Sequence record: NC_025447.1
Strand: one strand, 5' to 3'
Source of the DNA: Escherichia phage 121Q
DNA length: 64,000 bases
Part shown: positions 1 to 64,000 of the stretch, in pieces
Layout: every line of letters begins with the position of its first letter
Position numbering within the stretch: position 1 is the first letter of the stretch
Translations under genes and position numbers: made by a program
The notes under the pieces: generated by a model
What the model was told of the DNA's origin: nothing
Seen by the model: the letters and a program-made list of their open reading frames with translations, nothing else
The model's database searches: none

Positions 1-87
1 TCTTGACAAAAGGAACAAATCATGAGAACATGTATTAAAGGAAGAATGACTTTCCATTAGGTTATTTTAACTTAAAGGAGATTTCAT

Positions 88-645
88 ATGTTTTTTGACC
101 AAACATTTACGTTGTATCACGATTCTGGTAAAGTTGAGATTGTAGACGATCTACTTCAATACATTGCTGACCATCAAGGGATAGATCGTTTCCACAGTAA
201 GATGAAATTTGATTTAGCAGAATTCAACAAAAAGAATCGTGAAACTTTTTGGAAGAACCGTTTCTATTACGAAATGTTCCCAGAAGAGTTTGTGGGTTAT
301 TATCTTTGTACTGAAAAAGGATTACTTGTATCTCCTGATTTACTTATGGGTGAATACATGATACTCTATAATGAGTACTGGGAACATAAACGTAAAGCTC
401 GTGATACGGAATGGCGACATAAGCGTTCGTATATGTACAAACATAACCACTCCCGATACAAGCGTCCTAAGACTCAACAAGAGCGTCGTATGGCTTGTGC
501 AGTACTGAAGGATGAGGGGGAACCTGATATACGTGGAAGACGTAAGATGCGTTCATTACCATCGTATTGGGACGATATCAGAACAAGACATAGTACTGGC
601 TGGAAATACAGTACTAAACGTAAACATCAATACAAAGGGAGCTAA
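88..645 (+). CDS. hypothetical protein with strongly basic (K/R/H-rich) C-terminal half
   Basis: 185-aa ORF with ATG start; AGGAG-like RBS (aaaggag) 7 nt upstream; no recognisable catalytic motif. Confidence 0.5.
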   Translation: MFFDQTFTLYHDSGKVEIVDDLLQYIADHQGIDRFHSKMKFDLAEFNKKNRETFWKNRFYYEMFPEEFVGYYLCTEKGLLVSPDLLMGEYMILYNEYWEHKRKARDTEWRHKRSYMYKHNHSRYKRPKTQQERRMACAVLKDEGEPDIRGRRKMRSLPSYWDDIRTRHSTGWKYSTKRKHQYKGS

Positions 646-663
646 TGCTCCCTAATTTTATAG

Positions 664-1002
664 GTGAACTTTATGAACAAAATTGACGTTACTGTAGTGA
701 TTGGTTATATTGAAATTGAACCGTGTGGCATTGATACCTTTATTGACACTCTTAATAAGTATCGTGCTGAATATAACGGTCACATTAGTCTTTCACCAGA
801 CAGTGGTTACGGCGGTTTTCATGGATACAATGTAATTTGGACCAGAGAAGAAACTGACGAAGAATATAATACACGAATTGAAGCTGAATCTAAAAGATGT
901 GAAGAAATTGAACGTCAAGAAATGAAACACTTAATGAACAAGAAATCATTAAGTACCGAAGAGAAATCTAAACTGCTAAAATACATCAAGGATTACATGT
1001 AA
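664..1002 (+). CDS. hypothetical protein
   Basis: 112-aa ORF in the same-strand gene array; stop overlaps the next start (ATGTAATG). Confidence 0.5.
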   Translation: MNFMNKIDVTVVIGYIEIEPCGIDTFIDTLNKYRAEYNGHISLSPDSGYGGFHGYNVIWTREETDEEYNTRIEAESKRCEEIERQEMKHLMNKKSLSTEEKSKLLKYIKDYM

Positions 1003-1649
1003 TGAAAAATGTAACTCAAGAAAAGATTCTGTACCTTGCAAAGTACAATGGTGGTTTCAATATCATTAGCCGTGAGTACAGTGGTAATTTGGCTAAGTTG
1101 ATTGACAGTTTGTTAGAATTTGATTTCATTAAATGGGAAACTAATGAACTTTGGTACGAATATGCTGGTCAGAAATGGGAAAGTGATTATGATAATGCAA
1201 TACATTCATACACTATCACCAAAGCAGGTGAAGTTCGATTAGCCATTATGCGTTGTGCATATACTTACAAAAATCATAAAGGTGAAGAAAAACATATTCG
1301 CAGAAATGAAGAGCTATTACTTCTTATGGAAGCAGCAAAAGTTACAATGCATGATTTGTTCCACCACCCACGTTGGTATGAAAATCTAACAAAAGCAGAG
1401 TACAAAGCTTTACGTTACATTGATGAACAAAACAACACGGTTCAACAAGAACATGCTGAGGATGGTGAACTATCCATCAGAAATGTATTTGAGACTACCA
1501 ATACTGAAAGTATTACTGAAATTTCAGTGCAAATGGCTATCAAAGCTATGGAACTATTCAAAACACAATACGATGGTGTTAATTCAGATGAAGTAGAGCG
1601 TGAGTTCATTACGCGAGTACAAATTGCATTACATAAATCAAAAAAGTAG
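1002..1649 (+). CDS. hypothetical protein
   Basis: 215-aa ORF, start overlaps the upstream stop, which suggests translational coupling. Confidence 0.5.
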   Translation: MKNVTQEKILYLAKYNGGFNIISREYSGNLAKLIDSLLEFDFIKWETNELWYEYAGQKWESDYDNAIHSYTITKAGEVRLAIMRCAYTYKNHKGEEKHIRRNEELLLLMEAAKVTMHDLFHHPRWYENLTKAEYKALRYIDEQNNTVQQEHAEDGELSIRNVFETTNTESITEISVQMAIKAMELFKTQYDGVNSDEVEREFITRVQIALHKSKK

Positions 1650-1655
1650 GTTCAT

Positions 1656-1835
1656 ATGAAATTTTTACTTGTACTAATCGCAGTTCTTATGGTATTATCT
1701 TGTTCAGTTAGTAATGGTTCATACATTTACGTATCAGTATTTGAAGAAGCTCCCGACAACTGTGTATTAACTCACACTGGAATTGTGTTAGTTAATGGTA
1801 AACCATCAATCGAGTACTTATGTATAGGTGATTAA
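1656..1835 (+). CDS. small putative lipoprotein (59 aa, below ORF-track threshold)
   Basis: Hand translation: MKFLLVLIAVLMVLSCSVSNGSYIYV...; hydrophobic signal followed by a Cys (VLSC, lipobox-like); fills the gap between annotated ORFs. Confidence 0.4.
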   Translation: MKFLLVLIAVLMVLSCSVSNGSYIYVSVFEEAPDNCVLTHTGIVLVNGKPSIEYLCIGD

Positions 1836-1838
1836 ATT

Positions 1839-2069
1839 ATGAAATTATTATATATTTTTATTATTTCTTCTATTGTATTTCTGAGTGGATGTGCTCCTAA
1901 AGTTGATGAGATGGATGCTGAAATCATCCGTCAAGGTTTAACAAAACTAAATCATCAAGGAACACTATACGCATGTCATACTATGCGTCATGGGCAAGAT
2001 CTTAACCTCATGTGCAGGAAGATTGTGAATCGCAAACGTCTTAATACTGTTCCGAAGGATGCACAATGA
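1839..2069 (+). CDS. putative lipoprotein
   Basis: N-terminus MKLLYIFIISSIVFLSGCAPK: signal peptide with canonical L-S-G-C lipobox. Confidence 0.55.
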   Translation: MKLLYIFIISSIVFLSGCAPKVDEMDAEIIRQGLTKLNHQGTLYACHTMRHGQDLNLMCRKIVNRKRLNTVPKDAQ

Positions 2070-2236
2070 AAGAAGTAATTGACTACAAATGTAAAAATTG
2101 TGGCAAAGATAAGGGTAAGCATTCAGTACAAGGAATGGCTTGCCCGAATCCAGGTCGTGGTAATTTCAGAGGGTTCAGTACTGAAAAGTCTTACGAACCG
2201 GATCATACCAAACCTGTAATGGGTTATAAATTATGA
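2066..2236 (+). CDS. small Cys-rich zinc-ribbon-like protein (56 aa, not in ORF track)
   Basis: Hand translation MKEVIDYKCKNCGKDKGKHSVQGMACPNPGRG...; CxxC plus a downstream Cys; ATGA overlaps on both sides. Confidence 0.4.
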   Translation: MKEVIDYKCKNCGKDKGKHSVQGMACPNPGRGNFRGFSTEKSYEPDHTKPVMGYKL

Positions 2237-2592
2237 GTGATTATGTAGCATTTCTTCATCGCTTTGGAGAAGCTAAAGAAAAACATATTATCCGTATGCC
2301 ATTATATGGTGAAAAAGACTGGTACAAAAGTACTATCAGTGTAGGTGCATTTCGTGACCGTGAAGCTGGATTCTTTCTGGGTAAGCAACATGAACGAGAG
2401 GTACTTTGCTCACTTTGGCGTTTAGATGAATGGGATAGTGAGAACGTAAGAACTGCTGAATCAATGATGGCTATTGTTGGTATTGCGAACTATCAGCACC
2501 CATATGATCTATTACCTACATTTGAACATGCTTCTTTGTTTGACTTTTACAAAGCAGTAGGGTATGATTATAAAAAGAAACGTTACGTTTAA
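2233..2592 (+). CDS. hypothetical protein
   Basis: 119-aa ORF, start overlaps upstream stop (ATGA). Confidence 0.5.
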   Translation: MSDYVAFLHRFGEAKEKHIIRMPLYGEKDWYKSTISVGAFRDREAGFFLGKQHEREVLCSLWRLDEWDSENVRTAESMMAIVGIANYQHPYDLLPTFEHASLFDFYKAVGYDYKKKRYV

Positions 2593-2626
2593 CATCAGTA
2601 CTGCCATCGTGTGCAGTACTTTTTAA

Positions 2627-3253
2627 TTGGAGATTACTATGACTACATCGGAAAAGTACTGGTGGATTTTGGGTCATCCTAAATTCATAAACAAAGATAT
2701 GGTTCCAGCTAGGATTGATATTGAACCTCATGATGTGTGTCCAATGACAAATCGAATTGAAGATTTCAAAGCATTGAATACAAAGACTCAATTTTGGGTA
2801 GAATTTCTTTCACCAATGTATATTGAGCAAGACGACGAATGGGTACAAGCACATGATTATCAATTGGATTGTGGTGGTGATACGTATGAAGAGGCCATTG
2901 ATGAATTATACAAAAATGTGCTAAGAACATATGGTGATTATACCCAACAGGAAGCAGATGATAAATTTCATAAAATACATTCATTCAATGCATCACAATC
3001 AATATATAATCCCGCTAAAACAGTTTGGGAGGAACGACACAGTTGGAGTTCATGTGTAATCGATGAAGAAACCAAAGAAAAAATTATCGATGACATAAAA
3101 AATTTAAAAAATACAATCCAAGCCTTGCGTGCATTCATAAAGTCTTGTACAATAGAAGAACAGCAAGAGGCAAAGATACATTTGGAGAGTGAAGAATGTA
3201 AACTTTGGGTTCTAGAAAAATCACTTGAAAAGGGTATAGACTTAGACTTATGA
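2627..3253 (+). CDS. hypothetical protein
   Basis: 208-aa ORF with GGAG RBS (ttggagattactATG). Confidence 0.5.
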   Translation: MEITMTTSEKYWWILGHPKFINKDMVPARIDIEPHDVCPMTNRIEDFKALNTKTQFWVEFLSPMYIEQDDEWVQAHDYQLDCGGDTYEEAIDELYKNVLRTYGDYTQQEADDKFHKIHSFNASQSIYNPAKTVWEERHSWSSCVIDEETKEKIIDDIKNLKNTIQALRAFIKSCTIEEQQEAKIHLESEECKLWVLEKSLEKGIDLDL

Positions 3254-3618
3254 ATAGTAAATTGGAGAAACTTGTTGAAGAATTACGCCGGATGCCACCT
3301 ATTGAGCAAGTAGGGAACTACAAGCGGTATCGTGTGATTGCTCGTGCACTGGATAAAAAAGGTCGAGTACTGGCAACCCGCACAAATTCTTATACACAGA
3401 CACATCCAGTACAGAAAGGTTTTGCAATTCGTGCTGGACGTCCACAAGGTGAATTTCTCCATGCTGAAATTTCTTGCTTATTAGCTGCACGTGCTGATGT
3501 TCATACTTTACTGATTGCACGGATAAGTAAAGATGGTATTCCTGTACCTGCTAAACCATGTGAAATTTGCACATTAGCAATTATGGAATACGGGGTTAAG
3601 GAAATTATCCACACATGA
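3250..3618 (+). CDS. CMP/dCMP-type zinc deaminase family protein (short form)
   Basis: HAE...PCxxC zinc-binding signature (FLHAEISCLL ... AKPCEICTLAI) typical of the cytidine/deoxycytidylate deaminase superfamily; only 122 aa, so exact substrate is unclear. Confidence 0.55.
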   Translation: MNSKLEKLVEELRRMPPIEQVGNYKRYRVIARALDKKGRVLATRTNSYTQTHPVQKGFAIRAGRPQGEFLHAEISCLLAARADVHTLLIARISKDGIPVPAKPCEICTLAIMEYGVKEIIHT

Positions 3619-3839
3619 AGAAAATCGAGCGTTATACAAACCATACTGTTGTAGTTGAAAATGATATATTTTATTATTATATTTTCAGACCTATACATTG
3701 TTGCCAAATAACAACATTCAATAGTGGAAGGTTTTATGACAAGAACTTTCACATTACTGAGTTAGCAAAATATTCCAGTACTGAACACTTTAGTAATCTA
3801 GTATATGTGTACTGTATACCAAACCCAAATAATAAGTAG
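3615..3839 (+). CDS. hypothetical small protein
   Basis: 74-aa ORF, ATGA overlap with upstream gene; low-complexity composition, weak support. Confidence 0.3.
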   Translation: MKKIERYTNHTVVVENDIFYYYIFRPIHCCQITTFNSGRFYDKNFHITELAKYSSTEHFSNLVYVYCIPNPNNK

Positions 3840-3848
3840 GAGATTAAA

Positions 3849-4208
3849 ATGGCTAAAACTATTTCTTTAAAAAATGAAAATGTAGGACAACGCAAAGATG
3901 GTTTCTTTGGATTCTCATGGACAACATTATTCTTTGGACCGTTCCCTGCATTGTTTCGTGGTGACTTTATTACGTTCATCGGTGCATTTGTAATTTACTT
4001 CATCCTCAACGCAGTGTCATTTTGGATTGTGGGTACAATTGCAATGGTCGTGTGGGCATTTCTTTACAATAAGTACTACACAGTGAATCTCATTAAGAAT
4101 GGGTATAAATTCAATGGCACACATGAAGAAAATGCTGAAGCTGCAATGGCTTTACAAATTGATTTGAATAAAAACAACACAGTTGATAAAAACAAAGATC
4201 CAGAATAA
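3849..4208 (+). CDS. putative integral membrane protein
   Basis: Two long hydrophobic segments (FFGPFPALF...FIGAFVIYFILNAVSFWIVGTIAMVVWAFLY); AGGAG RBS upstream. Confidence 0.5.
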   Translation: MAKTISLKNENVGQRKDGFFGFSWTTLFFGPFPALFRGDFITFIGAFVIYFILNAVSFWIVGTIAMVVWAFLYNKYYTVNLIKNGYKFNGTHEENAEAAMALQIDLNKNNTVDKNKDPE

Positions 4209-4427
4209 ATGGAAAAATATGACATAATTTACGATTATTATGGTAAGGCTTATATGAAGTGTGGGCGTTATGTTGAACTCTCTAATAGAGAATCAATAGA
4301 TCCCCACACTCTTATAACAATTCATAATTCGTACTATAAAAAAGTTACAATAGCTAATTTCGCTACATACGTGAATAATCCATTATTTCCTTACATTATT
4401 CAGTACTACTGTCGAGTTATAAAATAA
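4209..4427 (+). CDS. hypothetical protein
   Basis: 72-aa ORF immediately after upstream stop. Confidence 0.4.
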   Translation: MEKYDIIYDYYGKAYMKCGRYVELSNRESIDPHTLITIHNSYYKKVTIANFATYVNNPLFPYIIQYYCRVIK

Positions 4428-4436
4428 GGTAAAAAA

Positions 4437-4847
4437 ATGTTAGCCGATGATTTTATGTCTCTAAGTACCAAGATATTTGATATATTAGGAGATGAAATAG
4501 ATTTCCACCTAAATGATACAACTATACCGTTCGAAGATGGTGGTTATTTTTTTGCATTTGGTTATAAGTACAATGTTGATTTCTCAATTCCGATTCCTGA
4601 TGGAAGTGATTATACATCATCAACATATTTTGAATTTCAGTTCAACGGACACAAAGAGCGTTTACTAACATATAGACGTAAAGGTAATTTCAGTAGACCA
4701 GAGATTATATTAATGGATATTGAAAAACGAATAGAAATTGCAAAGAATAATCCATTCTTCAGTTCTTATGCGTTAAACCAACTTATTGAACTATTTGATG
4801 GCTATCCAGACAGAATACGAGGGTCGTTACGTATCAATGCAGAATGA
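4437..4847 (+). CDS. hypothetical protein
   Basis: 136-aa ORF. Confidence 0.5.
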   Translation: MLADDFMSLSTKIFDILGDEIDFHLNDTTIPFEDGGYFFAFGYKYNVDFSIPIPDGSDYTSSTYFEFQFNGHKERLLTYRRKGNFSRPEIILMDIEKRIEIAKNNPFFSSYALNQLIELFDGYPDRIRGSLRINAE

Positions 4848-5022
4848 AATCTTTAAAAAAGAATACGATGGTGAAAGTCTCTATGATATTCAGAGAGATG
4901 TGCATGAAGCCTTCGATTCAAGATTTAACCCATTAGCTGAACAAATCCCACAAGATGAGTTTGGTTTTCAAGAAGGGACGTTCACAGTAACTATTACATG
5001 GAGTCCAGATGAGACTAGCTAA
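4837..5022 (+). CDS. hypothetical protein (start uncertain: 4786, 4798 or 4837)
   Basis: Track ORF 4786..5022 overlaps the upstream gene by 62 nt; the internal ATG at 4837 (MQNEIFKKEY...) gives an 11-nt overlap typical of this genome. Confidence 0.35.
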   Translation: MQNEIFKKEYDGESLYDIQRDVHEAFDSRFNPLAEQIPQDEFGFQEGTFTVTITWSPDETS

Positions 5023-5125
5023 ACTTGTCATAGGTTGCAGTGCACTTGCTGCATATATGCTTTTTTCCGCACCAACCAATGTATTACTGCTAATTTGGGC
5101 AGTTGTTATATTAGCAGTACTTTAA
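5009..5125 (+). CDS. small hydrophobic membrane peptide (38 aa, not in ORF track)
   Basis: Hand translation MRLAKLVIGCSALAAYMLFSAPTNVLLLIWAVVILAVL; GGAG 5 nt upstream of the ATG; stop codon directly followed by a terminator hairpin. Confidence 0.35.
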   Translation: MRLAKLVIGCSALAAYMLFSAPTNVLLLIWAVVILAVL

Positions 5126-5126
5126 A

Positions 5127-5150
5127 AGCACCCTTGTGGTGCTTTTTCTA
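5127..5150 (+). terminator. rho-independent terminator
   Basis: AGCACC-cttgt-GGTGCT stem-loop followed by TTTTTC. Confidence 0.6.
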
Positions 5151-5222
5151 TTTGTGCAAATAAAAAGCAATGTGACTTTTCCTTGATATAGGTCAAGAGA
5201 AATAACCTGTTCTGACGCTATA

Positions 5223-7091
5223 ATGTTGTCTGGTGATATTAAATATCTTCACCCCCAGATGATTTCAAAATACAAGGAATGTACAATGCAATTAGATAAA
5301 TTATATACCGATGTAACAAATTTCCTAAATCAGAGTAATACTGATCTTACTAATGAAAACGCTAATAAAGATGCAAAATGCGTCAATACACATAGAGATT
5401 TACTAGCAGGTATTCTATCTAAGCATTATTCACAAGATGTTATTCCCACCGAGTTAATGCAATGGCATAATGATGGATATGGTCATATTCATGATTTAGA
5501 TTACTATATTAGCCCATTGACCAATTGTTGCTTGGTTAACTATCCTGATATGCTTAAAAACGGCTTCACTATTGGTTGTGCTAAAATTGAAGAACCAAAA
5601 AGTTTCAGTGTAGCTTGCACAGTACTGACACAAATTGTCCAAGCTGTTGCCAGTTCCCAGTATGGTGGTCAATCTTTGGCTCACATTGATGTCGGATTAG
5701 AACCTTACGTTCAAAAGTCATGGGATAAGCTGTTAGAAAAACAAAAGAAATATAATCTAAGTGATGAATTCATTGAAGAAGAACTACGTAAAGAAGTGTA
5801 TGATGGCTGCCAAACATTACTTTACCAAACTAATTCAATGATTAGTACTAATGGTCAAGCTGCATTTATTTCTCTTAGTTTAGGTCTTAACACTTCTAAA
5901 TTTGGCAAATTAATCACTGAACAGTACTTAAAAGTCCATGAGAATGGTTTAGGTAAAGATAAGATTACTCCAGTGTTTCCTAAAGTAATTTTCTTTTTAC
6001 AAGATGGTATAAACATGAATACCAACGATAGTAATTATGACCTTAAACAGTTAGCTATGCGTTGTGCATCAAAACGAATCTACCCTGACTTTGTTTCAGT
6101 ACCATTAAATCACAAAGTGACTGGAAGTAGTAGTACTGCTGTAACACCGATGGGCTGTCGTTCATTCTTAGGAAAATGGGAAGATTCAAATGGAAATGAA
6201 CAATACAACGGTCGTTTCAATTTAGGTGTGGTTTCTATCAATTTACCTCTAATTGCTCTTGAGAGTACTTCTGACGGAGAGTTTTTTGATAAGATAGACG
6301 AGCATATGAATATTGCATATCGTGCTCAGATGAACCGCGTAGAGCGTTTAAAAGGCACTAAAGCAAAGCAAAATCCAATTTTGTTCATGGAAGGTGCATT
6401 AGCACGTTTAGGTGCAGAAGAAACCATTGACAAGCTATTTTACAATGGTTATGCTAGTATTAGTATTGGTTATGTTGGACTTGTTGAATGTTCAGAAATC
6501 CTCACTGGTTCTATCAGTAAGGAGTTTTGTATGTCAGTACTGAATTATATGAAAGTAAAATGCGATGAGTTCAAAAAAGAGAGTAATATAGCTTTTAGTC
6601 TATATGGAACTCCAGCAGAGTCACTTTGTTATAAATTTGCACGTTGTATTGAAGCAAAATATCCTTCAGTACTAAAACGTGATTACATCACAAATTCCTT
6701 CCATCAACCAGTATGGGTAGAAAGTTCTCCATTTGATAAATGGAGTTATGAAGAAGGCTTTGCTTACCTAAGTAACGGTGGAAACATCAGTTATGTTGAA
6801 TCTCCAAACTTAGCAAACAACATTCAAGCACTTGAAACATTAGTTAACTATGCTTACACGAAGATACCATATTTTGGTATTAACCAACCAGTTGACCATT
6901 GTTATGAATGTGGCTTCCAGGGTGAGTTCAGTGTAGATAAACATGGTTTCCACTGTCCGGTATGTGATAATCGTAATGAGAAGACAATCTCAGTGATTCG
7001 TCGTGTTTCTGGTTACTTGGGTAATCCTTCTTCGCGTGGATTCAATAAAGGCAAACAACAAGAGTGTTGTGAGCGTATTCAGCACAAATAA
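5223..7091 (+). CDS. nrdD: anaerobic ribonucleoside-triphosphate reductase (class III RNR)
   Basis: 622 aa; C-terminal glycyl-radical motif (IRRVSGYLG) and Zn-ribbon (CYECGF...HCPVCDN) characteristic of NrdD; T4-like phages encode NrdD/NrdG. Confidence 0.9.
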   Translation: MLSGDIKYLHPQMISKYKECTMQLDKLYTDVTNFLNQSNTDLTNENANKDAKCVNTHRDLLAGILSKHYSQDVIPTELMQWHNDGYGHIHDLDYYISPLTNCCLVNYPDMLKNGFTIGCAKIEEPKSFSVACTVLTQIVQAVASSQYGGQSLAHIDVGLEPYVQKSWDKLLEKQKKYNLSDEFIEEELRKEVYDGCQTLLYQTNSMISTNGQAAFISLSLGLNTSKFGKLITEQYLKVHENGLGKDKITPVFPKVIFFLQDGINMNTNDSNYDLKQLAMRCASKRIYPDFVSVPLNHKVTGSSSTAVTPMGCRSFLGKWEDSNGNEQYNGRFNLGVVSINLPLIALESTSDGEFFDKIDEHMNIAYRAQMNRVERLKGTKAKQNPILFMEGALARLGAEETIDKLFYNGYASISIGYVGLVECSEILTGSISKEFCMSVLNYMKVKCDEFKKESNIAFSLYGTPAESLCYKFARCIEAKYPSVLKRDYITNSFHQPVWVESSPFDKWSYEEGFAYLSNGGNISYVESPNLANNIQALETLVNYAYTKIPYFGINQPVDHCYECGFQGEFSVDKHGFHCPVCDNRNEKTISVIRRVSGYLGNPSSRGFNKGKQQECCERIQHK

Positions 7092-7099
7092 GGTAAATT

Positions 7100-7432
7100 A
7101 TGGATTTAAAGCCAATTGTGGTTAACAAATACAAAGAACCGTATGATGTGTATATTGGACGTGGGTCTAAATGGGGAAACCCATTTACCCATATTAAAGA
7201 TAAACAAACTAAAGCCGAATTCATTGTTAGTACAAGAGAAGAATCAATTGAAAAATTCAGAGAATACATTATTGAACGTATTTCTTGTGGAGAAGTTAAG
7301 ATTGATGAATTACTTGAACTCGCAGGGAAACGCCTTGGTTGTTTCTGTAAACCCAAATCATGTCACGGCGATGTTCTTGTCGAAATAGTGAGTGCAATAT
7401 TAGATGAATTACCAGACGATAATCAAGGATGA
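7100..7432 (+). CDS. small conserved protein with GNPF motif (possibly DUF4326-like)
   Basis: YIGRGSKWGNPF motif; sits between nrdD and nrdG; family assignment is from memory and tentative. Confidence 0.35.
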   Translation: MDLKPIVVNKYKEPYDVYIGRGSKWGNPFTHIKDKQTKAEFIVSTREESIEKFREYIIERISCGEVKIDELLELAGKRLGCFCKPKSCHGDVLVEIVSAILDELPDDNQG

Positions 7433-7874
7433 TTTAGTAAATGGAGAGGGCGTTCGCTGCTCTTTATTTGTTAGTGGGTGTTCGCACGGATGTGATGGTT
7501 GCTTCAATGAAGAAGCATGGGACTACCGAAGTGGACAAGAGTTCAGTACTGAAACAGTTGAGATTATACTACAGGAACTAAAAAAACCATATGTTAGTGG
7601 TTTGTCACTTCTAGGCGGCGATCCATTAATGAAAAAGAATATAGATGAAGTTTTAAATCTATGCAAAGTAGTTAAAGAAACTTATCCTAGTAAAACTATT
7701 TGGTGCTGGAGTGGGTATACTTTAGATGAGATTATGAAAAATCATGCTAAAGATATACTTCAGTACTTAGATGTATTAGTTGATGGTAAGTTTATCGAGT
7801 CCGAAAAGAATTTAAAATTACCTTTCCGTGGTTCAAATAATCAAAGAATACTATATAAAAATAAAGATTTTTAA
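7404..7874 (+). CDS. nrdG: anaerobic ribonucleotide reductase activating protein (radical SAM)
   Basis: GEGVRCSLFVSGCSHGCDGCFN: radical-SAM cysteine cluster in the NrdG-specific arrangement; directly downstream of nrdD. Confidence 0.9.
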   Translation: MNYQTIIKDDLVNGEGVRCSLFVSGCSHGCDGCFNEEAWDYRSGQEFSTETVEIILQELKKPYVSGLSLLGGDPLMKKNIDEVLNLCKVVKETYPSKTIWCWSGYTLDEIMKNHAKDILQYLDVLVDGKFIESEKNLKLPFRGSNNQRILYKNKDF

Positions 7875-7877
7875 CAT

Positions 7878-7901
7878 AAGCACCCGTTGGGTGCTTTTTT
7901 G
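7878..7901 (+). terminator. rho-independent terminator
   Basis: AAGCACCC-gtt-GGGTGCTT plus T6; stem sequence nearly identical to the terminator at 5127. Confidence 0.7.
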
Positions 7902-7906
7902 TTATG

Positions 7907-7916
7907 TATATAAATA
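7907..7916 (+). promoter_or_regulatory. T4-type late promoter (TATAAATA)
   Basis: tatataaata about 35 nt upstream of the first tail-fibre gene start; matches the T4 late promoter consensus. Confidence 0.5.
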
Positions 7917-7950
7917 CATTAACTAATATCTAATTTATAAGGGATATATA

Positions 7951-17999: not shown

Positions 18000-20789
18000 A
18001 TGTTAAACAATAATATTGATAATATTGTACAACTTCTTTATGGGCATCACAAATTTATTGAAAGAAATACTGGTGATACAATAGACCCAACAGTACAACA
18101 TTATGTGGTGAACAATCAGGGTGTTTTGGCGAACAACCGTCATTTTATTAACTATTCTGCAATGGAAGGTCAACCAAACGGTGACGGAACAACAGAAGGT
18201 CAAAGTCTATTAATTTTAGGATACATTTATGCGTATCTGGCAACAAATGATCCAATGTTTTTAGATAAGGCAAAGTGGTATTGGGACGCATATCATCAGT
18301 ACTTTTATGCTGGACGTGAATTACCAGATCCACCTACACCACTACAATGTAACTGGATAGTTAATGCCAAAGAACCTATATTGGCTAACTGGCCTTTAGC
18401 TGATGATGGCTGGCCCACACATGGTGGTTTCAAGGGAGTAGAATTTACATTTACTAATGGTCAATGTAAAATACCACATGGTGCACCATATTATGGTCAG
18501 TTCTTGGATAAAGTGACATTTGCATTCAAAGGTGCGTTAGCATGGAACCAAATAAATGCTTCAGTAAAAGCATTATTACCAGATGGTAGTGTTGATTGGG
18601 ATACACCAGGTGAACAATATGATGTTGACTGGATTATCGATTTCATGGGTAGAAAAATCGACTGGGATGGTAATATTTTAGCAGAAGGTTTTGACGAATC
18701 TGAAAAAGGAACTGTTCAATTAAAGAATACAACAATTAATGGTGTATATAAATTAAATTTTGCAAATCGTCAACCAGTAGAATATGGTGGTGTGATAATT
18801 CAACGAAATGAAATGCAACACAACCGCCCTCTTCATGTTCCAATTGATTTGGAATTTGCTGATAACGCATCAGATGCAGAATTATGGTTTAGTGATGCTT
18901 CTTATTTGTTATATAAAATAACAAAAGAAAGAAAACATTATTTGGGTTGGAAATGTTCACTACTAACGTGTTATGCTTATGGTGATATTGACTCCAGAGA
19001 TAAATTTTTCAGACAAAGTACAATTGTAACCACACCATTCACTGATGGTATTTCCTATGAATATTTTTATCCTAGTGATGCTATTGCTAAGTTTGGTAGA
19101 AATTCTCTAGGATATATTACTATCAGGCAAGACCAAAGTGCACAAAGTACTATGGAACAACAAGCTATTTGGTTCAGGGTCAATGCTGATTCTAAATTAC
19201 TTGTAGACTATGGTGGTGTATGTGATGATGGTAAGCCGTTATCATTTAAACCAGTACTGGAATTGTCAAAAACAAAAAATGACCATGATGTTGTTCGTTA
19301 TCGTTGTGGCTTACCGGAAAGTAAAGACCAAAATATCACACATTCATTAACACCTTTAAGTGCATTTGTTAGAGAAAAGAAAGCAGATGGTTTCCCTTAT
19401 ATAATTGCTGATAGTAGAATTGTTGTTCCTTATGGTGCAGCTACGTCCGAAATGATATATAGTACTGATATATTAGTTACACGCCGCGATACCATTAATC
19501 AGTTAGTTTGTGGTGAAGATGATGGTGCTGTTATTGGATTTTGGCTATTAGCAACAAATAAGTCTGAAGTTAAATCTTTTACCTATCGTTCATATGAAGA
19601 TGATTACAATATAAGAATTGTAGATGATAATGGTTGGAGATGGTGGTGGATGATTCCTGCAACACACGGGGAATGGACTACAATCACACTAAGTTCCGAT
19701 ACATTACGTTTATCTGGGTATCAGCCAAATCATCCAAGTTCTGACCCAAGACCAGATGCACCAGTTTATAGTGAACTAGAAGATATTACTATTTTACCTG
19801 ATACAACCCCAGTAGATGGTGTTGCTGCAATAATTGATTGGTATTGTATTAATGACATTCCAGAATTATACACGGATGCTGACGGTGATGACTATACTAT
19901 GACATTTTCAATAACAATTGCAGGTGAATCACCATATACTGCACAGTTAGGGGATTGTGTAATCAAGGATTATTTGTTAAACTCATTGCATTACACACCA
20001 GGAACAATACCATTTTCTAACATCACTGACCCGTATGCGAACCAGTATTCAGGATGGCGTGGTTTACCGTATCCAGGTTATCAATATCCTGTGATATATT
20101 GTTTTAAAGACCAGCCAGTAGATAACACACGCTTAGGAAACATGTTAAGCTTTATGAAAGATTCCCAAACATGGTTTACTCAACAATTCGGTACTGTTGG
20201 TCCGTGTGCACAAGCATATGTTTGGAACCGCTGGGATAACTTAAAATATGGTGAACCAGATACATTTACTATGCTACATTGGGGTGATCAAGCATGGAGT
20301 GGGTATGAACCACGTGCGTTCTTTGGGGCTGCCAGAGCATGGCAAGAACTCGCAGAGAGAGGAATTGAACCACCAGCAGATCTTGTTGAATTTTGTGAGA
20401 ATTGGATTCACTTTTTAATTCAATTTCAAAAAGATAATGATGGTCGTTCACCAACAATCTTCAATAAAGATGGCACAGTTGAAGGTCCAGATTGGGACTT
20501 TACAGGTCATATGTGTGGGTTGTGGTTAGCTGGGGCTTGTGCTGCTGGATTGGCTGGATGTAAAATAGAAGGTCTAACAACACTCGCTGATAACTTAGTT
20601 CTCGAACTTCAAAAGAATTATGTTATTGTAAATCCAGGTTCACCAATGAATGGTTCATGGAGTCCAGCAGTTAGAGAAGGTACTGATAATGGTATGTTTT
20701 TTGGTTTCTGGGCAGGTGAGATTATGCGTGGATTGGGATTATACTCAATGTACCGCTTAAACACACCAAATCGTTTCCGTGATTTATAA
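18000..20789 (+). CDS. large hypothetical protein, Trp/Tyr-rich (possibly virion-associated)
   Basis: 929-aa ORF, ATGA-type coupling to upstream gene; aromatic-rich (WRWWWMIP, FFGFWAGE); function not assignable by eye. Confidence 0.55.
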   Translation: MLNNNIDNIVQLLYGHHKFIERNTGDTIDPTVQHYVVNNQGVLANNRHFINYSAMEGQPNGDGTTEGQSLLILGYIYAYLATNDPMFLDKAKWYWDAYHQYFYAGRELPDPPTPLQCNWIVNAKEPILANWPLADDGWPTHGGFKGVEFTFTNGQCKIPHGAPYYGQFLDKVTFAFKGALAWNQINASVKALLPDGSVDWDTPGEQYDVDWIIDFMGRKIDWDGNILAEGFDESEKGTVQLKNTTINGVYKLNFANRQPVEYGGVIIQRNEMQHNRPLHVPIDLEFADNASDAELWFSDASYLLYKITKERKHYLGWKCSLLTCYAYGDIDSRDKFFRQSTIVTTPFTDGISYEYFYPSDAIAKFGRNSLGYITIRQDQSAQSTMEQQAIWFRVNADSKLLVDYGGVCDDGKPLSFKPVLELSKTKNDHDVVRYRCGLPESKDQNITHSLTPLSAFVREKKADGFPYIIADSRIVVPYGAATSEMIYSTDILVTRRDTINQLVCGEDDGAVIGFWLLATNKSEVKSFTYRSYEDDYNIRIVDDNGWRWWWMIPATHGEWTTITLSSDTLRLSGYQPNHPSSDPRPDAPVYSELEDITILPDTTPVDGVAAIIDWYCINDIPELYTDADGDDYTMTFSITIAGESPYTAQLGDCVIKDYLLNSLHYTPGTIPFSNITDPYANQYSGWRGLPYPGYQYPVIYCFKDQPVDNTRLGNMLSFMKDSQTWFTQQFGTVGPCAQAYVWNRWDNLKYGEPDTFTMLHWGDQAWSGYEPRAFFGAARAWQELAERGIEPPADLVEFCENWIHFLIQFQKDNDGRSPTIFNKDGTVEGPDWDFTGHMCGLWLAGACAAGLAGCKIEGLTTLADNLVLELQKNYVIVNPGSPMNGSWSPAVREGTDNGMFFGFWAGEIMRGLGLYSMYRLNTPNRFRDL

Positions 20790-20790
20790 C

Positions 20791-20819
20791 TTGACATAGA
20801 AAAAGTAATTATGTATAAT
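20791..20819 (+). promoter_or_regulatory. sigma70-like promoter
   Basis: TTGACA - 17 nt - TATAAT, with TG immediately upstream of the -10 hexamer. Confidence 0.55.
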
Positions 20820-20820
20820 C

Positions 20821-20852
20821 AGAGAACTTCATATGGAGTTCTCTTTTTTTTA
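20821..20852 (+). terminator. terminator-like hairpin
   Basis: AGAGAACT-tcatatgg-AGTTCTCT followed by T8; placed immediately after the promoter at 20791. Confidence 0.5.
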
Positions 20853-20864
20853 TAAGGTGATAAA

Positions 20865-21284
20865 ATGTTAAATGAACGTATTAAAAATGCACTACATGTA
20901 TTGAACCAAGAAGTCAATTCTATTCATAAAAGTACTGACCGTTATAAAGTAATGCATGAAATCAAACAAGAATTGGAATCTATTAATAAGGGAGAGTGGT
21001 GGTATCTTCAGCCCGAATATCAAACTCGTGAATTAAACGATGTTGAAAAAGAAATTGTCAAATTCATCACTACTCGTTATTGTGATACATCAGAGAATGA
21101 TGTATCAGCGAACTTCAATCTTACTAAATTGGAAGTCGAAGAAAAATTCCATTTTGATTGGCTTGATTGGATTGAAATGGTAATGGAACTAGAAGAAAAA
21201 TTCAATGTTGAAGTTGATGAAAAGTTCGAGAATAATGAAACTAAGCTGTATGAACTAGTAGAACATATTCAAAAAATGTTGTAA
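20865..21284 (+). CDS. hypothetical acidic protein
   Basis: 139-aa ORF. Confidence 0.5.
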   Translation: MLNERIKNALHVLNQEVNSIHKSTDRYKVMHEIKQELESINKGEWWYLQPEYQTRELNDVEKEIVKFITTRYCDTSENDVSANFNLTKLEVEEKFHFDWLDWIEMVMELEEKFNVEVDEKFENNETKLYELVEHIQKML

Positions 21285-21337
21285 AACTATACAATTGTAT
21301 ACTCTAAATAATATCATCAACTATAGGAGATATTATT

Positions 21338-21712
21338 ATGAGTATGTTAGAAATAATTGTTTCAAAAATTCTTATTCCATTTTGGAAACCAATTTCTTTT
21401 GTATTATTAATTGGCGGTTCAGCTTATGCTGGTTGGGAAGCTAATACTTATTACAGTGGATATCAACAAAGCATAGAGCAACAAATAGCTAAAAAAGTTG
21501 ATACCGCCTTGGATAAAATGCAACAAGAAAATGCAAAAAATTACCTTGAAACTAAAAAAATCATGGAAGATAATGCTAAAGTTATTGAAACAAAGGTTCC
21601 TTTTATTGTAGAACGTGAAGTTTATAAGAATGTATGTTTAGATGAAGATGGTGTAAAAGTACTGAATGAACTAAAACAAAATTCTCAAGCAGCGAGGAAT
21701 AAATTCAAATGA
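21338..21712 (+). CDS. putative i-spanin (inner-membrane spanin subunit)
   Basis: N-terminal TM segment (ILIPFWKPISFVLLIGGSAYAGW) followed by a charged, helical periplasmic region; ATGA overlap with a downstream lipoprotein gene. Confidence 0.5.
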   Translation: MSMLEIIVSKILIPFWKPISFVLLIGGSAYAGWEANTYYSGYQQSIEQQIAKKVDTALDKMQQENAKNYLETKKIMEDNAKVIETKVPFIVEREVYKNVCLDEDGVKVLNELKQNSQAARNKFK

Positions 21713-22017
21713 AAAAATTATTAGTTCCAATGATTTCTTTTTTAATTATAAGTGGGTGTGCCGAGCAAGTAAAACTACAATCCCCCGCACCAATTAAACA
21801 AGAAATTCTGTTAGAAAGATGTGATGATGATACACCTCTACCACAAAAAATTATGATTGACAAAAATGGTTTTAAAGGTTATGATGGTGCAGAAATTCTT
21901 AAAGTACTTACTCGTTGGGATGCAGTCTACAATGAATGTGCTTTAAAACACGACGCATTGATTAAAACTATTCGTGATTTACAAGGTAAAGATATTAAAA
22001 TCAATATCAAGGAATAA
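21709..22017 (+). CDS. putative o-spanin (outer-membrane lipoprotein spanin subunit)
   Basis: MKKLLVPMISFLIISGCAEQ: signal peptide with lipobox I-S-G-C; small protein with additional Cys residues. Confidence 0.55.
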   Translation: MKKLLVPMISFLIISGCAEQVKLQSPAPIKQEILLERCDDDTPLPQKIMIDKNGFKGYDGAEILKVLTRWDAVYNECALKHDALIKTIRDLQGKDIKINIKE

Positions 22018-22018
22018 A

Positions 22019-22630
22019 ATGAACAAATATCATGTTTACTATACGACAAAATTATCACTTCTTGAAGAATTAAATCAACGAAGTACTAAGATGAAACGCT
22101 ACACTTTAAATGGTATTACTTTTCGATATTTCCCACAAAAAGTTCTTACTTTTGTTAAGAATCCAAAATGCGTGGCATGTGGGATTGAAGCTACTGAAGT
22201 ACGCATTGAACGTTCATTATGTTCTGATCCAGTATATGGTAAACCACATTTAAATGTATATGCTGTATGTGGTCTTTATGAAGTTTTAATGACAGTTGAC
22301 CATAATCATCTGGCATCTAAGGGTGGACCTGATTTAGAGTCAAACTTTAATACTATGTGCTCCAGATGTAATCAACTACGTTCGAATAAAACTGAAACAG
22401 TTGATGAGTTTCTTGAGAAAGTTAAAGGTCGTAATCTTCTCCAAGAACATATGAATAATTTCTTTAATGTACAAAAAAAGAAAAATAACATTGACAAGTC
22501 GAAACTACTAGAAGAACGTAGGTTACGTCAAGAATTATGGGAAACTGATCATCTATGGCATGTTCGAGAGTTTGGTCGTCATATGAAAGCTTTGAAAAAA
22601 GAACAGAAGAAATTGAATAAACATGATTGA
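22019..22630 (+). CDS. HNH endonuclease (free-standing homing-endonuclease-like)
   Basis: Start moved to ATG 22019 (RBS AAGGA); HNH core MTVDHNHLASKGGPDLESNFNTMCSRCNQLRSN plus N-terminal CxxC. Confidence 0.65.
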   Translation: MNKYHVYYTTKLSLLEELNQRSTKMKRYTLNGITFRYFPQKVLTFVKNPKCVACGIEATEVRIERSLCSDPVYGKPHLNVYAVCGLYEVLMTVDHNHLASKGGPDLESNFNTMCSRCNQLRSNKTETVDEFLEKVKGRNLLQEHMNNFFNVQKKKNNIDKSKLLEERRLRQELWETDHLWHVREFGRHMKALKKEQKKLNKHD

Positions 22631-22643
22631 TATGATATTATAG

Positions 22644-22671
22644 GGACTTGAGTATTCAAGTCCTTTTTTTT
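22644..22671 (+). terminator. rho-independent terminator
   Basis: GGACTTGA-gtat-TCAAGTCC followed by T8. Confidence 0.7.
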
Positions 22672-22682
22672 GGAGAAAATAA

Positions 22683-23039
22683 ATGAAATCTAAAATCTTT
22701 TTACCGCAGTTAATGTGGCATCTGGCAGAGTTAGATGAAGATGATGAATATACTGACTATGGTACATGGGATGACAGTACTGAATCATTCAATCCAGATG
22801 TTAAGTACAAAATCATTAGTAATGAAAGTAAAGGGCATAGACGATGGACAGAAGAATTTGATCTAGTTTTTCTTGACATGAACACGAACAAATATTATCA
22901 TTGTACGTATGAACGAGGTTTAACAGAAGATAGACCAGCAGAACCATTCAGAAATGAAACTGATGGTGTTAAGTGCTATGAAGTTTCTGTTACCAGAGAA
23001 GAAATTATCACTTATCGAACTTTGTGGAAATACTTGTAA
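22683..23039 (+). CDS. hypothetical acidic protein
   Basis: 118-aa ORF. Confidence 0.5.
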   Translation: MKSKIFLPQLMWHLAELDEDDEYTDYGTWDDSTESFNPDVKYKIISNESKGHRRWTEEFDLVFLDMNTNKYYHCTYERGLTEDRPAEPFRNETDGVKCYEVSVTREEIITYRTLWKYL

Positions 23040-23437
23040 TGCTAAAAGAATTAGATTTTTCAAACTTAGAAATCATCAGTGCTGTTAAAAATATCTCTGA
23101 CTTTGGAGATGAGAAGTCAGTACTGGTAACTGTTACATTCGTCAAAGAACAGGATAGCTATAGCCATTTAGATGGTATTGAAGAACTAATTCACAAGACT
23201 AATCTACAAAACGATGGTAAACTCATTAAGCTTCAGGCTTCCTATACGCAAAAATCGTCATTTTTTGTAGACCTAAATAATGTAGTCAAGGTGGTATACA
23301 ATCACCCTGAACACAAATACAGGAACACGACAAGAAACGAGAATGATGCTATAGACTCCAATATCAAAGAGGATGTCGAATTCATCAACACAATTTTTGA
23401 TCGTTGTTCCAAGGATTTGAAAAAGGTATACATGTAA
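23039..23437 (+). CDS. hypothetical protein
   Basis: Start placed at TAATG overlap (23039) rather than track start 23024. Confidence 0.45.
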   Translation: MLKELDFSNLEIISAVKNISDFGDEKSVLVTVTFVKEQDSYSHLDGIEELIHKTNLQNDGKLIKLQASYTQKSSFFVDLNNVVKVVYNHPEHKYRNTTRNENDAIDSNIKEDVEFINTIFDRCSKDLKKVYM

Positions 23438-23438
23438 C

Positions 23439-23466
23439 GGGACATAACACATCCTAGTGATATAAT
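23439..23466 (+). promoter_or_regulatory. sigma70-like extended -10 promoter (GGGACA-N16-TGA-TATAAT)
   Basis: cGGGACA ... gTGATATAAT; same architecture recurs at 34184 and 53197. Confidence 0.5.
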
Positions 23467-23744
23467 GTATATTGTAAAATGACAACGGACATTGAAAAAT
23501 GGATAATGAGAACCTACTTCTCTTGAAAATGTAAAGGATAGATGAGCTTTACCGTTGTAGCGAACAGCAAAAGAAACCTGTTAGAGTACTGGCATTCAAA
23601 CAAACACGATGTAAGACCACGAATCACGGCGACACGGCTGTATAAAGAACTCCGATAAGCATACAGAGAGTTCCTAGATAGATGTATAAGGTTCGCACCT
23701 TACCAGATTTGCTAAGGGAGTTTAAGAATAGCGGACGCAATTTT

Positions 23745-23773
23745 ACAAGAAAGTTGCGTCCAAAATTTGAGAA
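23745..23773 (+). repeat. 29-nt direct repeat, copy 1
   Basis: acaagaaagTTGCGtccaaaatttgagaa; differs at 3 positions from copy 2; overlaps hairpin GGACGCAA...TTGCGTCC. Confidence 0.6.
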
Positions 23774-23896
23774 CAGGTACTACTTTGATCGAATAGAGTT
23801 AGTACTGAGTGCTGTTGATGAAAAGACCAGCGACCGTTGCATATGACTGCGATAGAGAGAAACCGAGCAACCCGCTTTCGCTCTCTAAATTTTGGT

Positions 23897-23925
23897 ACAA
23901 GAAAGATCCGTCCAAAATTTGAGAA
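23897..23925 (+). repeat. 29-nt direct repeat, copy 2
   Basis: acaagaaagATCCGtccaaaatttgagaa; flanked by inverted repeat AAATTTTGG / CCAAAATTT. Confidence 0.6.
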
Positions 23926-23964
23926 ATTCGCAATTCGATAATATCCGATGCCATCATCGTCAAG

Positions 23965-23988
23965 AGAGACTTAATTGTCTCTTTTTTA
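23965..23988 (+). terminator. terminator-like hairpin inside the non-coding region
   Basis: AGAGAC-ttaatt-GTCTCT followed by TTTTTTATT. Confidence 0.5.
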
Positions 23989-24127
23989 TTACCTTCATTC
24001 CCCTGCGGGGGGATGTAATAGTCCTCAACAAATCCCGTCAAGTTTTTAAAGTACATTATCATTTTCAGAAGGAACTAGTTTACGAAGTAAACGCAGTGAC
24101 TTCTTGAGTTACGAGAGAACGAAGTGA

Positions 24128-24556
24128 ATGAGTAACACAACGAAAATATCCGATAAATCCGAATTAACACAAATGTTATTCAAAGAATATTTTGAGTTTC
24201 AGATAAAAGACGAACAACAATTACCACAGCAATATTTGAAAAGAATTAAAGATCCGTCAGTAATTACTAAAGAAACTAATTTTTATAATAGTATTTTGGA
24301 TTTCGTTAAATCAGTTCATACAACAAGACCTATTGTAGTTTTGTTTTTTGATAAATCTATTCCTTTAGTAGTTCCTGAAAATGTATTTTTTATTTCAGAA
24401 ACTGATTTAAATAATCAAAGTACTGTAAGTAGATTAAGAAATTGCTTACTTGTAGTATGTGATTCTTCTTTGTATAATAACAGAATACTATGGGATAGAA
24501 GTAAACGCAATGCAGTTTCGGAAATGAATCCTGAAATTACCTTTATTATTAACTAA
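24128..24556 (+). CDS. hypothetical protein
   Basis: 142-aa ORF. Confidence 0.5.
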   Translation: MSNTTKISDKSELTQMLFKEYFEFQIKDEQQLPQQYLKRIKDPSVITKETNFYNSILDFVKSVHTTRPIVVLFFDKSIPLVVPENVFFISETDLNNQSTVSRLRNCLLVVCDSSLYNNRILWDRSKRNAVSEMNPEITFIIN

Positions 24557-24588
24557 ATAATAAGAGAATAACTCTAAGGAGAGATATT

Positions 24589-25029
24589 ATGGAAGATATT
24601 AATGATTTACGACACGTAATGGACTTTATCGGAAGTACTGAAGAAGATAATTCATATGATGAAGTACTATTAACTTTTATTGAAAATAGTTTGTTTTTAA
24701 GTTCTGCTGCACATAACTGGCACTTACAATGTCATTTTTATACAAAGCATTTACAATTAGATGAACTATATAAAGAATTACCAGAATATGTAGACGCATT
24801 TGTTGAAGGTATCATGAATAATCGTGGTGCTTTGCAAGTTGGGACTGGTAATAGTTATCGTTTTACACCAATTGAAGATTGTGTACCAATTCTTGAAGAA
24901 TATGTTGAGCAATGCAGAGCAATTCATGATATGCTTGAAGAATCGGGTGATTACGGCAGTGTAAACACATTAGAAGATATTATGAGTTTTGTTGAAGGAA
25001 CACTTTACAAACTTAAAGTTTTACAATAA
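24589..25029 (+). CDS. hypothetical acidic protein
   Basis: 146-aa ORF with AAGGAG RBS. Confidence 0.5.
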   Translation: MEDINDLRHVMDFIGSTEEDNSYDEVLLTFIENSLFLSSAAHNWHLQCHFYTKHLQLDELYKELPEYVDAFVEGIMNNRGALQVGTGNSYRFTPIEDCVPILEEYVEQCRAIHDMLEESGDYGSVNTLEDIMSFVEGTLYKLKVLQ

Positions 25030-25036
25030 ACTATAT

Positions 25037-25066
25037 GGAGAGTCGCTATGACTCTCCTTTTCTTTT
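25037..25066 (+). terminator. rho-independent terminator
   Basis: GGAGAGTC-gctat-GACTCTCC followed by TTTTCTTTT. Confidence 0.65.
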
Positions 25067-25077
25067 GGAGAAATAAT

Positions 25078-25710
25078 ATGAAATCGCATGAGTTAGCAAA
25101 ATTACTACTATCTCAACCAAATCTAGAAATTTATCATTATGATGCAGAGAGTGACTTGCATTATCAGAATTTTGATAATAAATTAATGGTTACACCATCT
25201 GGTATTTTCACAACGGTAAAACCTACATCAGTTTCTGAAAATGTACTTACACCATACGAAACCCCCCTCTTGGGTCATGTGCAAATTTTCTTTAAGGATG
25301 GTACTATTACTCCAAAATTGGAGGGTTCACATATTCAAACTGTTCTTAGCTTAGAATATGGGTTGGTATTTAACATTCCTTATGAAAAGCCAATTGTTTT
25401 ATTAGGTAAAAATCAATCAACACAATTCTCTAATCAACATACTGTTTGTTATACATCTGATGATATTGATTTCATTTCAGTACTGACAGAATATGATCCT
25501 AATACTTGGCACGAAACATGGAAAACTATGTCATATGATGAAGCAATTGAATGTGGTAAAAATTTAGCCAAAATGTTATTTTCACCGAAAAAAGAACTTT
25601 CACAAGAACAAAATGAATCATTTTCTAAAGATTTTCCTGATTCTGAATTCAATGTTAAAGTATCAACTACCAAAATTGGTGAATTTCTAAATGAAAATCA
25701 AAAAGATTAA
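25078..25710 (+). CDS. hypothetical protein, paralog of 26080..26664
   Basis: Start moved from 25048 (inside the terminator hairpin) to ATG 25078; N-terminus MKSHELAKLLLSQPNLEIYHYD parallels MKAKDLAALLMQNPEMEVYHEH. Confidence 0.55.
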   Translation: MKSHELAKLLLSQPNLEIYHYDAESDLHYQNFDNKLMVTPSGIFTTVKPTSVSENVLTPYETPLLGHVQIFFKDGTITPKLEGSHIQTVLSLEYGLVFNIPYEKPIVLLGKNQSTQFSNQHTVCYTSDDIDFISVLTEYDPNTWHETWKTMSYDEAIECGKNLAKMLFSPKKELSQEQNESFSKDFPDSEFNVKVSTTKIGEFLNENQKD

Positions 25711-26083
25711 ATTCCACCAGCATTGTTCTATACATGTCTGTGATGATTGTGGTATACAAATGAGTGATATTTATACAGTTTCCTGTAAAGGTTTCAAATT
25801 CACTCATGGTGAACCTGCTTACTGTTATGGTACAGAAGAAGGTGATATCGAGATAGTACTGAAAGAATTGTTCCAGTACTTGCAAAGTGTCGGTCATGAT
25901 GTTACAATACCCACATATTATGAAGATGATTATGATGCACATGTAGAAGAAAATACATATTATAATCAATTCGTTTATGGTAATGGTTTTATCACATACC
26001 TACATGAGAATGGTATTGAGGTAAAAACTAAGTACACCAGTGATGATTATGATGATGATAATTCTATGGAGATTGAAGATTGA
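25691..26083 (+). CDS. hypothetical acidic protein
   Basis: 130-aa ORF between the two paralogs; overlaps both neighbours. Confidence 0.45.
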   Translation: MKIKKIKFHQHCSIHVCDDCGIQMSDIYTVSCKGFKFTHGEPAYCYGTEEGDIEIVLKELFQYLQSVGHDVTIPTYYEDDYDAHVEENTYYNQFVYGNGFITYLHENGIEVKTKYTSDDYDDDNSMEIED

Positions 26084-26664
26084 AAGCAAAAGACTTGGCA
26101 GCACTGTTGATGCAGAATCCTGAAATGGAAGTGTATCATGAGCACATGCACATTGATGACATGTGTGACGCTTACTATTCACCAGAAAATGTGTCTGGTA
26201 TTGAAATCACCCCTAGTGGAGTATTCATCAGTACTGAACGTATTGATTTGAATTCCCAGCAAGAAATCAAAACTCCACATAATAAACCTCGCATTGGTGC
26301 TATTGACCTAGTATTTCATCAGGACCGTTTGGTGGAATATGATGAAGACGATGGTACTACCCAAACTGATGTTGAGAATGTTGTTTTTCGTTTTTATAAT
26401 GCATACGAAGACCCAACTACTGGAGAAGATTTCTTCCGTGAGCTATTAGAGGATGGGGAAGTTTATGGTCAGGATGGTACGGTTTTTGTACTAGACCCTA
26501 ACTATGAGCCAGATCACAATACATGGCAATTCTATACACCAGAAGATGTAATGGAAGTTAAAGTACTTATGGATATTGACGATAAATGGAATCCTATGTA
26601 TACTTCAATGACATATGAAGAAGCCAAAGAATACTTCGTTTCTAAACTAAACATTACAAAATAA
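26080..26664 (+). CDS. hypothetical protein, paralog of 25078..25710
   Basis: Shared N-terminal block and ITPSGVF/VTPSGIF motif. Confidence 0.55.
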   Translation: MKAKDLAALLMQNPEMEVYHEHMHIDDMCDAYYSPENVSGIEITPSGVFISTERIDLNSQQEIKTPHNKPRIGAIDLVFHQDRLVEYDEDDGTTQTDVENVVFRFYNAYEDPTTGEDFFRELLEDGEVYGQDGTVFVLDPNYEPDHNTWQFYTPEDVMEVKVLMDIDDKWNPMYTSMTYEEAKEYFVSKLNITK

Positions 26665-26681
26665 TAAGGATTCACAAATTT

Positions 26682-26963
26682 ATGAAAATTGTTGCAAGTG
26701 CATGGATGAAACTACCAGATGGTACAACTGCTTTTGAAGAATATGGCTTTGTTGAAAGTGTAGATGAATTAAAGCGTTTCAAAAGTGAAAATGATGATGA
26801 TGTGTTTGATATTGTATTTGTATATCATCATATTCCTAATGATACTGATTATGAACATTATTATTATCATCCTGATTTGTTGGAAACACTTGTATGCGAC
26901 AACTATCATGAAATTGATGAAAATACAGCTTTACTAATGTTGAGTACCGTATCTCCGGTATAA
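26682..26963 (+). CDS. hypothetical acidic protein
   Basis: 93-aa ORF. Confidence 0.45.
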   Translation: MKIVASAWMKLPDGTTAFEEYGFVESVDELKRFKSENDDDVFDIVFVYHHIPNDTDYEHYYYHPDLLETLVCDNYHEIDENTALLMLSTVSPV

Positions 26964-26971
26964 GGAGTAAT

Positions 26972-27451
26972 ATGTATAATCTTATAATTATCCGCGAACC
27001 ATATGAATCTGACAACAGTTCAACTGATGGTGAGGTTTTAGTATATCAAAGTTATGAACAAAGTGGCATTGAACATGAATTAAAAGATTATTTACGTCAA
27101 CATATATATCTATATCGTTCAAAACCACATGAACAGTATGGCGATATAATGTTTATCGTAACTCATAATGGTGCAGTAATTGAACATGTAAATATGACAA
27201 ATAACATGTATTTTCATAATTACACTGACACGTCTAAAGAATTAGGAAACGATTTCAATGCTGTTTACAATGCATTGCGTATCAATTTTTTTAAAAATGA
27301 CAAATTCTGTACTGATATTAGATTAGAAGAAGCAAATACAAAAAAGAAACTTTCTCGAAAATACGAGAGTGATAGAAAAAAAGAACAAGAGATTCAGCGT
27401 TTACACGAATTGATGAAAAAATACCCTAATGAGGTACAACATGGCTCTTAG
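26972..27451 (+). CDS. hypothetical protein
   Basis: 159-aa ORF with AGGAG RBS. Confidence 0.5.
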   Translation: MYNLIIIREPYESDNSSTDGEVLVYQSYEQSGIEHELKDYLRQHIYLYRSKPHEQYGDIMFIVTHNGAVIEHVNMTNNMYFHNYTDTSKELGNDFNAVYNALRINFFKNDKFCTDIRLEEANTKKKLSRKYESDRKKEQEIQRLHELMKKYPNEVQHGS

Positions 27452-48249: not shown

Positions 48250-49230
48250 ATGGCTAAAAAAATTAATGAAGCACAAGTTAAAATCGATATCGCAGGTTTA
48301 GAATCTGATGATTTGGAAACTCTATCACGTATGTTAGCTCTTGCTGGTCAAGCTGAACGTCAAGACCCAGTAGTTGCCGCTCCAGTACCATCTATGGGGT
48401 CTATGACTCCATCTCTTCCACCTATTGCTCCACTAGATCTCGATTCTATTGGTGCTGAAGAAGAAATTGGTGGAATTGAAACTTCAGTTGAAGACCCACT
48501 AGCAGCGGCAGTTGATGATCTTTCCGCTGATGTTGGTGATTTTGGTGCTGACACAGATGAAGTTAGTATGGATGCTGAATTTTCAGAACCAGGTGTAGAA
48601 GGTGAAGAAGATTTTTCTCTTGACCTTAGTGGTCAACCTCAACTAGAATCAGTTGAAGAAGACGATGAGGAAGAAGAAGAAATTATTGAAGAAGAATTCG
48701 ATTTTAGTCGTATGCTATCTCTTGCTGGTATTAACGAAGAAGAAGACGAAGATTTTTCAGTAGAGGGTAATCCTGCTACCGATAAAGAAATGAAAGATAC
48801 CCAATTTCTACCAGATCTAAGTATCTCTGAAGATGAAGAACCATCTAACAGTACTGATTATGGTCCATATGATACAGAAGCTGATGCCGTTCGTGATGGT
48901 CAACTAAAGACTAATGGTGTTGAAGGTGACCATTTTGTTGTAATTGCAAAAGGCAATCAATTTTATTGGAGACGTGTTGTAGATGAAGATCTTGACAATC
49001 GTCCAGAACCTGAGTATTATGATAATGAAGGGAACGAAAATCGTGTTCATAAATTTGAACCAAAATTCCCAGGCACTGCATTAGGAGATAACCCACTAAA
49101 TGTTAATGAAAGTGAAGAAGATGATTCACCTGAAGGTAACATTGACTTGGAAGATGATTCTGATGAAGAAGTAGAAGATATTTTTGAAAGTCTCCAAGAA
49201 AAATACAAGAAATTTTTAGGAGACAAATAA
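48250..49230 (+). CDS. hypothetical extremely acidic protein
   Basis: 326 aa, Asp/Glu-rich with runs such as EEDDEEEEEIIEEE. Confidence 0.55.
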   Translation: MAKKINEAQVKIDIAGLESDDLETLSRMLALAGQAERQDPVVAAPVPSMGSMTPSLPPIAPLDLDSIGAEEEIGGIETSVEDPLAAAVDDLSADVGDFGADTDEVSMDAEFSEPGVEGEEDFSLDLSGQPQLESVEEDDEEEEEIIEEEFDFSRMLSLAGINEEEDEDFSVEGNPATDKEMKDTQFLPDLSISEDEEPSNSTDYGPYDTEADAVRDGQLKTNGVEGDHFVVIAKGNQFYWRRVVDEDLDNRPEPEYYDNEGNENRVHKFEPKFPGTALGDNPLNVNESEEDDSPEGNIDLEDDSDEEVEDIFESLQEKYKKFLGDK

Positions 49231-49231
49231 T

Positions 49232-49627
49232 ATGCAATATAATTATCGTGAACTAGTTGAAGCGTTAGACGAAATTACCGGAAGAGATGAAGACGAAAGT
49301 TTTTCAGTTGAAGTTGAATCCGATGTTGTAGCAGTTGATGTTCTTAAGGATATTACCAAATGTCTTATTGATATTGTTGATAAGATTAAATCTGGTGAAG
49401 ACCAAAAAGAAATTGTAGATAAACTACAAAAAGCCTGTGACATTTTGTCTGACATTCGATATAATGATGAAAGTACTGAAGTTGCTGATGAAGAAGTGTT
49501 GGAAGCCATTGCAGGTTGTTTTGGAACTGAAGGTATGGGACCAACAATTGACAAAGAAGGCGTACAACACTATAATGAGCCTGGTGCACCATCATATGCT
49601 GCACGTCAAGGTTTTGTTGGAGACTAA
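49232..49627 (+). CDS. hypothetical acidic protein
   Basis: 131-aa ORF; start within 2 nt of upstream stop. Confidence 0.5.
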   Translation: MQYNYRELVEALDEITGRDEDESFSVEVESDVVAVDVLKDITKCLIDIVDKIKSGEDQKEIVDKLQKACDILSDIRYNDESTEVADEEVLEAIAGCFGTEGMGPTIDKEGVQHYNEPGAPSYAARQGFVGD

Positions 49628-49630
49628 TAT

Positions 49631-50011
49631 ATGTTTCCAGAACCATCACATAACAGTACTGAATATCAAAATAATGTACTTTCCAAAGTTAGGGAAGTAC
49701 ATGAATCAGATTCAGAAATAACAGACCGTATGCTTCTGATGTCAATTTTTGAAAATTTCAGAACTGGCGGTGGTTTACGTCTTAGCAAGTTTGGGTATGG
49801 AATTTGTAAAGAAAATAATCTTTATGAATTTACAAAAATCCCCTTGCAAAGAGAATTTAAAAGTTCTATAATGTTTACATCACTTGACAGAATATGTACT
49901 TCACCTTATTATGTTGAAGGTCAGTACATATATCTGACAGATGCAATGATAATAACTGAATTAACATTGTGTTGTGACGATTTTAAACAGTTATTTTCTA
50001 TTCATATGTAA
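49631..50011 (+). CDS. hypothetical protein
   Basis: 126-aa ORF. Confidence 0.5.
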   Translation: MFPEPSHNSTEYQNNVLSKVREVHESDSEITDRMLLMSIFENFRTGGGLRLSKFGYGICKENNLYEFTKIPLQREFKSSIMFTSLDRICTSPYYVEGQYIYLTDAMIITELTLCCDDFKQLFSIHM

Positions 50012-50035
50012 GAAAAAATGAATTAAAAATAAATG

Positions 50036-50063
50036 TTGACAAGATAGAATGATGTGATACAAT
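50036..50063 (+). promoter_or_regulatory. sigma70-like promoter, copy 1 of duplicated element
   Basis: TTGACA-agatagaatgatgTGA-TACAAT (16-nt spacer, TG-n extended -10). Confidence 0.6.
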
Positions 50064-50129
50064 AAGCATCAGACATAAAGTTTTCAAGCGACACAAGATG
50101 TGAGTTTGAAAAAAAAAGAAAAAAAGTGA

Positions 50130-50157
50130 TTGACAAGTTGAAACGATGTGATATAAT
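50130..50157 (+). promoter_or_regulatory. sigma70-like promoter, copy 2 of duplicated element
   Basis: TTGACA-agttgaaacgatgTGA-TATAAT; near-identical to the copy 94 nt upstream. Confidence 0.65.
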
Positions 50158-50326
50158 GTTCACATCAAGACAGCAAAGAGATTTACCTTTTAAACACACG
50201 GATGATTCATGAAGTAACAAAGGAACTGATAAGTTAAATTATTTTAACACAGTTCCTTTACTTTTGCCCACGGATTGGCTATAATAGAAACTTAAACGAT
50301 TTTATCCAACAAAAGGAAATATATAC

Positions 50327-51652
50327 ATGACTACTCAAAACGATATCCTGAACGTTAAACTGACTCCAAAGAAAGCTAAAGAAGCAATGGCACTAGCTGA
50401 CATGATTCAAGATAGCCTGATGATTTGGGGTAGCCCAGGTATCGGTAAGTCTGCAATCGCTCGTCAATACGCTGATGAAAATTACCCACTGCGTAAAGAT
50501 AACGTAGCTAAAATCGAGTTCATGAAACAACAAATCGAAGCTGACCCTGAAAATGCTGATCAGCTACGCCGTGAACTGGCTGCATTTGAAGCAAAACTAA
50601 TCGACCAAGATACTAACTTTATCGATTTCCGTTTGTCTCAAATCGAACCAAGTGACCTTCGCGGTATTCCAGTACCAGAGAAGCTTTTCCGTAAAACTGA
50701 CGGTTCTCTTCTGAAAGAATCTGAGCTTGCCGAAGCAAAAGATTATGTAGCTGAAACTGCGGTAGTATGGGCTGCACCTAAAGTTCTGAAATTGTCCGAA
50801 GATTGGAAAGGTGTTATTCTGTTTGACGAAATTAACTCTGCAATGCCTATTGTTCAGGCAGCGTCTTATCAGCTAATCCTCGACCGTTGTGTTGGTGAGA
50901 TGAAGCTACCTAAGACTGCACTGATTCTTGCAGCAGGTAACCGTGAAACTGATGGCGGTGTAACTTTCTCTCTTGCTACACCACTGCGTGACCGTATGAC
51001 TCACATTGAGATGATTCCTTATCATCAAGATTGGATTAACGATTATGCGATTGCAAAACGTTTGAACCCAGCAACTGTTGCGTTCATCAACAACACTGGT
51101 TCTAAGTACTTTAACACACTTAGTCCACAAGATCCTTCTCACAGTGGTGGTACTTCTCCACGTTCATGGGAAGCAGTAGCACGCTACGAAGATCTCAAGA
51201 AAACTAAGACAATTGATAAAGAAGTGTTCCGTGCAATGATTGCTGGTCGTGTTGGTGAAGGTGTTGCAACTGAATACATTGAGTACGTTGAGAACGTTGC
51301 TAAACTACCAGATACTATGTCTATTCTGTCTGGTGAAATCAAAGAAATCGACGCAACGCTGGATATTTCTGCGAACTACTTTATCACTCTGAACTTGGTT
51401 TATAAAATTATCGACCTGTTCAATGAGAAGCAAGAACAACGTCTACCAGTGGAAGAATGGGGTAAACTGTGTAACAACTTCATCACCTTCCTAGACCATA
51501 ACTTCTCTGCAACTCAAGCAGAACTGGCAGTACTGGCAATTCGTACCATCACGCTTCATAAGGTTGCGATTTCCATTAAAGATGTACCAGCGTTTAAAGA
51601 TTTCATCGCTAAGTACTCTGAACTTGTACGTAAAGCACGCTCTCTTGGCTAA
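50327..51652 (+). CDS. MoxR-like AAA+ ATPase
   Basis: Walker A WGSPGIGKSAIARQYA and Walker B VILFDEINSA; 441 aa; AAAGGAAA RBS; partnered with a VWA protein downstream. Confidence 0.8.
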   Translation: MTTQNDILNVKLTPKKAKEAMALADMIQDSLMIWGSPGIGKSAIARQYADENYPLRKDNVAKIEFMKQQIEADPENADQLRRELAAFEAKLIDQDTNFIDFRLSQIEPSDLRGIPVPEKLFRKTDGSLLKESELAEAKDYVAETAVVWAAPKVLKLSEDWKGVILFDEINSAMPIVQAASYQLILDRCVGEMKLPKTALILAAGNRETDGGVTFSLATPLRDRMTHIEMIPYHQDWINDYAIAKRLNPATVAFINNTGSKYFNTLSPQDPSHSGGTSPRSWEAVARYEDLKKTKTIDKEVFRAMIAGRVGEGVATEYIEYVENVAKLPDTMSILSGEIKEIDATLDISANYFITLNLVYKIIDLFNEKQEQRLPVEEWGKLCNNFITFLDHNFSATQAELAVLAIRTITLHKVAISIKDVPAFKDFIAKYSELVRKARSLG

Positions 51653-51673
51653 TTAACAAAGAGTTGTTGACAA

Positions 51674-51706
51674 GAAGGATGCCTAATGGTATCCTTCTTT
51701 TATCTT
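51674..51706 (+). terminator. terminator-like hairpin (possible attenuator between MoxR and VWA genes)
   Basis: GAAGGAT-gcctaatggt-ATCCTTC followed by TTTTATCTT. Confidence 0.5.
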
Positions 51707-51726
51707 AACTAAACGAGGAAATATAC

Positions 51727-53151
51727 ATGTCAGATAACAAATCTACTTCCAGATTCAATGAAGTATCTCCGGCACTCCAGAAAGAATGTCAAGATCGTCT
51801 GGTTCTGGCTCGTACATCTTTGATGTTAACTGCACCATTCTTTGGTGTACTCGCTTCACGTTTACGTCCAGTTCCTAATAATACATGGTGTCGTACTCTA
51901 GCAGTTGATGGTAAACATCTATTCTACAACGTAGAATTTGTAATGGGTATTCAAGACCCATCTAAAAAGAAAGAATATGAAGAAGCTATTCGTGAAAAGC
52001 ATCCTGAAGTTACAGACGAACAATTAAAAGAAATGACTGAAGGTTTGACTGATGAAAACCTTATTGCTGTAATTTGTCATGAAATTCTACACTGTGCTTA
52101 CGATCACTTCCTTCGTCGTGGTATGCGTGATCCACAACGTTATAACCGTGCAGCGGATTATGCCATTAACCAAATCATCGTTCGTGAGAAAATTGGAAAA
52201 ATCCAAAGTTCATGGTTGTATGATAAAAAATATGAAGGTATGACCGCAGAAGAGATTTACATTCTTCTTGAAGAAGAAGAACAAAAAGAAGATGGTGAAG
52301 GTGAAGGTCAACCACAAAGTGGCGGCGGTGAAGGTGAAGGTAAAAATCGCGGTACTTTTGGTGATATTAAAGATGGTAAGGGTAAACCAAAAGGTACTAC
52401 CATTGACCAGCATGACGTTCCACAAGAAGGTCAAGAAGGTGGTTCAAGTGAACAGCAAAAACGTGATTATATGGATGATTTCAAAACAGCAATGATGAAT
52501 GCTGCACGTGCAGGTGGTACACCAGCAGAAATCGCTCGTATGATTAACAACTTTAAAGAACCAAAGATTGACTGGCGTTCAAAACTTCAACGTACACTTC
52601 GTAGTTGGTTGAAGTCTGATGCAACGTATCAAAGTCCTTCTCGTCGTTCATGGGGTGCTGGTTTTGGTTCTAATGGTTCATTCTATGGTAATCCAATTTA
52701 CCCAGGGATGAAACCAGATGATGATATTGATATTGCGATTGCACTAGATGCTTCTGGGTCTATTTCTGAAGATATGCTTCGTGATTTCATTAGTGAAGTT
52801 CTTGGCATCACTAAACAATTCAAACAGTTTAAGATTCGTATCATGACTTTTGATACTGAAGTTTATACTGTAAAGGATTACAAAACTGGCGAAGAACGTA
52901 AGATTCTGGAATATCCAGTAAAAGGTGGTGGTGGTACTGACTTTGAAGCAGTATGGGTTCATATGAAGAACGACAACTACAAGCCTAAACAGCTTGTAAT
53001 GTTTACTGATGGTGAACCGTGGCAGTCATGGGGTGATCCAAACTACTGTAAAACACTGTTCGTGATTCACAGTAACCCAAATAAAGTTGCACCATTTGGT
53101 GAGACTGTACACTACGAATATGAAGCTGATAAAAAGCGTCAACGTAGTTAA
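51727..53151 (+). CDS. VWA-domain protein with N-terminal HExxH metallopeptidase-like domain (DUF2201-type architecture)
   Basis: HExxH (ICHEILHCAYDH) in the N-terminal half, Gly/Glu-rich linker, MIDAS motif DxSxS (IALDASGSIS) in the C-terminal VWA domain; ACGAGGAAA RBS. Confidence 0.75.
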   Translation: MSDNKSTSRFNEVSPALQKECQDRLVLARTSLMLTAPFFGVLASRLRPVPNNTWCRTLAVDGKHLFYNVEFVMGIQDPSKKKEYEEAIREKHPEVTDEQLKEMTEGLTDENLIAVICHEILHCAYDHFLRRGMRDPQRYNRAADYAINQIIVREKIGKIQSSWLYDKKYEGMTAEEIYILLEEEEQKEDGEGEGQPQSGGGEGEGKNRGTFGDIKDGKGKPKGTTIDQHDVPQEGQEGGSSEQQKRDYMDDFKTAMMNAARAGGTPAEIARMINNFKEPKIDWRSKLQRTLRSWLKSDATYQSPSRRSWGAGFGSNGSFYGNPIYPGMKPDDDIDIAIALDASGSISEDMLRDFISEVLGITKQFKQFKIRIMTFDTEVYTVKDYKTGEERKILEYPVKGGGGTDFEAVWVHMKNDNYKPKQLVMFTDGEPWQSWGDPNYCKTLFVIHSNPNKVAPFGETVHYEYEADKKRQRS

Positions 53152-53163
53152 GTACTAAATAAA

Positions 53164-53194
53164 GAGAACGGAATTTTCCGTTCTCTTCTTTTAT
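53164..53194 (+). terminator. rho-independent terminator
   Basis: GAGAACGG-aatttt-CCGTTCTC followed by TTCTTTTAT. Confidence 0.7.
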
Positions 53195-53196
53195 AA

Positions 53197-53226
53197 GTGG
53201 GACAACTTATAAAAATATGATATAAT
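53197..53226 (+). promoter_or_regulatory. sigma70-like extended -10 promoter (GTGGGACA-N16-TGA-TATAAT)
   Basis: aGTGGGACA ... atATGATATAAT; same motif as at 34184 and 23439. Confidence 0.55.
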
Positions 53227-53260
53227 AGTTAATGTACCAATATACATGGAGAGTATTAAA

Positions 53261-53506
53261 ATGGAACAAGAAAATAATCAAATTCAACTAACCCTTCTAG
53301 ACCTAATCAATGCTGCAAAAATCATGGAAGCTGCTGTTGCACGAAACACCTTTAAAGTTGAAGAACTTGTTGAGGTTGCTCCAGTTGTATCTAAATTTGT
53401 TTCTTTTGCAAATGTAGCTCTTGAAGATATTAAAGCACAAGAAGATGCAGCTAAAGAAGAAGCTGAATCACAAGATAGTGAAACTCAAGAAGATAAAGGA
53501 GAATAA
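53261..53506 (+). CDS. hypothetical acidic protein
   Basis: Start placed at ATG 53261 (GGAGAG 6 nt upstream) rather than track start 53246. Confidence 0.45.
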   Translation: MEQENNQIQLTLLDLINAAKIMEAAVARNTFKVEELVEVAPVVSKFVSFANVALEDIKAQEDAAKEEAESQDSETQEDKGE

Positions 53507-53508
53507 TT

Positions 53509-54165
53509 ATGGCAGCTATTCGTCATGTTGGTGTAATGCGTAATACAGGTTCTCGTGTTTTTGTTGTTTGGCGTTCACTACCAGATGATCCTGAACACTG
53601 CCTTATCGTTTATCGTGATTCACTACCAGAAGCATATGTTCACGCAGTAACTGATATTGTTATGGGTCATGGTCAATCTAATATTGATTTGTGGGAAGTA
53701 ATGCATAAAATTGGTTATCTCGATGGACGCAAAATGCTAGATGTTCTACACAACATGCAGCATCTACGTCGCGTTCGTACTTGTGACATTGATATGCACA
53801 CTGGTGGTAATAATAAAATTTCTCTTGATGTTCTAAACAAAGCATTAGATGAAAATCAAGCGAAAGTACAAGAAGATGGTAAAGTAAAAGACTTTAACCC
53901 ATTCAATCCACAAGAAGCGGACACTAAAGTAGAAGAAGCTACTATTGTAGAACAACTTCTCACTGATGCACAAAAATATGAAAAACTGGCTAAAGAACAT
54001 TATGAACGTGCATACAATTTAGAGCCAAGCTTGCGTCCGCAAACACAAGTTGTTGAACAACCGAAAGATAGTAAAACAATTTATCTAGAAATTCCAGAAG
54101 GTATTTCACAGACTAAAGCTATTGAGAAAGTAAAACAACTATTTGCAGAACGTAAAGCAAAATAA
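53509..54165 (+). CDS. hypothetical protein
   Basis: 218-aa ORF, start 3 nt after upstream stop. Confidence 0.5.
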   Translation: MAAIRHVGVMRNTGSRVFVVWRSLPDDPEHCLIVYRDSLPEAYVHAVTDIVMGHGQSNIDLWEVMHKIGYLDGRKMLDVLHNMQHLRRVRTCDIDMHTGGNNKISLDVLNKALDENQAKVQEDGKVKDFNPFNPQEADTKVEEATIVEQLLTDAQKYEKLAKEHYERAYNLEPSLRPQTQVVEQPKDSKTIYLEIPEGISQTKAIEKVKQLFAERKAK

Positions 54166-54168
54166 AAT

Positions 54169-54762
54169 ATGAAAAAGAATGAATTAGATGAAGCAATTAA
54201 AGGTTTATCTAATGTATGTTTTAGTGGCGGGGCAGCAGGTGCTGACCGCCTTTTTTCTATCTATGCAAAAAATAATGGATTTGAAGTTATTAATTTTTCA
54301 TTCAAAGGTCATGAGCATAGTGTAGATGAAAGTACTATATTAGAAATACCATCCAATATTCTATCTGATATTTCTATATTAAATCAACTAAACATTGCAT
54401 GTTACTCGTTGCAGCGAAAAGTACCAAAACCTGGTTCTTATGTTTACAACTTACTTGCAAGGAATAGTTATCAGATACTTAATACAGAAAGAATATATTG
54501 TATTGCAAATATCACATCACCAACTAAGGTAAGTGGTGGTACTGCATGGGCAGTACAGATGTATATGGATTCAGTTGAAAATCCTGAAATTTATTGTTAT
54601 GATATGAATTCACGTTCAGTATTTTATTTCGATACAGTACTGAAAGAGTTCACACAAACATTCGTCGTTCCAGCACCACATGGTAACTGGACTGGTATTG
54701 GTTCACGCAATGCCACCGAAAAACATATGGAACATTTTATTACATTTTTCAAGGAAGAATAA
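54169..54762 (+). CDS. Rossmann-like protein with GGAAGAD motif (possibly SLOG/DprA-like)
   Basis: VCFSGGAAGADRLFSIYA resembles the glycine-rich loop of SLOG/DprA-type folds; ATGA overlap with the downstream thymidylate-synthase gene. Confidence 0.3.
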   Translation: MKKNELDEAIKGLSNVCFSGGAAGADRLFSIYAKNNGFEVINFSFKGHEHSVDESTILEIPSNILSDISILNQLNIACYSLQRKVPKPGSYVYNLLARNSYQILNTERIYCIANITSPTKVSGGTAWAVQMYMDSVENPEIYCYDMNSRSVFYFDTVLKEFTQTFVVPAPHGNWTGIGSRNATEKHMEHFITFFKEE

Positions 54763-55691
54763 TGAAACAACTACAAGAACTATATCAAAAAATTCTAGAT
54801 GAAGGCGTAGAAAGCGTTGACCGTACTGGTGTTGGAACAATCAAACTTATCGGTCAACAAATGCGTTTTGACCTTAAAGATGGTTTCCCAGCAGTGACGA
54901 CAAAACGTCTAGCTTGGAAAGCAATGACTTCAGAATTACTATGGTTTATTGAAGGTTCCCATGATGAGCGTCGCCTTTGTGAAATTTTGCATGGAACTCG
55001 TGATACAGAAAAGAAAACTATTTGGACAGATAATTACCTAAATCAAGGCGTTGCTCTTGGTTATACTGATGGTGAGTTAGGTCCAGTGTATGGTAAGCAA
55101 TGGCGTGAATGGGAAGATTATAAATTTAGTTCCAGTACTGAAGAAATTCAAGAATTAAAAGATAAAGGATACAAAGTTATCGATTATACTGGTTCACATG
55201 GTGTTGTTATGAAACGTACAACTGACCAATTACAAGAACTAATCAAAGGTATAAAGTCCGATCCATATGGCCGTCGCCACATTCTAAGTGCATGGAACGT
55301 TGGTGAGCTTGATGATATGACGTTACCACCTTGTCATAGCTTTGTGCAATTTTGTGTAGTGCAAGGAAAACTAAGCTGTATTCTGCATCAACGCTCCGCT
55401 GATCTATTTTTAGGAGTTCCATTTAATATCAGTAGTTACTCACTACTAACTCATATGATTGCACAAATTACTGGTTTAGATGTTGGTGAATTTATTTGGA
55501 ATGGTGGTGATTGTCACATTTATAAAAACCACGTTGAACAAGTAAAAGAACAACTACAGCGAAAACCTCGTGAATTACCTGAATTGTGGCTTGATCCTAC
55601 AATTACTAATATTGAAGATTTCACTATGGATTCTTTTAAATTAGTGAATTACAACCCAATGCCAACAATTAAAGCACCTATGGCTGTATAA
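54762..55691 (+). CDS. thyA: thymidylate synthase family enzyme (ThyA/Td-like; dUMP-specific by the conserved Asn)
   Basis: LAWKAMTSELLWFIEGS ... LPPCHSFVQFCVVQGKLSCILHQRSADLFLGVPFNISSYSLLTHMIAQ ... GDCHIYKNH: catalytic Cys in PCH, folate-binding blocks and Asn in PFNISSY. Confidence 0.85.
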   Translation: MKQLQELYQKILDEGVESVDRTGVGTIKLIGQQMRFDLKDGFPAVTTKRLAWKAMTSELLWFIEGSHDERRLCEILHGTRDTEKKTIWTDNYLNQGVALGYTDGELGPVYGKQWREWEDYKFSSSTEEIQELKDKGYKVIDYTGSHGVVMKRTTDQLQELIKGIKSDPYGRRHILSAWNVGELDDMTLPPCHSFVQFCVVQGKLSCILHQRSADLFLGVPFNISSYSLLTHMIAQITGLDVGEFIWNGGDCHIYKNHVEQVKEQLQRKPRELPELWLDPTITNIEDFTMDSFKLVNYNPMPTIKAPMAV

Positions 55692-55698
55692 ACGAAAA

Positions 55699-55724
55699 GG
55701 GAGAACATCAGTTCTCCCTTTTTT
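55699..55724. terminator. bidirectional terminator between convergent genes
   Basis: GGGAGAAC-atca-GTTCTCCC flanked by A-run and T-run; lies between thyA (+) and the minus-strand fibre gene. Confidence 0.7.
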
Positions 55725-55725
55725 A

Positions 55726-57690
55726 TTATCTAATTGTTACCAATGTTCTTCCGTCGAAACGTACATCAGGAGTTGAAGGTATACTAAACACTACGTTAGT
55801 GCCGTTAAACGTAACGCTATCGACCTCAACACGAGTATAGACACCAGGACTAACCTGTTCCTGTATCTCTGCTGTGACGATGTTTGAGGCTGTTACAGTA
55901 AGGGTGTAGTAGTTACCACTTAATACCCAAGATGAAATTGTAAAAGCATCGGTTCTCACTGAACCTGAACCAATTGGAACCCATTGACCTTGAACTTTTT
56001 GCATTGAAGTACGCTCGGTATTGGAGTATGCAATCATACCATCAACGCCAACAGAGTTATCAATAGTAGCTAGTACTGGTAATTGGATACCATATCTATT
56101 AAAACGTGTTCTTATAGTTCCATTATCATAGATACTTACATCAGCATAATTACCCATTGATAGTTTTAAATCAGAACTAACTAATTGGATTGTACTTTGA
56201 TTAGTAGTACTTTCTAATGTAATTATACCATTAGCTAATAGATTTATATTTTTAAATTTATTAGTTGTTCCATTGAAATTAGTGTTTGCTGTAAACGTAC
56301 TAACTCCATTAACTGTAATTGTATCAGATGCAGCATCGCCTAATGTAGTATTACCTTGAATGTTCAAATTACCACTAGCAGTGATATTACTAGCTGATGT
56401 ATCACCAGTCAATGTACTTGTACCATCAACCACAATATTACCATGAAACGCACTTTCACCATTTTTAAATTCAACTTGTACTTTATTCATTGAACTAAAT
56501 GAAATAATATTACTACTAGCACTTAGTCCAACATTAGTATTGGTTGCATTATCAAATCTTAGTACTGGGGTTGATGCTGGGGTTGAAGTTGTTTGGTATA
56601 ATGTTAATGTTGAATTATTAATTCTAATACGTTCAGTTCCAGCAGTACTGAAACCAATTGCATCATCTGCTGGATGAAACATACCAGTATTAGCGTCTGA
56701 CCATTTTGCAGGATCATTACCTGGGTTATTGGTTGGATCAAATGGATTGTTATTAAATGTCAATGCTGGTGCTGCTGCACTACCATAGACCACACCAAAA
56801 CGCCCTGAGCCGCTTGTTCCATCATTATACATGGAATCACCAGTTCTACGTAAACACTCAATCACAACGTTATCTATGGATGTTTGAACGGTCCCTGCGT
56901 TTGTCCTAAATTGACGATGATTTGCAATCATTACAGTATTGTCATATAATACTGAAGCAGCGGAAATGCTTGTTCTTGACTGGCGTAGACGTATGTTTTT
57001 ATCTTCAGTTATAATAATCCAATCACCATCTGATAGTGCGGTTTGGTTCATTGGAACACCTGAAGCAAATGGTTTGGTTAAGTCAGCATCTGTTGCTAAA
57101 TTTTTAAGACCATCATGACCAGTACTAGGAATAGATGCAGGAATAATTCTAGCGAAAGCGTATGTTACTAGTTTAGCACCAGATATATTTGGATTAGAGT
57201 CAACATAATATAAAATTTCAATCCAATTACCTTGTCCAGTTGGATTTGTAGGTGTAAATGTAACAGGACTTGTTTGTGGATTATTTGCTTCATAATGGGC
57301 TTGTGCGGCATCCATAATACCACGAACAACATAATAATCACCATTTAGTGATGCTGCTGGTGCTGGTAGTGGTGTTTGTGCTAAAGGTGGATCAATATCA
57401 TCTGGGATAGGATTGTATGTACCAACAAACTGTAAACCACTAGTTACTGAATCTGGTAATTGGGAAGTAAGAAGTTTACCATTTGCATCTAAGTTTGCAA
57501 AGCGGCGATATGCCATAGTACCATCTTCAAAATCCAGAACACCTTCAAATGATTTCCATTCCTTATTGTATCTAATCATCCCTGATCTTATTACATCAGC
57601 GGTTTCTTTTGATGGTGCTTTCGGTAACTCTAAAAAAGATTTACTATCAATAATTACACCACCATCACCTCTAATTCGATTTATACTCAT
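55726..57690 (-). CDS. tail fibre protein
   Basis: 654 aa on the minus strand; Thr/Asn/Gly/Ser-rich with repetitive beta-rich segments (NITASGNLNIQGNTTLGDAASDTITVNGVSTFTANTNFNGTTN); late-promoter-like TATAAAT upstream. Confidence 0.65.
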   Translation of the reverse strand: MSINRIRGDGGVIIDSKSFLELPKAPSKETADVIRSGMIRYNKEWKSFEGVLDFEDGTMAYRRFANLDANGKLLTSQLPDSVTSGLQFVGTYNPIPDDIDPPLAQTPLPAPAASLNGDYYVVRGIMDAAQAHYEANNPQTSPVTFTPTNPTGQGNWIEILYYVDSNPNISGAKLVTYAFARIIPASIPSTGHDGLKNLATDADLTKPFASGVPMNQTALSDGDWIIITEDKNIRLRQSRTSISAASVLYDNTVMIANHRQFRTNAGTVQTSIDNVVIECLRRTGDSMYNDGTSGSGRFGVVYGSAAAPALTFNNNPFDPTNNPGNDPAKWSDANTGMFHPADDAIGFSTAGTERIRINNSTLTLYQTTSTPASTPVLRFDNATNTNVGLSASSNIISFSSMNKVQVEFKNGESAFHGNIVVDGTSTLTGDTSASNITASGNLNIQGNTTLGDAASDTITVNGVSTFTANTNFNGTTNKFKNINLLANGIITLESTTNQSTIQLVSSDLKLSMGNYADVSIYDNGTIRTRFNRYGIQLPVLATIDNSVGVDGMIAYSNTERTSMQKVQGQWVPIGSGSVRTDAFTISSWVLSGNYYTLTVTASNIVTAEIQEQVSPGVYTRVEVDSVTFNGTNVVFSIPSTPDVRFDGRTLVTIR

Positions 57691-57722
57691 TTAAATATTT
57701 CCTCAGAATAGATTTATATGAT

Positions 57723-57758
57723 GTATTTATTTTAGTTAAAAGAAAAGGCCAAGCATAG
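57723..57758 (-). terminator. rho-independent terminator (minus strand)
   Basis: On the minus strand: AAGGUCAAGCC-uau-GCUUGGCCUU followed by UUCUUUUAA; downstream of gene 57775..58554. Confidence 0.6.
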
Positions 57759-57774
57759 GCTTGACCTTAAAAAA

Positions 57775-64000: not shown

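What the first reader, a model, noticed from the sequence alone, without database searches (positions are those of the whole stretch)
21338..22630. Spanin pair followed by a free-standing HNH endonuclease
A TM protein overlapping a lipoprotein has the classic two-component spanin arrangement, although the 'lysozyme' is encoded 8 kb away. The HNH endonuclease immediately downstream, ending at a strong terminator, looks like an inserted mobile homing gene.
Basis: partly seen in the sequence, partly recalled or inferred. Interest (0 to 1): 0.35.

Follow-up and report, generated by a model that had tools for sequence, protein, structure and literature searches.

The report
Spanin operon with old HNH gene
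This stretch of a PBECO4-like giant E. coli phage holds an already catalogued pair of outer-membrane-disrupting lysis genes plus an HNH nuclease gene that is optional among related phages but an old, conserved resident in this lineage, so the finding is largely ordinary.

Summary
The window is an Asteriusvirus (PBECO4-like jumbo phage, 97-98% identical to published genomes).

- **Genes:** 21338-21712 encodes an i-spanin. 21709-22017 encodes an o-spanin lipoprotein, with a 4-nt ATGA overlap. 22019-22630 encodes an HNH nuclease that ends at a strong terminator (22642-22673). A LysM/GH24 endolysin lies 8 kb downstream.
- **Spanins:** the PBECO4/121Q pair is already listed in the 2018 spanin census.
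- **HNH, support for insertion:** the "inserted mobile homing gene" reading is only partly supported. Precise empty sites exist in EJP2, Serratia BF, pEa_SNUABM_47, GAP32, CBB, XbC2, Kaldavass and four uncultivated contigs. In carriers, the HNH ORF sits between the o-spanin stop codon and a conserved promoter-box/terminator element.
- **HNH, evidence against recent mobility:** all 34 Asteriusvirus relatives have the gene, as do RaK2-, Munch-, Hallingskeid- and Yen9-type phages. It diverges in step with the spanins (69% down to 34% identity), has dN/dS of 0.07-0.12, and keeps its catalytic residues. It is an old, selected resident.
- **Mosaic junctions:** two independent junctions abut its 3' end, which fits nuclease-stimulated recombination but does not prove it.

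Interest is low. Separately, a covariation-supported, roughly 500-nt structured RNA with no Rfam match lies at 23473-24020 and deserves its own follow-up.

The parts
20791..20819 (+). Sigma-70-type promoter-like site (TTGACA-17-TATAAT, 12/12) heading the ACP-like/spanin/HNH transcription unit
20821..20851 (+). Hairpin plus T-run directly after that promoter. It terminates the upstream tail-protein gene and is the same composite promoter-hairpin element as the one after the HNH gene
20865..21284 (+). Acyl-carrier-protein-like gene, first gene of the unit and syntenic with the spanins in all Rak2-like genera. The phosphopantetheine-attachment Ser is replaced here (DWLD instead of DSLD)
21338..21712 (+). 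i-spanin: N-terminal TM anchor, long helical periplasmic domain, conserved Cys100
21709..22017 (+). o-spanin: outer-membrane lipoprotein (lipobox ISGC, +2 Ala) with two conserved periplasmic Cys (38, 77)
22019..22630 (+). Free-standing HNH (H-N-N variant) zinc-finger nuclease gene, translationally coupled to the o-spanin. It is an optional cassette among Rak2-like phages
22613..22641 (+). Promoter-like site (TTGAAT-17-TATTAT with TG) whose -35 lies in the last HNH codons. The -10-like box GATATTATA is conserved in HNH-plus and HNH-minus phages
22642..22673 (+). Intrinsic terminator (10-bp stem, T8) ending the unit. It is homologous to the hairpin that follows the o-spanin directly in empty-site genomes
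22665..22705 (.). Crossover interval of a mosaic junction. To its left the window is 99-100% identical to PBECO4 and about 80% to fEgEco12; to its right it is about 99-100% identical to fEgEco12 and 82-95% to PBECO4
30158..31117 (+). Endolysin candidate (N-terminal hydrophobic segment, LysM, GH24 phage lysozyme), unlinked to the spanins

Best explanation
Bases 20791-22673 form one transcription unit of a PBECO4-like jumbo phage: ACP-like gene, i-spanin, o-spanin, HNH nuclease.

**Spanins.** The two spanins form a 'separated' two-component spanin. The inner-membrane-anchored helical i-spanin and the outer-membrane lipoprotein o-spanin bridge the periplasm. Once the unlinked LysM/GH24 endolysin has removed the peptidoglycan, they disrupt the outer membrane. 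This mechanism is inferred from the Rz/Rz1 and T4 PseT.3/PseT.2 paradigms.

**HNH gene.** It is a discrete optional cassette that entered exactly between the o-spanin stop codon and the unit's promoter-box/terminator element in an ancestor of several Rak2-like lineages. In this lineage it has since been inherited vertically, is co-transcribed and translationally coupled with the spanins, and is kept functional by purifying selection. It is not a recent insertion.

**Favoured mechanism (inferred, not shown).** The HNH is a beta-beta-alpha-metal nuclease of the free-standing homing/exclusion type. In mixed infections it would cut relatives that lack it near the empty site, so that repair copies the gene together with the adjoining spanin module. 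This would explain why mosaic junctions sit at its 3' edge.
For: **Identity and synteny.** The window is 97-98% identical to phAPEC6, BF17 and PBECO4. The gene order ACP-like / i-spanin / o-spanin / [HNH] / [X] / DUF7325 holds across genera.

**Spanin features.** The literature census lists PBECO_4/121Q as separated spanins.

**Cassette boundaries.**
- In HNH-plus genomes the ORF starts 0-12 nt after the o-spanin stop and is followed by a GATATTATA-like box, a GC hairpin and a T-run.
- In HNH-minus genomes (EJP2, BF, GAP32, CBB) the same box and hairpin follow the o-spanin directly. The gene maps of Kaldavass, XbC2 and pEa_SNUABM_47 show the same direct o-spanin-to-next-gene spacing.
- Four further uncultivated Mimas-like contigs are also empty.

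**Residency.**
- The HNH is present in 34 of 34 Asteriusvirus hits.
- Among phage records with the spanins, it is found in Klebsiella 10/10, Salmonella 8/8 and Yersinia 4/4, against Erwinia 1/8 and Serratia, Cronobacter, Pectobacterium and Xanthomonas 0/2 each.
- The HNH identity matrix tracks the i-spanin matrix: 69/64, 54/58, 41/44 and 34/36%. The trees are broadly congruent.
- dN/dS is 0.07-0.12, at or below that of neighbouring genes.
- CxxC...TVDH...NFNTMCxxCN..R and the N- and C-terminal regions are invariant or conserved in 13 homologues.
- The predicted model is confident (pLDDT 82).

**Recombination at the 3' edge.**
- The window/fEgEco12/PBECO4 crossover maps to 22665-22705.
- Yen9-04 (HNH-plus) compared with BF (HNH-minus, same genus) shows a 45-80% identity patch covering the ACP-like gene and the spanins. 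The patch ends at the HNH indel and is flanked by 80-93% identity on both sides.
Against: - No cleavage, homing or lysis experiment exists for these genes.
- The HNH tree gives no sign of horizontal transfer, so the pattern can be explained by losses alone.
- Parsimony does not separate ancestral presence with 3 losses from origin plus transfer plus loss.
- Patches of low identity also occur elsewhere between Yen9-04 and BF. Conserved promoter/terminator elements are plausible crossover points in their own right, so the junctions at the HNH edge may be coincidental.
- No NUMOD, AP2 or other homing-endonuclease DNA-binding module was detected.
- Fold searches match only the generic HNH core.
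- My crude heptad test gave no clear coiled-coil signal for the i-spanin.
Confidence: 0.72

Rival explanations
1. The HNH is a domesticated housekeeping nuclease, for example for host-DNA breakdown, processing of branched DNA, or help with packaging. Its patchy distribution would then reflect simple loss where another nuclease substitutes. It does not home.
For: - Strong purifying selection over the whole length.
- Fixed in every sampled member of four or five lineages and co-diverging with its neighbours.
- Integrated into an operon with translational coupling.
- No typical homing-endonuclease DNA-binding modules.
- Its CxxC...DH...N...CxxCN layout resembles T4 endonuclease VII, with a weak hit to phrog_1035 'endonuclease VII' at 8.8e-4.
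Against: - About a quarter of related phages do without it, with a cleanly excised site.
- No Pfam Endonuclease_7 match at E<=0.1.
- The gene is not next to the terminase.
- A published genome description of related Eneladusvirus phages reports a separate endonuclease VII (PMC7760394).
- Mosaic junctions abut the gene.
Confidence: 0.3
2. One reading: a recently inserted, currently mobile homing endonuclease gene that is foreign to this genome.
For: - Free-standing ORF tucked between a conserved gene and its terminator.
- Empty-site relatives exist.
- There is a precedent for a homing endonuclease at a spanin locus: a GIY-YIG gene lies between the spanins of Shivani and phiR201 (PMC6139136).
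Against: - Present in 34 of 34 close relatives.
- 34-69% identity across genera, in step with the flanking genes.
- No closer-than-expected copies anywhere among 50,697 phage records or in the protein database. The protein search gave only 16 cluster representatives, the named ones from this phage group.
- The one apparently truncated copy, in SHEFM2K, is explained by a +2 A change in a homopolymer run, typical of a sequencing error.
Confidence: 0.07
3. The TM protein and lipoprotein are not lysis proteins. They would instead be, for example, a superinfection-exclusion or 'lytic conversion' lipoprotein pair, as one genome annotation (fEgEco12) suggests.
For: - fEgEco12 annotates them as 'cell division protein FtsB' and 'lytic conversion lipoprotein'.
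- They are unlinked to the endolysin.
- The unit's promoter is a perfect sigma-70 consensus, which suggests early expression.
- PHROG 2425, the o-spanin's family, carries no function label.
Against: - The PHROG 1152 spanin hit at 6.6e-29.
- Every architectural criterion of two-component spanins is met.
- The T4 spanins are likewise unlinked to holin and endolysin and carry two essential o-spanin cysteines (PMC6139136).
- The pair is listed in the spanin census.
Confidence: 0.05

Closest known systems
PBECO4 / 121Q two-component spanins (separated class) in the spanin census of Kongari et al. 2018, PMC6139136
   Same: These are the same genes. The i-spanin is 100% and the o-spanin 99% identical to PBECO4. 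They are listed as an i-spanin family (PBECO_4, 121Q) and an o-spanin family (PBECO_4, 121Q, GAP32).
   Different: Nothing of substance. The census did not include the later Rak2-like genomes, in which this family is now seen in about 70 records.
T4 PseT.3 / PseT.2 spanins
   Same: - Separated architecture.
- Genes unlinked to holin and endolysin.
- i-spanin periplasmic domain of two helices joined by a short linker (against the description).
- o-spanin with exactly two conserved periplasmic cysteines.
   Different: - No sequence relationship seen: T4-type phages were absent from the tblastn hits.
- The i-spanin here carries a conserved Cys (C100), whereas PseT.3 has none. Munch and fENko-Kae01 have lost it.
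Lambda Rz / Rz1
   Same: Same functional class: a type II inner-membrane protein plus an outer-membrane lipoprotein with periplasmic cysteines. There is a weak sub-threshold Pfam LysC (Rz1-like) hit at 15.3 bits.
   Different: Lambda's genes are embedded and sit in a lysis cassette. Here they are separated (4-nt overlap) and 8 kb from the endolysin.
Free-standing HNH homing endonucleases of T-even phages (Mob family; from general knowledge)
   Same: - A stand-alone HNH ORF inserted in an intergenic spot between conserved genes.
- Presence/absence polymorphism among related phages with precise empty sites.
- Mosaic junctions next to the gene.
   Different: - Fixed and co-diverging in whole genera.
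- No recognised DNA-binding modules.
- No cleavage or homing data.
GIY-YIG homing endonuclease gene between the spanin genes of T5-like phages Shivani and phiR201 (PMC6139136)
   Same: A selfish-type nuclease gene lodged in a spanin locus.
   Different: It belongs to a different nuclease family. It also sits between the i- and o-spanin genes rather than after the o-spanin.
T4 endonuclease VII (gp49)
   Same: CxxC ... DH ... N ... CxxCN zinc-binding H-N-N layout. Weak phrog_1035 hit.
   Different: - No Pfam Endonuclease_7 match.
- Extra N-terminal beta-rich domain and C-terminal helical domain.
- Related phages are reported to have a separate endonuclease VII.

Membership tests
Two-component spanin (i-spanin + o-spanin) | i-spanin: a single N-terminal transmembrane domain with the rest periplasmic and largely alpha-helical | tested here: met
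   Only one hydrophobic segment, at residues about 6-33. The single-sequence AF2 model has helices 3-98 and 103-123 at pLDDT 77.
Two-component spanin (i-spanin + o-spanin) | o-spanin: a small lipoprotein with a lipobox, a Cys, and no Asp at +2 (outer-membrane sorting) | tested here: met
   ISGC at residues 14-17 with +2 Ala in the window. A lipobox Cys is conserved in 15 genomes, none with Asp at +2.
Two-component spanin (i-spanin + o-spanin) | Adjacent genes in embedded, overlapped or separated architecture | tested here: met
   4-nt ATGA overlap. The census counts overlaps of up to 8 bp as 'separated'.
Two-component spanin (i-spanin + o-spanin) | At least one periplasmic cysteine available for intermolecular disulfides | tested here: met
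   i-spanin C100 and o-spanin C38 and C77. The two o-spanin Cys are conserved in all 15 genomes.
Two-component spanin (i-spanin + o-spanin) | Sequence membership in a recognised spanin family | tested here: met
   PHROG 1152 'Rz-like spanin' at 6.6e-29. PBECO_4/121Q are listed in the census tables. The o-spanin reaches only a sub-threshold Pfam LysC hit.
Two-component spanin (i-spanin + o-spanin) | Required for outer-membrane disruption at lysis | not testable with these tools
   Needs mutant lysis phenotypes or complementation of lambda Rz/Rz1 amber mutants.
Free-standing HNH homing endonuclease | Intact HNH / beta-beta-alpha-metal catalytic motif | tested here: met
   PF01844 at 26 bits against a 21.4 cut-off. 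D94, H95, N109, C51/C54 and C114/C117/N118 are invariant in 13 homologues.
Free-standing HNH homing endonuclease | Stand-alone ORF in an intergenic site, with precise empty sites in related genomes | tested here: met
   Empty sites in EJP2, BF, pEa_SNUABM_47, GAP32, CBB, XbC2, Kaldavass and 4 IMG/VR contigs.
Free-standing HNH homing endonuclease | Sporadic distribution among close relatives (ongoing gain and loss) | tested here: not met
   34 of 34 Asteriusvirus genomes carry it. The only within-genus polymorphism is in Eneladusvirus (Yen9-03/04 against BF and the pEa_SNUABM phages).
Free-standing HNH homing endonuclease | Gene phylogeny incongruent with the host-genome phylogeny (horizontal spread) | tested here: not met
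   The HNH identity matrix and NJ tree parallel those of the flanking genes. The trees are short and weakly resolved.
Free-standing HNH homing endonuclease | Accessory DNA-binding modules typical of phage homing endonucleases (NUMOD, IENR1, AP2 and similar) | tested here: not met
   Only HNH and HNH_5 are found in Pfam at E<=0.1. The N- and C-terminal domains have no PDB fold match.
Free-standing HNH homing endonuclease | Site-specific cleavage of the gene-less allele and super-Mendelian inheritance in mixed infection | not testable with these tools
   Needs nuclease assays and phage crosses. The mosaic junctions at the gene's edge are only suggestive.
T4 endonuclease VII-type resolvase | Match to the Endonuclease_7 family (PF02945) | tested here: not met
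   No hit at E<=0.1. Only phrog_1035 at 8.8e-4 over part of the protein.
Terminase-associated HNH (HK97 gp74 type) | Small HNH protein encoded next to the terminase or portal genes | tested here: not met
   The neighbours are spanins, an ACP-like gene and DUF7325. No terminase lies within 20 kb on either side in the annotated relative.

The most novel reading that the evidence does not exclude
The HNH is an active exclusion/homing nuclease that cuts HNH-less Rak2-like relatives next to the o-spanin terminator during co-infection. Repair would then drag the linked spanin (and ACP-like) module into the recipient. This would make the site a nuclease-driven recombination hotspot that shapes lysis-module mosaicism in jumbo phages.
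Probability: 0.25. Interest if true: 0.4.

Novelty: already known. Interest (0 to 1): 0.15.

Why it matters
It matters little by itself. The spanins are already catalogued and the HNH gene is already annotated in RefSeq relatives.

What this analysis adds:
- A precise insertion-site definition for an optional HNH cassette across Rak2-like jumbo phages.
- Evidence that a homing-endonuclease-like gene can stay intact and under selection through genus-level divergence.
- Two mosaic junctions at the gene's edge, which make a nuclease-stimulated recombination hypothesis directly testable with existing phage pairs (Yen9-04 against BF).
- An annotation correction. The Eneladusvirus paper PMC7760394 states that no i-spanin was observable in the pEa_SNUABM phages. 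The 'putative membrane protein' directly upstream of their o-spanin is the i-spanin homologue.

The by-product, a conserved structured RNA of about 500 nt at 23473-24020, is probably of more interest than the finding itself.

Tried and rejected
1. **PDB searches for the HNH.** The sequence search gave only a weak McrA HNH-core hit (E=0.28). The Foldseek search against PDB gave nothing at E<=0.001, only generic HNH cores from McrA, Gme HNH and Cas9. BFVD returned only unnamed or 'HNH endonuclease' phage proteins. None of this yields functional information beyond 'HNH'.
2. **Endonuclease VII idea.** The CxxC/HNN layout prompted it. I dropped it because there is no PF02945 hit and related phages are reported to have their own endonuclease VII.
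3. **Link between the HNH and the structured RNA 0.8 kb downstream.** A partial NCBIfam IscB hit (4e-6, 26 bits against a 175-bit cut-off) suggested an RNA-guided nuclease. I rejected this because the RNA is equally conserved in HNH-less phages.
4. **The truncated HNH in SHEFM2K as a sign of decay.** Rejected: the cause is a +2 A change in a homopolymer run, next to another homopolymer difference, which is most likely a sequencing error.
5. **Gain against loss by parsimony.** Indecisive. Three events are needed either way on the NJ trees.
6. **Crude heptad scoring of the i-spanin.** It did not give a clear coiled-coil register, and no proper coiled-coil predictor was available.
7. **Rfam scans.** Scans of the region and of five related loci returned only chance-level hits.
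Full report
**What the window is.** The 2.3 kb around the finding is 97-98% identical over its full length to Escherichia phages phAPEC6, BF17, G17 and PBECO4. These are about 350-kb 'Rak2-like' jumbo phages of the genus Asteriusvirus. The search found 34 related records, 32 of them covering at least 80% of the query. In RefSeq PBECO4 the three genes are annotated 'Rz-like spanin', 'hypothetical protein' and 'HNH endonuclease'.

**Observation.**
- i-spanin, 21338-21712 (124 aa): a single N-terminal hydrophobic segment and one Cys, C100. It matches PHROG 1152 'Rz-like spanin' at E=6.6e-29. A single-sequence AlphaFold model is one long helix (3-98), a short break at the Cys, then a second helix (103-123). 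This is the two-helix layout described for T4 PseT.3 (PMC6139136).
- o-spanin, 21709-22017 (102 aa): overlaps the i-spanin by ATGA. It has lipobox ISGC, Ala at +2, and two further cysteines at 38 and 77. The lipobox and both cysteines are conserved in all 15 related genomes I compared. T4 PseT.2 likewise has two essential periplasmic cysteines.
- HNH gene: starts at ATG 22019, one base after the o-spanin stop, with an AAGGA Shine-Dalgarno sequence inside the last o-spanin codons. It passes the Pfam HNH threshold.
- Terminator: a 10-bp-stem hairpin with a T8 run at 22642-22673.
- Endolysin candidate: a LysM + GH24 protein with an N-terminal hydrophobic segment at 30158-31117, 8.1 kb downstream.

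**The spanins are already known.** The spanin census of Kongari et al. lists PBECO_4/121Q among the 'separated' two-component spanins. It gives an i-spanin family (PBECO_4, 121Q) and an o-spanin family (PBECO_4, 121Q, GAP32), and it counts overlaps of up to 8 bp as separated. By tblastn both proteins are confined to about 70 phage records, essentially all Rak2-like jumbo phages. A profile-guided scan of IMG/VR added a few 30-45 kb contigs with distant relatives.

**Transcription unit.** A perfect sigma-70 consensus (TTGACA-17-TATAAT, 20791-20819) is followed immediately by a hairpin and T-run (20821-20851), and these precede the ACP-like gene. A second element of the same type (22613-22673) follows the HNH gene. 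The ACP-like gene, both spanins and the HNH therefore look like one unit bracketed by two promoter-hairpin elements. This is an inference from consensus scans only.

**Is the HNH an insertion?** Comparison across genera gives a clear answer.
- The gene order ACP-like / i-spanin / o-spanin / ... / DUF7325 gene (window 23039-23437, PF24011) is conserved throughout.
- The HNH gene is present in all PBECO4-like phages, and in RaK2/K64-1/Muenster, Munch/7t3/SE_PL, fENko-Kae01, Hallingskeid and Yen9-03/04.
- It is absent from EJP2, Serratia BF, pEa_SNUABM_47, GAP32, CBB, XbC2 and Kaldavass. It is also absent from four uncultivated Mimas-like contigs.
- Counted by host genus among records that have the spanins, the HNH is found in Escherichia 30/31, Klebsiella 10/10, Salmonella 8/8, Yersinia 4/4 and Erwinia 1/8. 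It is found in none of the two records each for Serratia, Cronobacter, Pectobacterium and Xanthomonas.
- In empty-site genomes the o-spanin stop is followed by 52-74 nt. This spacer carries a -10-like box (GATATAATA / TGTATTATA), a GC hairpin, a T-run and the GGAG of the next gene.
- In HNH-plus genomes the HNH ORF begins 0-12 nt after the o-spanin stop, and the same box and hairpin follow the HNH stop.

The gene is therefore a discrete cassette between the o-spanin stop and the terminator element.

A second small gene, X (window 22683-23039, PHROG 6343), is also variably present in the same slot. All four combinations of HNH and X occur, and CRJP21 has a further 273-nt gene there. The o-spanin/DUF7325 interval is a general variable slot.

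**Is it recent and mobile?** No.
- The HNH identity matrix parallels that of the i-spanin. Window against Turkey5 is 69/64%, against RaK2 54/58%, against Munch 41/44%, against Hallingskeid 42/38%, and against Yen9-04 34/36%. The NJ trees are broadly congruent.
- The whole-database protein search returned only 16 cluster representatives, and the named ones come from this phage group.
- Nei-Gojobori dN/dS for the HNH is 0.07-0.12 in eight pairwise comparisons. This equals or falls below the values for the spanins (0.04-0.25) and lies well below those for the ACP-like gene (0.06-0.38, mostly 0.16 or higher).
- Conservation covers the two CxxC zinc knuckles, TVDH, NFNTMC..CN..R, the N-terminal beta-rich region and a C-terminal H..WH.RE[YF].R..K motif.
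- The AlphaFold model is confident (pLDDT 82). Only its HNH core finds structural neighbours, namely McrA, Gme HNH and Cas9 HNH, all at E>1.
- The one truncated copy, in SHEFM2K, results from a +2 A change in a homopolymer run and is most likely a sequencing error.

The gene is an old, functional resident.

**Gain or loss.** On trees built from i-spanin + o-spanin + DUF7325 there are two clades.
- In the Mimas/Eneladus clade, only Yen9-03/04 carry the HNH.
- In the Asterius/Alcyoneus/Munch/Hallingskeid/EJP2 clade, only EJP2 lacks it.
- Ancestral presence needs three losses. Origin in the second clade needs one origin, one transfer and one loss. Parsimony cannot decide between these.
- Yen9-04 and BF (same genus) are 80-93% identical on both sides. 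They drop to 45-80% across exactly the ACP-like gene and the spanins, and this patch ends at the HNH indel. In the spanin tree Yen9-04 branches at the base of its clade, yet in the DUF7325 tree it is sister to BF.
- This suggests the ACP/spanin/HNH block entered one of the two backbones by recombination with a divergent relative. That is what co-conversion during homing would produce, but ordinary module exchange would produce it too. Other low-identity genes also occur in the same 24 kb.

**A second junction at the same edge.** The window itself is a mosaic.
- Up to 22643 it differs from PBECO4 at only 2 of about 320 positions, and from 22706 on it differs densely.
- Against fEgEco12 the pattern is the reverse. 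Differences are dense up to 22664, and only 2 occur between 22665 and 23080.
- Synonymous divergence from fEgEco12 drops from 1.28 in the HNH to 0.03 in gene X.
- The crossover therefore lies in 22665-22705, which is 35-75 nt after the HNH stop.

Two independent junctions at the 3' edge of the cassette are suggestive of nuclease-stimulated recombination. I could not test whether such junctions are enriched here relative to the many other promoter-hairpin elements in these genomes.

**Mechanism and rivals.**
- Best supported: a two-component spanin operon carrying an ancient optional HNH cassette.
- For the HNH's role I favour a homing/exclusion nuclease acting against HNH-less relatives (about 0.4). 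The main alternative is a domesticated housekeeping nuclease (about 0.3). The remainder is undecided.
- Recent insertion is essentially excluded.
- The endonuclease VII and terminase-HNH families fail their defining tests.

**Novelty and score.** The spanin pair is catalogued and the HNH gene is annotated, and nothing here would surprise a phage specialist. The added comparative detail (insertion site, co-divergence, junctions) is modest. Interest is 0.15.

**By-product worth its own look.**
- Between the DUF7325 gene and the next gene lies a stretch of about 690 nt (23438-24127) without a credible ORF. It is more conserved than the flanking genes: 97-100% within Asteriusvirus, and 96-100% between Yen9-04 and BF. 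It can be aligned across all Rak2-like genera.
- It starts with a TGnTATAAT extended -10 and ends with a hairpin and T-run.
- RNAalifold on 12 phages predicts 61 pairs, of which 31 show compensatory double changes.
- In the pair-count control, 96.1% of cells are paired, against 40-49% when the partners are slid by 1-3 columns. The structure has 31 covarying pairs against 5-10 in the slid versions and 19.0 +/- 2.5 in shuffles (0 of 500 reach the observed value). The covariation score is 0.50 against about 0.1.
- No Rfam family matches, even at E<=10.
- A conserved-core pattern found it only on jumbo-phage contigs in IMG/VR, 31-378 kb and mostly about 350 kb.
- It occurs in both HNH-plus and HNH-minus phages, so it is unrelated to this finding.

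Noticed in passing
window 23473-24020 (wider conserved stretch 23438-24127): Candidate new structured RNA of about 500 nt with its own extended -10 promoter and terminator. It is conserved across all Rak2-like jumbo-phage genera and is more conserved than the flanking genes. 31 of 61 predicted pairs show compensatory changes; 96% of cells are paired against 40-49% in slid controls. No Rfam match. It contains a conserved box GATCCGTCCAAAATTTGAG, in two copies here at about 23750-23775 and 23901-23926.
   Followed up: partly
window 20865-21284: The ACP-like protein encoded just upstream of the spanins has lost the phosphopantetheine-attachment serine. The motif is DWLD here, DTWD in RaK2 and DNCD in Turkey5. 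GAP32, CBB, BF, Yen9-04 and Munch keep DSLD. It is also the fastest-evolving gene of the unit (dN/dS up to 0.38). An ACP that cannot be loaded, always syntenic with a lipoprotein spanin, is unexplained.
   Followed up: no
L008 2489-2842 (Munch) and L012 2489-2842 (fENko-Kae01): The otherwise conserved C-terminal Cys of the i-spanin (NVCLDEDG in the window) is Ser in these two phages (NPSLDQDG), which leaves the i-spanin without cysteines, as in T4 PseT.3.
   Followed up: no
window 22683-23039, and the slot between the o-spanin and the DUF7325 gene in related loci: Gene X (PHROG 6343) is itself optional. It is present in Asteriusvirus, Munch, Kae01, EJP2 and Hallingskeid, and absent in RaK2, Yen9-04, BF, GAP32 and CBB. 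CRJP21 has an extra 273-nt gene between the HNH and X (L003 4884-5156). The slot is a small hypervariable region.
   Followed up: partly
window about 17460-20789 (tail fibre and 929-aa tail protein): These tail genes lie between the nucleotidyltransferase gene and the ACP-like gene in PBECO4 and SHEFM2K, and the 929-aa protein likewise precedes the ACP-like gene in the window, A4 and Turkey5. They are absent at that position in UE-S1, ph0011 and fEgEco12, where the nucleotidyltransferase directly precedes the ACP-like gene. This looks like a movable receptor-binding module.
   Followed up: no
window 20791-20851 and 22613-22673: Composite elements occur repeatedly, each a sigma-70-like promoter followed immediately by a GC hairpin and T-run. 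The -10-like box plus hairpin is conserved across genera. They coincide with mosaic junctions and may serve as module boundaries.
   Followed up: partly
L022 2456-2821 (pEa_SNUABM_47) and the other pEa_SNUABM phages: The published description of these phages states that an i-spanin was not observable (PMC7760394). The 'putative membrane protein' directly upstream of their o-spanin is a clear i-spanin homologue (42% identity, E about 1e-15).
   Followed up: yes
L013 21219-21713 (SHEFM2K): The HNH gene is annotated as truncated (164 aa) because of an A7-to-A9 homopolymer difference. A neighbouring T-run also differs by one base. This is probably a sequencing artefact rather than gene decay.
   Followed up: yes

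What the first reader, a model, noticed from the sequence alone, without database searches (positions are those of the whole stretch)
23439..24127. About 0.7 kb promoter-driven non-coding region with direct repeats and multiple hairpins
There is no credible ORF between 23437 and 24128, and GC content is locally higher than in flanking genes. An extended -10 promoter sits at the 5' edge. Two 29-nt direct repeats lie about 150 nt apart, each embedded in inverted repeats, together with a GC hairpin (CCCCtgcgGGGG) and a terminator-like hairpin. This is the profile of one or more small structured RNAs or a regulatory/origin region rather than decayed coding sequence.
Basis: seen in the sequence. 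Interest (0 to 1): 0.6.

Follow-up and report, generated by a model that had tools for sequence, protein, structure and literature searches.

The report
New large structured phage RNA gene
The 0.7 kb gap holds a self-contained gene for a large, intricately folded non-coding RNA that matches no described RNA family, is kept in three or four copies by a whole group of giant phages and also sits in some bacterial prophages, and whose job is still unknown.

Summary
The window comes from a PBECO4/121Q-like (Asteriusvirus) jumbo coliphage. Window 23439-24136 is not a set of small RNAs. It is one autonomous unit: a conserved host-type extended -10 promoter, a core of about 500 nt, an intrinsic terminator, and a near-invariant 3' block.

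Fifty-eight non-redundant homologues share a fold of about 25 helices, four of them pseudoknots. In that fold 86.7% of cells are paired, against about 40% when the partners are slid. There are 956 compensatory cells against at most 236 in the controls, and 0 of 500 shuffles reach the observed values.

There is no coding signal, no tRNA or tmRNA, and no Rfam 15 match. I found no description in the literature.

Rak2-like jumbo phages carry 3-4 diverged paralogues at syntenic sites; only one lies in this window. The RNA also occurs in Serratia, Silvania and E. coli prophages or islands, next to the integrase.

Best reading: a new class of large trans-acting structured RNA, expressed early from a host-RNAP promoter. 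Its biochemical function, its true 3' end and its expression are all untested. The main rival is an RNA-primed replication origin.

The parts
23439..23466 (+). Sigma-70-type extended -10 promoter: -35-like GGGACA 23439-44, TG 23458-59, TATAAT 23461-66. The predicted transcription start is about 23472-23474.
   Evidence: 10/12 match, with TG. The TG and TATAAT columns are conserved in 54/59 homologues (alignments).
23472..23720 (+). 5' domain. Elements: PK1 23482-88 with 23552-58 (the 5' strand pairs with the loop of hairpin H2); H0 23490-93/23498-501; H1 23514-24/23534-41; H2 23546-48/23559-61; H3 23564-68/23637-41; H4 23578-81/23626-29; PK2 23632-34 with 23683-85; H5 23647-51/23669-73; hairpin 23687-92/23697-702; invariant unpaired UAAGGGAG 23713-20.
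   Evidence: Covariation. H2, H3 and H4 are 100% paired. PK2 is 98.3% paired with four different base combinations. H5 has 4-5 pair types per position.
23720..23774 (+). Peripheral arm 1. Basal helix 23720-23/23771-74; window-specific hairpin 23733-40/23754-61. It contains direct-repeat copy 1 (23744-23773).
   Evidence: basal helix 91.7% paired; the distal hairpin is not conserved; arm motif UACAA..AGWUSCGUC..AAAAUUYRAG found at this site in many lineages.
23776..23939 (+). 3' core domain. Elements: hairpin 23776-87/23794-806, whose loop 23788-93 pairs with 23934-39 (PK3); hairpin 23810-14/23828-32; PK4 23836-40 with 23867-71; H7 23848-52/23928-32; H8 23855-59/23875-79; H9 23882-85/23921-24. 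The longest invariant runs are here: GACCGUU, GAUA and AACCCGC.
   Evidence: PK3 is 99.7% paired; PK4, H7 and H8 are 100% paired, all with compensatory changes. Invariant columns are listed.
23886..23925 (+). Peripheral arm 2, inserted in H9. It contains direct-repeat copy 2 (23896-23925).
   Evidence: The arm is present in type B, type C and prophage-type copies and absent in most type A copies.
23958..23987 (+). First CGUCAAG motif (23958-64), then the intrinsic terminator: stem 23965-70/23977-82, loop UUAAUU, U-run 23982-87.
   Evidence: MFE fold. The stem sequence differs between lineages but pairing is kept (93% paired, 5/5 pairs with double changes, helix 24). The hairpin is present in 38/58 copies and absent in 20/58.
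23990..24043 (+). Near-invariant 3' block: a pyrimidine-rich strand plus G-run hairpin 23996-24003/24008-15 (loop UGCG), then AUGUAAUAGUCCUCAACAAAUCC and the second CGUCAAG (24036-42).
   Evidence: The 5' arm varies only C<->U against an invariant G-run (helix 25). This block is contiguous with the core in the 20 copies that lack the terminator.
24078..24136 (+). 3' extension hairpins: GUUUAC-GAA-GUAAAC 24078-92, and GUUAC 24108-12 / GUAAC 24132-36 enclosing the loop motif GAACGAAGUGA 24117-27. The start codon of the next ORF (24128) lies inside this hairpin.
   Evidence: A hairpin capped by GAACGNAGUGA recurs downstream in many lineages, with different stems. This was only partly analysed.

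Best explanation
Window 23439 to about 24136 is a stand-alone gene for a large, highly structured non-coding RNA of a family not described so far.

Shown:
- The host-type promoter TGnTATAAT is conserved.
- About 500 nt fold into two domains with about 25 helices, including four pseudoknots.
- Many unpaired nucleotides are invariant.
- Most lineages have an intrinsic terminator after the core, followed by a near-invariant G-run hairpin block.
- There is no coding capacity.
- Rak2-like jumbo phages carry 3-4 diverged paralogues, and single copies lie beside the integrase in enterobacterial prophages and islands.

Inferred:
- Host RNA polymerase transcribes it from the start of infection, and constitutively in lysogens. 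This would be the classic 'moron' layout of promoter, gene and terminator.
- It gives a transcript of about 515 nt, plus a read-through form of about 570-665 nt.
- The folded RNA acts in trans as a scaffold, a ribozyme-like core or a self-assembling particle that binds or processes a host or phage macromolecule. It does not regulate its neighbours.
Together with the four-fold YCGUC(M)AA motif, they are the most likely docking sites for a partner.
For: Conservation and distribution. The region is conserved in 70 GenBank jumbo phages and in nothing else in that collection. It is absent from PLSDB plasmids. Pattern scans found 56 metagenome stretches, 38 viral stretches and 4 bacterial-genome stretches.

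Structure. RNAalifold gave 66 pairs, 39 of them with compensatory changes. The explicit 126-pair model including pseudoknots was counted on 58 non-redundant copies:
- 86.7% of cells paired, against 38-44% in the slid controls.
- 956 double-change cells, against at most 236.
- Covariation score 0.360, against 0.06-0.09.
- 0/500 shuffles reach the observed values.

Strand. There are 489 G-U cells against 188 A-C cells.

Promoter and fold. The promoter is conserved. The fold z-score is -3.56.

Not coding..

Autonomy. The flanking genes differ between paralogue types and genera, and are convergent or divergent at the type A locus.

Temperate elements. It lies between the integrase and the cI-like repressor, or at the island edge.
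Against: - No expression data exist for any member. PA5oct, the only relative with RNA-seq ncRNAs, has no detectable homologue.
- The 3' end is ambiguous. A canonical terminator precedes a block that looks like part of the RNA.
- The model was derived from the same alignment on which it was counted. The slid and shuffle controls mitigate this circularity but do not remove it.
- Peripheral helices (H0, the arm hairpins) are poorly supported, at 44-68% paired.
- The biochemical function is pure inference.
- Multiple dispersed copies, followed by an AT-rich tract and very stable C(GAA)G hairpins, would also fit an origin.
Confidence: 0.8

Rival explanations
1. RNA-primed replication origin. An early transcript folds, forms a persistent hybrid near the G-run/AT-rich block and primes leading-strand synthesis, as ColE1 RNA II or the T4 oriE/oriF/oriG transcripts do. 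The 3-4 copies would be the multiple origins of a 350-kb T4-like genome.
For: - There are 3-4 dispersed copies per genome at syntenic sites, for example about 35, 178 and 262 kb in GAP32.
- The layout is a promoter, then about 0.5 kb of structured RNA, then an invariant G-rich/C-rich inverted repeat, an AT-rich tract and C(GAA)G mini-hairpins.
- One paralogue always sits beside baseplate-hub genes. From my own knowledge, T4 oriE lies in the baseplate gene cluster.
- One island places the element next to two ParB/RepB-like genes.
Against: - In 38/58 copies a strong intrinsic terminator lies between the RNA core and the putative origin block.
- Four covarying pseudoknots and 82 invariant columns are far more structure than a primer is known to need.
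- In prophages it sits between int and cI, not in a replication module.
- The hairpin of the downstream block shows RNA-type C<->U/G wobble variation.
- There is no GC-skew change at the site.
- No antisense RNA I-like promoter is evident.
Confidence: 0.1
2. Long cis-acting leader or attenuator (riboswitch-like) that controls the downstream ORF 24128-24556 through the internal terminator.
For: - A terminator followed by a conserved block and then an ORF on the same strand. The ORF start codon lies in a conserved-type hairpin.
- The two co-varying CGUCAR motifs flank the terminator, which is reminiscent of alternative pairings.
Against: - The downstream gene is different in each paralogue type and genus. 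At the type A locus and in several prophages the next gene is on the opposite strand.
- 20/58 copies have no terminator.
- No Rfam riboswitch or leader matches.
Confidence: 0.03
3. Relic or active mobile element (ORF-less intron, MITE-like element or satellite fragment) that has spread to several sites in these genomes and to other mobile elements.
For: - There are several copies per genome.
- It occurs in unrelated mobile elements: jumbo phages, prophages with large serine recombinases, and a tyrosine-integrase island.
- The short direct motif CGUCAAG flanks the terminator segment.
Against: - Paralogues within a genome are only 64-77% identical and each type is syntenic across genera, so the duplications are ancient and not ongoing transposition.
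- There are no terminal inverted repeats and no interrupted host gene.
- Group I, group II, HEARO and other Rfam models give nothing.
- Each copy has its own conserved promoter.
Confidence: 0.03
4. Decayed or unrecognised protein-coding sequence, including the small CDSs annotated in some records.
For: Several GenBank records annotate 24-87 aa 'hypothetical proteins' inside the region.
Against: - Those CDSs differ in position and strand from record to record.
- Every frame carries at least 5 (plus strand) or 2-3 (minus strand) stops in every copy.
- There is no codon periodicity, and indels are not multiples of three.
- The substitutions are compensatory in helices.
Confidence: 0.02

Closest known systems
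GOLLD and ROOL RNAs (large ornate RNAs carried by phages and prophages; Rfam; cryo-EM homo-oligomeric cages, PMC12286853)
   Same: Both are 0.5-0.8 kb, multi-pseudoknotted, stand-alone RNA genes found on phages and prophages with no conserved protein partner nearby. Their function is unknown.
   Different: There is no sequence or structure match to their covariance models. The hosts are Enterobacterales and jumbo myoviruses rather than Lactobacillales or rumen bacteria. There is no association with tRNA genes: the 64-kb window has none. There are 3-4 diverged paralogues per genome. Oligomerisation is untested.
OLE and raiA motif RNAs (large bacterial structured ncRNAs)
   Same: Similar size class. 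Both have many invariant unpaired nucleotides within a covarying scaffold, which suggests a ribonucleoprotein or catalytic core.
   Different: OLE and raiA are chromosomal genes of Firmicutes and Actinobacteria with conserved neighbouring genes. This RNA is cargo of mobile elements in Gammaproteobacteria. No model match.
ColE1 RNA II / T4 origin transcripts (oriE, oriF, oriG)
   Same: A promoter-driven non-coding transcript of about 0.5 kb with functional folding, G-rich/C-rich elements near its 3' end, and several loci per phage genome (T4).
   Different: In most copies an intrinsic terminator lies before the putative transition point. The structure is much more elaborate. No antisense regulator is seen. 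It sits in the prophage lysogeny module. The comparison rests on my own knowledge of those systems and was not tested here.
PA5oct 'putative lncRNAs' ncRNA001/002/004 (RNA-seq defined, PMC7318152)
   Same: They are highly expressed ORF-less transcripts of 0.24-0.62 kb in a distant relative of the Rak2-like jumbo phages.
   Different: There is no detectable homology: nhmmer E >= 0.98 and none of the invariant motifs are present.
Prophage 'morons' and superinfection-exclusion genes between int and cI
   Same: A cassette with its own sigma-70 promoter and terminator. Its GC content differs from its surroundings. In temperate elements it sits between the integrase and the repressor.
   Different: The product is a large structured RNA, not a protein. 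The same gene is multi-copy in strictly lytic jumbo phages.

Membership tests
Any Rfam 15 family (including GOLLD, ROOL, OLE, raiA, HEARO, group I/II introns, RNase P, tmRNA, 6S, riboswitches, small ribozymes) | Covariance-model score at or above the family gathering threshold, or at least a consistent sub-threshold hit in several homologues | tested here: not met
   There are 0 hits at gathering score in the 64-kb window. The relaxed search of 23200-24400 gave only chance snoRNA/sRNA hits of at most 17 bits. A relaxed search of 15 diverse copies gave no hit inside the element in any of them.
tRNA / tmRNA | Cloverleaf or tRNA-like domain with a tag reading frame, detectable by ARAGORN | tested here: not met
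   0 genes in the window. No T-arm or acceptor motifs were seen in the alignment.
Protein-coding gene | A conserved open reading frame, codon periodicity of substitutions, and indels in multiples of three | tested here: not met
   at least 5 stops in every plus-strand frame in all 58 copies; variable sites fall 46/49/34 by position mod 3; 300 of 2202 gap runs are divisible by 3.
Structured ncRNA gene (generic) | Compensatory base changes that maintain helices above phylogenetic controls, with strand-specific G-U pairing | tested here: met
   86.7% paired against about 40%; 956 double-change cells against at most 236; 0/500 shuffles; G-U 489 against A-C 188.
Structured ncRNA gene (generic) | Its own promoter and terminator, independent of neighbouring genes | tested here: met
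   Promoter conserved in 54/59 copies. Terminator present in 38/58 copies. The neighbouring genes are not conserved.
Structured ncRNA gene (generic) | A detectable stable transcript | not testable with these tools
   No RNA-seq of any Rak2-like phage was found in the library.
Cis-regulatory leader / riboswitch | A conserved downstream gene or operon on the same strand | tested here: not met
   The downstream genes differ or are convergent.
ColE1-type RNA II origin | An uninterrupted transcript running into the origin, an antisense RNA I promoter, and plasmid or replication-module context | tested here: not met
   A terminator lies before the 3' block in 38/58 copies. There is no convincing minus-strand promoter facing the 5' domain beyond chance (8 promoter-like sites against 4.5 expected). 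There are no plasmid hits.
Replication origin (generic, T4-like R-loop type) | Replication initiates at the site | not testable with these tools
   Only indirect evidence is available: multiple dispersed copies and a downstream AT-rich tract.
Prophage moron cassette | Promoter-gene-terminator unit with deviating base composition, located in the lysogeny module or at the island edge | tested here: met
   GC 0.40 against 0.26-0.33. The order LSR-RNA-cI is seen in L074 and L096. It lies at the island edge in L095, L098 and L119.
CRISPR array or iteron array | Three or more regularly spaced repeats | tested here: not met
   Only two copies of the 30-nt repeat are found. A third match, 15/18, inside the next ORF is weak. 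The repeats map to two separate structural arms.

The most novel reading that the evidence does not exclude
This is a previously unrecognised class of large functional RNA, either a ribozyme or a self-assembling RNA particle in the manner of GOLLD and ROOL. Mobile elements of Enterobacterales would deploy it as a host-takeover or inter-phage-conflict factor. Jumbo phages would express three or four diverged paralogues early in infection, possibly as a hetero-oligomer. Temperate phages would express one copy from the lysogeny module.
Probability: 0.25. Interest if true: 0.9.

Novelty: categorically new. Interest (0 to 1): 0.75.

Why it matters
Only a handful of bacterial or phage RNA classes larger than 400 nt with this level of tertiary complexity are known. 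Each has opened a line of work: ribozymes, OLE, and the GOLLD/ROOL cages.

This one lives in E. coli phages that can be cultured (PBECO4, 121Q, G17, phAPEC6 and others) and in E. coli and Serratia prophages. Genetics, RNA-seq, pull-downs and cryo-EM are therefore immediately feasible.

It also corrects the annotation of about 70 jumbo-phage genomes, where the three loci are either blank or filled with spurious micro-ORFs.

If the rival reading is right, it would instead give the first map of replication origins in the Rak2-like jumbo phages.

Tried and rejected
Searches that found nothing:
- Rfam at gathering and relaxed thresholds, on the window and on 15 homologues: nothing.
- ARAGORN: nothing.
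- A second copy in the window: none by BLAST, pattern search or nhmmer.
- PLSDB plasmids: no match.
- Literature: searches by phage names, topic words and sequence strings found no description.

Ideas tested and dropped:
- Homology to the RNA-seq-defined lncRNAs of the distant relative PA5oct. Rejected: nhmmer E >= 0.98 and no invariant motifs.
- Hammerhead-like reading of the GAUGAG...CGAA motif. Rejected: the 'GAA' positions vary because they belong to helix H3, and the junction topology is wrong.
- RNase P CR-IV-like similarity of ACAGAGCAACCCGCUUUCG. Rejected: the segment forms the local H8/PK4 pairings, and the RNase P models do not hit.
- A small ORF behind the invariant SD-like UAAGGGAG. 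Rejected: no conserved start codon.
- boxA/boxB-like motifs. Not conserved across types.
- A conserved protein partner among neighbours of the prophage and island copies. Only the integrase and the cI-like repressor are shared.
- A second sigma-70 promoter inside the 3' block. A TAnnAn hexamer always follows the second CGUCAR, but the -35 is poor in the window copy. This is left open.

Technical failures:
- mafft Q-INS-i was unavailable.
- The tool's terminator scan missed the plus-strand terminator. The MFE fold and the alignment show it.

Full report
**Observation.** The window is a PBECO4/121Q/G17-like jumbo coliphage of the genus Asteriusvirus. It is 97-98% identical to many records over 8 kb. 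Between the stop codon at 23437 and the ATG at 24128 there is no ORF longer than 87 aa on either strand. GC is 0.395, against 0.26-0.33 in the neighbouring genes. An extended -10 promoter sits at the 5' edge: GGGACA, 16 nt, TG-n-TATAAT, at 23439-23466. Two 30-nt repeats with 28/30 identical bases lie at 23744-23773 and 23896-23925. A terminator hairpin with a U-run (23965-23987) and the GC hairpin (23996-24015) follow.

**Conservation.** BLASTN finds the region in 70 phage records, all of them Rak2-like jumbo phages: Asteriusvirus, Mimasvirus (GAP32, CBB, XbC2), Eneladusvirus (BF, Yen9-04, Erwinia pEa phages), Alcyoneusvirus (RaK2, K64-1), the Munch/7t3/Kae01 group and two Erwinia aphidicola phages. 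The distant genera are at 55-71% identity. That is high for an intergenic region in genomes whose proteins are much more diverged. Most records leave the region unannotated. Others fill it with 24-87 aa 'hypothetical proteins' that differ in place and strand from record to record.

The alignment shows four things:
- a conserved TGnTATAAT (54/59 copies);
- a conserved core of about 500 nt;
- a hairpin plus U-run whose stem sequence changes between lineages while staying paired;
- behind it, a nearly invariant block, YYYCCCC-UGCG-GGGGGGAUGAAAAUGUCCUCAACAAAUCUCGUCAR.

**Paralogues and wider distribution.** Pattern scans and reciprocal BLAST show that each genome holds three, sometimes four, diverged copies (64-77% identical to each other) at syntenic places:
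- type A lies between endonuclease VII and the baseplate-hub gene;
- type B/C lies about 80 kb away (this is the window's copy);
- type D lies upstream of a DNA methyltransferase cluster.

Examples are GAP32 at about 35, 178 and 262 kb, BF at about 31, 175 and 259 kb, and Asteriusvirus at about 60, 112 and 196 kb in vB_Ec-M-J coordinates. Only one copy lies in this window. The flanking genes are unrelated between types, and at the type A locus both neighbours are on the opposite strand. The unit is therefore autonomous.

Outside jumbo phages the same full-length element occurs in the chromosomes of Serratia fonticola, Serratia sp. and Silvania hatchlandensis, in an Enterobacteriaceae MAG, in 2 of 5,426 complete E. 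coli genomes, and in metagenome contigs. There it lies at the integrase end of integrated elements:
- large serine recombinase, then the RNA, then a cI-like repressor (L074, L096; L095 has the RNA and cI next to thiM);
- serine recombinase, ParB, ParB, then the RNA next to rof/tilS (L098, L040);
- a 10.6-kb tyrosine-integrase island at ffs in E. coli LR-29-1.

It is absent from 72,556 plasmids.

**It is an RNA, and a complicated one.** RNAalifold on 27 copies predicted 66 pairs, 39 with compensatory changes. A column-pair covariation scan on 59 non-redundant copies, a helix scan and inspection added four pseudoknots:
- PK1: the 5' strand 23482-88 pairs with the loop of hairpin H2 (23552-58). 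The paired sequences are entirely different in types A, B and C.
- PK2: 23632-34 pairs with 23683-85, in four different base combinations.
- PK3: the loop 23788-93 pairs with 23934-39.
- PK4: 23836-40 pairs with 23867-71, which is the loop of H8. Variants include GUUGC/GCAAC, GUUAC/GUAAC, GUUGA/UCAAC and GUUGU/ACAAC.

The explicit 126-pair model was counted on 58 copies, with these results:

| Measure | Model | Controls |
|---|---|---|
| Cells paired | 86.7% | 38-44% (3' partner slid by 1-3 columns) |
| Double-change cells | 956 | at most 236 (slid) |
| Covariation score | 0.360 | 0.06-0.09 (slid) |
| Shuffles reaching the observed value | 0 of 500, on all five measures | |

H2, H3, H4, H7, H8 and PK4 are 100% paired, PK3 is 99.7% and PK2 is 98.3%. 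G-U cells outnumber A-C cells 489 to 188, so the plus strand is the functional one. Eighty-two columns are invariant, many of them unpaired: UAAGGGAG, GACCGUU, GAUA, AACCCGC and GGGGG.U. Coding is excluded by stops in all frames in all copies, no codon periodicity, and indels that are not multiples of three. The single-sequence fold gives a z-score of -3.56.

Two caveats apply. The structure was derived from these alignments. The peripheral helices (H0, the distal arm hairpins) are weakly supported.

**The direct repeats.** The two repeats sit in two peripheral arms. One is inserted after the invariant UAAGGGAG. The other is inserted in helix H9. Across the family, a module of about 30 nt, (G)UACAAUAUAGAUCCGUCCAAAAUUUGAG, occupies one or both of these two positions depending on lineage:
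- type A and type D carry arm 1;
- type B carries arm 2;
- type C, which includes the window, and several prophage types carry both.

The repeats are therefore a duplicated structural or recognition module, not iterons or a repeat array. Related YCGUC(M)AA motifs occur four times in the window RNA. The two CGUCAR copies that flank the terminator change in concert between lineages: RaK2 has CUUCAAG at both, and other lineages have CGUCAG or CGUCAAG at both. This is unexplained.

**3' end.** In 38 of 58 copies a canonical intrinsic terminator separates the core from the invariant G-run block. In 20 of 58 copies (type D and several prophage types) there is no terminator and the block is contiguous with the core. 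The 5' arm of the G-run hairpin varies only C<->U against an invariant G-run, which is RNA-type wobble behaviour (helix 25). Downstream, many lineages have a hairpin capped by GAACGNAGUGA and C(GAA)G triloop hairpins. In the window these lie at 24078-92 and 24108-36, and the latter encloses the start codon at 24128.

I therefore expect a product of about 515 nt plus a longer read-through form, or a separately initiated one. This needs 3'-end mapping.

**Comparison with known systems.** No Rfam 15 model matches at gathering or relaxed thresholds, either in the window or in 15 diverse homologues. ARAGORN finds nothing. The RNA-seq-defined lncRNAs of PA5oct are not homologous. Full-text searches by phage name, by topic and by sequence strings found no description.

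In kind it resembles GOLLD and ROOL, which are large ornate RNAs borne by phages and prophages (PMC12286853), and in layout it resembles a prophage 'moron'. It fails every family membership test that I could run.

**Mechanism.** Shown:
- an autonomous, conserved, promoter-equipped gene for a pseudoknotted RNA;
- multi-copy in jumbo phages and single-copy in temperate elements.

Inferred:
- early or constitutive transcription by host sigma-70 RNA polymerase;
- action in trans as a folded scaffold, catalytic core or assembly;
- the arm modules and CGUC motifs as docking sites.

The main rival is an RNA-primed origin, suggested by the dispersed copies, the G/C-rich inverted repeat, the AT-rich tract with stable mini-hairpins, the ParB neighbours in one island, and an analogy to T4 oriE and ColE1 RNA II. 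I rate it at about 0.1 because of the intervening terminator, the excess of RNA structure and the int-cI location in prophages. The cis-leader, mobile-element and coding readings are each at or below 0.03.

**Verdict.** It is a new family of large structured RNA, not in Rfam and not found in the literature available here. It is experimentally accessible in E. coli. Its function, its expression and its 3' end are all still to be established.

Noticed in passing
L097 3257-6034; L074 2478-5687; L096 2461-6572; L046 554-2897; L098 61-4288: In temperate elements the RNA gene lies directly downstream of, or within 2 kb of, a large serine recombinase gene. In three related prophages it lies between that integrase and a cI/LexA-like repressor. 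This is the classic position of lysogen-expressed accessory genes.
   Followed up: partly
L119 (E. coli LR-29-1, NZ_AP027515.1 3470114-3488514), element at about 8860-9650: A 10.6-kb island sits between ffs and ybaA. It carries an IS3-disrupted tyrosine integrase, the RNA in a 1.4-kb unannotated gap, and genes for DUF4326, DUF488 and a dual-OB-domain protein. PGAP annotates nothing at the RNA.
   Followed up: partly
window 23958-23964 and 24036-24042: The heptamer CGUCAAG occurs on both sides of the terminator and G-run segment. The two copies change together between lineages: CGUCAG at both, or CUUCAAG at both in RaK2. This could mean a shared partner or alternative pairings. It is unexplained.
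   Followed up: partly
window 24117-24136: The start codon (24128) of the next ORF (142 aa, hypothetical) lies inside a hairpin whose loop carries the family's recurrent GAACGAAGUGA motif. The RNA's 3' extension and that gene's translation start therefore overlap.
   Followed up: partly
window 24248-24265: A third, weaker copy (15/18) of the AAAGAUCCGUC arm motif lies inside ORF 24128-24556. It may be chance.
   Followed up: no
window 21974-22630: A 218-aa ORF about 0.8 kb upstream is annotated as an HNH endonuclease in close relatives. It is probably a free-standing homing endonuclease and is not linked to the RNA in other genera.
   Followed up: no
window 21338-22017: Two overlapping ORFs of 124 and 102 aa, the second with a lipoprotein-like N-terminus, correspond to the 'Rz-like spanin' annotations in relatives.
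   Followed up: no
window 24589-25029: This 146-aa ORF is annotated in relatives as a starvation-inducible (Dps-like) DNA-binding protein, as rI.-1-like, or as a structural protein. The names are inconsistent across records.
   Followed up: no
L036 (phage A4, type A copy), around A2 columns 262-285: The A4 type A paralogue carries a tandem duplication of about 22 nt (GAGAGTTCCTCGATA / GTTCCTCGATAGA) in the H5 region. This shows that the peripheral hairpins tolerate insertions.
   Followed up: no
L005/L014/L034, 3' of the type A copies: The type A locus ends at a bidirectional terminator (AAAAAAACCAGCA...TGCTGGTT) shared with the convergent small gene upstream of the baseplate hub. It could set the 3' end of a read-through RNA of about 760 nt.
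   Followed up: no

What the first reader, a model, noticed from the sequence alone, without database searches (positions are those of the whole stretch)
50036..53151. MoxR AAA+ ATPase plus VWA/HExxH partner driven by duplicated strong promoters
A MoxR-type ATPase is followed by a protein with an HExxH metallopeptidase-like N-domain and a MIDAS-containing VWA domain. MoxR-VWA pairs act as chaperone/insertase-like modules and appear in bacterial conflict systems. Here the pair is preceded by two near-identical consensus promoters 94 bp apart, implying high early expression, and a hairpin separates the two genes. Its role in a phage is not established.
Basis: partly seen in the sequence, partly recalled or inferred. 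Interest (0 to 1): 0.65.

Follow-up and report, generated by a model that had tools for sequence, protein, structure and literature searches.

The report
Known phage MoxR ATPase–VWA protease pair
This is the N4 gp24/gp25-type gene pair, a MoxR-class AAA+ ATPase plus a zinc-peptidase/VWA partner, already annotated in jumbo coliphage phAPEC6 and described in the literature; it is real and neatly regulated, but not new, and its biological role has still not been tested.

Summary
The window is 100% identical to jumbo coliphage phAPEC6 (Asteriusvirus). ORF 50327-51652 is a MoxR-class AAA+ ATPase. ORF 51727-53151 carries an HExxH zincin domain (Pfam DUF2201_N) and a VWA domain with a complete MIDAS motif (DUF2201). 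It is not CobS/CobT.

Two consensus sigma70 promoters lie 94 bp apart, at 50036 and 50130. Both are conserved across Asteriusvirus, and copy number varies: one in RaK2, three in SP27. A stable hairpin separates the two genes.

- A conserved terminator-like hairpin (50219-50259) lies between the promoters and the ATPase.
- The pair sits inside a five-gene block (49631-54165) that is conserved in very distant phages.
- The pair is already known. phAPEC6 annotates it as "MoxR ATPase" and "N4 gp25-like". Its N4 homologues gp24/gp25 are core genes of N4-like phages. Iyer et al. 2021 described this MoxR + peptidase-VWA pair in jumbo phages.

In 80 metagenomic viral loci holding relatives of the ATPase:
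- the VWA gene follows the ATPase in 73;
- a sigma70-type promoter precedes the ATPase in 67;
- an intercistronic hairpin is present in 52 of 55 testable gaps, against 36% of other gaps.

The likely mechanism is an ATP-driven protein remodelling and processing machine. The substrate is unknown. Novelty: already known. Interest: low to moderate.

The parts
49631..50011 (+). Conserved 126-aa protein of unknown function (phrog_15638). It is the first gene of the conserved five-gene block.
   Evidence: A homologue lies directly upstream of the ATPase in 59 of 80 distant viral loci; the cluster HMM scores E 4e-30 against this ORF.
50036..50063 (+). Promoter P1: TTGACA-16-TACAAT with extended -10 TG and an A-rich UP-like tract upstream.
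   Evidence: Conserved in UE-S1, ph0011, Turkey3 and RaK2.
50130..50157 (+). Promoter P2: TTGACA-16-TATAAT (12/12) with extended -10 TG and an A-rich UP-like tract, 94 bp after P1.
   Evidence: Conserved across Asteriusvirus, absent in RaK2. The 94-nt unit is perfectly duplicated again in phage SP27.
50219..50266 (+). Leader stem-loop (10-bp outer stem plus inner stem) followed by UUUACUUUUG. It is a terminator- or attenuator-like element between P1/P2 and the ATPase.
   Evidence: Annotated as a terminator in G17. -15.9 kcal/mol, z -5.1. Compensatory stem changes in RaK2, Serratia phage BF and Xanthomonas phage XaC1.
50257..50285 (+). Weaker promoter-like site P3 (TTTACT-17-TATAAT) overlapping the tail of the leader hairpin.
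   Evidence: Conserved in Asteriusvirus, degenerate in RaK2 (TATCAT), not recognisable in BF or XaC1.
50327..51652 (+). MoxR-class AAA+ ATPase (phAPEC6 gp265c; homologue of N4 gp24). Walker A is at 50429-50452 and Walker B (DE) at 50825-50830.
51667..51699 (+). Intercistronic element: TTGACA followed by a 12-bp stem-loop (51672-51699) and a U-rich tail. The -10-like TATCCT lies in the 3' arm.
   Evidence: Compensatory changes in RaK2 (L015). Hairpin present in 52/55 ATPase-VWA gaps against 112/308 other gaps.
51727..53151 (+). Zincin (HEILH at 52078-52092) plus VWA/MIDAS (DASGS at 52747-52761) protein (phAPEC6 gp264c; homologue of N4 gp25). A low-complexity G/E-rich linker spans roughly aa 185-240.
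53162..53187 (+). Intrinsic-terminator-like hairpin after the VWA gene, followed by the promoter-like site GGGACA-16-TATAAT (53199-53226).
53246..53506 (+). Conserved 86-aa protein (phrog_13789), the fourth gene of the block.
   Evidence: Cluster HMM E 1.9e-11; present in 30 of 80 viral loci and in MAG contigs retrieved from bacterial genome assemblies.
53509..54165 (+). Conserved 218-aa protein (phrog_15894; phAPEC6 gp262c), the fifth gene of the block.
   Evidence: Cluster HMM E 1.9e-52; present in at least 37 of 80 loci, a count limited by the flank fetched.

Best explanation
This is the phage N4 gp24/gp25-type module.

Gene 1 is a MoxR-class AAA+ ATPase with intact catalytic motifs, presumably a hexameric ring. 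Gene 2 joins a zincin-type HExxH metallopeptidase domain to a VWA domain with a complete MIDAS site.

By analogy with RavA-ViaA, NorQ-NorD, CbbQ-CbbO and Midasin, the VWA/MIDAS domain would dock an acidic residue of a client protein. The ATPase ring would supply mechanical remodelling, and the fused peptidase would cut the client. Together they would form an ATP-driven protein maturation and processing machine.

Transcription would be by host sigma70 RNA polymerase from two tandem promoters, so it would begin early. Transcripts must pass a conserved leader hairpin, which probably acts as a leaky terminator. A second conserved hairpin between the genes probably lowers VWA-peptidase output relative to the ATPase, as a 6:1-type complex would need.

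The client is unknown. My leading guess is phage-encoded proteins or complexes made before or during morphogenesis, possibly virion-associated ones.

Shown here: domain identities, motif conservation, obligate gene pairing, and conservation of the promoter and hairpins. Inferred: hexamer formation, client docking, proteolysis, attenuation and the biological role.
For: Identity:
- Pfam DUF2201_N and DUF2201 in 41/41 homologues.
- AAA_5, AAA_3 and bpMoxR hits in family members.
- HExxH, MIDAS, Walker A/B, sensor and arginine residues invariant.

Pairing:
- The VWA gene lies directly downstream on the same strand in 73/80 viral loci.
- The two genes occur together in every bacterial-assembly locus with enough flank.
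- By tblastn the ATPase is in 814 phage records and the VWA protein in 616, including N4.

Regulation:
- Promoter pattern found twice against 0.02 expected, and conserved.
- A sigma70-type promoter lies upstream of the ATPase in 67/80 loci, against 0.09 background sites per 280 nt.
- Intercistronic hairpin in 52/55 gaps against 112/308 other gaps, Fisher p about 1e-17, with 43 distinct sequences.
- Compensatory changes in both hairpins.

Role:
- The ATPase was detected by MS in purified phAPEC6 virions (6 peptides, 19% coverage; PMC7247149). The PA5oct homologue is flagged ESI-MS/MS.
- Virion structural genes lie directly upstream here and in RaK2, BF and XaC1.
- In an N4-like roseophage, virion-protein genes lie near the gp24/25 homologues (PMC4193335).
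- Iyer et al. 2021 propose virion assembly with proteolytic processing (PMC7824862).
Against: - No experiment on any member was found in the library searched.
- Sigma70-type promoters suggest early rather than late expression.
- In the metagenomic phage loci the cassette lies near a 5'-3' exonuclease (43/80). In N4 it lies among middle genes next to dCTP deaminase. In a Brucella locus it lies near a DNA ligase and a beta clamp. All of these are replication neighbourhoods rather than morphogenesis ones.
- The phAPEC6 virion MS list also contains thymidylate synthase, so detection there may reflect abundance rather than incorporation.
- The peptidase call rests on the motif, the Pfam family and a weak match to the minigluzincin selecase (E 0.08).
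- The window protein itself does not reach the Pfam AAA_5 or AAA_3 thresholds.
Confidence: 0.6

Rival explanations
1. An early or middle function unrelated to virions. The machine would remodel or cleave host proteins, or phage replication and nucleotide-metabolism complexes, soon after infection. It would act together with the three small conserved proteins of the five-gene block.
For: - Sigma70-type promoters here and in 67/80 distant loci.
- N4 gp24/gp25 are middle genes.
- Neighbours include a 5'-3' exonuclease (43/80 loci), dCTP deaminase in N4, DNA ligase and beta clamp in a Brucella locus, ThyA plus a SLOG protein here and ThyX in cyanophage S-TIM66.
- The conserved block 49631-54165 has no recognisable structural genes.
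Against: - ThyA lies within 3 kb in only 1/80 loci, so linkage to nucleotide metabolism is not general.
- The ATPase is found in virion preparations of two phages.
- The pair is immediately adjacent to structural genes in RaK2-like phages.
- No client can be named.
Confidence: 0.3
2. Aerobic cobaltochelatase subunits CobS/CobT, or another metal chelatase carried as an auxiliary metabolic gene.
For: CobS is a MoxR-like AAA+ ATPase and CobT carries a VWA domain. Two of 47 family members give weak Mg_chelatase hits.
Against: - No CobS_N, CobT or CobT_C hit in 47 and 41 family members.
- The partner carries an HExxH zincin domain instead of the CobT N-terminal region.
- No CobN-like gene is nearby.
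- NCBIfam finds nothing.
Confidence: 0.02
3. A conflict system: a MoxR-vWA anti-phage defence module, or a phage counter-defence module.
For: MoxR-vWA ternary systems are described as conflict systems (PMC7159879). The genes would be expressed early.
Against: - No PADLOC hit.
- No third VMAP-type component.
- The pair is one of 14 core genes of N4-like phages and is present in hundreds of virulent phages with very different hosts. That distribution is unlike accessory counter-defence genes.
Confidence: 0.06
4. Gene 2 is an HNH endonuclease or an anti-sigma factor, as many GenBank records and PHROG 1314 label it.
For: Annotation only.
Against: No HNH or anti-sigma Pfam hit in 41 members. All 41 hit DUF2201_N and DUF2201. 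The fold of the C-terminal half is VWA.
Confidence: 0.01

Closest known systems
Coliphage N4 gp24 (AAA ATPase) and gp25 (vWFA protein), core genes of N4-like phages (Schitoviridae)
   Same: Homologous by tblastn (ATPase E 2e-21 to N4). The VWA protein matches many N4-like phages. Gene order and orientation are the same. Function is unknown in both.
   Different: The jumbo-phage ATPase carries two insertions (about aa 53-92 and about aa 120-145) that are absent from the shorter (about 360-aa) relatives in the family alignment. N4's middle genes are transcribed by the phage RNAP II rather than from sigma70 promoters. The N4-like VWA matches cover mainly the C-terminal half.
MoxR AAA+ / vWA pair with N-terminal metallopeptidase in 'group 2.2' jumbo phages (Iyer, Anantharaman, Krishnan, Burroughs, Aravind 2021, Viruses 13:63)
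   Same: The same architecture, in the RaK2/121Q-type jumbo phage group. This is the published description of this pair.
   Different: That paper proposes a virion-assembly role by analogy only. It does not describe the promoters, the hairpins or the five-gene block.
Cellular MoxR-VWA chaperone pairs: RavA-ViaA, NorQ-NorD, CbbQ-CbbO, CoxD-CoxE; also Midasin
   Same: An AAA+ ATPase of the MoxR/dynein/midasin clade paired with a MIDAS-bearing VWA protein. Structural matches to CbbQ, NorQ, the NorD VWA domain and the Mdn1 MIDAS domain.
   Different: None of these carries a zincin peptidase on the VWA partner. Sequence similarity to the window ATPase is below Pfam thresholds. Their clients are metalloenzymes or pre-ribosomes.
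PeSL (promoter-early stem-loop) composite terminator/promoter cassettes of T4-type phages (Arbiol 2010; Comeau 2014)
   Same: A stem-loop terminator placed next to an AT-rich tract and a near-consensus sigma70 promoter, in intergenic spaces. Such elements are prone to recombination and copy-number change. Compare 53162-53226, 50219-50285, and the 1, 2 or 3 promoter copies.
   Different: P1 and P2 themselves have no stem-loop. At 51667-51699 the stem-loop lies downstream of the -35 hexamer rather than upstream of the promoter. RaK2-like phages were not part of the PeSL studies.

Membership tests
MoxR-class AAA+ ATPase | AAA+ core with Walker A, Walker B, sensor 1, arginine finger and sensor 2 | tested here: met
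   G35-S42 (GxxGxGKS), D167-E168, N205, R223 and R279 are invariant or nearly so in 47 homologues. The model shows an AAA+ fold with pLDDT 86.5.
MoxR-class AAA+ ATPase | Match to MoxR-type family models (Pfam AAA_3 / AAA_5 / bpMoxR) | tested here: inconclusive
   The window protein gives only AAA at E 3.9e-4 and AAA_3 at E 7e-3, below cut-off. Among its homologues, 15/47 hit AAA_5, 13/47 AAA_3 and 4/47 bpMoxR.
MoxR-class AAA+ ATPase | Structural similarity closest to the MoxR/dynein/midasin clade | tested here: inconclusive
MoxR-class AAA+ ATPase | Genomic pairing with a VWA/MIDAS protein | tested here: met
   73/80 viral loci, and all bacterial-assembly loci with enough flank.
DUF2201-type zincin-VWA protein (Pfam PF13203 + PF09967) | Both Pfam domains above the gathering score | tested here: met
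   119.5 bits (cut-off 23.2) and 75.1 bits (cut-off 26.4); 41/41 homologues.
DUF2201-type zincin-VWA protein (Pfam PF13203 + PF09967) | HExxH zinc-binding motif conserved | tested here: met
   H118, E119 and H122 invariant; H127 nearly invariant. Weak profile match to the minigluzincin selecase at the motif (E 0.08). Catalysis not tested.
DUF2201-type zincin-VWA protein (Pfam PF13203 + PF09967) | VWA fold with a complete MIDAS site (DxSxS...T...D) | tested here: met
Aerobic cobaltochelatase CobS/CobT | CobS N-terminal domain and CobT / CobT_C domains | tested here: not met
   No such Pfam hits in any of 47 and 41 family members. NCBIfam finds nothing.
Aerobic cobaltochelatase CobS/CobT | A CobN partner or a cobalamin pathway context | tested here: not met
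   Neighbours are virion proteins, unknowns, a SLOG protein and ThyA.
MoxR-vWA conflict systems (VMAP ternary systems; known defence systems) | A third VMAP or effector component; match to defence-system models | tested here: not met
   No PADLOC match at E <= 0.01. The conserved neighbours are small proteins of unknown function.
PeSL composite terminator/promoter elements | Stem-loop, then an AT-rich tract, then a sigma70-like -35/-10 in an intergenic space | tested here: inconclusive
   53162-53226 and 50219-50285 fit this order. 51667-51699 has the -35 before the stem. P1 and P2 have no stem.
PeSL composite terminator/promoter elements | Promoter and terminator activity | not testable with these tools
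   Needs reporter assays or transcript-end mapping.

The most novel reading that the evidence does not exclude
The pair may be the core of a conserved five-gene early cassette: 126-aa protein, MoxR ATPase, zincin-VWA protein, 86-aa protein, 218-aa protein (49631-54165). The cassette has its own host-type promoter and an intercistronic attenuator. It is shared by jumbo coliphages and by many freshwater and marine phages whose ATPases are only about 30% identical.

On this reading it is an uncharacterised, near-universal early-acting remodelling protease of virulent phages. It would act on host or replication proteins rather than serving as a late assembly chaperone.
Probability: 0.3. Interest if true: 0.6.

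Novelty: already known. Interest (0 to 1): 0.3.

Why it matters
The module is among the most widespread phage gene pairs with no tested function. By tblastn it is in 616 to 814 GenBank phage records, and it is one of only 14 core genes of N4-like phages. Finding its client would fill a real gap in phage biology.

The finding itself adds no new kind of system. What this analysis adds is:
- the conserved promoter and hairpin layout;
- the variable promoter copy number;
- the five-gene block.

Together these give concrete handles for experiments.

Tried and rejected
1. Linkage to thymidylate synthase, suggested by this window, N4 and cyanophage S-TIM66. ThyA lies within 3 kb in only 1/80 loci. 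Rejected as a general feature; ThyX was not tested.
2. Sequestration of the Shine-Dalgarno sequence by an upstream ACCUUUU in long leader transcripts. It is predicted by folding (z -2.8). The pairing partners are invariant in close relatives and absent in BF and XaC1, so there is no support from covariation.
3. A small ORF or small RNA between P2 and the leader hairpin. By eye, an 11-codon reading frame here shrinks to 3 codons in RaK2 (sequence). Rfam finds nothing significant.
4. A 'TGAAACG' middle-promoter box inside P2. Its spacing to any -10 element is wrong (by eye). BF and XaC1 do, however, carry TGAAAC-N16/17-TATAAT at the equivalent place.
5. Sequence searches of the PDB with single proteins and with profiles gave only generic Walker A, integrin and selecase matches.
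6. NCBIfam and PADLOC found nothing.
7. A terminator-like hairpin in the leader of the 80 distant loci was seen in only 2/59. The leader hairpin is therefore specific to RaK2-like phages.
Full report
**Source of the window.** The region 49900-53300 is 100% identical to Escherichia phage vB_EcoM_phAPEC6. It is 99% or more identical to G17, PBECO4, SP27 and other Asteriusvirus jumbo coliphages. In phAPEC6 the two genes are gp265c, annotated 'ATPase; MoxR ATPase', and gp264c, annotated 'N4 gp25-like protein'. In RaK2 they are annotated 'similar to N4 Gp24 ATPase' and 'Gp25'.

**Observation check.**
- The two ORFs are at 50327-51652 (441 aa) and 51727-53151 (474 aa).
- Two sigma70 consensus promoters lie in the 315-bp spacer upstream: TTGACA-16-TACAAT at 50036-50063 and TTGACA-16-TATAAT at 50130-50157.
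- Each promoter has an extended -10 TG and an A-rich upstream tract. Their starts are 94 bp apart.
- The shared 28-nt pattern occurs twice in the window against 0.02 expected from shuffles.
- A 12-bp stem-loop at 51672-51699 (-19.3 kcal/mol, z -6.3) separates the genes. Another at 53162-53187 follows the second gene.

**Gene 2.**
- It matches Pfam DUF2201_N ('putative metallopeptidase', E 2.7e-34) and DUF2201 ('VWA-like', E 7e-21). All 41 aligned homologues do the same, and none hits CobT.
- H118, E119 and H122 (HExxH) and the MIDAS residues D341, S343, S345, T404 and D428 are invariant.
- The AlphaFold model has mean pLDDT 75.6, with both domains confident and the G/E-rich linker disordered.
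- A profile of the N-terminal domain finds only the minigluzincin selecase (MJ1213) in the PDB, weakly (E 0.08), aligned at the HExxH helix.
- The 'HNH endonuclease' and 'anti-sigma factor' labels in PHROG 1314 and in many GenBank records have no support.

**Gene 1.**
- It barely reaches Pfam AAA (E 3.9e-4). Its Walker A, Walker B, sensor 1, arginine finger and sensor 2 residues are nevertheless invariant.
- Homologues of about 30% identity and about 360 aa carry AAA_5 (15/47), AAA_3 (13/47) and bpMoxR (4/47). None hits a CobS model.
- Relative to the short forms, the jumbo-phage lineage has a helical-hairpin insertion (about aa 53-92) and a lengthened beta-hairpin insert (about aa 116-147).

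I accept 'MoxR-class' on three grounds: family membership through homologues, the fold, and obligate pairing with a MIDAS-VWA protein. The window protein alone does not pass the Pfam MoxR models. The CobS/CobT alternative is rejected.

**What is already known.**
- N4 gp24 (AAA ATPase) and gp25 (vWFA) are two of the 14 core genes of N4-like phages. They are middle genes of unknown function (PMC4193335; PMC2784036).
- tblastn links the window proteins to N4 (E 2e-21). It finds the ATPase in 814 phage records and the VWA protein in 616. These include Schitoviridae, Vequintavirinae, RaK2-like phages, PA5oct, SCTP-2 and a cyanophage.
- Iyer et al. 2021 explicitly describe, in 'group 2.2 jumbo phages', a MoxR AAA+ / vWA pair whose vWA protein is fused to an N-terminal metallopeptidase. 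They propose a role in virion assembly with proteolytic processing, by analogy with the tail-assembly MoxR-vWA pair of Acidianus two-tailed virus (PMC7824862).
- I found no experimental work on this family in the library.

The pair is therefore already known as a kind, and it is annotated in this very genome.

*Promoters.* P1 and P2 are conserved in Asteriusvirus members down to about 86% identity (UE-S1, ph0011, Turkey3). RaK2 has a single copy. SP27 has three copies, through a perfect 94-nt tandem duplication of the P2 unit. The promoter unit is thus amplifiable.

*Leader hairpin.* Between P2 and the ATG lies a stem-loop at 50219-50259 followed by UUUACUUUUG (-15.9 kcal/mol, z -5.1). G17 annotates it as a terminator. 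It is kept in four groups of RaK2-like phages, with compensatory changes:
- GGAACUG/CAGUUCC in this window;
- GGACUG/CAGUCC in RaK2;
- GGCACUG/CAGUGCC in Serratia phage BF;
- GGCACU/AGUGCC in Xanthomonas phage XaC1.

In BF and XaC1 the promoter upstream of this hairpin is of the TGAAAC-N16/17-TATAAT type. That type was described as a second, DNA-synthesis-associated promoter class in phage CBB (PMC5259590).

A weaker promoter-like site (TTTACT-17-TATAAT, 50257-50285) overlaps the hairpin tail, but it is not kept outside the E. coli and Klebsiella phages. The conserved route is therefore promoter, then hairpin, then gene. That arrangement suggests a leaky terminator or attenuator rather than unhindered high expression.

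*Resemblance to PeSLs.* The stem-loop-plus-promoter arrangements at 50219-50285 and 53162-53226 resemble the PeSL composite terminator/promoter cassettes of T4-type phages. Those cassettes are recombinogenic (PMC2839356, PMC4122927), which fits the variable promoter copy number.

**Comparative test in distant phages.** I fetched 80 IMG/VR loci holding ATPase relatives, most about 30% identical to the window protein. They fall into 20 lineages at 70% identity.
- The zincin-VWA gene lies directly downstream on the same strand in 73/80. Most of the rest are truncated loci.
- A TTGACA-N16-18-TATAAT site with at least 10/12 matches lies within 280 nt upstream of the ATPase in 67/80 loci, and 48 of these have at least 11/12. 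Elsewhere in the same loci the density is 0.09 and 0.03 sites per 280 nt. By lineage, 12 of 20 have such a site.
- A hairpin of at least 6 bp with at least 3 G-C pairs lies between the two genes in 52/55 gaps of 25-400 nt. 48 have stems of at least 8 bp, and 38 have a T-rich tail. Other same-strand gaps in the same loci give 112/308, 73/308 and 32/308. Fisher p is 4e-17 to 2e-19.
- There are 43 different hairpin sequences, and 10 of 12 testable lineages have one.
- In one subgroup the hairpin fills the spacer of a perfect TTGACA-N17-TATAAT. In the window, TTGACA (51667) precedes the hairpin and a -10-like TATCCT lies in its 3' arm.

The loci are not independent, so the p-values overstate the case. 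Even so, the diversity of stems argues for selection on the structure. A reasonable reading is that the hairpin uncouples the two genes and lowers the VWA-peptidase level relative to the ATPase. For comparison, RavA is about four times more abundant than ViaA in E. coli (abstract of PMC3893208).

**A larger conserved block.** Clustering the neighbouring ORFs in the 80 loci showed three more conserved genes with homologues in the window:
- a protein of about 129 aa directly upstream of the ATPase in 59/80 loci, matching window 49631-50011 (E 4e-30);
- a protein of about 83 aa, matching window 53246-53506 (E 1.9e-11; 30 loci);
- a protein of about 203 aa, matching window 53509-54165 (E 1.9e-52; at least 37 loci, a count limited by the flank fetched).

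The same order appears in MAG contigs retrieved from bacterial genome assemblies. None of the three has a Pfam family, and their PHROGs have unknown function. P1 and P2 therefore sit inside a five-gene block that is conserved across very distant phages.

**Function.**

*Molecular reading (moderately secure).* An AAA+ ring, a MIDAS adaptor and a zincin together form an ATP-driven remodelling and processing machine.

*For a virion-related role:*
- The block directly follows virion structural genes here and in RaK2, BF and XaC1.
- gp265c was found in purified phAPEC6 virions (6 peptides, 19% coverage). The PA5oct ATPase is flagged ESI-MS/MS.
- In an N4-like roseophage, virion-protein genes lie near the gp24/25 homologues.
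- In cyanophage S-TIM66 the pair lies between Hsp20 and a structural gene.

*Against a purely late role:*
- The promoters are of the host type.
- N4 expresses gp24/gp25 in the middle phase.
- Neighbours in other lineages are replication genes: a 5'-3' exonuclease in 43/80 loci, dCTP deaminase in N4, and DNA ligase plus beta clamp in a Brucella locus.
- The phAPEC6 virion list also contains thymidylate synthase.

The biological role is open. I rank maturation or assembly of phage protein complexes first (about 0.4). An early replication- or host-directed role comes second (about 0.3).

**Verdict.** The finding is accurate, and its refutation condition (CobS/CobT) is not met. It describes a module that is already annotated in this phage and already described in the literature. 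The additions here are regulatory and contextual detail:
- the leader hairpin;
- the conserved promoter and intercistronic hairpin;
- one to three promoter copies;
- the five-gene block.

Novelty: already known. Interest: 0.3.

Noticed in passing
window 49631-54165: The MoxR/VWA pair is embedded in a five-gene block (126 aa, ATPase, VWA protein, 86 aa, 218 aa). The same order is conserved in metagenomic viral contigs and in MAG contigs from bacterial assemblies whose ATPases are only about 30% identical. The three small proteins have no known function (phrog_15638, 13789, 15894).
   Followed up: partly
L013 (Escherichia phage SP27) 239-426; window 50106-50202: SP27 carries a perfect 94-nt tandem duplication of the P2 promoter unit. 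Promoter copy number upstream of the ATPase is therefore 1 in RaK2, 2 in most Asteriusvirus and 3 in SP27.
   Followed up: yes
window 48992-49912: Four near-consensus sigma70-like sites, all on the + strand, lie inside the coding sequences just upstream of P1: 48992 (11/12), 49437 (11/12), 49548 (12/12) and 49884 (11/12). Counting P1 and P2, 6 of the 14 sites with at least 11/12 matches in the whole 64-kb window lie within 1.2 kb. The 49437 site and a 10/12 site at 49844 are kept as far as RaK2; 49548 is kept only in UE-S1. Whether this reflects function or coding constraint is unknown.
   Followed up: partly
window 53162-53226 and 50219-50285: Stem-loop terminators are immediately followed by, or overlap, sigma70-like promoters. 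This resembles the PeSL composite cassettes described in T4-type phages.
   Followed up: partly
L008 3341-3375 (Serratia phage BF); L009 3311-3345 (Xanthomonas phage XaC1): At the position of P1/P2 these phages have a TGAAAC[A/G]-N16-TATAAT/TATACT promoter. This is the 'divergent RpoD-like' class reported for phage CBB. The promoter class upstream of the same gene therefore differs between genera.
   Followed up: partly
window 49631-50011: This conserved ORF is annotated in G17 and 121Q but is missing from the phAPEC6 GenBank annotation. There is no CDS between gp266c and gp265c.
   Followed up: no
window 51727-53151: PHROG 1314 and many GenBank records name this protein 'HNH endonuclease' or 'anti-sigma factor'. 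No domain evidence supports either name, so this is a propagated mis-annotation.
   Followed up: yes
window 54169-55691: A SLOG/YpsA-like ('DprA-like', phrog_768) gene abuts thymidylate synthase downstream of the block.
   Followed up: no
window 50483-50602 and 50672-50767 (ATPase aa 53-92 and 116-147): These are lineage-specific insertions in the jumbo-phage ATPase: a helical hairpin after the Walker A helix, and a lengthened beta-hairpin. The roughly 360-aa relatives lack them.
   Followed up: partly
L112 (Brucella pecoris contig) 3961-12419; also L111, L113-L116, L123: Genomes of isolates of several alphaproteobacterial genera (Brucella, Pseudochrobactrum, Ancylobacter, Peteryoungia, Ensifer, Rhizobium) carry the ATPase and the VWA gene about 1 kb apart. 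In the Brucella locus they lie among small ORFs, an ATP-dependent DNA ligase and a beta sliding clamp, which looks like a prophage or phage-plasmid replication region.
   Followed up: partly

Follow-up and report, generated by a model that had tools for sequence, protein, structure and literature searches.

The question raised by this locus is whether a thymidylate synthase homolog and the small glycine-rich-loop protein encoded directly before it could form a nucleotide-modification pathway supplying DNA hypermodification, as an initial annotation suggested, or whether they serve plain dTMP synthesis. The two genes lie on the plus strand of a 64,000-nt stretch of Escherichia phage 121Q (NC_025447.1), referred to here as the window, whose sequence is 100% identical to the E. 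coli jumbo phages G17, Sharanji and SP27 (Asteriusvirus, Rak2-like). Both open reading frames, of 197 aa (54169..54762) and 309 aa (54762..55691), are exactly where that annotation had placed them.

The assignment of the 309-aa protein to the ThyA family stands. It matches PF00303 at 7.7e-102 (340.4 bits, cut-off 24.3), exceeds the cut-off of the curated NCBIfam thymidylate synthase (TS) equivalog NF002497 (342.9 bits, cut-off 327) and can be aligned with E. coli TS structures from one terminus to the other. Its full-length identity to E. coli ThyA (EC 2.1.1.45) is 53%, and it keeps all of the catalytic and substrate-binding residues as well as the C-terminal tail. The TS residues retained are R21, E58, W88, Y110, R171/R172, C191-H192, Q210-R211-S212, D214, N222, H252 and Y254. 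Among these, C191-H192 forms the P-C-H motif that holds the catalytic Cys, and R21, R171, R172 and R211 align with the phosphate-binding residues R21, R126', R127' and R166 of the E. coli enzyme. The C-terminus, PTIKAPMAV, aligns through to the final E. coli TS residue and corresponds to the tail (…IKAPVAI) with which the enzyme covers the folate for the hydride transfer step. Unlike E. coli ThyA, the phage protein carries an insert of ~32 aa at residues 119-150, the site of the L. casei-type small domain, and its gene is set in a block of structural genes. The phAPEC6 twin of this ThyA has been found in virions by mass spectrometry (MS).

The residues that determine substrate specificity bear directly on the proposal that this enzyme is a pyrimidine hydroxymethylase which, together with its upstream neighbor, feeds DNA hypermodification. 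The hydroxymethylases of T4, SPO1 and ViI-type phages are indeed ThyA homologs, and they share with the window's ThyA the fold family, the catalytic Cys and the RS-D core. However, all of the TS-specific features tested are present in the window protein, which is only 20-24% identical to T4 gp42, SPO1 gp29 and the ViI-like enzyme (dinky gp117). N222, within PFNISSY, corresponds to the Asn at E. coli position 177 that specifies uracil (dUMP) over cytosine; T4 gp42 has an Asp at this position, as in dCMP enzymes. The PCH, TIW and LGPVYGKQWR segments and the IKAPMAV tail are all absent from the hydroxymethylases, whose C-terminal extensions are in turn absent from the window's ThyA. These sequence features identify the 309-aa protein as a conventional thymidylate synthase, converting dUMP to dTMP, and the existing thyA annotation holds.

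The genetic setting can be considered in the same light. The window contains a conventional dCMP deaminase/TS/dNMP kinase route, with the deaminase, a supplier of dUMP for ThyA, at 3250..3618 and the kinase at 38130..38756, immediately 5' of the tail sheath gene (deaminase and kinase both on the plus strand); NrdD/G is encoded as well. Hydroxymethylase genes, too, are found in clusters with dNMP kinase genes, as in Salmonella phage dinky, and the nucleotide-processing proteins LOG and PpnN belong to the SLOG superfamily, to which we assign the 197-aa protein below. Against these points, no modification partner (5-hmdU DNA kinase, glycosyl- or amino-transferase, dCTPase/dUTPase) is annotated in the twin genome across the 64-kb window, from a genome of ~350 kb; the position of the LOG catalytic Glu is an invariant Ala in the SLOG family; and the adjacency of thyA and the SLOG gene is missing beyond one phage clade. 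The literature reports, for relatives, methylation alone and neither hmC nor glucosylation genes (PMC3622015, PMC5259590), and it describes Rak2-like phages as having DNA methylation and a conventional route to dTMP but no genes for hmC (PMC5259590, PMC3622015, PMC7247149). We regard a hydroxymethylase at this locus as very improbable. As far as can be read from the sequence, the thyA-SLOG pair does not encode a DNA-hypermodification pathway, and the suggestion that the pairing itself marks such a pathway is not supported.

The SLOG gene and thyA are the last two genes of a four-gene unit (53246-55691) that lies between terminator-like hairpins. The first hairpin (53162..53187, plus strand; 11-bp stem with a T-rich tail) closes the preceding unit, and the other, a strong one (55694..55723, plus strand; 13-bp stem), is directly 3' of thyA and faces convergent tail-fibre genes. 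The unit is preceded by a sigma-70-like promoter candidate (53199..53226, plus strand) with an extended -10 element, TGATATAAT at 53218-53226, which is a match to the consensus only; the T4-type late promoter TATAAATA has two matches in the entire window and none near the unit. The first two genes, also on the plus strand, encode clade-specific proteins of 86 aa (53246..53506; phrog_13789) and 218 aa (53509..54165; phrog_15894) with no assigned function, and gp262c, the phAPEC6 twin of the latter, is represented by one peptide in virion MS. The SLOG gene and thyA are predicted to be co-transcribed. The two genes had been described as ATGA-coupled; they do overlap, and the string ATGA is present, but the overlap is a single base within TAATG (stop TAA at 54760-54762, start ATG at 54762-54764) and not the 4-nt ATGA. 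An AAGGA Shine-Dalgarno-like element lies 8-12 nt 5' of the thyA ATG, within the end of the SLOG gene. Little can be read into the overlap as such, since 18 of the 77 same-strand neighboring ORF pairs in the window overlap.

The description of the upstream protein as SLOG/DprA-like, with a glycine-rich loop, is borne out by its predicted fold and by conservation. The AF2 model (pLDDT 96.6) is filled by one domain, with the Rossmannoid three-layer fold of the SLOG superfamily. The loop S19-G-G-A-A-G-A-D26 is present, and across 45 homologs S19, G20, G21, A22, G24 and D26 do not vary; the GGAAGAD sequence is therefore no chance run of glycines. A second loop, G123-G124-T125, is also invariant or nearly so in the 45 homologs and provides the GG(T/S) of SLOG proteins. 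The motifs of the phage protein run in the order SGxAxGxD (19-26), RN (98-99), SGGT (122-125) and GSR (178-180), versus GSR, SGxAxGxD, RN and SGxxT in E. coli Smf. The GSR strand, which forms the first beta-alpha unit, is thus at the C-terminus, a circular permutation of the cpYpsA type. In a Foldseek search with the model, 3imk ('putative molybdenum carrier protein', Syntrophus aciditrophicus) ranked top and was also the best sequential structural match. We take 3imk to be the structural representative of Pfam cpYpsA (PF12694, the circularly permuted YpsA SLOG family). In contrast to 3imk, the phage protein lacks a match to the cpYpsA HMM, which gave nothing at E <= 0.05 for the query or any of the 45 aligned members; a distant relative (P0214) reaches 19.5 bits, below the cut-off of 26.2.

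HMM searches agreed with this placement in part. The 197-aa protein matches phrog_768, labelled 'DprA-like', at 1.3e-26, but no Pfam model passed (YAcAr scored 20.2 bits against a cut-off of 28.2) and NCBIfam gave no match. Across the 45 members, Pfam YAcAr was hit by 17 and DprA by three, every match being sub-threshold. Searches of PDB sequences with the protein and with the 45-member profile returned nothing meaningful, and hhalign comparisons of the family profile with E. coli Smf (E 0.44) and with PpnN were both non-significant, the best segment aligning the RN motifs. The family is large, at about 2,600 clusters at 50% identity, and not previously characterised, and public records annotate the 'DprA-like' protein inconsistently, as fragments, as a tail-fibre subunit or as hypothetical. 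An apparent disruption of the SLOG gene in phAPEC6 was rejected, the ORF being intact and the record mis-annotated. The 197-aa protein is, in summary, a stand-alone, circularly permuted SLOG-fold protein with DprA-type motifs that is functionally uncharacterised.

These motifs raise the possibility that the protein acts as a DprA-like factor, binding ssDNA and aiding recombination or repair, much as ShosA offsets the damage that a disturbed nucleotide pool causes. The four DprA signature motifs are all present, the PHROG label points in the same direction, and helicase fusions occur in some relatives. ShosA, a DprA-like antitoxin, both binds ssDNA and counteracts a PRTase toxin that perturbs purine metabolism (PMC11961720). 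However, the motifs are cyclically permuted relative to both DprA/Smf and ShosA, with GSR C-terminal, and the protein, at 197 aa in total, has neither the SAM and C-terminal domains of DprA/Smf nor a match to PF02481. Pfam DprA appears in only the three sub-threshold members, and the neighbors are nucleotide enzymes, not recombination genes. The pI of 5.75 (6.49 for the Smf Rossmann domain) and only three conserved basic positions also count against ssDNA binding, although this charge/pI proxy is not discriminating. Taken together, we consider a DprA-like role improbable.

Gene neighborhoods across relatives place the thyA pairing in perspective. A thyA gene lies within ±6 kb of the SLOG gene in all 18 Rak2-like loci, in none of 62 other viral loci and in none of 28 bacterial loci. 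The adjacency is restricted to the Rak2-like clade, and direct start/stop overlap to its Asteriusvirus subgroup. A dNMP kinase, on the other hand, is near the SLOG gene in 47 of the 62 other viral loci, at a median distance of 33 nt; in 27 loci it directly precedes the SLOG gene on the same strand, and most of these pairs overlap by 4 nt. Elsewhere among large phages, the SLOG gene is placed between the dNMP kinase and tail sheath genes, whereas in the Rak2-like clade it lies ~15 kb downstream of the kinase-sheath junction, adjoining thyA. The SLOG-kinase link persists across several local arrangements, also outside tail-gene settings. This adjacency could nevertheless largely be inherited synteny, because the 62 loci collapse to four SLOG clusters at 45% identity, and of the 23 clusters formed at 60% identity only 10 have the kinase as an immediate neighbor. 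No fusion to a dNMP kinase occurs among 250 family proteins. Other neighbors in the family include ThyA, dCMP deaminase, adenylate kinase and a PurA-like gene, and the family at large is linked to nucleotide-handling genes, in keeping with that part of the initial reading.

A catalytic form of that link would be a (deoxy)nucleoside-5'-monophosphate N-glycosidase that works next to the dNMP kinase or TS and clears dNMPs that are in excess or unwanted. SLOG proteins of the LOG family act as NMP nucleosidases (PpnN carries this annotation), the neighbors just listed would suit such an enzyme, one relative carries a fused histidine phosphatase, and the RaK2 authors did not find a dUTPase homolog. 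In contrast to the LOG and PpnN nucleosidases, however, the family does not keep the catalytic Glu of PGGxGTxxE: its motif is SGGTAWAxQ, with the invariant Ala128 three residues past the Thr. The motifs are similar to those of the non-catalytic DprA type, and the comparison with PpnN, as noted, was non-significant. A pool-editing nucleosidase therefore seems to us quite unlikely.

The account that we favor, with modest confidence, is that ThyA is an ordinary TS in dTTP supply, that the SLOG protein is an accessory to nucleotide supply, and that the pair is not a hypermodification pathway. ThyA would work with the window's dCMP deaminase and dNMP kinase in the usual phage route to dTTP. The SLOG protein would bind a ligand of the nucleoside-5'-phosphate type in its conserved pocket (S19, D26, R83, R98, Q102, T125 and R180); a nucleoside-phosphate ligand within the phage nucleotide-supply gene set is the most likely one. 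We suggest that it is probably a binding, sensing or regulatory accessory to the nucleotide-supply genes and not a pyrimidine-modifying enzyme, and that the dNMP kinase may be its evolutionarily conserved partner. A plausible ligand in common would be dTMP, because it is both the product of TS and a substrate of the kinase.

Other contexts of the family suggest a different role, in which the SLOG protein binds or degrades immune signals derived from NAD+ or ADP-ribose (e.g. cADPR isomers) and its adjacency to a functionally unrelated thyA is incidental. A counter-defence role has been predicted for viral YpsA-clade SLOG domains, with genome-level co-occurrence of Macro, NADAR and Nudix domains (PMC9503650). 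Family members are fused to NADAR (P0195, and P0245 at a sub-threshold score) and, in giant polyvalent proteins, to ART-PolyVal and an SF1 helicase; some neighborhoods contain NAMPT and NMNAT-Nudix, SIR2 or KptA; and the bacterial homologs have a WYL regulator as their partner instead of nucleotide enzymes. A Macro domain and a Nudix are also encoded in the same strand block of the window, the Macro assignment (ORF 35518-35994) coming from PDB sequence matches only, as Pfam missed it. However, these two genes are ~18 kb from the SLOG gene, and no Macro, Nudix, NADAR or His-phosphatase homolog lies within ±6 kb of the SLOG gene in 107 loci. The dNMP kinase is the dominant neighbor, and polyvalent proteins combine many unrelated modules. 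Counter-defence is, on this evidence, possible but rather unlikely.

Several of these observations also weigh on the nucleotide-supply account that we favor. The NADAR and ART-PolyVal fusions and the NAMPT, NMNAT-Nudix, SIR2 and KptA contexts suggest NAD+/ADP-ribose chemistry. The WYL pairing in bacteria, the lack of a passing Pfam model, the non-significant Smf and PpnN profile comparisons and the possible inheritance of kinase synteny count against it as well.

For these widely isolated E. coli jumbo phages, which are candidates for therapy, the thyA-SLOG locus carries no genomic sign of thymidine hypermodification. The result is mostly negative, and the only new lead is the usual dNMP kinase neighbor of the SLOG protein in other large phages. 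More tentatively, the family could be a new component of phage deoxynucleotide metabolism, for example a dNMP-binding regulator or channelling partner of the kinase and TS, or a dNMP-processing enzyme of a non-LOG type. If true, this would explain why the SLOG gene is kept next to the kinase through several rearrangements, and next to thyA in Rak2-like phages. The domain has a very sharply conserved pocket and recurrent partners in dNMP kinase, ThyA, dCMP deaminase and NAD-salvage genes. Its ligand would separate two roles, that of an unrecognised regulator of nucleotide supply in large phages and that of a counter-measure to nucleotide-based immunity.

The 309-aa product of thyA (54762-55691, + strand) is almost certainly a true thymidylate synthase (TS). 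The initial annotation had placed it in the TS family, and it matches Pfam Thymidylat_synt at 7.7e-102, phrog_160 at 3e-116 and the NCBIfam equivalog NF002497 at 342.9 bits, above the curated cut-off of 327. E. coli TS structures align with it from first to last residue, one insert excepted; the insert of about 32 aa (residues 119-150) lies at the site of the L. casei TS small domain, and the alignment with L. casei TS is uninterrupted. The hydroxymethylase option that had also been raised was addressed in a five-way alignment of the window protein, E. coli ThyA and three phage hydroxymethylases: T4 gene 42 (dCMP), SPO1 gene 29 (dUMP) and the ViI-type enzyme from Salmonella phage dinky, encoded beside a kinase, a dNMP kinase and an NTP pyrophosphohydrolase, the neighbours expected in a thymidine-hypermodification cluster. 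The window protein shares 53% identity with E. coli ThyA and 24%, 20% and 24% with the T4, SPO1 and dinky enzymes. It keeps D20-R21-T-G, E58, T-I-W88, LGPVY110GKQWR, R171-R172, P-C191-H192 and Q210-R211-S212-x-D214, together with H252 and Y254, and it has the uracil-specifying Asn (PFN222) where T4 gp42 has Asp. Also retained is the TS-type C-terminal tail, PTIKAPMAV, which in these enzymes seals the active site so that hydride transfer can proceed. In contrast, the TIW, PCH and QRS signatures are absent from the dUMP hydroxymethylases, whose C-termini are long and unrelated, and T4 gp42 is truncated. At the level of sequence, then, the in silico discrimination gives a clear answer, with the TS-specific residues and tail arguing against a hydroxymethylase.

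The pathway around thyA in the window is likewise conventional. The same + strand block encodes a dCMP deaminase (3250-3618), an anaerobic ribonucleotide reductase (NrdD/NrdG), a glutaredoxin (34689-34937) and a dNMP kinase directly upstream of the tail sheath (38130-38756), and over the window span the annotation of the window's twin genome shows no glycosyltransferase, DNA kinase or any other modification partner. Relatives have the same dCMP deaminase/TS/dNMP kinase route, and hmC and glucosylation genes were not found in them (PMC5259590, PMC7247149); the authors of RaK2 described methylation-type restriction behaviour, data not shown (PMC3622015), and methyltransferases are the sole modification genes listed for Sharanji (PMC11895373). 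A nucleotide-modification pathway had been proposed for the gene pair, but the conventional TS route, the lack of an annotated modification partner and the clade-restricted pairing described below speak against it, and the locus very probably encodes no hypermodification pathway.

Across 53000-56500 the window matches Escherichia phages vB_EcoM_G17, Sharanji and SP27 at 100% identity and PBECO4, phAPEC6, slurp01 and others at 98-99.9%, all jumbo myoviruses of the genus Asteriusvirus in the Rak2-like group; its G+C content is 31-39% over the full length. The 197-aa SLOG ORF (54169-54762, +) immediately precedes thyA. The two genes do overlap, as first described, but by one base (TAATG) and not through a 4-nt ATGA: at the junction GAA-TAA-TG-AAA the stop TAA occupies 54760-54762 and the start ATG 54762-54764, with an AAGGA element 8-12 nt 5' of the thyA start. 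Because 18 of the 77 neighbouring same-strand ORF pairs in the window overlap, this overlap alone says little about function. Two terminator-like hairpins identified by consensus match (53162-53187 and 55694-55723, the latter downstream of thyA) flank four genes, encoding proteins of 86 and 218 aa, the SLOG protein and ThyA. An extended -10-like element, TGATATAAT (53218-53226), a candidate by consensus match only, follows the first hairpin and precedes the first gene. A T4-like late motif has been reported for this phage group in the CBB paper; none of T4 type occurs near the four-gene unit, and the T4-type late promoter core TATAAATA occurs twice in 64 kb, compared with 10.8 expected from shuffles. 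Further upstream (50023-53151), a MoxR-type AAA ATPase gene (50327-51652) is followed by one for a DUF2201_N metallopeptidase + VWA protein (51727-53151) whose PHROGs label, 'HNH endonuclease', looks mistaken. Each is followed by a terminator-like hairpin, and a perfect sigma-70 consensus promoter (TTGACA-16-TATAAT with TG) is found at 50130-50157.

The 197-aa protein is, by predicted fold and by motifs, a circularly permuted SLOG domain. The GGAAGAD glycine-rich motif first noticed in it is real: in SGGAAGAD (residues 19-26) six of eight positions are invariant among 45 homologs. The same alignment reveals four sharply conserved motifs, SGGAxGxD (19-26), LLxRNxxQ (95-102), GGTxWAxQM (123-131) and GIGSR (176-180), as well as near-invariant R83, D134, P168 and P170. 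E. coli Smf/DprA has GSR (113-115), SGLARGID (141-148), RRN (209-211) and SGSLVT (230-235), and the phage order, SGGAAGAD, RN, SGGT and GSR, is a cyclic permutation of these four signatures. Confidence in the AlphaFold2 model is very high (pLDDT 96.6, pTM 0.91); this model and the four permuted Smf-type signatures are the basis for SLOG membership. Pfam names PF12694, of which 3imk is the structural representative, the 'circularly permutated YpsA SLOG family'. The SLOG/DprA-like assignment of the upstream gene is thus upheld by fold and motifs but not by the HMM search, in which the protein falls outside every curated SLOG family (Pfam YAcAr, 20.2 bits, below the 28.2 cut-off), although phrog_768 ('DprA-like') matches at 1.3e-26. 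Sequence searches detect no solved structure. In place of the LOG catalytic Glu (PGGxGTxxE) the family has the invariant Ala128. Profile comparisons of the family with E. coli Smf and with PpnN were not significant, and single-stranded DNA binding, a role that the DprA likeness might bring to mind, seems improbable.

We considered how the SLOG gene is placed in 79 viral and 28 bacterial loci. Each of the 17 Rak2-like viral loci, like the window's twin, has a thyA gene within ±6 kb, compared with 0/62 other viral and 0/28 bacterial loci; SLOG-thyA adjacency is therefore restricted to one clade. Even there, an ORF of 115-125 aa separates the two genes in 12/17 loci, so that direct overlap is a feature of the Asteriusvirus subgroup; in RaK2 the gap is 5 nt. 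The intervening ORF, with abundant acidic and aromatic repeats, occurs in loci L004, L006-L014, L017 and L025 at about 6585-6965 and is absent from the window's subgroup. In the non-Rak2-like viral loci a deoxynucleoside-monophosphate kinase gene (Pfam DNMK above cut-off; phrog_139, 7e-45) recurs beside SLOG: it is found in 47 of 62 at a median distance of 33 nt, and directly upstream on the same strand in 27, mostly with a 4-nt overlap. The usual order in these loci is head-tail adaptor, several small genes, dNMP kinase, SLOG and tail sheath; in the window it is adaptor, small ORF, dNMP kinase and sheath, with SLOG about 15 kb further on, adjoining thyA. The kinase-SLOG link is kept with the sheath on either side, with SLOG ahead of the kinase, and in a ParB + Acb1 context without tail genes. 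The SLOG proteins form 23 clusters at 60% identity, with the kinase immediately adjacent in 10, and four clusters at 45%; since the loci are related and the clusters few, inherited synteny accounts for part of the kinase signal. We infer that the oldest partner of SLOG is the dNMP kinase and not ThyA.

An exhaustive profile search returned 2,646 SLOG cluster representatives (699 at E <= 1e-30), mostly stand-alone proteins of about 180-200 aa. By tblastn, homologs are detectable in only 84 of 50,697 deposited phage records; almost all of these belong to Rak2-like jumbo phages, with Atu_ph07, Cr30, Phosso and crAss-like phages in addition. At 21 loci of Flavobacteriaceae chromosomes a WYL+WCX regulator gene comes immediately after the homolog; in L086-L106 (Flavobacterium, Paenimyroides, Myroides) SLOG lies at about 6001-6486 and the WYL+WCX pair is usually beside topA and miaB. 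A few bacterial loci carry duplicated SLOG genes. Within an ORF annotated 'RNA polymerase' in Klebsiella phage Pylas, a SLOG domain occupies 42467-42958 (MH899585.1). Giant proteins of 1,700-4,000 aa join SLOG with NADAR, ART-PolyVal, SF1 helicase and DUF1848 domains: one has ART-PolyVal, SF1 helicase and DUF7831 ahead of it, one has NADAR directly behind it, and another has sub-threshold NADAR and DUF1848; a histidine phosphatase is fused to it in one further protein (fusions noted: P0195, P0222, P0245, P0150). Pfam-annotated contigs place SLOG near dCMP deaminase and the NAD-salvage pair NAMPT + NMNAT-Nudix, near adenylate kinase + SIR2, behind a KptA-type gene and kinase, or near PRTase_3 + HAD. 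In the metagenomic phage contig L116 (3503-10555) an adenylosuccinate-synthetase homolog (PurA/PurZ-like) is directly upstream and His_Phos_1, PRTase_3 and TelA genes are downstream; the region is a possible nucleoside-metabolite island.

For viral YpsA-clade SLOG domains, a role in sensing or degrading immune signals derived from ADP-ribose was predicted by Iyer, Burroughs and Aravind, who also described sporadic fusions with guanylate-kinase-type domains (PMC9503650, PMC7824862). The window does encode a 158-aa Macro-domain protein (35518-35994; PHROGs label 'phosphatase'), which lacks a Pfam match and resembles PDB 2fg1 (1e-15), macrodomain 5e3b (1.3e-11) and ADP-ribose 1''-phosphate phosphatase 6lfu (3.8e-6), and just upstream, with the glutaredoxin, a Nudix hydrolase (34286-34687). 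Both genes are about 18 kb from SLOG, and among the 107 loci no Macro, Nudix or NADAR homolog lies within ±6 kb of it. NAD/ADP-ribose counter-defence is an unlikely role, if less so than single-stranded DNA binding; a role tied to dNMP metabolism has roughly an even chance.

Old and disputed reports describe T4 TS as a baseplate component, and the virion-associated TS of phAPEC6, which is 99.8% identical to the window in the thyA region, recalls these. Virion mass spectrometry of phAPEC6 detected TS (gp259c; 3 unique peptides, 10.7% coverage), the 218-aa protein (gp262c, window 53509-54165; 1 peptide) and the MoxR-type ATPase (gp265c, window 50327-51652; 6 peptides) (PMC7247149 Table 1). The thyA gene sits within the tail-gene block. 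The phAPEC6 SLOG ORF (L082 2670-3263, equivalent to window 54169-54762) is intact and differs by one synonymous base, but record MK817115.1 splits it into gp261c, in a different frame, and gp260c, the C-terminal 65 aa only. Most of the protein was therefore missing from the search database, so that nothing can be concluded from its not being listed among the virion proteins. In CRJP21 the ORF is annotated 'long tail fiber proximal subunit', and elsewhere as hypothetical.

The SLOG protein probably binds a nucleoside-phosphate-type ligand and would belong functionally with phage nucleotide and NAD auxiliary metabolism. Taken as a whole, a canonical TS, a permuted SLOG domain and a clade-restricted adjacency, joined to this ligand, metabolic role and kinase partnership, make a picture that we slightly favor. 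The finding is largely ordinary; its remaining interest lies in an abundant, uncharacterised and sharply conserved SLOG family, whose ligand could be found by simple assays.
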